Shown here piece by piece: positions 1-64,000 of a stretch of DNA of 64,000 bases. The DNA lies in NCBI GenBank assembly GCA_039096225.1, contig JBBPEB010000007.1:992001-1056000 (forward strand). The letters run 5' to 3'. Both the position numbers and the translations under genes were made by a program. The stretch is from Blastocystis sp. Blastoise. Lineage: Eukaryota; Protista; Bigyra: Opalinata. The notes under the pieces are model-generated. The model was not told the DNA's origin and did no database searches. It was given only the letters and a program-made list of their open reading frames with translations. Every line of letters starts with the position of its first letter. The first letter of the stretch is position 1.

Positions 1-1310
1 ATAGATAAAGATGAAGGTGTTGATGTAGATACTAATGTATTCGAGTGTTCAGAAGAATAATTTATTGTTTGACTTGATAAAGAAGAAGAAAGAGATGAAG
101 ATAAGATAGGATTTATAGAAGAAGAAGGAGAAAAAGAAGATAATGGAGATGAAATACTGTTTTTTGTTATTGAGGCTATAGATTGATGTATAGCTATTTC
201 ATTATTTGAAGAAACTGAATTATTTGATAAAATATTTTCATTATTTATAGTTTTAGATTGAGAAATGTATTTGTTATTTAATGATTTATTTGAATTATTC
301 ATATTGTTATTTGTTTTATTTGATTGATTCGATAAGTTTTTTGAAGCAACAGGTTTTAAAGGAGGACCAAAAGATGACCTTGAATTATACGTTGAAAAAT
401 GTTTTCTATATATATATAATCAATATATAATCAATATATAATCAATATATAATCAATATATATTCAATATAAAATAATATATATTCAATATAAAATAATA
501 TATATTCAATATAAAATAATATATATTCAATATAAAATAATATATATTCAATATAAAATAATATATATTCAATATAAAATAATATATATTCAATATAAAA
601 TAATATATATTCAATATATAATCAATATATATTCAATATATAATAATATATAATCAATAATAAAAAAACTAAAATCAATATATATATATATACAATAGTG
701 AAGAAGTTGTTGGAATAGTATGTTTTTTTGCAATTGATTTTTTTAAGTTGTTATTGTTTTCTTCTGAATCGTTAGAATCATGAATACCATCTCCCTACAA
801 TACATATAGAAGTTATATAATATACATCAAATATATATAGTATATACTATAAATATGTCACATATTATTATTATATATATATTTACCTGTGGAATAAGAA
901 GAGTATCTTCATTCCAATCGAACGTATTAGGAGCATTTTGAGATGATTGATGAGGAAGTCGAACTGAAAACAAGTAATTTGTTAATACAAATGGCATATT
1001 TGTAATTGAATCACCTAATTCATTCTATGAAAAAAATATTTATAAAAAGAAGATATAGTAATTCTTTGAGAAATGAAATAATTATGACTACACTTACCTC
1101 TTCTAGACTATCTTTTGTCTCGTTAACAAGAGGCGTTACTACGAGTTCTTCTTGTTTTAAAGAGATTTTCCCCATTTCTTCAAGTTGTTGCTCCCATTTT
1201 GATTTTAAATCATTCAGTGTGTCTTCATATTCATCCCCAATAGTTTCCTTACTTTCTTCAATCACTTCACCTATTACACTGGAATAAAAGGACCTTAAAA
1301 CGTCTTCCAT
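1..1310 (-). CDS. TFIIA large subunit (alpha/beta)-like protein, spliced, 3' end runs off window start
   Basis: N-terminus MEDVLRSFYSSVIGEVIEE...TLNDLKSKWEQQL resembles the TFIIA-alpha helical N-terminus. Splicing the GT-AG introns gives ...LLIPQ|GDG, resembling the Q-x-D-G cleavage motif. A long S/N-rich exon follows. Confidence 0.6.
410..660. repeat. Intronic minisatellite (11-bp TCAATATATAA and 21-bp TATATTCAATATAAAATAATA units)
   Basis: Tandem copies read directly; lies inside a GT-AG intron of the TFIIA-like gene. Confidence 0.9.
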
Positions 1311-1526
1311 TTTTCTTAATTTCTGAAAGTCAACGTTCTTATGATTGTTCACTATTCCTTATTAATACTTCAATAACTAATAAGCAAAAAGAAACAAAAA
1401 TGTAAAACCAAAAATTTTCATGAATTTTTTTATATAACAGCTTCTTTTTTGCCACTTTTTCATAATTTCAAAACTTTTAATACCCATTATTTGTATTAAA
1501 AGAACTTTGTATTATAATAAATAATA

Positions 1527-2351
1527 ATGTATACATCATCGAGAGTCTATCCTACTTATGAAGAAACATTTCAATCGTCAAAAGCTCCTATTTCTTCTTC
1601 ACTAGGAAATACATATCCTTCATTATCTTCTCAAAGGTACAAGGATCCTGTATTGAGTGCTTCAGCACCAACTTCAGAAGCTTGGTTTCCCCTAAAACAG
1701 ACTACAACTTATTCCACCAATAATCAAAGTTCTGCTATTGCTCCTATTCCAGGAAATCCTAATCAAACTATTCAGAGAGAGATGGGCGATAGAGTTGCTA
1801 CTCGTAATCAATATTATAAGTCTACAGTTGATTTAGATACGATAAACTCTATAGCTACAAGAAAATATGGAGTGAATTCCGATTTCAGACTTGGTTCAAC
1901 AAGTAATATATTTACCGGATTAGATGATCATGGCTTGTCGTTAACTCAATATGTTCAAAAATCAAAATCTTTTCAACCTTCGAATCAAAGTTCTGTAGCT
2001 AATGGAATAATCAATGTATCAGATACAGATGATGATGATTATATTACATTTTTAAAGAAAAAGAAATTGATTAATTCTCCAGTCCCTTCTTCAAAGAAAC
2101 CTAAAGAGAAGAAACAATATATTCCTTCAAACACATATAGAAATGATACTATTTCAAAGATCCCTAATAAAATAAATTATAACATACAATCCGATGAAGA
2201 AATAGATGATATACATGAAACCATTTCCGATCCTTATAGTGATTCCCATATCAATCCAGATTTGAAAGAAATATATCAATTGCTTGATTCATGTATTGAA
2301 AAGAGTGATACCATATGTAATTCAATCTCAAATCTTAAATTAAATGTATAG
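1527..2351 (+). CDS. Hypothetical protein, 274 aa, S/T-rich with short predicted C-terminal helix
   Basis: Uninterrupted ATG-to-TAG ORF with exon-like composition, divergent from the TFIIA-like gene; no family recognised. Confidence 0.7.
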   Translation: MYTSSRVYPTYEETFQSSKAPISSSLGNTYPSLSSQRYKDPVLSASAPTSEAWFPLKQTTTYSTNNQSSAIAPIPGNPNQTIQREMGDRVATRNQYYKSTVDLDTINSIATRKYGVNSDFRLGSTSNIFTGLDDHGLSLTQYVQKSKSFQPSNQSSVANGIINVSDTDDDDYITFLKKKKLINSPVPSSKKPKEKKQYIPSNTYRNDTISKIPNKINYNIQSDEEIDDIHETISDPYSDSHINPDLKEIYQLLDSCIEKSDTICNSISNLKLNV

Positions 2352-2814
2352 TCATCTATATCTGATGTTTTTTATTTGCTAAACCGTTACATACAATATG
2401 ATCACATAAATTATTTGTATTAATTAATTCTTTTTTATCTTTTTCTTTTTTTCTTCTTTTTACATCTATGTAGTCCTATTGTTTATCGATGTTATTTTTT
2501 AATTATATCCTTCTTCCATTGAATACAATTATACTTTTTTGTTTATATTATTTTATTTTAAACTTATTCATCCTGTTCACGTATTAATAGAAAAGCACAT
2601 ATTTTTAAATTATCTATTCTTAAAATATAAATGCATTTTGATTTGAAAAGAAACGATTTCGGGAAAAATTTGATTTAAAGAGAATAATAGAAAACATTCC
2701 ACGGTAAAATGAAAGCTGTTTTCAAAGCTATTTTATCTTTTATGCCGATTATTTATTGATTTATAAAATAGTTTATACAAATTTAAATATTAATTACTAA
2801 TTTAAACGCTACAG

Positions 2815-5800
2815 ATGTCTTTTGAAAATTATTCTTTGACTTGTCAGTCTGGATCTGATGAGAATAGAGTTATATCTTCAAGAAAAGTATTTTTTATTAT
2901 TATACTATGTGTTTAATAAAATTAGGCAAACGTAATTCATAGTTTAACTGTCGGATTGTCACATCTTTACTCTTCATTCGATATAAAAGAGGAATTGTAT
3001 ATATATTTATATATTTAAACATGCCTCACATTTGTGTTATATAGAAAAAATGAGAGTTCAGGATCTATTCAAGTATATTTGCTTTTTTTTTTTGTTAGTA
3101 TTGTTATTTTATATTATAAAACTTTATAGATTGGAGATATCTTATTTGGAAGATATAAAATTGAAAGATTAATTGGTAAAGGAGCTTTTTCGGAAATCTA
3201 TGAAGTATCCGATCTTTTTTCTAAACAACATTTTGCAATAAAAATAATGAGTGAACAATATAATTCTATTGGATATCAAGAATGGTGTTTTTTAATGAAT
3301 TTGAATAGAAAGTTATATGAGTATTTATATCTATTTTCAATGTTTCATACAAAGATATATTTTATATATTATTGTATATTATTATTTTTCATCATTTTTT
3401 ATCTATATAGAAATGATATAACCATTATTCGTTGTTATAATTGTTTTCTTCATAATAATAGAGTTTGCTTATTATTAGAATTATATAATTATTCCATATC
3501 CTATATATTAAGTCATATGTCTATTTCCCCGCGGGAGGATCTTCCCTTTGATTCAACTATTTCTTTAGAATCATCCTCTTTTATTCAAGATAAATATCGG
3601 TCTATTTCTTTCATTCGTAGAATCGCTGTATATAGTGTTGTTTTTATGTTATTCTATTATTATATTATTAGTATATTTATTATATTCTATTTTTATTTTG
3701 TATCGTATATTTATTATGTTATTCTATTATAATCCTTTTTTAAGTATATTCAGACCTTATTATATTGACTTTAATATGTAGCTGAAAAAAATGTTTTTAT
3801 ATACATAAATACCATGTTTACTAATACTATTATCTTTTTTAGTTTTCTTTATTCAAATCACTTTCATATATTCATTCCCATGGTTATATTCATGCAGATA
3901 TTAAGCCTGAAAATGTGTTATTTGATTCAACAATGGGTATTTCTATATATATCTACATTGTAATATATATTATGCATATATATGTTTTATTATTAATTAA
4001 TTGTATATTGTTATCATTATTAATAGAAACAATATGTCTTATTGATTTTTCTAATTGTATTCCACTTTCTCATGTTGATCTTTATAATGAACCCGCTAAA
4101 AATGAAATTCAAACACCTCTTTACCGGGCACCTGAAATAGTGTGTGGAGCTAGTCCAAGTATATATATATATATTAATTAAAACAGTAGATACTTTTCGT
4201 TATTATTATTTTTTTATAAATATATAATTTATTCTATTATTTTATATATACTGTATTTTTTATTTATTAAACATTATATCTTTTCTTGTTTCTGATTTTT
4301 CTTTATAAATGCATTATATTCTTGTATATAAACATATATAAACATATATAAACATATATAAACATATATAAACATATATAAACATATATAAACATATATA
4401 AACAATATAAGCATAAGCATATATATAGGTCCAGCTATAGATATATGGTCGATGGGATGTCTTCTTTATGAATTATATACTAAGACTCCTCTTCTTCATC
4501 AATCACTACATCCTACAGATATACAGTCATTTATCGATCTTTTTGGGTCATTTCCTAACTCAGTATATCAAAAATATCCATTATATAAGCAATATATAAA
4601 CACTAATAATAATGAAAATAATCCTGAAGAACAATATGTATATTATATATAATAATATATTATTATTTTTGTCTTGAATAAATTTAATTCTTTGATGTTT
4701 ACACTATATAATATACTAAAGATTTATCTATTTCTTATTTACTTATCTGTTTATTTATTTAGTAATAATTTTTTATACTATTTACTATATTACTTTATTT
4801 ACTATATAACTTTATTTAATCTTATAATAATATAGGATATTACATCGTATTTAACTATATATGCTTCAGTATCTGATTATGATTCCACATTCTCTTCTTT
4901 TTCAGACTTATTAAGTCGTTGTCTTGATCTTAATCCTAATACTAGAATAACTGCACAACAAGTATCACGATAATCTATATCTTATTATATTTATTTTACA
5001 TTATATATCACATTTAGTATTTTAGTAATATAGTTAATATCTTTGACTTTATTATACTTCATTTGCTATATACTTGTGTCTCATCCTTATTTAATATAAT
5101 ACTTTATACTATATATTGTTTATCCTATCTATATATAGGCATTATATCATCCCTTCTTTGCTTCTCTCTATCCTTCAAAACAAGTGATTTCTCCAGCTAT
5201 TCAGCAAATGATAATAAAACAAGAAGAAGAAGAAAGGAAACAGCAAGAAACCCAAATTGGTCCACAAATAAACACATTCTATCAGTTTATTCAAGAATGC
5301 AATCAGTATATTTATATATATATATATATATTTATTTACTGTCTTGTTTTCTATTAATATTAATTACTTACTTATTGATACTTTATTATTATTTAATATA
5401 ATTATCTTATAATTATAGTGCCTTGTATAAAACTACACTAACAAATTTATTACTTTCTTTTCGAAGTTGTATTTCAGTAGATACAAATAAGTTAAAAGGA
5501 TTGCAAAGTCAGTTTTATTCCATTCAAACATCTTCTGAAATTACTTCTAACCTTCAATATAATCGAATGAAAAATACACTGAAAGATGCTGAATATACTT
5601 TAAGTCAAATCAATACATTATATACACAGTGTTATACACAAATATGTGATCCATTACAAGATCAACATAATATCACTGATAATATAAATAACTTGTCAAT
5701 TCACCTGGAAGAAATTTCATCGATATCTTTTATTTTATTTTTTTTATTATTATTTTTAATATTATATGTTATTTATCTTTTATTTATTATATTTAATTTA

Positions 5801-6723
5801 TTTATTTTTATTTTATTATTATTATTTATTTTTTTAGTATTTTTATTATTAATTTTTTTATTTATTATTTAGCATTATTTTATGGATAATACGTTTTGTA
5901 TATCTTTAATTATATACATATTCAAGACGTTTTCAATTCGATTAAGTTTATATCAGAAATCAAATCCTTCAATTGTATCTCCATCAATATCACGTCCTAT
6001 TTCTACATTAAATACTTCTTATCCTTCTTCTTCTTCTTCTAGTCCTTCTAAAGTAATAGAAACAGAATTAATCAAAGAAGAAAAACATCAGAATATAACT
6101 ACTTCTTCTTCTCTTCATTCTTCTTCTCTTTCTCCTCCTCTTTCTCCTTCTCTTTCTTTTTCTCTTTCTCCTTCTCTTTCTCCTTCTCTTTCTTCTCCTC
6201 CACCTTCTTCTTCTTCTTGTCCAAGTACTACAGTAAATACAGAAACATCTTCATCTTTTCCTCAATATATTAACTTATCGAACGCTAAAACAAATACTAT
6301 TCTTTTATCACCTTCAAGAGAAACACATACAAATATAATTATTAAAAAAGAATTATCTCCAATAAAGGACACTAGCTCTCTATTACATGTTTCAACAACA
6401 ATAAAAAGAGAATTTATTTCCAAAGAAGACTCCAAAAAACCAAAAATTGGTCCTGAACTTAATCAACTGAATTCTTTAATAAACAGTAAATTATTGTTCT
6501 TCTTCATAATTTCTAATTGTTTTATCTGTATTATATATATATATTTCTATAGCATTACCTGTATCAGAACCAGTATTACCAATAGATTTTTCAGTATATA
6601 TATACTTTATATATAAATTTATTATTATTTATATAGGATAACGACGGAAGCGACGTTGTATATTATTTAATATATGTTTTTATTATATATATTTGTTATA
6701 TATAGGATTTAGACTTCTTGTAG
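2815..6723 (+). CDS. CMGC (DYRK/HIPK/PRP4-like) Ser/Thr protein kinase with long S-rich C-terminus, multi-exon
   Basis: Spliced motifs in order: IGKGAFSEI, FAIKI, HADIKPEN, DFS, IQTPLYRAPE, DIWSMGC, RITAQQALYHPF. Last exons give DNDGSDVDLDFL-TAG (6721-6723). Confidence 0.85.
5723..5917 (+). other. Probable U12-type AT-AC intron in kinase gene
   Basis: 5' end ATATCTTT; branch-like TCTTTAAT at 5903-5910; 3' end TAC. Phase 0 joins EEISS to IFKTFS and removes the in-frame stop at 5870-5872. Confidence 0.7.
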
Positions 6724-8013
6724 TTGCCTGTTTCCTGAATTGTCCTGTCTTTTTTTTCAATTTTCATTTTTTTTAATATTATTTAGTCAATTTCATTATT
6801 CTTTTCAAATCGTTTCCCATTTTTTAATTTTCATCTATTCTAATGTTTTATTATAGTAAATAATAATGAAATAAAAAGTTTGTTGTTATATATGAATTCA
6901 TTTTCTTTTAATTCTTTTTTTATTTTATTGCTATTATATAAGACAATATAAACATTACATAAAAGCAATTGCTGATACAATATCAGAAGAATGAATTCCA
7001 TCACTCAATAATTATTTCAATATTAATATATTTTTTCATATTACTCATGATAAGTATAGTTGAAATGAACAAAATATTGAATTTATAATCAATTATAGCA
7101 ATCAATAAATAATGCATGTATTTTAATGACACCAACAGTCTTTAGTTCTGAACAGTAGGTTATGAAATGTAATCAGTTTTCAATGAGATATATAAACACT
7201 ATTTTTTTAATAATTTATATATAAAAATGTATCTAGCTGAAGCATAGATAATTTTCATTATGAAGAATTTTGTTGAATTTCTATTTTGGATTTTTATTTT
7301 GTTTTATTCCATTTATATTTTAGATTTTATTATTATCATTATATTATGTTAGTACAATAGATGTATATTTTGATTTTAGTATTTTTATTATTTGGATATA
7401 GCTTTTCAGTAGTCAATTAGTTTAATCATTTTTCTTTTTATTATTTATTATGCATTTTATTTTTAGAAACAACATGTAAAAATATAAATGAGTAATATCA
7501 TGTTCATAACATATATTTTAAAAAGTAGTCAATCATTATCCTATTATAAAATCGTTATTTTTGTATTAAATTTGTTTTTATTATGTATGTATGATATGGA
7601 ATTTGTATTCTTGAGCTGGTATAATAATTACATTTTTTAAAAATGCAATTGTTGCTTTTATATTAAGATAATATAGTTTCGAGAATGTGTCATATTAATA
7701 GTATTACTGAATTCATATAATTTTAAATATAAAATTTTCAACTTTATTTGTTTGTGGAAAAAATGATTATATAAAAGACTTGAAATGATGCTTTAATTGA
7801 ATTAGAAATGTCAGAATTTATTATTCGTATGATTTAAAATGTTATTATAAAATAGTAGAAACATTAACAAAATCTAATAGTTCTAGAATAGATAATTCTA
7901 TTGAATAAATCAAGTACCATGATTTATTGTTTCATAAAAAAAATTGAGAGAGAGAGAGAGAGGTGTTGAAAAATAGAAAAAACACATATATACAAAAAGA
8001 ATGTCAATAAATT

Positions 8014-8177
8014 CTATTGAAAAGATATTCCAAATCTTAATAAGAATATTCCAAAAATATAAAGTACGAATGAAGCCCCAATTAAAACAATTGTAGAATA
8101 AAAAAAGAAAAAATTATTCTTTCCTATATATATATATATTAGATATAAGCAAGAATGGTAGATGGTTATTTTTGTAG

Positions 8178-8227
<50 letters not shown>

Positions 8228-9439
8228 ATGCATTTTCCCATCCAGAAACAATGATGATCAACCTATATATATATAGAATAATTTGAAAATAAATAGATAA
8301 TAAATAAAAGAATTGAATAGGAATGATAATAGTAATATACTTGATAAACACAGGCTTGACAGTCATCGCAATGTAAACATCCCATTGGACGCACAATTTT
8401 ACATTTACCTGGAATGAAATTATATATATATATATATATATAATATTATATAAGAGAATACAAAATAATATAATAAGAAATAATGTAGTATTATATACGA
8501 CAATAGGAATAAAGTTGATTCTGATAATCAATCAGTTTACCGATAGGAGCAATGCCTATTGATATAGAGAATGAGAATAGGAATATAATAATAAAAGATA
8601 TAAATATAATAGGAATATAATATAAATATAAAATAAATATAAATAATATAATAATATAATAAAAGATAATAAATATAATATAAATATAATATAAATATAA
8701 TATAATAATATAATAAAAGATAATAAATATAATAGGAATATATATATAATATAATAATATAAATAATAATAATATAATACTATAATATAAATATAAAATA
8801 AATAAAATATACCAGGATTTGAAAAAGATGTTAATGTGAAAGAAATAAAAGTAAGAAGGAAAATACCAATAATAATATATACAGCATAATATTGTTTAAA
8901 TGCAAATGCAAAGACAAGTGGTGTTGCATTGATAACAATAATTGCTAATAAAGTGACAAAACTCATATACCATTGGGGACCTAATAAAAATACTAAGGGA
9001 AAATAATTAAATCGATCACTTCCCCAGATTAAATAGGATGAACCCAACCATCCACCTATATATTTAACAAAAATAAAAAAATAAAAGCATTAATAAAGTA
9101 AAAACATAAGGAAAACACAAAAAACAATCATTTTCTCAATCAAAGTGAATGAAAAAAATAACAAACGAATACAGGCATACCTGTTTTAGGATAGGGTAAT
9201 GATTTAAATACTCTATGTGGAGTATTATCTCTTTCTAGTGTATGATGACTATATTCTGGCTCCATTTGATTGCTATTATCTGTGCCTTTGACAACAACAA
9301 GGTCACGATCAGAAATATGTTCTGGTTTCAATGATATCTGATAAGGAGGATTGGGATGTGTCTGACAATCAGAGAGAAGATTTTCTTCAAGTGAATCTAA
9401 TTAATAAGGGCAAAGAGTAAAGACATAATTACGATCCAT
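8014..9439 (-). CDS. DHHC zinc-finger palmitoyltransferase, multi-exon
   Basis: Spliced product contains TM helices, SNPG, CRKCKIVRP...HCDDCQACV and VDHHCFWMGKCIGKNN; all introns GT-AG. Confidence 0.92.
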
Positions 9440-10709
9440 TTTTGAACTCAACACCAGAGTTATTAATAAAAAAATTTAGTGTTTTTTTGTCTTATTTACT
9501 CATTTCTCCTTACATTCTTGAAATGACAATTTTTTAATATTGAATTCTCATTATTCGCATATGAAAGTATATAAAAAGTGAAATATAAAAAGGCAAAACA
9601 CATTAATTACAGTTCACTTATTCGTATAAAGCAGTTATTTTAATTGAAATATCTAAGTAATAATATAGTCTAATGAAATATATAAATAATTTCAAGAATT
9701 ACAGCCTTTTGATTGACTGACTCTTTATATTGGCAGACCATTCTGTCTTATTCTATATATTCATTATAGCCAAATATCAATAACGATGAATATGATGTCT
9801 TCGAATGAAAAGATTGAATCCATCATTTTTCCACACAACGATAAAACTCTTTTCAGAATCGCTACAATTCTTTATTTCAGAGTATACTTTATAATAATAG
9901 AATTAAGAAATATTACATTTGTCAATTCGACAAAACATTAAAATGATGACAGAAATCATTAGAATAATTCGAATATTTGTATGCATGCACTTACTAAGTG
10001 AATGAAATATAAACAAGGAAGAGAAATACAGATATGATATCATGAATTGCTTGTCATGGTTTTTTCTAGTCAAGATACATACAAAATATAACAGTACTAT
10101 ATGATAAAAGTAATATGTAGTATAATTTTGATAATTAGAGGATAAAAAAACTCTCAAAGACTTCATTTTGACAACAGAAGGCTTCAAAGGACGATAGGAA
10201 TCCATAAGTGATTCAACGATAAGAGAAAGATTATGTTGTAGTGTTTATTTTTGATGATATAAGATATGTGTGGTTGTTATTGATGAAGAGAAGTGCTCTT
10301 TTTAATCTTTGTTAGTAATAAAAAAATATCTCCAGTTTCGTCTTTTAGGTACCTCTGAGAAACTTTTGTTTATTTTATTTAAAAGAGAAAGTAGTAATAG
10401 AAAATAATACTTGTCATACATCATTCTATATAATGTAAAACACTACCATATCTCCACTTTAGATGCAAAGAAAAAGAGACATGAATTTTATGACGAAGTT
10501 TGTTAGAAGAATCATCAAGAACTTGATAATATCTTTCGATAACTGAACGCGTAGTTTGATGACCAAAGGAGAAATGTGTTTCTCGTCAAGATAATATTAA
10601 TCTTAAAAAAACGGTGGGGAACTACGTGTCATTGTGGCATTTACCAATAAAGACTGGAAAAAAAAATTAGAATCATAATATAGGAGAAACAAGGGAAGAA
10701 TAAATGTCC

Positions 10710-10860
10710 AAGATATTGGTTATTTAATTGGTCAGCCGGTGATATTTTTCAAGGCTACGAAATATATGTCAATGTTTTGATTGGCTCCTTTTGGCTATGG
10801 GGAATGCAGAGGGAAAAGGGAAACTTGGTCACTTATATGAAATGTTCAATTTACACATAA
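10710..10860 (+). promoter_or_regulatory. Putative ALT promoter: three inverted CCAAT boxes and a TTACACATA motif
   Basis: ATTGG at ~10715, ~10727 and ~10779; TTACACATA at 10851. A similar arrangement occurs upstream of GALK. Confidence 0.35.
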
Positions 10861-10915
10861 CTTATTTGTTTTCGTTAATAGTTCTTGTTCTTTTTATCAT
10901 CCTACCCGTTCCAAG

Positions 10916-12581
10916 ATGATGCGTATTATTAAGCCCGCTTATATGGCCAGACAAGCTAGAGCTTTCAGCCGTATTACTGTCAACAACATTAATCAAAAGA
11001 TTAGAAATTCTGAATATGCTGTTAGAGGTGAAGTCGTTATTCGTGCTGGTGAAATTGAAAATGAAATGAAGGCTGGAAAGAAGTTCCCCTTCGATAAGCT
11101 TCTTTACTGTAATGTTGGTAATCCTCAAGTATATATATCTACTTGTTTTTCTTATAATTAATTCTATGAAGTTGAATCTAGTACTTATAACTTTATATAT
11201 ATAGTCCATGAAACAAAGACCTATGACATTCCTTAGAGAAGTTCTTGCTCTTACTTCTTACCCTGATCTTATGAATCTTTGTCCTCAAAAGTTCCATTCT
11301 GATGCTATTGATAGAGCTAAGGAACTTCTTGCTGCTAACCCCGGATGTAATCTATATTTTGAATATATATTTTATATTAATTTATTATAATTTAAAAGAA
11401 TTATTTTATAATGCTGACATTTTTACTAAAAAATAATATTTATTAATATATAGGGTGGTTCTGGTGCTTATTCTCACTCCATGGGTGTTCAACAAATCTG
11501 TAAACACGTTGCTGATTTCATTACTCAACGTGATGGTTACAAGGCTGATCCTTCTATGATCTTCTTAACTAATGGTGCTTCTCAAGCTGTCCAAGATGCT
11601 CTTCATATTCTTATTGATGGACCTAAGGATGCTGTTTTAGTTCCTATTCCTCAATATCCTCTTTATTCTGCTTCCATTACTATTGATGGTGGTAAGATGG
11701 TTGGTTATTATCTTGATGAAAAGAAAGAATGGGGTCTTGATATGGATAAACTCAAGAAATCTCTTGCTGATGCTCGTGCTCAAGGTCTTAATGTCAAGGC
11801 TCTTGCTGCTGTTAACCCTGGTAATCCTACTGGTAAGTGTTTCAGCCGTGCTAATATTGAAGAAATTGTTCGTTTCTGTGCTAAGGAAGAACTTTGTATT
11901 CTTGCTGATGAAGTTTATCAAACTAACATCTACAGACCTGGTGATAAATTTGAATCTTTCAGAAAGGTTATTTATGATTTAGGTGAAGAAGCTAAGAATG
12001 TTCAACTTATTTCTTTCCATTCTACTTCCAAGGGTTACTTTGGTGAATGTGGTAGAAGAGGTGGTTACATGGAACTTCATAACTTTGATACTGCTTTTAG
12101 AGATCAACTTTATAAACTTGTTTCTATTTGTTGTTGTTCTAACGTTGATGGTCAATTCACCGTTGATGTTATGATTAATCCTCCTAAACCTGGTCAACCT
12201 TCTTATGAACTTTGGGAACAAGAAAAGAATGGTATCTTAAAGTCTCTTAAGAGAAGAGCTGATAAACTTACTCAAGGTCTCGATAAACTTGATGGTGTTA
12301 GTTGTCAATCTGTTGATGGTGCCTTATATACTTATTTCAAGTTAACTCTTCCTCCTAAGGCTATTGAAGCTGCTAAGAAGAGAGGTTGTGCTCCTGATCA
12401 CATGTATTGTATGGATCTTCTTAATGAAGCTGGTGTCGTTTGTGTTGCTGGTTCTGGTTTCGGTCAAGAAGAAGGTACTTATCACGTTCGTTCTACTATT
12501 CTTCCTCCTGAAGATGAAGTTGAACAAGTTGTTGAAAGAATGGCTAAGTTCCACAACAGCTTCCTTGCTAGATACAAGTAA
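10916..12581 (+). CDS. ALT: Alanine aminotransferase (PLP class I) with mitochondrial-type presequence; 3 exons
   Basis: EYAVRGE, CNVGNPQ, GAYSHS, NPGNPTG, ADEVYQ, SFHSTSKGYFGECGRRGGY and GSGFGQ motifs; Arg-rich, acid-free N-terminus; strong codon bias. Confidence 0.95.
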
Positions 12582-13572
12582 ATTAAGTAAAATGTTATAT
12601 TAACATATTACATTTATTTTTGTGTTTCTCTAAGCTTTATATGTGTTAAATATTTTTTGCCTTTACTTCTTTTTTTGTGATTTGATAATAATTTTGAAGC
12701 TTTATTTTTTTTGTGTTTTGTTGTTTTTAAACTAATAATAATATTAAAGACATTTAAATTTTTATTTATTAATAAAAGATATTATACAATTTTGAAAATA
12801 GAATAACAAAACAAAAATTTAATTAACAAATTATTATATATATATAAACCAATATATACTAATATTTATAATAAAAATATATTTTCTGGGGATATATATT
12901 TATTAACAATAAGAATAGATATGGAAATATATATATAAAGAAACTGAATGTAAGAGAAAAGATGAATATATAATAAAAAGAATATTCAAAAGAAAAGAAT
13001 ATTCTACAAAAAAATATATATATAAAACAAATAACATATATAAAGAATAATAAGAAAGAGAAATAAATAAAAAATAGTTTCTGGGTCTATTCAATAAGAA
13101 TTTCTAATGAGTTATTAATCTTTATATATAATTAAAAAAGAGAACGAAGTATATAAGAAACTAGCGAGAAAAAAATCAGATCTAGAGAAATGAATATATA
13201 AAATAAATATATATAATAGAAGTAATAAGAATAAAATAATATACTTAAATGTATATTATTTAGACAGGTTATTATTTACAGATAAATAGTTATGAAGTAT
13301 ATAGATGAAAACAATTAATAGTAACTCATAAAGAGAAACTAAATAAATAAGAAAATAATAAATATAAATATATATAAATAATAAATTTATATATAAATAA
13401 TAAATATATATAAATATATATAAATAATAAATTTATATATATAAAACAAGAAAAATCGTTAAACATGAATATATATATAAGAAAATAAAATCAATAGAAT
13501 TTCTAAAAGAAAAAAAAATAGTAGTAAACTAATTAATATATGAATTAACAAATATATTTAATATTATGCAAT

Positions 13573-16500
13573 TTACTGTTGATCAACGACAATACTTAAT
13601 TTACCAATAGAATAACTATTATCGAAACGATCTGTAATTTCATTGGTCTTTCGAATATGTTGTGTGTGTTTTGTAGCAAATAATTTAACAGGAGGTAAGT
13701 TTAATATATATTCTGTTTGAGATAATAATTGAATATATACATAAGCATTAAGATTACGTTTTTGAAGATATTCACTTGTATATTTATCTTCTACATTAAT
13801 AACTTTCCCTGTAACTTCCATATTATTACTACTTATACTATAAGGAGTAATATTCTTATATAAACTCTTATTGGTTATATCATCATTTCGACAATTCTCA
13901 ACTAATGTCGATAAACGAGCAATATCTTTATCTGTCTTTTGCATAATCCAAGTATATAATTGTTTTTCATCATCTTCTCCATAAACACGAATCTTATAAA
14001 TATATATACATCCATCTTCTCTCTTTAAATACTTTCCTTTCACAGTATGATGATAAGAAAGAGTTAATCGTTCAATACACATATATTTTATAGTAAATAA
14101 TTGTATAGAAGGAAGTTCACTATAAGTAAGTAATTTATCACGGGGAATTGGATCATCTATATATATATATATATAACAAGGAAATAAAAAAAAATACATT
14201 TAATATAATTTTATAATATAATATAATATAAACAAAAAAATAACAAAAAACAAAAAACAAAAAACAAATATAAATCAATCAAAAAATAAATAAATATACC
14301 TATATCATAAAGTTCAGATAGATGTTCATTAATAAAAGGAGCCAATTCTTCTTTACTGCGAATAGGTATAGAAACAATAATATCACTAATAACCTTTGCA
14401 CAAGCTACAGTAGGACAAACTACATAGACATTTTCTTTGGATTTATTAATAATAATTTCATTATAGAATGTATCTACAGATATATTAAGATTAATAGGAA
14501 TACTCCAAATAACATCACCATTTAATTTTACATAATAAACATTCAAATCGGTTATAATTAAATAATTACAGAAATAATTACAATTTATATAACAAATAAA
14601 TTTATCTTTTTTCTTTTCTTGGAATATACCTCCTCGAATCATATCACTAAATATTAATTGACCAACACTACTAAAACTATCATATATTCTTAAAATATCA
14701 TCTTGATAAATAAAACGAGGAACACGTTCACGTTCTAAACTAATCTCTTCATTGGTTAAAGTCTTAACGGTATCCAATATATTTGTAGCTTCATCAGCTA
14801 AACCAGCTAATGGTTTTGCTACAAGTCCTACTACACCTGTACCAACACCTTTAAAGAATCCAAGAGCACCTTGTTCTTTAGCACCATGTACTGGATCTAA
14901 TACAAAACCAACAGCAGCTTCTTTCAATCCATAAACAAATCCTTTCTTACCTTCAGCTCTTCCTTCATTAAATTCTTTATCACCACTAATAGAAGCCATA
15001 AAATTACCTATAGTACCTGTCATCTTACTAGCACTATTAAATACACCATAAGTAGTAGAAGAAAGAAGTTTCTTTGTACCACGACCAACACCTTTAGCAA
15101 ATTCACCTGGTCCTTTAACTATACCTTGAGCAGGTTCATAGAAGAATGCTTTGACACCACTACCTACATTATCAATTAGACTAAATGGACTACCTATAAT
15201 ATCAACAGAAGCAACGATCTTATAAACATTACGCATTATTTGAGATATATAATGAGACATAATCTTAGCAATAAATTCATCTTGAGATTGTAAAATATCC
15301 GTGAAAAAGAGAGCATTCATAGAGATCTTAGCTTCATCTAGATTTCCAAGAGCAGTAGATACAGTATCGATAACAAGAGAAAGTGGTAAGAACATAGGAT
15401 CATTAGGAAGGAATGAAGAAGAAAGAGGATGAGAAGGATCCATTTTATTTGTAAGAACTAATTGTATAGGTTGTAATTCTAATGTTTCTATAAATATTTT
15501 ACTATCAGAAGCCATTTCATCAGGAAGAATAATTGGTCTAAAGAAATAAAAAATAATAATGATATGTATAATTTTAAATATTTATTGTAAAATAAAATTA
15601 GTTTAAAATGTATATATATATATATATTAAATAAGAATAATAAATATAATAATAAAGATATATATATATACCTAACAAATAGAGGATTTAATCCAATAAC
15701 TTCAGTTCCCTTCTTACGTTCAGTTTCATATAAAGTGGAAGGAATGCTACTTAATAAGGAGAGGAGAGATACTAATATATAACTATCACTATACACACGA
15801 ATCTCCTATATAGATAATTCAATAGTAATATATTAAGATATAATAATAATAATAATATACTAAGGTTATTTAAATATAGAATAAATAATATATATATATA
15901 TATATACTTGTAGAAGTAGAGAGAGATATTCTATATAAAGAACTGATGGATGTGAAGGCATAATAAGAGATAAAGAGAAGAAACTATTATCTGTATTATT
16001 AATAGAAGGAGAACCAACAAATACATTCTTATCTACAGTGAGTAATTGATTATCTATTTGGAATTTACCAAGCTATATAATGGTAAGTATTATAAGTATA
16101 ATAATAATAATAATAAACCATATAAATATAATAAACACATAAATATAATAAATAAAATAATAAATATAATATATACCTTCATTTCTACCGTTTGTGTTTT
16201 ATTAACAAGTGAATCATAAGTAATATCAAAGTTCTTACAACATATATAAAGTAATTCCTTAGGAGTACTATCAATAAGACTAATACCAAATCCTTCCATA
16301 CTAACAGTAACATTAATATTACATATATCTTTTTCACTAGGAGGAGCAACCCAGAAAGTATCTAAATTCAAATAAGTACCAAAACCAGAAATAGACTTCT
16401 TTATATTATAAACCATATCTTCTTTAATAATATCAATAGTAGTAGAATAAAAACATTTATTTAAGTCTTTTATATCTATATCTTGACCTTCAGGAGCTTC

Positions 16501-19500
16501 TGCTTTTGTTGTTTCTTTATATACACCCCATACTTGTATTTCACATTTATTCATATCTTGTGTCTTTCCCCACGGGAATGTGAACTGTTCACCAATATGC
16601 ATAGAAAATGTTGTTACTTCTATAAAATAGTAATTGTTTATATAGTAATAATTATATATTAAGATAAAATATAACGAAGAAAAGAAATAAAAATTAAAAA
16701 AAAATAATAAAAATAAATATAAAATAAGAATAAAAAAATAATAATAATAATAATATAAAAAAAAATAAAAATAAAAATAAGAATAAAAAAAAAATAATAA
16801 TAATAATAATATAAAAATAAAAATAAAAATAAACCCCTCTATATATATACTTTGAGAGACCTTCGCGAATTCAATAGAAATTGGTCTTTCTGAATAATTA
16901 TTAAAGTTATCTAATCCATCTTGATCGATTAATTTCATACCATTCACTCTTCTTAAATATAAACCAGGATGAATCTTATAATAATCAGCAGCACTACCAC
17001 CATAAACTTCTTTTACTTGTAATTTATCTCGTTCACCAACCATACATGTAAAACCTAAATCATCTTCTTCAAAATCAACTATAAATCCATTATTCTTTTC
17101 TTCCTTTTCTATTTCTCTACATACTTTAGAAGTTAAAGTACAATCACCAATAGTTGCAGTAATATAAAGAGAATCACAATCAGCAGGTATTTGGGGTAAT
17201 TGATTAATACTATTAATAATAATACTATATCCTTTATTCTTTTCTAATTCTTCAACAGCCTTTAAAGCTTTTACACTTGGATTAAAACTATTAAAAGCAG
17301 ATTTCGTTTGTCCACTCTTCTTCATAAGATCACGTGCAGTATCAATATCAACTTCAGGACTGTCTGCTATATAATCAAATGTATTCTTAGCAACATTCAA
17401 AACATCTTCTTTAGTACTATTACGATCTTCAATAGAATTAATTAAAGCATCAGTAATAGAAGGATATCGAATCTTAGCACGATTTGAATGATCAACATAT
17501 TTATTAATATATTGAGCTGTCTTATTTTCTTTATCTCCTTCTATAGAAGAAGCAGCTTCACTTGTATTCTTTATATAATTTTCTATTTCAGTATTCATAC
17601 ATACTATATATTCACCTACTTCTTGTACTATATCTTGATTGTCTACCATACGAACAGTCTCAGCAATAAGATTATTTGTACCTGTCATAAAATTAACATA
17701 TACATAACCACCAAATTTATAATCATTTTCGGGATCATAGCAAGGAACACGGAAACGATATAAAGTATTATCTTCTAAATCTTTTAAGTTAATTGTACCT
17801 ATGTAACCAGTATATGGACTTAAAACATCATAACGAACACATAAACGGAATTCTAATATATCAGGCTTTGATTTAGTTAAGAAGATTTCTTTATTATAAT
17901 AAGCTAAAATACCATTATAAGTATCAGTGGCTGCTTTCTTTTCATCTCCTTCCATTTCTACATAACTAGTTATAGAAGTCTTATTATTAATCTTTAAATC
18001 ACTTGCATATCTATATTTTATATATAAGTATTGTTTTCCTTCATGATTATCTTTTATTTCTTGTACTCGACGAGTTATATTAGCATATAATGTTTGAAGA
18101 TCTTTATAAGTCTGTACATATTTAGCTAAATATTCATTATAACTATTTAATATATATGACTTTATATATTCTTGATTCTTATTTTGTAAAGTAATATAAT
18201 CATCTTCAAAGATTAATAACTATAAAGTTATAGTATTATTAATAATAATAAACATAATAATAATATATATATATAACAAATATATAACAAATATATAGCA
18301 AATACAATAAATATAATAATAATAAAATCAAGTATATACCTTAGAAGCTTTATCAATATCCATATAAATATTAACTTTCTTATTCTTATATCTCTTTAAA
18401 GAAATAGTTTGTTTCGATATAATTTCTTCAATATTCATCTTCTTTACATATTTATATCGTTCTACACTTTCAGGATCACCAACTTTCTTCATATAAATAA
18501 ATATATAATTAGATCCTTGAGGATCCACTTTAATATATTTCGTAGAAGTAGCAGGAGAGAGACAAAGAGAAGTAGAAAGAGGAGCACCTTCTTGTTGTAT
18601 ATATATATTAAGATCTAATGTACTATTTGATATACAATAAGGAATCTCAGATAAGGACTATGAAAATGAAATTATAGTCATATATATTCATATATACATG
18701 AAAAATTAATATAATAAAATAAAATAATATAATATAATAAAATAATATAATATAAAATAATAAAATAATAAAATAATAAAATAATAAAATAATATAATAT
18801 AATAAAATAATAAAATAAATATTATATAAATATATATATATACAAGGGGTCTAAAAACAACACAGATATAGCCTAAGTTTTGTTTAATAATAACTTTAAA
18901 ACGTTTATCATTATAACGGCAATCTTCTTTTTCTTGATGTTTATCGATATTAATTTCTAATTCTCTATCTGTATTACTAACATCTATCTTCTTATCTAAT
19001 ACTATACAATATTCACCAATTGTATTTAAATCAATTTCACTACTATATACATAAGAATCGGTATTATCAGTAGAACTATCAATATTCATGCATAAATGAT
19101 TAGCATAAGCACAGGAAGGGGGATTATAAACAGAAATAGTATTACTCACTAAGGAGAATGCAGGTAAAGAAGGATGTTGACGAAGCTATATATAGAGGAT
19201 AAGATAGTATACAATAAGTTATTATATATAATAGAATAGATAATTATATATAATAGAATAGATAATTATATATAATAGAATAAAATATCTATATATATAT
19301 ATATATACAAGTATATTATATTTGGTTTCATTCTTGACTATATATTGATTTGTAATAGTAACAAGGAAGGAATAAATAAATTGATCAGGAGCACGTGCTA
19401 TAGATACATTATATATATATTGAGAACCATTCTCTCCTTCTACCTATATATAGAGTAATATATATAATAGAAAATATATATAGATTAATAATGTATATAT

Positions 19501-19572
19501 AGATATATATACTTTAACTTGATTATCTACACCAAGAGTATCAATTGAAAAAGCATCACTCATTTTACTATC

Positions 19573-19603
<31 letters not shown>

Positions 19604-19873
19604 TAATAAATAATATATAATTTATAAAATTATATATAATATATAATAATATAGAATGAATAATATATACCTCTCATATAAAGTTGTACTTTATTCTTCT
19701 TATTAGCAGGATCAATGAATCCAAATAATCGCGGGAATATATAGTTTTCATCTTTACAATTCATATACTTAGGTACATCTGGTATTTCGCTACTTGTAAA
19801 TATACGTGTTTCTGATTCAGGTAAGTGAACAGTTGTTTTATCCGAAGAATATATACTAAAAGATGATAATAAT

Positions 19874-19928
<55 letters not shown>

Positions 19929-22900
19929 TATATATATATATCAAATTGTAATAAAACTCAATAATTAATAGTAAAATAATAATAAACATAATAATAATAA
20001 ACATAATAATAATAATATATATACGAGAGAGGGTGTTCAGTTCTGTTAACGATAAGGAATTGAGGGTATATACTAATACAATAACAGCCGGTATCGTCCT
20101 TCTTAATATCATAAGATAAATATATAGTACCAGTAATCTCTGATGAATAAGAGAAACATTTCTTACTTACTTCCAGCTATATAGATAGATGTAATGTATT
20201 AATAAATGAATATATATAATATATATTATATAGAATAATATAGAATAATATAGAATAATATAGAATAATATAGAATAATATAGAATAATATAGAATAATA
20301 TAGAATAATATATACAGGAATATAAGCTAATGTATCTTTTTCTCCATATATAGTAATAAATATTTTCTTTTCAAATATATCAACACTATTAACATATTGT
20401 TCTGCACCCATTTCAATTGTATTTGTTGTCTTATTCACATCTATATATATATATATTTTAATAATAAATAATAATTATATATATAATAACTATATATATA
20501 TATATACATTTTTCTTCCATTTCCTTATATTCATAGATGCTATAGTTAATAGGAACAGGACAACAATTACTTATCTTCATAATATCACTGAAAACGCACG
20601 TGTATAGAGTTAATGACGACTTCTCCGTCACTACTTCTGAAGTAGTAACTTCTGACTATATATATACATAATGAGAAATAAGAATTCTATAATAATATAT
20701 ATATAATATATAATATATATATATACGAAAATATAATAAGGTTTATTGATATCATAAAGATTGAAACATCTATTGATATTATTATTATATATATTACAAA
20801 GTAATATATCTCTTCTTTCCTTACTATTCTCATGCTGCATAACTTCAAGACTACCTATATATATATATAATAAATATAAACATAATAAATATAAATAAAT
20901 ATAAATATAAAAAAAAAAAAAATAAATATAATAAACATAAAATAAATATAATAAACATATCATAAATATAATAAACATAAAATAAATATAAACATATCAT
21001 AAATATAAATATAATAATAACACAATATGTATATACCATTTTCAATATAAGTGACAGGAATAAAACATGATTCATCTCGTTTTATAATACATAATTCTTG
21101 TTTACATGTATCAATATTACGTTTATCTTCAATTAAATTCAAATATAGAGGATCTTTGCATTTATTATGAATACATAAATTACTCTCTATCTTTACGATT
21201 TTTTGTCCATTTTTAGAGTCTACGTGAGTAATAATATTTCCCACTACTTGAGCATTCTTATATAGGGTAGTACATTGTTGAACTTCTATATCTACATTAA
21301 TATAGATTTCATCAAAATCACCTATTTTCACACTAATAATACGATTATTTACATATTTATCTTCCATATTATAAGCACGTAAAGGAAGAGAAGGATGAGC
21401 AGGTAAAATAGTAGTAACAGTTTCTCCTTCTTCAACTAATGTATACCCAGGTTTTAATAAATAAGGGACTTTTGTAGAAGTACCATCCGTATTATTATTA
21501 CTATTAGCATCTTTAGGTGTATTTACAGTAGGTAAAGAAACAGCAAAACTAACATGACGACCTTCTTTTTTAACCGCGGGAGTATTTGTATTAGTAGTAG
21601 TAGTAGTAGTAGTAGTAGTAGCATTATTATTATCAGTATTATTACTAATATTATTAGTATCAGAGAGAGTAGAAATTTGTGATTTCTTCATATATAACGG
21701 TTTATGAGCATGAATCTGTCGATCTAACGTATCAAATGCAATCATCCAATCTTCACGTGACTCAAGATCTCGTGCACGTGCAACTAACTTTGTGTTTTGT
21801 ACTTGTATAACGAATGTATTAGGCATACATTTATTAGGAGGAGGAAGGAGATTGACTTGATCTGAAAGTATCTGAATATCTTGAGTATAAGGAGATGGAT
21901 TCATATCATCACAAGAAACAGGATTTGTAGGTATATAAGAATATAAACGGAAATAAGGAGAATCCTTATAAAGTTCTATATAACAAGGATGAAACTTCTG
22001 ATCTATAGACTATATATATAATAAGATAGAATACTATAATAAACAAATATATATATATATAAACATAAATAAATTAAAAAAAATACTTTAATATCAAAGC
22101 AATCAATAATTCCCGTGAATATCGGTTGTTCATACATAGTTGATTTATAGATAAAATCTTCTTTTTCTTTTATATATTGATATATATTACCGTCTTGTAC
22201 TACTTTATATTGTAAAGGTAATCCATAGTTATTATATATAGAGATATAATATCCTTTCATTTGACTATTACTGCGTGTTGATTTATCTTCTAAACTCTGA
22301 GATAATAAGAGTAATTGAGTTAAGAAAGCAATAGAGATATTAATATTCATAATAACATCACTATGAATGGCTATAGTAGTATAAGAAAGAGAAGAAGGAG
22401 ATAAAGAGGAAGAACTATCACGAATCTTAGCTAAACGTTGTTTCTATATGGAAATATACGTTTATATTTTAAATATATAATTATTTTGTATTTATTATAT
22501 ATATAAAATAATGAATTAAGATAAAATATCAATTATATAATTGTAATAGTAAATATTACAAAAGATATAATATAATCATATAACAATATATATATTAATA
22601 ATAGAACAATAATAATAGTATAGAATAATAAAATCTATATAATAATAACATCTATATACAATAATATGTTTAGGTAATTGTGTATAGCTAATAAACATAT
22701 GCCAAGGTTCAAAGAGAGGTTCCCATTCACACAATGTCTTATTATAATATTCTGCATAAATAGCAACAACCATATTAATATAAGTATCTTCAGGAGACAT
22801 ACGAACTGTTAATTCTATATCTGTTAAATCAAATTCTATTACAGGAAGAGATAAATCATTAGCATCATTAACTACAGTAAACTTTACATTATGAATATCT

Positions 22901-24158
22901 ACATTAAAATTAATTGTAGTTGTAGAAATAGTTTCTATATCATTTTGAGCTTCAGTTACTTTCTCTTCAATATCATCTAAATCTTTCAAATCTTTGATTT
23001 TCTTATCAATTTTCTTTACAGGAGTTGCATCTTCTTTTGAAGGGAATAATGTATTTAAGAAAGACATAAATAAATTCATATCTAAAATACCAAATCTTAA
23101 ATACACAATATTACTCATTTTATAATTACCCTTAATAGAAGCAAAATGATCATTCAATTCAACATCAATATACATATCAAAGGGTTGAATACTATCATAT
23201 ACAGTAGGAGGAGGAATAATAAGTGTGTCATTTGTACGGCAACCACGAATATTCTTAACAGCAAGATCTACAAGACAATCATCATTAGGGAATAAATGTA
23301 CTTTTAATGAAGTATCTAAAGTAAATAAATAAACAGAAGCATCAGCAATATGTGGATCCTCAACAATATATATAGATGGCTTTTCAACAAAGAAACTGAA
23401 ATATACATCCATATTCATAGCTATACAGATATAATCAATAAGTTATATTATAAATATATTATAAATATATATAATATATATATATATATTATATATATAT
23501 TATATATATGTTATATGTTATATATATATATATATTTATATACAAGTAGGTTTTTTAGGTCCTTCAAGAGCTTCTTTCTTTTTAGTTTCTTCTTCTTTTT
23601 TCTTTGTTTCTTCTTCTTCCTTCTTTTTCTCTTCTTCTGTTTTTTCAGGTCCTGCTAAAGCTCTAGTTTTCCAATCTAATAAGTCCCAAATTAAAGTTGT
23701 AGGTAATATTCTCATACTACCCATTCTTAAGGATATATGCATATACATAACATCATCATGTTTATTCTTAGAAGTAACATAATTAGGACATATTACATTA
23801 TAATCAGATACTTTTCGATTCTTCATTTCCATTAATAATGTCATACAAGGACGATTCAAATCTCCGAATTTCATTGGCTTCTTATAACTTGGAAGAACTT
23901 GATTGGTTTGACGACTATCTGCTATTTCTATATATGATAAAGTTAAACCAATATCACGTTTCTCTGAATCTTGATGGAAATGAACATTCATCTCACCAAT
24001 ATCTAATATACTTAAGGAATCCTATATATTATTTATATTATTATTTATATTATTTGTATTCGTAGTAATATATATCATAATAATAATTAACTTATTTATA
24101 TATATATCTAATTTATAAATAAATGTAAAAAAAATAGTTAATATTTAAAAAATCAAAG

Positions 24159-24192
<34 letters not shown>

Positions 24193-27100
24193 TTGATGCT
24201 TTCCCATCTGTTCATATATTTCAATTCCTTTCATATGTTCATCATAGCCTCCATAATTATTGGATAGTTCTATACATATACCATCTAAACAGAAATCTAA
24301 ATTAATAATAGAAGCTACACCTGGAGCAGTTGGTGTTTCTTCCTCTTCATCTTCATCATCATCTTCATCATCATCTTCATCATCATTAGATTCAACATTT
24401 GTTCCATTCTTCTTTTTATTCTTATTCTTATCTTTATTACTCTCTTCTTCTTCTTCTTCTTCTTTTTCTTCTTCATCTCCTTCTATTACAACATCTAAAT
24501 TATCATCAACAATTTTACTAATACCACGACTAGCTCTTAAAGCAATTTCATTATCTAATACTATAGGACTAGTATTCATAAAATCATCATTTACCTCTTC
24601 TATAGATAATTCTTCTTCTTTTTCTCCCATATTTTCGCTTAATATAGCTAAAATCATCTGAACTTGTTTTTCACTAACAGCAAAAGCAATCTTAGTAATC
24701 TTTATAGCTACATCACATTGTATATCAACACGAACAACTAAAAGCATCTCTACACCACCCATAAGAGCTTGATAAATATAATCATATTCAGGAGAAGATT
24801 TAGGAGTTAAACGATCATCTGTATCTTTTAATCCTTTTGGAACAGCAAGAGCAGATACTAATTTCATACCTTGGAAATGAATAGATATTGTATTTAAAGG
24901 TATTAAATGATCTTTAACAATACGAGCAATATTAGTAGTACGAGGAGTAATAGCAGAAGTAATTGGATCTATATAAGTAGTATCTTCTTCTATCCATTCA
25001 TTATCACTATCAATAGCATCTTCAAATTCATCATCACTCTCAAATGAATCTACAGTCTCTTTAGTATTGGAATTCATAGTAGTAGCATTAGGATCAATAT
25101 AAGTAGAAGGAAGAGGAGGAGGCATATTATTAATAGCAATTGTACCCATTTCAAATCGTAATAATTCTTGACTATTTGAATTACGAGGAATAACAATCAT
25201 AACATTATTAAATAATATATCAATTAAAGGTATAGGTACACCTCCATTTGTCATTTCATCTTTTGAAGAAGTACTTTCATCAGGTAATATAGGGACAGTA
25301 AATCCATTACTATCAACATAAGTAGAAGGTTTGGGCTCTTCTTTAATAGGTTTTTCTTTCTTATTCATTTTCTTAGATTTCTTATTCTTCTTATTTGTAC
25401 TACTATTATCTTCTTCATCTTCATCTTCTTCATTAATTGCTTCTAAATTATTCATATTTGCTATTTGTACACCTTGAATAGAATTCATAGTAGAAGTAAC
25501 AGCAGGAACAGTAGGAGCAGGAGAAGACATAAGAGCAAGAGCATCTGCTAAAATACCTTCAGAATAATAAGCTAATAATTGATTGATATATATATATCTA
25601 AATGTTATTTCAGGAGATTCCATTAATACTTTAGCAGATATATCATATCCTATAGAATAGTCATTCATATATAAAAAAGATATAATAAAGAAATTAATAT
25701 TATTTTAATATAGTAAAAAGAAAATGTTGATTTGTTTGAATGTTAAAAATAATAATAAATAATAATATATAATAATATATAATAATATATAATAATATAT
25801 AATAATAAATAATAATATATAATAATATATAATAATATATAATAATAAATAATAATAAATAATAATATATAATAATATATAATAATAAATAATAATAATA
25901 AATAATAAATAATAAATAATAAATAATAATATATATACCAGGATATTGTGGATATTTCTTAGAATTATACATAATAACATCAAAAGTAAAGAAATCATTA
26001 TTCTTTTCATCTTTAATAACTCGAATAATATAAGGATAAAGACCTTGAGAAGGTGATTTATCTTGAATAGTAATATCACCCAATCCTCCCTTAACACACA
26101 TAGTGCCTGCAGACATATTAAACATTAAATTGAATTTATCCATAGATATTAATAATAATGGACTTGTTGTCTCCTAAAAATATAGTGTAATTAATATATA
26201 AACATATATATATTATTAGTAGATATATTCATTATTATGATGATTATATTTATTGATATATATAATAGTGATAAAAAAATATTTAATATATCCATAAATA
26301 AAAAAAATTAATATATATATACAGTATTAAGAACAAGATTGATTCTCCCAAGTTCAACATAAGCAAATATAGTCTTACGATTCCAATCCCCAAAGAATTC
26401 AGGTTCTTCTTTTGGTTTTTCATCTTTAGGTTTATTATAAGCTTCTTTAGCTTTAGCTATAAGTGAGTCTCTAGTCTTTTTAACATATCCTGATGCAGCA
26501 GAAGTAAGAGAAGAGATAGAAGAACGAGAAGCAGAAGAAGCAATTGATTCTTTATCACCTAAATCTTCATTCTTAAAGAAGAAGGAAAGAAGAGAATATA
26601 TAGTTGATGGATTCACAAATACTATATATATATAATAAAATTTAAAAAAAAGAAGAAGAAACAAAAGAAAAATGAATTAATAAATCAATATATATAATAA
26701 TAATAATAATAAATATAATAAAAATTATAATAAATATAAATATAAATAATATAATAATAATAATCAAAAAAAAAAAATAATAAATATATAATATATTAAA
26801 AAAACATATATATATATTTAAATAAAAAAATAGAATAAAGAACATACTACTCATAGCTCCAAATTTCACTTTTACGACCATATCCCCTTCAACATCATTA
26901 TATATAGGAGATAATTCTTGTACCATATATACATCTATAGTAACCATTTTATTCTCTGTAGTTTCCTTTAAATCACGAGTAGCAACTTCACAATGTTCAT
27001 CTATATCTTCAGATATATACATATATTGTTTCTTTCCATTATGAATTAATGTTTCACGATGACCATCATGTATATATATAGTATCTAAAGTCATTTTCAC

Positions 27101-27757
27101 AGTCATATCATAAGTACGTTGTTGTAAAGATACATATAAATTATTCATACCAAAACTAATTATTTCTACATATTTATCTTCTTGTTTATTATTACTAAAT
27201 AAGAATAAATTAGTAATTGCTTTATCTCTTTCATCTAAAGTACAAGAAAAACCATCTATAATAACTTCTACTTCCATTGATATATATTCTTGAAGAAGTA
27301 ATAAATCTTCTTTATTAATATTTCTATATTGTTTCTTTTGTTTTAATTTTTCTTGTTCTAAAGCTTTTTCTTTCTTCTTCTTCTCTTCATCTGTATCTCC
27401 CATATAACTATTATATGCCATCTTAGCTAAAGCTCCTGTATATCCTTCTTCTTCTTCTTCTTCTCCTTCTTTCTTCTCCTTCTCTACAGGCTCAGGATTT
27501 GCTTCATCAATATTCTCAATATCAATATCATTAGGAGCAGTATTCATTGAAGCTAAGAATAATTCTGACCAATCTAAAATATTCTTATATTTATATGTAT
27601 TTATATGTAGATTCACAACATCCATATGTAATTGTACCTATAGAATAATAAATTATTATTTAAAAGATATTTATAAATAAATGATATTCATTGTCTTTGA
27701 AATAACAATAAAGAATAATTTATAAAATAGAATAATCAATAATAATAATAATAATAA

Positions 27758-27795
<38 letters not shown>

Positions 27796-30700
27796 CTATA
27801 TACCTTCATAGCAGCAACAGCACATTGATTAGGAGCGATATTTTGTTGAAATAAAATATCAATATTAAAAGGATATATAAGTGTATATTTATCTTTTGAT
27901 TTACTTTCAGCAGCTGCATGGAAATGAGATAACTTCTTATATATATCAACTTCTATACCTTGAACACGAATTGTATAATTATCATAGATCTTTTCCACGG
28001 GAATTACCTTTGAAGTATCTCGTTGAATAGGCTTACATCCAACGGTAATATCCCCTAATTTAGCAATTATACCTATATATATATATATTGTTAGTTATTA
28101 TTAGGATATATAAAGTGTATAATTATTTAAGATATATATAATATAAAGAGAATATATAGAATAAATATATACCTCTGGCTTGTCTATGAGAAAGAGTACA
28201 ATTTTCAGGAACAATAATATTCATAGACCCAATAGTAATATCAATATCCATAGATGTATGATTCATAGCTTGCTTTATGGACTATAATATATATAGACAT
28301 AAGATATAGAATAATAATAGAATAAAAAAGAATAATAAATATTATAAATATTATAATAAATAGAATAATAAATAGAATAATAAATAGAATAATAATAAAA
28401 AATATAATAAAAAATAGAAACCTAAATATAATAATTATAATATTAATAATAATAATATGTATAATAACTATATATATACATATCCAGTAGTAGCTCCTTT
28501 AAGAGACGCAACCATACTCATTGCAGAATCTTCATAACCATATAAATTGACTTGAACTTCTTCTTCTTGAGGTATAGAGAAAAATCCACCTATATATATA
28601 TATATTCATAAAAAACGTTAAAAAACATTAAAAAAATATTAAATATATATATCATAACAAGTTGAATAATTCTAAAAAATAATAATAAATAAAAATAGAA
28701 TAAAATAAATGTATACCAACAGCCATAAGCCAAGGCATATTAGCGACAAAATATAAGGGTAATGTATTTAATTTGACTTTCAAGTCACTAGTTCCATCTA
28801 CAGCCGGCATTTCAACATGTATTTGTAAGAAAGGAACACGATCTTTAGTTAATATACTCTTATCAATAAAAACATCATAATGATTCACAATAATTTCATC
28901 ACTACCTTCTTCATCTTTCTCATCTTCTTCTGTTTCTAAAGTTAATTCAGGTTCTTCTTTATCAGCTATTTCATTTAACTTATACATATTTTCAGTATAT
29001 AATATATTCTTCCAACGTGTACCATCTGTACAAGTATCTTTTATATACATATCTTCTAAAGCTATGTCGACATTCATACCTGATAAAGTCTGAACAAATT
29101 TAAGACCGAAATTCTCAATATTTACACTGAAAAACACTTTTTCAGGAATATTGATTCCATTTGAATTTGTTTTTTCTTTTTCTTTCATACTTACAGTTAA
29201 TCCTTCCATCTTTATAATAACTAACATTTGAATATCTCCAGGACGACCGCCTTCCCACGGGGATGTGTCATCTTTTGTAATATCCATTTCTTTATAGAGT
29301 TCCATTTGTTTTTCATCATTCCATTCAAAAGATTCAGCAGTTTTATTATTATTATCACCAGTAGTAGTAGTAGTAGTAGTAGTAGAACCCCAACTAAACC
29401 AACTAGAAGAAGTTTTCTTTACAGCATCTTGTTGTTTTTTCTCTTCTACTTCTTTCTCTGCTATTTTACGGAATAATAATATATTTTCAAATAATACGTC
29501 ATCTTCTATTTGTTGCATACGTTTCATACCTTCTTTATCTTTCTTTAATGATTTATAACCAGGGTATTCCTTAAAACGTTTATATAATTCAATATATTCT
29601 GTTCGGACTTTCTTAAATTCTAAATATTCATTCCATCCACTTTGTTTATGTTTATTCTTATTATCGAAATTAACACTGTTATATACATATTGCCAATAAC
29701 CTTTAGGGTACATATATTAAGGTATATAATTGTTTTATAGAAAAAAAAAGTTATTAAATAGTATTAATATATATTTAGGCTAATAGAATAAGAAATTGTA
29801 TAATAAAATATTGAATGTAAATAAAAAACAAGAAATAATTTAATAATAAGTAAAAAATAAACATAATACTACAAAGTATAATAATAAGGATATATTTGAT
29901 TTGACATTTCCTTCAGGTTTAAATCGTTTATATTTTGCCTTAAGACTTTGCATCGAGAGAGCACTTGTAAAGCTAAGTATATCACGATATTGATTCTTTT
30001 CAATACATAATCCATATTTAGACATATTCATTGTAACTTTCATAACAGGAGAAGGAGTATTAATAATATCCCAAGCCTTATGATAATATTCTATTAATAC
30101 ATTTCTATATTGACCATTAATATCACGAGGATAATATTCAACAAATGTATCTAAATATAATTGTAATTCTTCATCTTCACTTCTACCTCGTATTCCATCT
30201 TCTTTTATATACATAAATACTTTCTTTGCATGTTTTGATAAATAATGTTCTTTATTCATCTCCATCTCTTCTAAAGCTTTATTTGTAGCTATATCAGAAT
30301 TAGGTTTACGGACTTCAAAACCACGGTTATCCATCAAGAAATTCATTCCTAAGACAACAGGAGTTAATATATATTCCTGTGGAACTAAAGAACGTTCAAA
30401 AGGAGTTAAATCTTCAAGAGTTCGTTCTTTAGTTTCATTAGAAGAGAATGTCGAAGTAATAGCTTCAGGAAGGAGATCCGGAACAGTATTCTTCCAAAGA
30501 TCAAACGGGATCTTCATATTATTACAGAAATCTTTACTATCTGAAGGCATAGATTGAGTAATATCACTATCCCAATAAAGAGCAAATCCATTAATACTTA
30601 TATGTTTACGAATAACTCCAGGAGTAGGAGTATCTTGACTACCTGCATTTGTAGGACGACCCTTATTATCTACTGTTAATACATGTAATTCATTTAAAAG

Positions 30701-31728
30701 AATACCCATACCAAATGGATGATTCTTATTAGAACTATATATATATATTTTGTTTGTTTGAATATTTATAGTGAATTATAGAAATTTTTTTTTGAATATA
30801 TATTATATAGTTATATTTTATATAGTTATATTTTATATAGTTATATTTTATATAGTTATATTTTATATAGTTATATATTATATAGTTATATATTATATAG
30901 TTATATATTATATAGTTATATATTATATAGTTATATATTATATAGTTATATATTATATAGTTATATTTTTGATAGCACAAATAAATAAAAATATAAACAA
31001 AAATATAAATAAAGCAAAAATTTAAAAAAAAAAATAAAAATATATCTACCTTGAGTCTTCTAGACGAATATGTACACGAGAAACTTTTAGTTGGAAATTA
31101 TCAATAATTTTCGCAATTAGACGTCCTATCATTGAATTATCGGATTTCTCATTAAGAGCAGCATCTCGACGTTTAGAACTGTCATTTATAGACTATATAA
31201 ATCATAGAATAATGAATCAACTCTAATTTGTCAATCCAATAGAATTATAAACATATAGAATTCGAAGAAAAAAAATTAAAAATTAGAGTATACCTGTATC
31301 TGTTTACGTTTTGAAGCTAATTCAGATGCTTCTTCAGCTTCAGGATCAAATTTAACTTCAGATTTAGGACAAGCTAAAGCGTAAACATCACTAACTTCGA
31401 CAATTGTTGGCTTACTTCCTAAACTAGTCCATGGAACCTAAACAAAGTGTAAATTATAGCAAGACATATATGCTCTTTATACCTTAAGAACAAGACTTCC
31501 CAGAAATCCAGCCTTGATCTCAACAGGTAAATTCAATGCGGATAAAGCACTTCCTTTTATTTTCTATATATAGAATCATACTTATTTAGTTGATTTGTAT
31601 ATATATACTAAGTCATGAAGTTGAATATCTCCACCTAAGAGTCCTAATTTCAAATCTTTTGCTTCAACATTCTCAATATAGTCGCCCAGAAATCGACTAA
31701 GAAGAGAACTTACAATTTCCTCAAACAT
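13573..31728 (-). CDS. VPS13: VPS13-family bridge-like lipid transfer protein, ~30 exons
   Basis: Chorein-N start MFEEIVSSLLSRFLGDYIEN...VPWTSLG...IIDNFQ...HIRLED; YYN...WEPLFEPW; LGKFQIDNQ; DIIGSP...FFYEPAQG...GFFKGVGTG C-terminal region. Frame stays continuous across all introns I traced. Confidence 0.95.
29708..29893 (-). other. U12-type AT-AC intron in VPS13
   Basis: On the minus strand: 5' ATATCCTT (perfect U12 donor), branch CCTTAAT, 3' GTAC. Phase 0 joins VKSN to PKGYW. Confidence 0.92.
30800..30968. repeat. Intronic 15-bp minisatellite (TATAGTTATATT/ATTA), about 11 copies
   Basis: Tandem copies read directly within a VPS13 intron. Confidence 0.9.
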
Positions 31729-32756
31729 TTTTGCAGATTACTTATTAGCTCTATGTAATGATACAAAAATAATTACTTTTGCGTTATTCGCCCCATATGT
31801 TCTAGGTCATTATGAGACATTTTTATATTGTGAGAAATTTGTTTTTCTCAGAGAAGGTTTGTGTTCTCCCAGGAATATAATCTAATCAATAGTGTTGTTA
31901 GAAGGCGAGAGTTTCTTTCCTTGTAGAAAACTGATTTATCATTCTTTTCATGGTTTGGAACAATTCTAAAAGAATTCTACAATTAGAGATGATTGGCCAA
32001 TATATTGATCAGCCAATGAATTGATATAAATCCTTTATAAATGTAACATCCATTGTCTTGTCTGCATTTATTCAAATTCCATGGTAATTTTAAAATGTTG
32101 TCTACAAAAATAATTTTTTCAATACTTTACTTTTTTAAATTGAATACGAATTACTTATTAATCTAGTTTATTCATATATATAATTTATTGCATATGGAAT
32201 AAGCTTGCTTATTTTGAATAAGTGAAAATTAAGTGGTAATAGAAACTAGAATATTATTAATTTTTGTGACTGATCTATTATTTTGTTAACATACATTCTC
32301 TGTATTATATACATTTACAGAATCATTTACACTCTAGTAATTCATCATAATTTACACATATATAAATTTTCAAATTCGCAATACTTTTTAAAATAATGTA
32401 AGTCTTTTCGATTTCACCAAACAAGATAAATTCATTTCAGAATCAAAAATCAATTTAGAGCTTGAAATACATAAATTTACATTAATTAACAAGATCAAGA
32501 TCCTTAATTTATATACCAAGATTATTTCTTTTATTCATTATACTGAAATTCGACTTATTTCAAAGAATATCCTCATGCTAATCAAAATTGATTAATATTT
32601 AAAAATTTGAATGTTTGAAAAATTTCCATGAGAATGATAAGCATCTAGAAATTTTCATTTTCTATTTTATTTCAATTTAAGGCTTACTAAAGCCTTATTA
32701 TAGTTCATATCATACTGCTTGAGGAATATTTTAATTGATTTAGTGTTCATTTAATC

Positions 32757-34129
32757 ATGATCTCTTACAATTGTCATTTGACTCATTCAATGTCTTATTT
32801 ATTTTTCATAATCTTCTCTCTGTTCTGTTTCCATGCATATTCAGTGAATATTGGTGGTTCAGCTGCTATGGATATTTTATCATTTCTAAGCCATTCAAAT
32901 ATTTCTATTTCTCATATCTTTCAAAGTATATTTGTTATTTATTTGAACCTTATTGTTTTCAATGCTCCTATAATTTATTTATTTTCTTATAAATAGATTT
33001 TATTCGAACTAACATCTATGGTATAAAGCCTTCTTCAGATATGAATAAGCATGCAAATGAAATTTATGTTTCTCGAAATATGCATCTCCGATTAAATTCA
33101 AGTTATTCACGTTGTTCAGGAAAAGGATTATATGTTCAAGGTGAAATACAGCATACAAAGGCAGTTGTTCCTGATACAATTCAAAGAAATATAAATCGTT
33201 CTCAATTTGATGATGAAAATAAATTAGTTTTTGGTAGATACGATATGAATGATTTTATTAATACTCCTGCTTCAAAGAAACGAATAGAACTTTTAAAGAA
33301 TGAATGTAATATATATCCTGGTCATTATCCTTTATTAATTAATAATCCTCATTTATGTGATTCATCTACTATACAATATATTGTATATACACCTATTCGT
33401 CCAAAGAAGTTTAAAACACGAGAAATAATTCGTCAAACATGGGGTCATAATGGAGTATATCATGGTTATACTATACGTCATTTCTTTTTACTTGGAGAAG
33501 AATTTGGATTTTATCAGAATAGTTCACAGTTGATTGAAGAAAGTGAGAAATATAAGGATATTATACAATATGGTTATCATAATTCCTTTTTTAATTGTAC
33601 ACTTCAAACCTTATTAGCCATGGAATGGGTTACACAATTCTGTCCTCAAGCCAAATTATTTGTAAAAACAAATTCAGATGTTTATCTTAATCATAATAAA
33701 TTAATTCAAACAATTGATGAACGTCAACTTCTTTCTCAATATAAATATACTGCAGGATTAGTTATTCAATCAAATGTACCTGATCGAAATTATAAAAGTT
33801 TATATTATTGTCCTTCTTTCTGTAATTCTCAAGGTATATTTGATCCCTATATTCAAGGATCATTCTATATTTATTCATCAGATATATTACCTTTAATTCT
33901 TCAAAAAGCAAAAGAAGTGTCTCCTCGAACTCATTTAGAAGATATTTACTTATCTATTCTTCTAAAACAGTTAAATATACAACCCTATCCTAACTTACCA
34001 TTTGTAGAAACGACAGAACATTATCCTTCTCTTCAAGTATTATATTTCTGGAAATCACTTATTGCAATTCATCATATAGATGATCAATTACAACTTGATA
34101 TTCATAATTATATGAATATGAAGAACTAA
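32757..34129 (+). CDS. GT31 beta-1,3-galactosyltransferase-like protein, 2 exons
   Basis: Hydrophobic N-terminal exon; REIIRQTWG, F-LLG, EESEKYKDII, KTNSDVY and EDIY motifs; one phase-1 GT-AG intron ending at 32996. Confidence 0.85.
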
Positions 34130-35271
34130 TTGAGTATGCTATTTATATAGTTTTATCATTTATATATATATATACTATATTTCACTTCTCTATTGATATT
34201 CATTAATAAATATATATATATATATATTTTATATTACTCTTTGTTATTCAATTTCTATTGTTATCACAAGGATTCTTTTATATTTATAATAATTCTCTTT
34301 TGATGATTCATTATTCTATCTTCATTATTATCTCCTAAACTATTTCGTTGCGATTTCATTTTCAATTCTTTTTTTCCTTTCTTCCTGTATATTTTATTTT
34401 CATTTTTTCTTTACTTTTCTCGTAATATACTATTTCTTATACATCATTATCATTTGGTGTTTTCTGCTTTAGACTATATTTATTAATTTCTACAATATTT
34501 TATTTATGAATTTCAATATTTTATTTATTAATTTCTTCAATTACTCTATTCATAATAAGTGTAACAATATAATTATAAATTTTATAATAATATCTACTCT
34601 TTATTATATAACTTTGTAAATATATCATATTTAATATCAATGTAAATATATATATGATTGCTTATCATGTTTTTGTATTCATTATTAATATCATGATGTT
34701 TTTTTTTGTTGTGGATGAAAAGTCAAGACAGTATTCTTGTTTTCATATCACACGTTTTTTATTTTTTTTTCTAATTTCATGTTTCTTTCTTCATTTTTTA
34801 AAATACTGTTTCATTTCTTTATTGTTTTTCAATTTAGAGATTATATATATATATATAACAATTTTTATGTTGATTATGTTTTTCTAATATTAATCATTCT
34901 TTTTGTATTCTTTTGTTTTGTTTTTCACATTCTATATTCATGATATGTTCATGATATGTTCTTTATACATAATATTTGTATCACTTTGTTCAAGCTACTT
35001 TTTATTTCTTTATTTTCCCACTTATGAACAAAAATTATCATAAGATAACTTAGCACAATGATTCTTTATTCATAAAACCCTTAAAATATGAAAAATACAA
35101 TCAATTTACTATAATGAGCATATTATTATCATCGACTTAATATCTGTGTTGTCACTATCTTCATCTTTATTACATATAACATATAAGGATTATCATTATA
35201 TACAATTTAATATAAATAATCAGTAATAATTCCATAAATAACACTATGGACATTTTGTGTTTTTTTGACCC

Positions 35272-35771
35272 TATTTCCCGTAAGAGAAACAACAAAATGA
35301 CTGGGATTTTTTAATCAAAAATACGTTGGCCTAAACTCGAGAAAAGAGTGTCCGCCAACTTGTCAAGTTTCTCTCTTTTTGACGAGAAAAACTTAAAAAT
35401 AACTCTACAAAATATATTGTTTATTTATATAATCATAGACATTCTAAATATTGACTATTTTACAGTGTTTTATGATTTAAAATGACTGTTTAAAACCAAA
35501 AAGACTTTAATTTTTTCTCTGAAGTCTATAATTCAGGAATGGATTACATGAGTGACAAATTTTTTAAAGTTGTGTGTTCTCTGAGTGATGTATTATCATT
35601 TCAATCATTCTCGTCAAGTCCTTTTACAATAAAAACCATTATACAGCCTAAACCAAAACACACCTAAAAATTTCTTCTTTTTTATTTCCCAAGGAAAAAA
35701 CAATAAAATGACTTGACTTTTTTATTCATCATTTTTTAGCCTAAAGACGACAACATTTCTTTCAGCCAACT
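35272..35771 (+). repeat. Diverged ~90-bp direct repeat (35272-35360 and 35683-35771), left subterminal region
   Basis: Both copies read TATTTCCC..AAACAA(C/T)AAAATGACT..TTTTTTA..GCCTAAA..GCCAACT. Confidence 0.7.
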
Positions 35772-36352
35772 ACCCTAGAAAGTCAAAACAATTAAAAATT
35801 CAAAAAAGAAAAGTAAAACGGAAGCTCTTGTTTTTGTTTATTGATTATCGTCATTAAACCTGTTTTTAAAAATATGACTTTAGAATATCATTCAGGACTT
35901 GATTTATAGTTCAGGGTATCGTTTTAAGGTTTAAAATAGCTTTTTTGAGAGAATTCATAATTATGTCCTAAACCAAGAGGAGTTGTGTGTTTTTATCATC
36001 TCTGTTGTTAGATATGTGTATACACAACATACTCAGCTTCACATAATTGTTTTTCTTGCTAGTCAAGATTTTTCACTCATTTTTAAATATTTGATTTTTA
36101 GTCTCAAAAGTGGTATAGAGTCTCTATACATGCCTGTAAGAATCGTTTTTAATACTAAAAAGTCAAAAATATTAAAGAAAAGTGACAGTGAAAAAAGGAG
36201 GGAAAAAATACTTTTTTTGAGTTTCTTGATATTCCCGCAAAAATGATTTTTCTTTTAAGACCTGAATACACCCATACGCTATTGAGCCTATTAACTTAGA
36301 AAATATTTTCATTTGTTACTTATTTTCTTTATTTTTATTTTATTTTTATTAG

Positions 36353-36823
36353 CTGTTATTTTAAAAAATAGAAGTTGATTTTAACTTCAGATTATTCTCT
36401 TGTATGTATATTACTATTTTTTATTCTTTATCAATATTAACATTCTCCCATTCTCTAGCATGTATAGGTTCCTGCTCGTCCATGGTTATAAGAGTCCTCT
36501 TCAGTCCATGTCAACAACGTCTATGATGTCAAACTACTTTCAAAGTATATATGTATTTATTTATTTTTATAATTATCTCTAATTTTTTTCTTTGTTATAT
36601 TTTTAAGTATTATATAATAGAGTACTTATCGTATATTCATTCTATCTATTATTAGCTTTCTTTTTGTTTTTTCTTAAATTAGAATCTAATTATTTTATTA
36701 TTTATTTTCATTATTTTTATATTTTTATTTATTATTATTTATTTATTTAGGTTGTTTTCTACTGTTTCTGTTGGTTATCTTTCCCTATGACTCAACATCA
36801 CCAAATTTATTTTTTTCTATTAG
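36353..36823 (+). ncRNA. Putative spliced non-coding exons inside the element (36353-36401, 36468-36544, 36751-36823)
   Basis: Relatively GC-richer blocks bounded by TAG acceptors and GTATGT/GTATAT donors like host exons; the first block has stops in all three frames. Confidence 0.45.
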
Positions 36824-36859
36824 GTATGTTTATTTATTTATTTATTTATTTATTTATTA

Positions 36860-38875
36860 TCTAGTTCTTCTTTATTTCTTCTTCTTACACAAAATGATTC
36901 CTTCTTCTCTCTTCTTCATTTTCTTCCTTCTACACTTTTATCTCCTTATTTCTTCATCTTCTTTCTTTATTACTTCTTCCTATGCCTTGTCTCCAGCCTA
37001 TATCCTTGTCTCTCCCTTTGATTCATTATCTTCCTCAGATCTTCATTTTTCTTTTATTTTTTCTTCTATCTAAATTCCTTTATTTTTCTTTTTTTTAATT
37101 ATACCTCTCTCTTATCTTCGCTTCCCTTTTATATCACTCTTTCATTACTCTTTCTTAATCACTATTCTATTTACATTGTATTTCGTTATGTCTTTTTCTT
37201 TTATCCTGTTATCCTCTTCTCCTTATTCTATACTTCTTTTTCCTCGACATGTATTAGTGTATACCCTCCTTTTCTTCCTCTTCCTCTTCTTCTTCTTCTT
37301 CTTCTCCATATAATTCTTTGCTTTTTTCAGATCTTCATCTTCTTATTTATATTTATATCACTATTTATTATATATATAGTTCTCTTCTATTATTTGCCTT
37401 CCTCCTCTTCCTTCTTTCTATTCTTCTCATACTTCTTCTCTCCTCCTTCTGATTCCCTTTTTTTTACTGCCCTATTTTCCTTCTTTATCTTCCTTCTCTC
37501 CTCTTTCTGTATAATTCTATCTCAATCTTCCTTCTCTCCCTCTCTATTCTCGTATCCATCTTTATCCTTATTCTTTTTCCATTTATTTCTCTCTGTCCCT
37601 GTCTATTTTATCTTATATGTCTCTTTCTACCTTCTTGTTTCCTTTTATATTTCCTTCTATGTCTCCTTTTCCACTTTATATCTACTTTTTTTTCTCTCTC
37701 TCCTTCTCTCTATTATTATATATTCTTATGTTCTAGTTATCTATTTTCTATTTTTATTTCTATCCTTTCATTCTCTATATTGTTATATCTACTTCTATTT
37801 TGTCTCTTTTCTTCTATCTTAATCTTCTATTTAATCCTTTTATTTCTTTCTATATATCTATATCTTCTTGTCTCTAACTTCTTTCTTAATCTCTTTTATA
37901 TCCTTCTATTTCTCCTTCTATCTCTCCTTCTTTCTCCTTTTCTATTTTCTTCTAACCATCTTTTTTTCCTATTTTTCTCTTTCTATCCCTATTATCTCAT
38001 TCTCTATCTTCTTCTATATTCTTCTTCTTTCATCTTCTCTCCTTCTTCCTTCATCTTTCAATTTCCTTCTCTATCTTCCTTTTATCTCAGCTACTCCTTC
38101 TGTCTCAATCTTCAGTCTTTCCTTTTCTTTCTCTTTCAACATCATTCTATCTCTCTGTATTCCTATATTTCTCTTCATATTTCTCTATCCTTATCTATCT
38201 CATTCTACCTCATTTATGTGTCTCAATCTCATTCTCTATTTCCTTCTATTTTCTCTTATCTACTTATATCTTCGTATATTTCCTTATATCTACGTATATC
38301 TACTTCTCTATCTTATTATATCTCCTTCTAACTTAATTTACTTCCTCTTCTTCTTTTTCTCCTTCTATCTCCTCTTCTATCTCCTCTTTATTCTCCATCA
38401 TCTTCTATCTACTTCTCTATTTCCATCTACATCCTTCCATCTTACTACATCTCAATCCGTTTTCTCTCCTTCTATATCCTTTTATATCCTTTTATCTCTC
38501 TTTCTCTCTTATCCTATTTATTTTTCTTATTTCTATCCATTTCTATCTACTTTATCTTCTCTATCTCATTCTATTGTATCTATATCATTCTCTTATCTTT
38601 CTATCTCCTTCTATTTTTAATCTTTTCTATCTACTTCTCCTTCTCTATTTCCTTCTATTCACTTCTATATACATCTCATTCTTCAAATCATTCTATATTC
38701 TTCCCTTCTTCCTTTTAACTCTTGCTATTTGTTTTTATTTTAATCTACTTCTCTCTTCCCTCAATCGACTTTTATCTACTTCTCCTTCTCTGTTTGATTC
38801 TATCTCCTCTCTATCCATATTTTCCTTTTTATTAATATTTATCTCCTTCTCTATATCTTTCGGTATTCTTCTATC

Positions 38876-38948
<73 letters not shown>

Positions 38949-40690
38949 ATATCTATCTATTTATTTATCTCAATCCCCTCTCCCCTTCTATATATTTTAT
39001 TACCTTCTATGTCTCTACCCTATTTCCCGTTTTCTTTCTGTCTCTTTCTTCTCTCATATACTATTGTTCTATCTTTTCTTTTTTTATTCTTCTTTTTTTC
39101 TTCTTTGTTTTTTCTATTATACTTCTTTATCTTGCTTTGTCTCTCCTTCTCTCTATGTCATTCAAATTATAATTCTCTCTATCATTCCCTATCGTTTTCT
39201 TTGTATGTATTTTTCTTTCTAATTTTTTTCTATATAAATTTATCTTTCTTGATATTCACTTCCTGCTCCTTTTTTCTCCCTTCTTCGTCTCATCTTCTTT
39301 TCTTCGTCTTCCAATTCTATCTGTTTTCCTCCTCCTTCTCTATCCTTCTCAATTCCTCTCTACCTATCTTTATATTCTTTCTTTTTTATACACCTTCCCT
39401 ACTCCTCTATTTCTCTTTTTATCTTTATTCTTGTATCTATTTTTATCTTATTCTCTATTTCATTTGATTTCTTTTGTATATCTCTCATTCTATATAGAAT
39501 TCTATCTCTTTCTATCTAATTTCTTCTTTATGTCTCTCTTTTCTTCTTTCTTTCTATTCATCTATTAGTGTATCTATCTATTTATATCTTTGTATTTTTT
39601 TTCTCTCTATCTATCTATCTATCTATCTATCTCTTTTATTTCTTTATATCTTTCTGTTTCTCTATATATGTTTCTTGTTTATTCTTCTTTTCTTTTCTTT
39701 CTCTTCTTCTTCATTTTCTTGTATATCTTCTTCCTATTCTTTATCTTACTTTTCTTTCTTTTTTTCACCTCCTTCCTTGTCTCTTCTTCACATTCATCCT
39801 CTTGTTCTCTTATTAATCTATTTATTCTTTCTTATCATTATTCTATTTATTCTTCATCTTCTTGTTGTCATTATTCATTTCCTTCTTCTTATTCTTCCTT
39901 ATCTTCCTTATCTTCTTATTCTTCTTCCTATTCTTCTTCTTCTTCCTTATCTTCTTCCTATTCTTCTTTTCTTCTTCTTCCTTATCTTCTTCTTATTCTT
40001 CCTTATCTTCCTTATCTTCTTATTCTTCTTCCTATTCTTCTTCTTCTTCCTTATCTTCTTCCTATTCTTCTTTTCTTTTTCTTCTTCCTATTCTTCTTTT
40101 CTTCTTCTTCCTTATCTTCTTCTTCTTCTTCCTTATCTTCCTTATCTTCTTATTCTTCTTATTCTTCCTTATCTTCTTATTCTTCTTCCTATTCTTCTTC
40201 TTCTTCCTTATCTTCTTCCTATTCTTCTTTTCTTCTTCTTCCTTATCTTCCTTATCTTCTTCCTATTCTTCTTTTCTTCTTCTTATTCTTCCTTATCTTC
40301 TTCTTATTCTTCCTTATCTTCCTTATCTTCTTCCTTATCTTCTTCTTATTCTTCCTTATCTTCCTTATCTTCTTCCTTATCTTCCTTATCTTCTTCTTAT
40401 TCTTTATCCTCTAATCCTCTTCTCTTCTGCATTCCTTATTATTATAGATCTCTATATATCTATCTTTGTCATTTATTATAAATTATTTTTCATTTTTTTT
40501 ATTAATCTCAATAATTAAAGACCCTATCTCATTTACTTTATATTTCTTTCTCTTTTATTCTTTTTTACTTCTTTTCCCTTCTTCTAGCATCCTTTTTCAC
40601 TTATACATATATAAATATATCCTTACACATCATACTGACTCATTATTCCTACTATTTTACTTTCATTTATGTATTTTTATTCTATATTAT
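36860..40690 (+). repeat. ~3.8-kb polypyrimidine (G-depleted) low-complexity tract including (TCTA)n at ~38870-38945 and a TCT/TCC/TTA/TAT triplet mosaic at ~39880-40400
   Basis: Read directly: extreme strand asymmetry; plus-strand ORFs here consist almost only of F/L/S/Y/I. Confidence 0.9.
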
Positions 40691-40759
40691 CCTTAAGCTT
40701 ATATTGGTAAGTATCTATCAGTTTATGATAGAAAACAGGTTCAATTCCTGTCTTAAGGT
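40691..40759 (+). tRNA. Degenerate tRNA-like sequence (probable pseudo-tRNA; nominal anticodon TTT, identity uncertain)
   Basis: Acceptor stem CCTTAAG/CTTAAGG; D-like arm CTTA-TATTGG-TAAG; anticodon stem CTATC/GATAG; canonical T arm ACAGG-TTCAATT-CCTGT. Lacks U33 and the 8-9 linker. Confidence 0.55.
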
Positions 40760-42599
40760 CAATTACATAACTAATTCTTTATATATAGGTATCAATAATT
40801 ATATTATATTAATTTTTTCAAAAATTATCTATTCAAATAGATGAAGATAAATTAGATCAATTACTATTTTTTCTTTACATATGTATTTATTTCATCATTG
40901 AATGCATTGATAATATATAGATCAATCAAAAATAGCATTCAAAATAATCTTTTTAACAAAAAGAGACACAATAACATTCAATTACTTCTTAAGTGTATTA
41001 TAAAACAAAATAATCTTCTCAAAAGATTATTCAAGTCGTTTTATAATGAGTATATGTGAAAAATTAGTTTAGTTCAAAATAATAATTCTCATTTTTCAAA
41101 ATTATATTATCAAATGATTCTGCGTAATTTTTTTTTCATATAACCACTATACCCTTTTACACAAGAAAATAATCATTTAAATACATTTTTAAGTTGATAA
41201 ACAATAAATTAAGAATTTATTCTTGTTAAAAAACAAAATTCTTAGAAAATATTACTAGAATCATACAAATAATCAATGCAACTATTCAATTATACACCTT
41301 TAACGTGATTTAAGACAAGTCATAAAAATGGAGATTCTCAATATTTTATATTTTTTAACTAATTGATATTTTAATAACTTTTAAACTTCATTTAAACACT
41401 AAATATGTAATATAATATGTTTTTGTCATTTTCGAAATTAGAATATGTATTTCAAATAATTTTAGTTTTACTAAAAATCACTTAAAATGAATACACAGAG
41501 TTTGTAGACAATAAATAAATTATGAATAAAACTATATATCGATATAAGACTTTTTTTGACAAAAAAGTGATTTTTGCATTTGTTTTATAATAAACTATCA
41601 ACACGACTCCGACTATTCAACTAAAAATATATAAAATATGATTTTTGTTTGTTTATACGTATATTTGATAATAGTAAGTCCTTGAATACTAGAAAAAGTT
41701 CTTGCTGAGTAATTATAAAATACTATTTTGATTTGTTTTTGATATTATTTAAATGAAAAACACTATTTGCATGAAAAAATGCTTACTCTATGTATTTCAA
41801 GTCTATTTAAAGGTATTAGAAGACTTTAACTTGATTCCAATTATTGCTTTAATTCACTTTTAAAATGTTTTTACCACTCTCTTTGTCATATTATGATAAC
41901 AGATTAATAAAAAATCGGGACAAATACATTAAAAAGATAATATTTCATAACATTTTTCGACTCTAGACCTTTTTATCTTCATTTTCTTTATTTTATAATT
42001 TTATTGAAGATATGTGATAAAACTGATTCTTTAAATAATGATTCAGGCAATCATTCTGGATTATATAAATGACTTTTATTCTGGAAATAGAAGTTTCAGA
42101 GTCTTCTCTATAAGTCTGTATTGTAACCTATATTTATTTTTTAAAAGACTTATACTTACTGAGTGATACTAAAAATAATTTTGACAATTAAGGATAAAAA
42201 TCACTCTTCCATAGTCAAAACTGATTATAAAATGATATAATGATAAATAACTATATAATTCTTTAAAATAAAACAATTTTTGTATTACTTATGATAATTA
42301 TGATAAATTGAAAATAACAATAACAATATCCATTTTCCTCATAGAAATAAAATTTTTCTTTCTCTTTTATTCTTAACCATTCATTTTTCTTATGATGAAG
42401 ATTCTCTATATTTAGTAGATATGAGATTATTCATGTTTATTTTCATTATTTCAGCTATATCTTCTAAATTCCTATTACACCCTTTTATAACAAAACAAAA
42501 TGCTACATGACTTATCACATATTTATTTTATTATATCTTATATGATTAATATGATATATTATTAAATTTTATTTTTATTTTATTATATATGATACTATT

Positions 42600-43400
42600 A
42601 TGATGGTAGGTGTTTGCTGTTTCTTTATATTTTATTTTTTCTACTCTATTCATTCATTTTTCTATTGTAGCTGTCTCTGCTTGGTGTTTTGACACTTGCT
42701 GGTCTCCTTAAACGTTCTGGTCCTTCTTGTGTGTGGTCGTGGCTCTCTTATAGATGGGTTCTTTAGGTCTAGAATGGAAGGAATCAATGTTAAAAGAAGG
42801 TATATATCATCTATATTATCTATTACATATTATATAACTAACCCCACTTTATATTTATATAGCATTAATGTATATATTTATATTTTATTATTCTATATTA
42901 ATTTACTTTATTATATATTATTATATTATATAACTTACTCTATCTTTATATAGGTTTCCAGGGGTTCCGTTGCTGTCGTTGTTGTTAATTGGAGAGAATG
43001 GTTTATAAAAAGTATATATATATATTTAATTATATTGTTTTATTCATTATACTATTTATCATATATCTTTTATAGGATGGTTCTTTGTCTTTGATTCCTT
43101 GCCTGTCTTGTAATGATTAGAAAAGGTATATATTTTTTATTTTATTATTATTTTAAAATGTTATATATATATTATTATTAGTAATACTTAACTAATATCA
43201 TCTCTTTATATAGGTTGCTTAGGCTTAAATGCAAATTAAAGACTGAAACTGTCCTGGTTGAAATATTATAAATTAAATATTATATATATTTTATTATATT
43301 ATTTATTATATGTTTTATTATCTTTTTTTTATATATTTATTATTATTGTTTTCTATTATTTGTTTTTATGATTATTTGATAATATTTAATTTGTTTGTTT
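42600..43400 (+). ncRNA. Putative multi-exon lncRNA or microprotein transcript (exons 42671-42799, possible 42863-42869, 42954-43011, 43076-43125, 43214-~43270)
   Basis: GC-richer blocks separated by AT-only spacers with host-type GTATAT donors and TATAG acceptors; only ORFs of about 33-42 aa after joining; GT-rich tract at 43391-43404. Confidence 0.6.
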
Positions 43401-43560
43401 TGTTATATCGTTTATTATTACACCACAAAAAGAATAAAAAAACCAATAAATGAAAAAATAGAGAATATTTAAAACCATTTTTATTCGCCAATTATTGTTT
43501 TAAGGTGCGTCATACTTTTGCACTGCTTTTCGATTTTATAAAATCACTGAAACTCTGACA

Positions 43561-43773
43561 AAAAATTTCACTGCTCACCACTGGGGAAACCAAAGCAAAA
43601 AAGTCGTTGGACCTTTTGTCAGCTACCCTTTAAAATTTTTTCACTGCTCCACCACTGGGGAAACCAAACAGAAAAATCAAATAACCTTTTGTCAGCTACA
43701 TATTTAAAAATTTTCACTGCTCACCACTGGGGAAACCAAAACAAAAAAGTCGTTGGACCTTTTGACAGAAACC
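43561..43773 (+). repeat. Three tandem 73-bp subterminal repeats adjacent to right TIR
   Basis: TCACTGCTC(C)ACCACTGGGGAAACCAAA...CCTTTTG(T/A)CAG starting at 43568, 43641 and 43714. Confidence 0.95.
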
Positions 43774-44081
43774 TGAAAAAATGTCCATAGTGTAAACCTT
43801 TAAAACCACATTTTAACTACGAATATTTCTATATAAAATAATTTATATCCCTTTTTATTAATGTTGGTTAAGATATATTATAAAAAAAGAATGATAATCT
43901 CATAAATAGATAAAAACACAATAGAATTAGGTTGTTAGTAAAATAACCACAAATATTGGAGCTCAATGACAAATGCCTTGGTCATCCAATCAAATAGCAG
44001 AGTCTTTCTGATTTCTTTATTGGCTAAAAGAATGTCTCAAAATTACACATAGAATAATTTTATTGTTGTTCCTGAACTAGA

Positions 44082-44817
44082 ATGGATTCTGAAGTTTGTC
44101 AAAAAGCTATCGCTCTCTATAAGAAGCATTTCAATGAAGAACCTGAAACTGCTGTTATGGCTCCTGGTCGTGTCAACCTCATTGGTGAACATACCGATTA
44201 TAATGATGGCTTTGTTTGTCCCTTAGCTATTCACCTTGCTACTTGCATTGTTGGTAAGAAACTTGATTCTAACAAATGTATTGTTATTTCTGGTGCTCTT
44301 GGTGAAGACATGAAAGCTGAATTCAATGGTGATGATAGTCTTGCTCCTTCTGAAAAGGTTGAATGGTATGAATATGTTAAGGTATGTTTATATATTTTTG
44401 TTTTCTCATTTTTTGTTTCTCAAATACATTTATGTATCATATTGAAAATAATTTTAATTTATTAAATATTAATATAGGGTGTTGTTGCTCAATACATTAA
44501 GGAATTCAATCTTCCTCAAGTTGGTTTCCAAGTTGCTTGTTTCTCTAATGTTCCTCTTGGTGGTGGTTTATCTAGTTCTGCTTCTCTTGAAGTTGCTATT
44601 GGTACATTCATTGAAGAAATCTTTGGACTTGAACATGATGGTAAAAAGAGAGCTCTCTTATCTCAAGAAGCTGAACATGAATATGCTCATGTACCTTGTG
44701 TATATATTATTATATTCTTTTTATTTTGTTTTTATTTTTATTTTGTTTTTATTTTTATTTTTATTTTTATTTTTATTTTTATTTTTATTTTTATTTTTAT
44801 TTTTATGTTTATTATGT

Positions 44818-44858
<41 letters not shown>

Positions 44859-45844
44859 CTATAGGTGGTATAATGGATCAATTTATTTCTTCTTGTGGTG
44901 AAAAAGATCATGCTTTACTTATTGATTGTAGATCTAAGGAAACTGAATTAGTTCCTCTTACAAATCCTGATGTCTCTATTGTTGTTACTAATTCTAATTG
45001 TAAACATTCTTTAACTGGTTCTGAATACCCTGAAAGAGTTGCTGCTTGTAAGAAAGCTGTTGAAATCATTAAAGGAAAATATCCTGAAGTTATTGCTTTA
45101 AGAGATGTTACTATTGAAATGTTAGATGAAGTCAAGGATCAACTTGATGAAGTCACTTATAGAAGAGCTCTTCATGTATATTATTATGCTATATTATTAT
45201 TATTATTATTATTATATTTATTATTATTATTATGTTTATTAATTAATAGAAAAAATAAATTATTATTGCATCCCTTTTTATAGTCTATTACTGAAGATAT
45301 TCGTACTAAGAAATGTGTTGAATGTTTAAAGAATAATGATTATGAAGGTGCTGGTCAATATTTATATCAATCTCATGAATCTCTTAAGGATAATTATGAA
45401 GTTACTACTGAAGAATTAGATATTCTCGTAGAACTTGCTAAACAAGTTCCTGGAGTATTTGGTGCTAGAATGACTGGAGGTGGTTTCGGTGGTTGTACTA
45501 TTACTTTAGTTAAGAAATCTGCTGAAGAAGCTCTTATTAATCAATTAAAGAAAGGTTATAAAGAAGCTACTGGTAAGGATTGTACTATTTTCGCTACTCG
45601 TCCTTCTCAAGGTGCTCATGTTATCTCTCTTACATCTACTCCTGCTCCTGCCGCTGTTGCTCCTAAAACTGAAGTAGCTCCTAAGTGTGAAAACTGTACT
45701 GTCTGTAAGTGTTCTTGTTGCCCTTTCAAATGGCTCTCTAAGGTTTCCAAGAATATTTTTGGCTGTAGATTTGCTCTTCCTGTTACTCTCCTTGTTGCTG
45801 CTGGTTGGACTGCTTACTATTTCATCTCCAAGAAGAAGAATTAA
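44082..45844 (+). CDS. GALK: Galactokinase (GHMP) with C-terminal Cys-rich linker and hydrophobic tail; 4 exons
   Basis: APGRVNLIGEHTDYNDG, PLGGGLSSSAS, VPCGIMDQ, LLIDCRS and GARMTGGGFGGC motifs. Confidence 0.95.
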
Positions 45845-46436
45845 ACAAGAACCGTTTTTTTACCGTAATTATTCGTAACATTTCTTTATTTTTTTTTTTA
45901 ATTCGTTTTGTTTGACTTCTCCTTTGCTTTAATAGCTCTGTTTTAATACAATTAAACATAAATCAGTTCTAAATAAACACATTTTTGTTTCAAAAAGAAA
46001 AATTCTTCATAAACACATGTTTTCATAGGGGAGCCAACTTCTGTTTTTCTATTAGCGAATGATTATTCATTTTTTATATATTAACCAATAAAATCTTCTT
46101 AAAGTTCTACAAAAATATTAATGAGGGATTTTATTGGATAACGATAAGTGTGGAAATAATCTCAATTAATGATTCTCCATTTTTCGTGAATATTTTTAAA
46201 AAATATCTTAAAAAACAAAATTTTTCAAATGAATGAATATTACAGAAAACAACGCCTCTTTCCCAAAAGGAGCATCCACTGGACTGCACCAAATTTGAAC
46301 CAAAAATTCTATGATTTTCAAGAGTTTTTATTCAGAAATCTGATACCTGTACAGAAAACGAAAAACCAGAACCACACACACTCTCTCTTGCGCATTCTTC
46401 TCAGAATTATTTTTTCCTTTTTACTTCAAGTAGAGT

Positions 46437-47463
46437 ATGAACCCTCAAAATTGTTCTGCTTTAATGTATATATATGAGCTCCTTATTATAATTATATGAA
46501 AATAGGGCTACTAGTGCCGCTCCTGAACATAATGCTAGATATTATGGTCTCTGTTGTATTGGTGGTATCCTTGCCTGTGGTACTACTCATACCAGTATGC
46601 TCTTTTAAAACATATTGACCAACAATGACTATTGTTTCCTTTATATAGGTATTACTCCTCTTGATTTAGTAAAATGTACTATGCAAACCAACCCTGGCAA
46701 GTATTCTTCTCTCCTTGATGGTTTGAAGAAGAGTGTTAAGACTGGTATCAATCGTAACGGTATCTACAAGGGTTGGCAACCAACTTTTATTGGTTATTCC
46801 ATTCAAGGTTGTTTCAAGTTTGGTTTCTATGAAATCTTCAAAGATTTATACACTAAGCTTGCTGGTGAAGAAAGAGCTAAACATTATAAGAATACTTTAT
46901 ATTTATCTGCTTCTGCTTCTGCTGAATTCTTCGCTGATATGGGTTTATGTCCTATGGAAACTGTAAAGGTCCGTATTCAAACTTCTCCTGCTGAAGTCAA
47001 CTATCCTACTAAACTTGGTCCTGCTCTTAAGGGTATTACTAGTACTGAAGGTTTTGGTGGACTTTACAAAGGTCTTGTTCCTCTTTGGTGTAGACAAATT
47101 CCTTACACTATGGTTAAGTTTGCTCTTTTCGAAAACGTTGTTGCTCTTTTCTATAAATATGCTTTCACTAAACCTCGTGAATCTTATTCTAAGGCTACTC
47201 AACTTTGTGTTACTTTCATGTCTGGTTATATTGCTGGTATTTTCTGTGCTATTGTCTCTCATCCTGCTGATTCCGTTATGTCTAAGCTTTGTACTACTGA
47301 AGGTGGTAAGATTGGACCTATTATTAAAGAATTAGGTTGGAAGGGTATGTGGAATGGTCTTGCTACTCGTATTCTTATGATTGGTACACTTACTGGTCTT
47401 CAATGGTGGATTTATGATACCTGGAAAGTCTTCTGTGGATTTGGTTCTTCTGGTGGTCACTAA
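46437..47463 (+). CDS. Mitochondrial phosphate carrier (SLC25A3/MIR1 family); 3 exons
   Basis: GGILACGTTH, TPLDLVK, GYSIQGCFKFGFYE, RQIPYTMVKF, SHPADS and MIGTLTGLQWWIYD motifs. Confidence 0.95.
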
Positions 47464-47675
47464 ACGCATTAATTTTTGTCTTTATTAACCTGTATATCGT
47501 AACTAATATAATTAAATCAGTTTTTGAAACTATATATTGTGTTTTGTTTATGTTTTTTTTTTCAATATTATTATTATTATTAGATTTCTTTTAACAACAA
47601 ATAAAAGAACTAAATTTTATTTTTAAAAGAAACAAATGACCCATGTATATACAATTTTCTTCTTTTTTAAACAAT

Positions 47676-48104
47676 TTACATAATATTGCTATGTGTCGGC
47701 TTCATATTTAATTTTTTTAAGAATGCTTCATTTCTTTGTTGTAAATCAACACCTACAAATCCCCAGTGACTCAATTTTGCCTTATCTTCAGAAACACTAT
47801 GGCCTTCAACAAGTTCACCTTTTTCATTTACAATATATGTAGTGCTTTCAGTTTTAGTAGAAGGGACTCTAGGAGTAATCATACGAAGAAACCCAAGTCT
47901 TGATTTTCCTTTTTCCATTAATGATGCAATTTCTGCTTCATCTGTTTTATTCATATTCTGATGAAATGTCTCTCGTATCTCTTTTAAGGCTTGTGGTTGT
48001 TGTTCTATTGGCTAATGTATAATTATAATAGAATTAAATAATGTACATACAAGTCTTTTACTCACTTGAATTAGTTCCTTATATAAATGACGCACAGCAG
48101 ACAT
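47676..48104 (-). CDS. LYR-motif (Complex1_LYR-like) small mitochondrial protein; 2 exons
   Basis: MSAVRHLYKELIQVSKRL|P...EIRETFHQN matches the LYR/K plus downstream F pattern; one GT-AG intron. Confidence 0.75.
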
Positions 48105-48300
48105 ATTTTTATGATTTATATGTATATATAAAGGAATAATGCCTGAAAATAATATTTTGAAAAGAAAATTCTTATATAAAAAGAACTCTTTTCTAAATGA
48201 AAACCTTTTTTATTTCTTTTATTTATCATTGATATATTTTCTTATTTTATTTTATTTTTCTATATTGAGTTGAATACGTTGTTACATATTTATTAAAAAT

Positions 48301-49290
48301 ATGTCTCAACAACAACAAATTATCAATCAATCTCCATTCTTTTCTGTTAAAAAATCTCAAATAATTGATAGTTCACAACCAACTGAAACAACATGTGGTA
48401 TTTATAATAATATTTTTTGATAAATAAATACTTTTAGCAATTTGCCTCCAAGATGTAGTTGATAGAGGAAAATTAAATTGTTGTGATCATATTTTTTGTT
48501 TTTCTTGTATTATGGAATGGGCAAAGGTATAATAATTTTTATTAATTTCTCTTGATTATCTAGGTAACAAATTTATGTCCTTTATGTAAACAACGATTTA
48601 ATGATATAGATCATATTGAAAAAATAAAAGTATATAGGCATGAATTCGTTATCATTCTAATGCTTATTCATTTTATAGAATATTCAATCTTCAATTGTGG
48701 AGGAACATGTTCAAGTTGAAGATCGTAATCAAGGTGATGGTGAAGAGGAAGAAGAATCTTATCTTGATTCAGATGATTTAGATGCGTATTATTATTATTT
48801 ATATATCTTAAAAATTAATATTATATATATTTATTTGAATATCTATTAGGATGGAAAATGATTATATTTTAGATGATTTTGTCGTTGCTGATGATGCACC
48901 TGTTCTATTTGAAACACAAAGTATATTTATATTTTTAATTTTTTAAATACTTTTTTAAAAATATTATATATATATATTATATATATATTATATATCTTAC
49001 AATATAGCTCAAACTTTAGAAAGAATAGATTCATTATTGGTGTCACATGATAGTACGGTGCGTCATAGTGAACCTAGATATCAACATACAACAAGTAATG
49101 CGTCATCTCTACGACAGACGCGTCATCGGCGAAGGCTACTACAGTATATTTGTGATTCTTTTATTCTATATTTGTTTTTCATTTCTTTATATATATATAT
49201 ATTCTTTGCTTATTACTATGAAGAAATAAGAATTATTCTATATATATAGAAGAAATAGAAGTTCTTCTTCTCATCGACCTCGAAGGAGAC

Positions 49291-49331
<41 letters not shown>

Positions 49332-49496
49332 CTATAGTTATTCATCATGTTATTGATACTAGTTCATCCAGTGATTCTGATGATATTATTGAGTATATAT
49401 ATATATCATAATTAAATATTATTGGATATACTATTCATATATATATATATATTCAATTTTTATATTTATTCAACCTATAATAAAGGAATATATCTG

Positions 49497-49539
<43 letters not shown>

Positions 49540-52500
49540 TACGGAGTAGTTCTCCTCCTTCTTCTTCTCTTCCTTCTGCTGCTACTGTATCAACATCTAT
49601 ATATAATAATTCTACTCTAAAAAGTCCTGAAGAAGACATTATTTCTCATTCAGATTTATCTTTATTTCGACATCCTACTACTAGTTCTACTTCTCTAATA
49701 AATAATATGACTGTCACATCACCATCTCGATATACGTCACTTTATTCTAAAAGTATCAATACTAACTGTAATAATAAATTATCAGAGAAACAATCTCAAC
49801 TTTCAAAATATTCTCCTTCTATCCCAAATATAAATAATTCGACACATATTCAAAATAAACAACAAATAAATCCTTCTTTATCTCCTATACCATCACAAGA
49901 TAATCACCATGACTCATCATCTCTTCAGTCTCCTTCTTCTTGTTTTTCATCTTATATTCCTTCTTCTCCTTCTTCTTCTGCTATTCTTTCTAATTCTTTC
50001 TCTTCTCCTCCTCTTCATAATGCTTCTTTATTTTATATTCCTCCATCACCTTCTTCTTTACCTTCTTCTCATTCTATTCATAATACTATATCTCTCTATA
50101 ATTCTATTCCTAAATCGATCTCTTCTCAACCTATTGATATTGATATAGACTTAACGAATGAAACACAAGAAGTGATTTCTAATTCAAAACCAACACTTCA
50201 TTCTTCATCAGTATCTACTAATAATATACCATCATTATATACACCCAATATACAATCTATACCTATAGATTCATCTATTCATAATATATCATCATTATAT
50301 ACACCCAATATACAATCAATACCTATGGATTCATCTATTCATACTATACCATCATTATATACACCTAAGAAAGATCATGATTTATGTATTCCTTCTTCTG
50401 TACCTCTAAAGAGACAAGAATGCTTTCTTTCTCATGATAGTCAAGATGAAGGAATTATAGAAGATTCAATAGTATCTTCTGATATATCATTGATATGTAA
50501 TAATACAACTGATCCAACCATAAATAATACAAGAGAAAACAGTATTTATAAACTTCCTCATGTCTCTACAACATATTTAAAACATTGTAAGAATGAAGAT
50601 GCAAATCTAAATACTGACAATCTATCTACTCTATGTTCCAATAAACAGATACTAGAGAATGATAAAGAAAAGATACTCACTACTCAGTCTATAGATATTC
50701 ATTCTATTCCTTCAAAATATATAATTAATAATAAACAAAATACTCTATCCTCTCCTCAGAATACATTTAATAAAACTTATAACAAAACTCTAAGCAATAC
50801 ATCTACATTAAAGAATCAAAAACATGTACAGAATCCTTCTCGATTACTAAAGAAACCTTGTCCTTCTATCATCCCTTCTCTCCATAATCAATCGGATTCT
50901 ACTATAAATACTATACTACCTATATCTACAAATACTACTTTAAACAAAACAAATAATAATATAGAAAATAAAAATACTCTAGGATATTCTCCTATTTCTC
51001 CTTCTTATTCTAGTATCTCTACTTCATCCTCTTCTATAAATGCTACTCCTTCTCTATCTACAAATATATTTACAAATATATCTACAAATATATCTTCAAA
51101 TATATCTTCAAATATATCTTCAAATATATCTTCAAATATATCTTCAAATATATCTTCAAATCCTATAACACAATCATCTCTTCCTTCTTCTACTTTACAA
51201 ACTATTAGTAAGCTTCCTACTACATTATTAAATATATCTGATTTCTCTCCTTTTAAATATCAACAAAACAATCTATATACAACTAAAGCATGTCAACCAA
51301 GTCTTATGTCTCCCTTTGTTTCTAAAGAACAACTTGTTTCTACTTCTCCTTTGTTGACATCATTAAATATTTCTTCTTCTTCTTCTTCTCTTCCATTATC
51401 ACTATCTCTTCATCTTACTCCTAATACAAGTGAAGAAACAAACAAGGATTGTATTCACAATGAGAATGATGATATATATATTCCCCTTCAATCACCTCTA
51501 GTATCTCCTCTATCTCCTATATACCCTTTAAAACGTAAATTATTTGATGATGATTCTAACGATACTTATAATTCTAAAGATATTATTCTATCTGAAACAA
51601 CCTCTAAGAAAAGGAAATCGAGTCTTTCATGCTATCAAGACATTCAAAATAGTAATAATAATCAGTATGATATGAATCTATCTATTTCAAAAGAAAATGA
51701 ACAAAATAAAAGTGAAATGAGTAATAAAAATGTCATTTCATCTTCAGATACTAAATCTCCTTCGAAAACAAATAATTCGAATTCTATAGAGAATCAGAAA
51801 TGTGAGAATAGTATTATTAGTAATAATAGTTTTATAAATAAAACGGAAACATTAGTAGAGGAAAAAGTATTATCTGATATTCCTATTGGTCATTCTTATT
51901 CAAATTCTACAATACATAGGATTAATAAGGGAAATAATAATGAAAGTGATTTAGATTATAAGGAGAATTTGATGAATAATAATAATAATGTTGATAAAAA
52001 TGTAGATAATAAAGAGTATAATAATCACAATTCCTTTTCCCAAGAATCGTCAAAAATAATAAAAAAGAATAATTCTATTTCTCTAGATATTTCATGTGAT
52101 AAAATAAATAATATCAATTCTAACATTTTGTCTTCATCTCCATCTCTCTCTCCATCTATTTCTCTTCCTTCTATATCATTATCAATACCTTATGAAAAAA
52201 AATCAAAATATTTTTCAAATTCTATTCCTTCAAAAGATCAAGTAAATAAACATCATAATTATGCAGATAGTCATTCATCATTATCTTCAAATATAAATTC
52301 GAATTCACAATCGATAAATATACAAAAATCACCCATTTTCATTAAAAATCAATCAACAAAGTTAAAAAGAACAGTATCGACTCCTTCAAAAAGTAGATTT
52401 GAAGAAGAAGAAATATCACCTGTTATTGTTCTACGAAAGAGAAAATCAACTTCTGATGTATTTTCTCAAATATCAAAGAATAAAACACTTGCTATTAATT

Positions 52501-53092
52501 ACTCAAACGGTAATAAAAATGATTGTAAAGATATTCAAAATAATCAAATGAAAAAACAAATAAATAAAAGTAATATATCACTAGTTGACTCAGTATCTTC
52601 ACCTAGTCCTCCTCTATCCTCTTTATCTCTTGCAGATTCATTATTGTTTAATATGTCTCAACATGGAAAAGGAAATAAAAAATTGTCTAATGACACTATT
52701 CGTAAACAGTCTTCAACTAGTCAAACTATTTCTAGAAATAATTCTAATTCTTCATGTGAAAAAGATAATAACAAAAAGAGTGATACAAAAAGTGAGAAAG
52801 AGAAAAATTCAAATTTATCAATCAGTAATGATAATAATAATGTATCTTCATTGGATGATCAGTCACCATTAAGTCAATTTGAATCAACACTAAATAAATA
52901 TAAATTCTTAAACGTATCTATATATATTATTAATGATATTTATTATTTTATTTTAAATAAGAATAATACTTTTCTGTAATACAATCCAATAATTACATTA
53001 CTCTATAGTCAACTCAAACAATTATTCCTGAAAGTCCTTTATCTACATCAAAAAGTCGTAGCATATGTAATTCCATAAATCCATTTCCATAA
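48301..53092 (+). CDS. N-terminal C3HC4 RING-finger protein with long disordered S/N-rich region
   Basis: Spliced CAICL...CCDHIFCFSCIMEWAKVTNLCPLCK; frame continuous through small exons into the ~3.4-kb exon and a last exon ending TAA at 53090-53092. Confidence 0.85.
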
Positions 53093-53590
53093 TTGATATG
53101 AACAACACTATTTTTAAATATTTTTTAAAATTTTTCTTTACTTTTCGTCTTTTTTAAACATATATTTGTTTCTAGGCAATATAATTTGTATTTATTATGT
53201 ACGTTTATTTATATATAGAATCTTCTTCTTCTTATATGCTATTTTATTTATAAGTTCTAACAATGTTTCTCTGATAAACCTTGGAAAAAGGAGAAGTAGA
53301 TATTCTTCTATATTGGGAAGTGTTTTAAATATTATTTTTAAGTTTTTTTGAATCATATGAATATTCTATTATGTTTTGTCTCTTCTGATAGTTATATACG
53401 CTTTCTTTAAATATAAGATATTATAGAAAGAAAAACTTTCATAACATTTTAACCCTCAAAACAAAAGTAACAATAGTTCTCGATTTTTTTTGACGAAGAA
53501 AAAGAGAATTTTCTATTTATATCTTACTCTTGTGTTTTTTTTGTCTTTCTCCACGACAGGGTAGACTAAAGAAAAAATAAATATATTGTG

Positions 53591-54577
53591 ATGAATAAAA
53601 AGGCTGCTATTGGCTTATTTTTAGGAGGATGTTTTAGTTCATGGATACTTAAGCGAATTTATAATCGTTTGTTTGTCGAGAATGAGCCTGTACATATTTA
53701 TGGTCATTCATTCTATATTGGAATTACTGTCTGTGCAACAAAAGTCCGAGCTGGAGTTGTTCGTGATGATTTTGTGATTATTTCTCGAAAGACTATTCCT
53801 ATATGTAGTAGAAATTCTGAAGCTGTGATTACAATTATACTTACTTTGATTGATGAAGTGATTACAATGTCTGGATTATCTAGAAGCTCAATAGAATCTA
53901 TTGGAATTGGAATTCCTGGATATATTAGTCATCGAACAGGAATTATACTCCAAGCATCTCATTTCCCTGAATGGAAAAATATACCTATTACTGATATTAT
54001 ATATGAACATACACATATAAAAACATATGCAGATAATGATAGTAACGTTCTTACTTTATATGAATATGTTCATGGAAATAAGGATATACATAAAGATATA
54101 TTTGTATTAAGTATATATATATGATTATTAGGGTATTTATGTGATATACTGTTTTCTTATATATTTTTTATTTATATAATTATTTATGTATATTTTTATT
54201 TATTTCATAGTCTATATATATAATTTTTATGTATATTTTTATTCTATATCTATAGTGTTATGAATATATTATATATATATAGATGTGAGTAGTGGTGTTG
54301 GTGGTGGATATATATGTGATAATCATCTAATGAGAGGATTTCGAGGGGGAGTCGCTGAAATTGGACATAATGTATATATATATATATAGAATAACTTTTT
54401 AAAATTTTGAGTCAATATTTTATTTTTATTTATTACAGATATTATTTAATATTCGTTATTAGTTATATAAGTATATCGATATAAATATTATTAATTAATC
54501 TTCTTTCTCTATAGATCTATCGACCAAATGGATATAAATGCTTATGCGGACAAAGGGGATGTGTTGAAACTATATAT

Positions 54578-54619
<42 letters not shown>

Positions 54620-55574
54620 TTTATCAAAATGGAACTATTATGAATTTAAATATATATATAAATAAAAGTATACAATATATATATACATGTAAATAGTATG
54701 CTTCTATTCTTGCGCTTGTTGCACGTGCAAAGAGAGAACTAGAGAAACTGAAGACAGTTCGATCTGCATATAATAATCAAATTGATACTTCTTCTGAATT
54801 GAAACGAAATTATTCTCAAAAATCAATTTTAACTAGTTCATTAGAAAATGTTTCTCCTGTATATATAATATATATATATATTATTATTAAACATCTATAA
54901 CATATAGTTTTCATATCAATATATATATATTTATTATATCATTTACTATCAGTATTATATATATATATATATTTATATATAATTCTTCTTCTCTATAGTT
55001 AACAGCTGATTCTGTTGTAACGGCCGCAGAAGCAGGTGATCCGATTGGATTAAAGTGCTTTATTGCTTCTTGTGTCTCTATCTCTATTTGCTGCATTAAT
55101 ATATATAAATCATTTGATCCTGAAGTATATTTATATGCTTATTATATAATAATACTAATAATACTAATTAAAAAAAATATATATATTTAAATTTTAAATG
55201 AAAATATGAATGTATAAAAAAAGAACAAATAATAATAATACTATATATAGATTATTATTCTTAATGGAAGTTTAGCGAATGCTGGGATACTACTTTATGA
55301 TTATATTAATATATATATTGATTTATTCCATGGAAATATGAATGTTTATGAAGATATTCCTATTAAAGAATATGATAGTACCTATTATCAAAATATTGTG
55401 AATAAGATTAATGATTATAATATTACTCGAGATCCAGAGAATTATACGGAAAGAATTAAAATAAAAGAAACTGATAATACGATTATTGTTGGTAAAACTT
55501 GGGTCATTCCTGGAAGTGGTGGTGATGAAGCAGGCATCATTGGAGGAGCTGCTTTAGCTATGAACATACTGTAG
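53591..55574 (+). CDS. ROK-family sugar kinase/repressor-like protein with N-terminal hydrophobic segment; 6 exons
   Basis: SIGIGIPG, ADNDSN, SGVGGG, AEIGH, CLCGQRGCVET-YAS, FDPE-IIILNG and AGIIGGA motifs. Confidence 0.88.
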
Positions 55575-56077
55575 TTGACGCATTTATTCGCATTGTTATA
55601 CTTGTTTTGTTTCATTTAATTATGAAAATTTTAATCAATATATATTTTAAAACAATTTTTACAAGTAAACGTTGCGATGTAAAATATATTTCATAATGAA
55701 TTTTCATATAAATAATTGTAATCACAACATTATTTCTCTGTTTCATATAAAAACAATGGTCAATAATATCTTGAATTCATTCAGACTAAACTAATGATAA
55801 ATAAAAGAATAACTTAACATTAAAACATGAATATCAACAAAAAATTAAAAAAAAACAATAAATACTGAAATATTCTTGAATAGTCTTAATGTCTTTTCAC
55901 TTCCGGTGTCGTTTTTAGTTCTCTAGAAATAATACCAAATAAAAATATAGTTGGGGAGATTTCAGCTCATTTTTTTTATTTATTCAATACACTTGCAACT
56001 AGAAAAATTCAACGTTTTTGTTTTTTTCAAAAATAGTATAAAGCAATTATTTCCTCATATTTACTGTTTATAATAAA

Positions 56078-56873
56078 ATGCTTGTTCCTAAAAGAAATCG
56101 TGTTTTAATTTATTCTTATCTTTTTCAAGAAGGTTGTATTGTCATTAAAGATAATGTAGCTTGCAATAGATCTTTTGGTAAAGACGAAAAGGGCCAAGAT
56201 CAAGTTGTTCCTAACATTGAAGTTATCAAAGTATTACAATCTCTTTGGTCTAGAGAATATGTAAAAAAAACTTATTCTTGGTATATTTCTATGAATCAAC
56301 GATATTTTTTATATAATAAAAGCTAATATATATGTGAGATTCGCTTGACTTTATTCGTTAAAACATTATTTAATTTCTAGCCATTATAAAATATATACTT
56401 TTAGGTGTCATTTCTATTATTTCCTTACCGATGCTGGTATTGAATACTTAAGAAATTATCTTCATCTTACTGCTGATGTCGTTCCTGCCACACTTAAAAA
56501 GCAAGCTCCTGTGTATGTAATTTATTTTTTAGTAACATTCTTTTTATTTGTTTTCTAATAATTGAATATATATATGTTTCATTATACTAGTTTTATATGT
56601 ATAATTCTATATAGTCGTGCTGAAAATGAAGATAGACCTCGTATATCCTATAAATGAAATTATTGATATATTTTATTTATTTTATATACTCAAATATAAT
56701 GATTAAAATATATATGTAAATAATATATATATCTTTTTTATAGGTCGTTTCAATGGTGAAAGAAAGACTTTCGTATGTTTATAGGCTATTTAAAAATAAT
56801 TTTATACATATTATTATAGCGTCGTAACTTCCGTGGTCCTAAGACTGAAGCTGCTGCTCCTGTTCAAGCTTAA
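56078..56873 (+). CDS. RPS10: 40S ribosomal protein S10 (eS10); 5 exons
   Basis: [19 protein letters not shown]...VPNIEVIK...[17 protein letters not shown]...VVPATLKK. Confidence 0.95.
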
Positions 56874-57314
56874 TTTTCTTGATACATTTCAACAACTTTT
56901 TTTTTGATTATATAATTTAGAGGAAACCTTTTTACATACTTTTTGTTACGTTCTCATTTTATTTCTTTTCATATTTATAAGAGATTCAAGTGTCTAAAGT
57001 ATAATTATTTTCAAATTGCGAAATACATTTATAAAAAAGTGAGTCTTTATTATTAGTAGAATAGTTAGACTATGATAAGAAATTAAAGTAGTTTTTGTTG
57101 TTTGATTATAGTTTATAATGAGATTAATGACAAAAAGCATTAAATTACATACAAAAATGTTCCAAAAAACAGTCAACTCTATTAAATGTGAAATTCCCTA
57201 CAAAAAAACATTTATCCCAAGGTTTTCCACCACAAATCAGAGAAGGTTCTCCACATTTATTTCGTTTTTCCACATAAATTCTATAGATTACATTCCTTTA
57301 AACTACTAATTATA

Positions 57315-58162
57315 ATGGATAGAACACCTTGCCCTTGGAGATTATTAGATGATACTGGTGGTGCTTTTATGATGGGTGCTATTGGTGGTGCTATGTGGCA
57401 TCTTTACAAAGGAGCTCGTAATTCACCCAAAGGGACAAGAATATCAGGAGCTATTTCTGCTATAAAAACTCGTGCTCCAGTCTTAGGTGGTAGTTTTGCT
57501 GTATGGGGTCTTTTATATTCAGCATGTGATTGTAGTTTAGCTGCTATCAGAAGAAAGGAAGATCCTTTCAATTCTATTCTTTCTGGTGGTTTATCTGGTG
57601 GTTTATTAGCATTAAGAGGTATATCTAGAGTTCAATACATTGCTTTTTTTTTCCTTTTCTACTCTACTCTCTTTTATTAAAGAAGAATTCGAAAAATTAA
57701 TATTAACTCTATTTTTGATTACTTATAGGAGGTCTTAAAGCTTTTTCTACAAACTTTTTGGTTGGTTGTGGTATGTTAGCACTTATTGAAGGTGCTAATA
57801 TGTGGTTAACGAAAAGTGTACAAACTAAAGTTGAAAATATGCAAGAAGAAGCTTTTGGTAAAAATGGTATATTTTTTTATTATATATGTTTTTTTCTTTC
57901 ATTCTAATTAATTTTTCTTTTTTTTTTTTTTTTTTGAAAAACTAAATTTATTTTGATAGTTAATATATATATTATAATATTTATAGTTCTTGCTCTTACT
58001 CCTCCTCATACTAACACAAAAGAATTTATGAGTATATATTTTTTTATTTACTTTATGACTATTGAATATTATCCTATTATTATTCAATTCATTTCTTTAT
58101 ATATAGCTGCAAATGTGGAAAAACAATTTGTTGATGAATCCTTTAAATCACAATTTCATTAA
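57315..58162 (+). CDS. TIM17: Mitochondrial inner membrane translocase Tim17; 4 exons
   Basis: [43 protein letters not shown] and LALIEG motifs. Confidence 0.93.
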
Positions 58163-59430
58163 ATAGGGGAATTTTATTTTTTTTTGCTTATATATAGGAT
58201 CATTTATATTTTATATTTTTTTCTCTTATATATATATACTATTTATGTATAACAATTTCAAGGGGTTTTTCATTTTTAAATATTATTCTGTAATTATTTG
58301 CTTTTTGTTAGCTATTTAATGAAATCATATTTTTTAAATATTTTTAAAAATAATACTGATATTAATGTAATTTAATGGTGCCCTTTACAGTTTTCAAACA
58401 GTCAATTATATTAGAGTTAAAAGTTACACGTTAAACCATAAAATTTATGAATGAAATATGATTATATGATATATAAGCATTTTTACAAACACTCTACAAA
58501 TTTGAGTTTTATTTTTTTTTGTGGAAATTAAAAATATAAATATGATAGTGGAATTCAATTAAAAAGCCAAGAAATAACAATTATGATATTACACACAAAT
58601 ATGTCTTTAAAAAATAATAATTTCAAAAAGCTCTAAACAAAGGTTTCATTTTTCTATTTGGATATATTTATCAAACGTATGTTATCAGCAACATCGTACT
58701 TATTCTTGCTATAACTAATTAAAAGCAAGTTTTATTAATTTCACATTAAAAAGAATTCAATTTTTTGGAAAAAGAATAAGCAAATAGCAAAAACTGGGAA
58801 AATACCAGAACTCCCCCAGAAAGCTGGATTAATCTGGAATAAGAATTAGTATTCTAAAAAAAGATCTTTTAAAAAATATATCAGGAGAAACATCGAATGA
58901 GTTCGATAACAATCATGCGCCAAAAAAAGATAACAGGGCCTTTTTAGCGAGAAAGGCGTAGACTAGCAGAAACTCTAATACACCAAATAAAAGGTGTGTG
59001 TCATCACTAAGAAAAGAAATGATTGGAATAATACTTTTTTTGTTTATCAAATAGAAAAAGTAGATCTTTTAAAAACCAAGAATGATTTGATTATTCAATT
59101 GCGTATTCATCCGAGAGATTCCGTGGAAATAAAAGAAAAAGATCCAAAAATTAACGTTAAAAACACTGTACTTGTGAGTATGGTTTTTATTTAAAAAATA
59201 GCCAATCATATATGATAAATATATTTACATCTATATTTGTCAAAACTGATAATGTTTTGTTTGATTGGTTTTGCAATTTTTGTGTTTACAACTGTTGAAG
59301 GTATTTGATTATTTCTTAAATAATCCGTCTTTTTCGTTTTTTTTCAAGATTTTTTCCAGAATAGCGATATGGAACCATAAGCAATGAAATAATGAGTGAT
59401 AACATCGCATATTTTTTTTTGAATAATAAG

Positions 59431-62400
59431 ATGAAGAATATTATTGTCCTCACTTTATTCATACTTGGTATGTACTAAAATCTATATATATTTATCGTAT
59501 ATAGCTATTGCTAATGCTATAACTTGTACCAGCCCTAAGTCCGCTTATTCTATTAAGAGAACTTATGCTGGAGATGCTTTCCAAGAGTATATCTATATTT
59601 ATGAGGGTTCTGCTACTGGTACCCTTGTATTTCAGAAGAATGGTATTAATATGGCTAATTCAATCCAAACATACGAAGTTTGCCTTAAGAGTGGTCAACA
59701 TACCTTTGTTGCCACTGATGGGTATATATATATATATATATATTCATGACATTTGTTTAAAGAAAAACCGTGTTTTCTGCTTTAGATTATTTCTATTTGT
59801 TACATATATAGTGGTAGTAATGGTTGGGGTAATGGTTCTCGTTTTGAACTTGTCAATGGTAGAACTAATGTTATTCTTGAAGGTACCTTAGATTTTGGTA
59901 GTAGAAGAGAATGGACTATGTACCGTATGTTTTTGTTTAAAAAAAATTATTATTTTTTCCATTATTTTATTAATTTAAAAAAACTAATTTATAGAATTGA
60001 TAGTTTTTTTAGTTGCTTATTATATATATCTATAGTTGGTGATATTGTTCCTGAGGTATCTTTTTGGAAATATAGTGCTGTTCCTCAAGGTGATAATTCT
60101 TGGACTACTTCTAGTGTTTCTACTACTTGGCAAAGCTATGTAAATGGTAACTTCCCTGCTAGTAGTTCTATGACTAGATATTTCACCATGGATGCTTATC
60201 TCCCTAGTAATCTTCCTGAAAGTATTGCTATTTATGAAATTGGTGTTAAATCTGGTGAAGGTATTATTATCTATGTAAATGGTGTTGAAATTTATCGTTT
60301 TAATTTACCTACTGGTGTTATTACTTCTAATACTGCTGCTGTTGCTACTGAAACTGCTCTTTACAGAAGAGTTACTGGTCTTTTCAAGGATATATCTAGT
60401 AATACTAAAGTTACTATTTCTGTTGAAATTCATGGTACTGATCTTACTCCTAAAGCTGAAGATTTTGTTGCTTATATGTATCTTGTTGATGGTCGTATGT
60501 ATTTAGTGTTTTATATATATATAAATACTGTTTTTTTAAATATTATTTTAAATATAAATAATAATTATATGTATAATATGTTATATATTAACAAATAAAT
60601 GCTTGCATTCATTATTATATATTATTTATATATAGCTCAAGTTACTCGTACTCATGATGGTTCTATTAATTCTAATCATATGAATGATTGGGACAGTCAA
60701 AGAGCTATTTATGCTTTTGATGATGATATTAATACTGAATGGTTCTACAATGCCTTACCTGCTTGGATTGATTATAACTTTGATAATTCTAGAAAGGAAA
60801 CTATTAATCGTTATTCAATTACTTGTGGTGTTGTTCAAACCCCTCGTCGTCCTAGTTCTTGGAAAGTAGAAGGTACTAATGATGATGAAACTTATGTCCT
60901 TCTTGATTACAGAACTAATATGAATTTCCCTGAACGTGGATTTACTATGACTTTTGATCTTAATACTAATAAAATTGCTTATAAGACTTATCGTTTTACT
61001 GTTTGTATGTTTATATATTTATTTATAATCAATAGTGTTTTTTATAGTATCATATTATTATTTTTTTATTATTATTTTTTATAATTAAAAAACAGCTATG
61101 ATTAATATTTTATATAGTAACTTCCTTAAATAATTATAGTCAAGGTGAAATTGCTGAAATTCAATATTATGGTGCTAATAAGGCTTCTGTTGCTCCTGTT
61201 CTTAGTTATAGTTCTTCTAACTTAGTTCTTATTGCTAATATGGATACTATAAATGAATACCCTGCTGTTACTGGTTACACTAGTTTCACTATGACTCCTG
61301 ATATTTCTGAAGGTCTTTTCTTTGATAATTCAACTGGTTTAATTACTGGTACTCCTAGTGCTTCTATTCCTACTCAATCTTATGTTATTACTGCTATTTA
61401 TTCTTTAACTGGTGAAACTCAAACTGCTACTGTTTCTATTACTGTTAGTGAGTGTGTTGCTCCTAATGTAAGAATTGATTTACAAAAATATACTGCTTCT
61501 AATGTTTTATATGGTTATGATGAATATTTTGATTTATATAATAATCAAAATCAATTAATTGCTACTCATAAGGGTCAAATGTATTATCATGATAATGCTT
61601 ATTATGCAGCTACTCAGACTTGGAAGTATTGTTTACCTGGTGCTCTTTATAAGATTAAAGCTTATGGTTTTAGTTCTGATGGTTGGTCTGGTAATTCTCG
61701 TTTAACTACTACTATTTATAATGGTTATACTTCTTATCATGATCATACTTTTACTTTATATCAAAAACAATCTGACGAGTTCCTTATTAATGCTAAATTT
61801 GAAACTCCTGTTTCTACTTTTGGTTTATTTAATCAAACTGCTAATCCTCTTGAAAATTGGTATCTTCCTACTGTTATTAGTGACGATTGGACTCCTATTG
61901 TTGATAATACTCCTGTAGGTGCTTCTAATGGTGTTTGGTATATTCGTCAAACTTATACTATTTCTGATCTTGCTAATATTAATTCTTGGGAATATCAATT
62001 TACTATGAGAGCTGGTATTATTGTTTATCTTGATGGTGAAGAAATCTATAGAAATAATCTTGATGCTGATGCTGTTATTGCTTTTGATTCTGCTGCTACT
62101 TCAGGTGTTGCTTCTACTGAAGCTTATGTATGGGGTGCTGTAACTGGTACTATGGCTAAAATGACTGTTGGTACTCATGTTTTTGCTATTGCTTATGTCA
62201 ATAAAGCAGGTTATACTGCTATTGAAGCTGATTTCATTGGCAAACTTCATTTATTAGCTTCTTCTAATAAATCTAGTAGAACTAATTATATTGGTGTCTG
62301 GGTAACTAATGAAGCTAATGCTGATGATGCTGCTCAATCTCATGTTTTTGATCATGATCATACTTCTCATTGGATTTCTACTGGTAGTACTTCTTCTCCT

Positions 62401-64000
62401 GTTGAAGTTAGAGGTAGATTTAGTGCTAACAGATTAGAAACTATTAATAAATATTGTATTACTAAAGCTAGATATGGTAGTAATGCTGATCCTATGTCTT
62501 TTAAGATAGTTGCTTCTAAATTTGTTACCTCTGTTTGGACTACTCTTGATGAACATAATGATATTGAATGGAATAATTATTCTGAAACTCGTTGTTTTAT
62601 TATGCCTTTCCAAACTACTGCTTATTATCAATATAAGATTCAAATTACAAAGACTCCTTCTTTAAGTGGTGGTAAGATGACTGCTGCTATTGCTGAATGG
62701 GAATGGTTTACTGTTGATTATACTAATTTTGTTGTACCTGAATTCGCTTATACTACTTCTTCTTATGTTGCTTATAAAGATATTTCTATGTCTAATAATA
62801 ATCCTACTACTGAATATTTCAGAGATTTCACTATTACACCTGCTCTTCCTGCTGGTATTTCTCTTTCTGCTTCTACTGGTAAGATTGGTGGTATTCCAAC
62901 TGCTGTTGCTCCTCAAACTACTTATACTATAACTGCTGTAAATGTTCAAAATGTTACTGTTTCTACTTCTGTTGTTCTTACTGTTGCTGAGTGTGTTTCT
63001 CCTCTTACTCCTCTTGTTCTTTCTTTTACTGGTATGAGTACTGGTAATACTCAAGAAGTTGGTTTTGCTCTTCTTGATGTTAGTGGTAACTATATCGTTC
63101 AAGTTCCTAGATTCTCTAATTGGCAAGGTGATATGACTTATTCTTTCTGTACTACTTCTTCTAAACATTATCTTGTTCTCTATGATCAAAAGAATGATGG
63201 TTGGAGTAATCAAAAAGTTGCTGTTTCTTTTGGTGGTGTTGCTGCTGGTTCTTATAGTTGTGGTAATGGTGAAGCTCCTAAGACTATTACTATTGCTCCT
63301 GGTTCTGGTCTTGAAATGGGTGCTGCTACTTGGAAATATACTTCTCCTTCTGAAGCTCCTGCTGCTGAATGGAAACTTGCTTCTTTTGATGATGCTGCTT
63401 GGTCTCAAGCTGTTAGTGGTTCTTTTACTGATTTAACTGCTACTACTGCTTATTATAGATATAAAATGACTATTACTAATCTTGGTGATTATAACTACTT
63501 TGAATTTACACTTAAACTTAAGGCTGGTTGTATTGCTTATATTAATAATAAAGAAATTTATAGATATAATCTTCCTGATACTGTAGATCATACTACTGCT
63601 GCTTCTGCTGCTTTTGATAATACTGTTTCTGTCATGAATAGTGGTTCTATTAATGAATATTTAATTGAAGGTATTAATATTATTGCTGTTGAAGTTCATA
63701 GATATGGTGAAACTCATGAAACTAATTTTGATGCTAGTTTATTATTATATTCTGCAACTACTAAACGTATGAATAATGCTGCTGTTAGTTCTGTTTATCA
63801 AGGTTATGATAGTGATGCTTGGCATGAAACTTATGAATATGCTTTTGATGGTAAGAGTTCAACTAAGTATAATTCTAATAATTGTGGTACAGATAATGCT
63901 TTTACTTATACTTATGATAATGGTGCTAGACAATATATTAGTAGATTTTTATTCTACAGAGCTAATATGGGAAATCGTATTCCTACTGTTTTCAGATTAA
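59431..64000 (+). CDS. Large secreted/surface protein with repeated galactose-binding-like, F5/8 (discoidin)-like and putative Ig (He_PIG-like) domains; runs off window end
   Basis: Signal peptide MKNIIVLTLFIL; three G-x-I-x-Y-x-(N/D)-x-x-EIYR-x-NL units; AFD/VFD..T-x-W units; PALPAGISLSASTGKIGGIPT. The final exon is open from ~61097 to 64000. Confidence 0.8.

Follow-up and report, generated by a model that had tools for sequence, protein, structure and literature searches.

A large transposase-less CACTA-type element in Blastocystis sp. Blastoise and a candidate transposase between the same ends

The 8.55-kb element and its interior

The window, a stretch of 64,000 nucleotides from Blastocystis sp. 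"Blastoise" (33.3-Mb genome, tortoise-gut isolate), contained an 8.55-kb element at positions 35242-43792, which was neighbored by a galactosyltransferase gene on one side and a galactokinase gene on the other. The left terminal inverted repeat (CACTATGGACATTTT; 35242-35256, + strand) was the exact reverse complement of the right one (43778-43792, - strand), and its length was set at 15 bp because pairing of the two ends ceases at base 16. TAA adjoined both ends as a target-site duplication (35239-35241 and 43793-43795), and the 5-bp flanks were unequal (AATAA and TAAAC), as had already been stated in the first-pass annotation. The subterminal repeats that it described were found as well, mainly at the right end, where three tandem 73-bp direct repeats (family D11; 43560-43782, + strand) each contained CACCACTGGGGAAACCAAA. 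This motif occurred 110 times in the genome, three times per copy, lying approximately 52, 124, and 198 bp inward of the right end, and the right-end repeats were kept in every copy. The non-coding left arm (35257-36459, + strand) contained no ORF longer than 87 aa, and only two imperfect direct repeats of ~47 nt (~35271-35317 and ~35683-35729) could be read there. The left and right subterminal regions had no 8- to 10-mers in common. Outside a low-complexity tract described below, the element contained no ORF of more than 100 aa, in agreement with the earlier claim that this copy lacks a transposase.

Two exon-like blocks on the + strand followed the left arm, namely L1 (36460-36546; preceded by TAG and followed by GTATAT) and L2 (36755-36828; preceded by TAG and followed by GTATGT), the latter with short frames in all three phases. 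The two subfamilies of the element, A and B, differed at one position in the ~100-bp bin holding L1, vs. 13 in each of the adjoining 100-bp bins. Further exon-like blocks were located in the right arm (42669-43229, + strand), at 42669-42808, 42955-43012, 43077-43126, and from 43215, with AT-rich GTATAT..TATAG sequence between them. A comparison of A, B, and a 4.4-kb copy (L047) indicated that every frame of the right-arm blocks was broken by indels and substitutions, and a 39-bp intron-like segment at 42753/42754 was found in B and in a single A copy but in none of the other copies. The subsequent AT-rich stretch (43246-43323) was homologous to L047:526-583. The exon-like blocks were bordered by GT..AG, as are the real introns of the transposase gene described below, and no reading frame was common to the subfamilies; Pfam searches of the blocks, one exon at a time, gave no match. 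The "spliced RNA unit" of the first-pass annotation is only this set of exon-like blocks with GT..AG borders.

The interior of the element also included a pyrimidine-rich, G-depleted tract of ~3.7 kb (36829-40585, + strand) with (TCTA)n runs, 9-12-nt periodic TTC/CTT-type repeats, repeat families D1-D10, and a GC skew of -0.7 to -0.9. The interval 36860-40450 was 83% pyrimidine (T 57%, C 27%, A 14%, and G 2.4%) and its uninterrupted pyrimidine runs all stayed below 60 nt; the tract is real, but its earlier designation as polypyrimidine is loose. Its + strand contained open frames of 183-297 aa, whose products would be of low complexity and composed of Leu, Ser, and Phe. Downstream of the tract, a 68-nt tRNA-like cloverleaf (40691-40758, + strand) was predicted, with a 7-bp closing stem, three hairpins, and the T-loop-like GGTTCAATTCC. 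The A version folded with a minimum free energy of -19.9 kcal/mol (z = -4.3; 0 of 200 shuffles folded as well) and the B version with z = -4.8, and the middle stems of A and B differed by one compensatory pair, which keeps the pairing. Diverged forms of the cloverleaf were also present outside the family, at C16:809333 and C28:205359. ARAGORN detected no tRNA over the window, and Rfam gave no match on 35242-43229 at E-values up to 1; the tRNA-like piece is thus predicted to be a stable cloverleaf but is not detectable as a tRNA gene or tRNA-derived element. An AT-rich spacer without an ORF of note (40759-42668) followed, and it was the most divergent part between the subfamilies (~80% identity).

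The most fitting reading of the interior is that of non-coding passenger DNA. It is improbable that the interior instead represents a mobile non-coding RNA module, i.e., a long G-depleted transcript ending or processed at the cloverleaf, in which case the transposon would spread a selected structured RNA unit that is possibly common to several superfamilies of the genome.

Copies, subfamilies, and insertion sites

A search of the Blastoise genome with the end pattern (≤1 mismatch) retrieved 33 forward and 33 reverse matches, vs. 0 forward and 3 reverse matches for the reversed pattern that served as the control, which excludes chance. The matches formed 31 pairs, nearly all of which were spaced 8.4-8.8 kb apart, although one pair spanned ~22 kb according to the pattern-search coordinates. 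The 35-mer of the right end had 31 exact occurrences in the genome, and the left-end 29-mer also occurred 31 times. The copy-number check proposed in the first-pass annotation therefore returned many paired occurrences, and its description of the ends as CACTA-type, with a perfect 15-bp repeat beginning with CACTA, was borne out. Thirty of the 31 pairs were transposase-less copies that fell into two subfamilies, A (8.55 kb, including the window copy) and B (8.83 kb). The best 19 of 667 candidates in a whole-element DNA search of the same genome were all full copies. Including older copies without ends, the family made up ~0.9% of the genome.

Identity within the subfamilies was 99.5-100% in A and ~100% in B, with 14 and 9 variable substitution columns, respectively, among eight copies compared per subfamily. 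The family looks recently active and is probably still so. Recent insertion and selection had both been put forward for the intact ends; the former agrees with the near-identical copies, whereas selection is superfluous, because the youth of copies that differ by only ~10 substitutions per subfamily suffices. A and B were identical up to ~35540 and ~94% identical in the remainder of the left arm, and between 36730 and 39550 they were again identical except for microsatellite indels. This pattern is best read as interior segments having been swapped between A and B via recombination or template switching in gap repair; the chimeric nature of the subfamilies is suggestive of template switching.

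The flanks of 20 fetched copies were different in every case. An assembly artefact or a segmental duplication was ruled out because flanks and duplication were particular to each copy and the copies were located on long contigs, and a centromeric or one-per-chromosome element was ruled out because some contigs harbored two or three copies and others none. Among the 20 copies, the duplication was 3 bp in 13 and 2 bp in 7, and never longer; the 3-bp duplication previously assigned to the family therefore held for most insertions as part of a consistently short duplication, but not for the 2-bp cases. Duplications of 2-5 bp are known from the wider clade (PMC12730594). One nested copy on contig C13 was located within the end repeat of another copy, which it split into CACTAT on one side and TATGGACATTTT on the other, and it duplicated exactly TAT. 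As the uninterrupted target is known, this split end repeat shows precise end-to-end insertion with a 3-bp duplication. The duplicated sites were TAA or TTA in only 4 of the 20 copies, the others including TTC, TCA, GAT, ATT, TCT, TGC, and TAT; a PIF/Harbinger element, for which a TWA duplication would be expected at every copy, was accordingly rejected.

A transposase between the same ends

The 31st end pair (C23:362896-378401) was a single 15.5-kb element that enclosed an intact 917-aa transposase (NCBI WA158_005897). Pfam Transposase_21 matched at four loci of the genome, including one inside this pair, so that the search for Transposase_21 between the same inverted repeats, as suggested earlier, was successful. 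WA158_005897 contained Transposase_21 and DUF4218 in the correct order, with Pfam scores at the family cut-off (27.7-31.9 bits vs. 28.6). An exhaustive phmmer search retrieved genuine plant En/Spm transposases at E-values of 6e-7 and 6e-6. Identity to the plant enzymes was 17-18%, and D263, D353, C372-x2-C375, H671-x3-H675, and E695 were invariant in an alignment with three of them, which is the same catalytic motif set as that given for the clade (PMC12730594).

The 15.5-kb element shared its right 215 bp with the copies, including 35 of 35 bases at the right end and the three subterminal motifs with unchanged offsets, and 27 of 29 bases at the left end were as in the copies. Four internal markers of the copies were absent from C23:362896-378401 at ≤3 mismatches, and the 3.4 kb of the element that was read resembled the copies at neither the nucleotide nor the translated level; on these grounds, a dSpm-type deletion derivative was ruled out. 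A divergently oriented spliced ORF started at C23:376663, and Pfam found nothing in its first exon, the part that was read.

The window element at 35242-43792 is thus an ordinary kind of mobile element, given that its ends recur around the matching transposase in one 15.5-kb element. Our preferred reading, to which we assign a probability of roughly 85%, is that it represents a young, non-autonomous CACTA (En/Spm, CMC-clade) copy that was most likely moved in trans by WA158_005897. The large non-autonomous CACTA family postulated in the first-pass annotation is consistent with the 30 transposase-less copies and a transposase located elsewhere between the same ends. From the shared ends and the predicted enzyme, we infer WA158_005897 to be the probable mover: it would bind the 15-bp inverted repeats and the right subterminal array, excise the element, and insert it elsewhere through a staggered cut, usually of 3 bp but in some cases of 2 bp, which would have produced the TAA duplication at the window site.

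It is also conceivable, although unlikely, that the copies are moved by another transposase, such as WA158_004695 or a further one of the many Transposase_21/DUF4218-like proteins of the genome, and that the 15.5-kb element is dead or coincidental. No fewer than seven additional clusters of related transposases were present in the genome; the paralogue WA158_004695 was 53% identical to WA158_005897 and had three copies, and the 15.5-kb candidate is single-copy and deviates at two of 29 left-end bases. However, no other transposase locus adjoined a match to the 15-bp end (≤1 mismatch), and the C23 candidate had the complete right end together with the whole subterminal array, as well as an intact reading frame and intact catalytic residues. 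Autonomy of the element through a novel protein, encoded by spliced exons or by the open frames of the tract, appears very unlikely. The blocks have plausible GT..AG borders and the tract frames are long, but the latter are expected by chance because a strand with 2.4% G hardly makes stop codons, and the former yielded no Pfam match and contain frame-breaking indels between subfamilies that both amplified. A Transib-type element with a RAG1-like transposase is hardly credible, even though the first seven bases (CACTATG) match the Transib or recombination-signal heptamer pattern and Transib is placed in the same broader clade, whose termini are CA..TG (PMC12730594), as the duplications were 2-3 bp in all 20 copies and never 5 bp, and the transposase flanked by the same ends is a Transposase_21/DUF4218 protein that aligns with plant En/Spm proteins. 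The genome also contained no RAG1-core (PF12940) match, a weak result because the control likewise matched nowhere; the earlier rejection of Transib was thus upheld.

Relation to known systems

The soybean Tgm-Express and morning-glory Tpn1 elements are gene-fragment-capturing CACTA elements of plants. Similar to these, the Blastocystis copies are large, transposase-less CACTA elements with an exon/intron-like interior that is unrelated to the transposase. In contrast to them, the interior is made up mostly of the low-complexity tract and the AT-rich spacer, not of recognizable gene fragments, and no donor gene was identified for the blocks, the best 19 of 667 candidates from the same genome being element copies. 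The position of the cloverleaf resembles the tRNA-like 3' module of a long non-coding RNA of the MALAT1 mascRNA type, in that it has T-loop-like and D-loop-like motifs and immediately follows a long tract of low complexity. Unlike mascRNA, the cloverleaf is a predicted fold whose transcription and cleavage by RNase P would be hypothetical; it lacks the two bases that link to the D arm on its 5' side and does not score as a tRNA.

The family resembles maize En/Spm and its dSpm/I derivatives in its 5'-CACTA...TAGTG-3' termini, mostly 3-bp duplications, and subterminal repeat arrays, in the TnpD-type DDE transposase (Pfam Transposase_21) with C(2)C and H(3)H motifs, and in the probable dependence of transposase-less copies on an autonomous element. 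It differs from En/Spm in its host, a stramenopile gut protist, in an end repeat of 15 bp with a sequence of its own, in two subterminal regions without a common motif, in 2-bp duplications in 35% of the insertions (7/20), which is unlike textbook En/Spm, and in the low identity of its transposase to the plant enzymes (17-18%). Unlike dSpm, the non-autonomous copies share only their termini with the autonomous element, as judged from 3.4 kb of the latter, and no TnpA-like second protein was identified, the divergent C23 ORF having been read for its first exon only. Mirage, Chapaev, and Transib represent separate lineages within the CMC(T) clade (PMC12730594), and the family shares with them CA..TG termini, duplications within the 2-5-bp range, and C(2)C and H(3-4)H motifs. 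It differs from these lineages in that its transposase finds its best outside matches among plant En/Spm proteins with Transposase_21 and DUF4218, and from Transib in having no 5-bp duplications.

Blastocystis is the commonest eukaryote of the human gut, and few genetic tools are available for it. The family described here would provide a defined transposon system, with an intact transposase gene, exact ends, and ~30 near-identical passengers of 8.5-8.8 kb, that looks currently active; it could be used as a strain-typing marker or as a basis from which to develop insertional mutagenesis. The genome paper of the isolate gave only its bulk transposon content (PMC12129017). The present results show that a stramenopile harbors an En/Spm-type transposase lineage that is very divergent, and that a single family has yielded both 2-bp and 3-bp duplications.

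Structure and copy number of the CACTA family

The element at 35242-43792 starts with the terminal inverted repeat CACTATGGACATTTT (35242-35256) and ends with its exact reverse complement (43778-43792), both read directly from the sequence. The inverted repeat is 15 bp long, and base 16 is unpaired between the two ends. TAA flanks the copy on both sides and the 5-bp flanks are unequal, as the first-pass annotation had stated. The interior contains a left arm of 1.2 kb, left exon-like blocks (36460-36546 and 36755-36828), a pyrimidine-rich tract (36829-40585; 83% pyrimidine and 2.4% G on the + strand), a 68-nt cloverleaf (40691-40758), an AT-rich spacer, and right exon-like blocks (42669-43229); repeat analysis identified three tandem 73-bp repeats at 43560-43782. 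The copy had been described as lacking a transposase, and indeed it contains no ORF longer than 100 aa outside the tract; open frames inside the tract are expected by chance on a strand without G. Upstream of the element, several long ORFs on the - strand (14211-25668) match the middle and C-terminal domains of VPS13, and these appear to form one large split VPS13 gene.

In the assembly (33.3 Mb in 34 contigs, with the window at C29:992001-1056000), the 15-mer end had 33 matches per strand at up to one mismatch, compared with 0 and 3 for the reversed control. These matches grouped into 31 pairs, and the proposed copy-number search with both ends thus succeeded. Twenty copies, compared together with their flanks, fell into three groups: subfamily A (8.55-8.59 kb, including the window copy), subfamily B (8.83 kb), and one 4.4-kb copy that lacked roughly 37160-41130. 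Identity was 99.5-100% within A and about 100% within B, which bears out the suggestion of recent insertion. Among eight copies of each, only 14 (A) and 9 (B) columns varied by substitution, the remaining differences being 1-bp changes in homopolymer length. The family is a very young dispersed repeat.

Subfamilies A and B share 92% identity overall, with a mosaic distribution. They are identical at 35242-35540, 36730-39550, and 43032-43792, about 94% identical at 35540-36730, and only about 80% identical at 39600-42930. This mosaic pattern points to exchange between A and B, which may have occurred via recombination or via template switching in excision-gap repair. Four internal markers of 28-29 nt were taken from the window copy (left exon-like block, tract, cloverleaf 3' half, and right exon-like block), and each was present at 25-38 places in the genome, including 36 for the tract and 36 for the cloverleaf. 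They revealed older copies without exact ends on contigs C7, C11, C20, C24, C25, C33, and C34; with these, the family makes up about 0.9% of the genome. The markers also identified a 22-kb end pair (C24:351410-373427) as a B copy whose left arm holds an insertion of 13.2 kb. Another B-type copy (C33:73420-88519) was enlarged by an insertion of about 9.7 kb, and both large insertions are presumably other nested mobile elements.

Target-site duplications

Identical 3-bp flanks were found in 13 of the 20 copies (TAA three times, ATT twice, and TTC, ATA, TCA, GAT, TTA, TCT, TGC, and TAT once each). The seven remaining copies match in the 2-bp register but not in the 3-bp one; one of them, on C8, starts with T rather than C, and its flanks fit either a 2-bp duplication or, with the first base lost, a duplication of 3 bp. 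Since a 2-bp match in all seven is not expected by chance, the stagger genuinely differs among copies, at 3 or 2 bp. The duplication-length check also succeeded: short duplications occurred in every copy, of 3 bp in 13 and of 2 bp in 7. On contig C13, one copy sits within the right end repeat of another, such that the outer repeat reads CACTAT, inner copy, TATGGACATTTT. The uninterrupted target is seen in some sixty other ends, and the nesting can therefore be used as a built-in test for the empty site; the inner copy was inserted exactly end to end and duplicated TAT. Transib, which had already been rejected from the window copy, is excluded because none of the 20 duplications is 5 bp long, and PIF/Harbinger is excluded because only 4 of the 20 are TAA or TTA.

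A transposase-bearing element with the same ends

The Pfam profile Transposase_21 had four matches in the genome and no match in any of 14 control genomes. One match (C23:375036-375410) falls within the end pair C23:362896-378401, a 15.5-kb candidate autonomous element; hence, the search for a transposase between the same ends was successful. Its left end at 378401 matched as a 29-mer with two mismatches and its right end at 362896 as an exact 35-mer, and it carries the three subterminal motifs of every transposase-less copy, at 52, 124, and 197 from the right end. A B copy (C23:353998-362833, right end at 353998) lies 62 bp from the right end of this element. The transposase gene, WA158_005897 (917 aa, annotated at NCBI as a hypothetical protein of Blastocystis sp. 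Blastoise), is split into four exons by GTAT..TAG introns; it begins 1.95 kb in from the left end of the element and is oriented inward. It is single-copy in the genome, and a 53%-identical paralogue occurs in three copies.

In WA158_005897, Pfam detected Transposase_21 (27.7-31.9 bits against a cut-off of 28.6), followed by a weak DUF4218, the domain order typical of En/Spm TnpD proteins. When 1.84 billion representatives were searched exhaustively with phmmer, the top matches were paralogues from the same genome, followed by plant En/Spm transposases of Asparagus, Rutidosis, and Prunus (E 6e-7 to 1e-4), which themselves score 243-310 bits on Transposase_21. The residues D263-G264, D353, C372-x2-C375, D497-x2-H500, H671-x3-H675, and E695-R696 were invariant in the joint alignment. 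They correspond to the DDE triad and the C(2)C and H(3-4)H motifs of EnSpm, Mirage, Chapaev, and Transib, a clade with CA..TG termini and duplications of 2-5 bp (PMC12730594). Several results (Pfam, phmmer, and the joint alignment) place the predicted protein in the En/Spm family, and the transposase therefore looks intact. With 31 end pairs, short duplications, and an En/Spm-type transposase between the same ends, the CACTA reading of the window copy holds. The copies form a new, apparently active family within a well-known class of transposon. There had been no detailed description of such a transposon in this organism; the genome paper for this isolate gives transposon content as bulk percentages only (PMC12129017), and a literature text search for CACTA together with Blastocystis returned no relevant paper. 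In addition, the genome encodes Transposase_21/DUF4218-like proteins of no fewer than seven other clusters, about 25% identical to WA158_005897; many of them map to a single 532-kb contig (locus tags WA158_0069xx), and these clusters record a radiation of En/Spm-like transposases specific to this lineage. A second spliced ORF (C23:376663 onward, starting MSSIYDDVSSSEDE) lies upstream of the transposase gene and runs divergently toward the left end. Its exon 1, the only exon read, had no Pfam match, and the ORF could be a TnpA-like partner.

The 15.5-kb element and the 8.5-kb family have their termini in common, over 215 bp or more at the right end, and their left ends are 7% diverged. A 3.4-kb part of the larger element, 1.5-4.9 kb from its left end, had no nucleotide or translated similarity to the A, B, or short (4.4-kb) copies, and none of the four window-copy markers occurred within C23:362896-378401 at up to three mismatches. 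These results argue that the 15.5-kb element did not arise by nesting of an insert in an A or B copy, nor is the 8.5-kb family a simple deletion derivative of it. Given the divergence of the left end, the first 1.5 kb may still be homologous in diverged form.

Exon-like blocks and cloverleaf

The exon-like blocks have borders resembling those of the transposase gene's genuine introns, and Pfam searches with each block separately gave no match. As to function, the first-pass reading of the cargo, with its spliced RNA unit, stays hypothetical. The left block at 36460-36546 is more conserved than its surroundings, with one A/B difference compared with 13 in each neighbouring 100 bp. No frame in the blocks is long, and the right-arm blocks show frame-breaking indels and many substitutions among A, B, and the short copy. 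At 42753/42754, B and one A copy carry a 39-bp intron-like segment, GTATAT..TATAG, that the other A copies lack. Slippage would be a sufficient explanation for this difference, since TTATAG direct repeats flank the segment; alternatively, it may reflect a precise intron-like loss.

The cloverleaf folds with z-scores of -4.3 (A) and -4.8 (B), no shuffled sequence being equally stable, and the opposite strand folds about equally well. Its + strand contains a T-loop-like GGTTCAATTCC and a D-loop-like TTGGTA. Between A and B, one compensatory pair (T-A versus A-T) lies in the middle stem, without any change in the closing stem or the T arm. The first-pass annotation had proposed a tRNA-like piece; the stable cloverleaf fold agrees with this, but by ARAGORN and by Rfam it is not a tRNA. 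The 3' half of the cloverleaf also occurs outside the transposon family, at C16:809333-809360 and C28:205359-205386, with three changes each; at both places the T-loop is TTCAAAC rather than TTCAATT, and the stems are retained.
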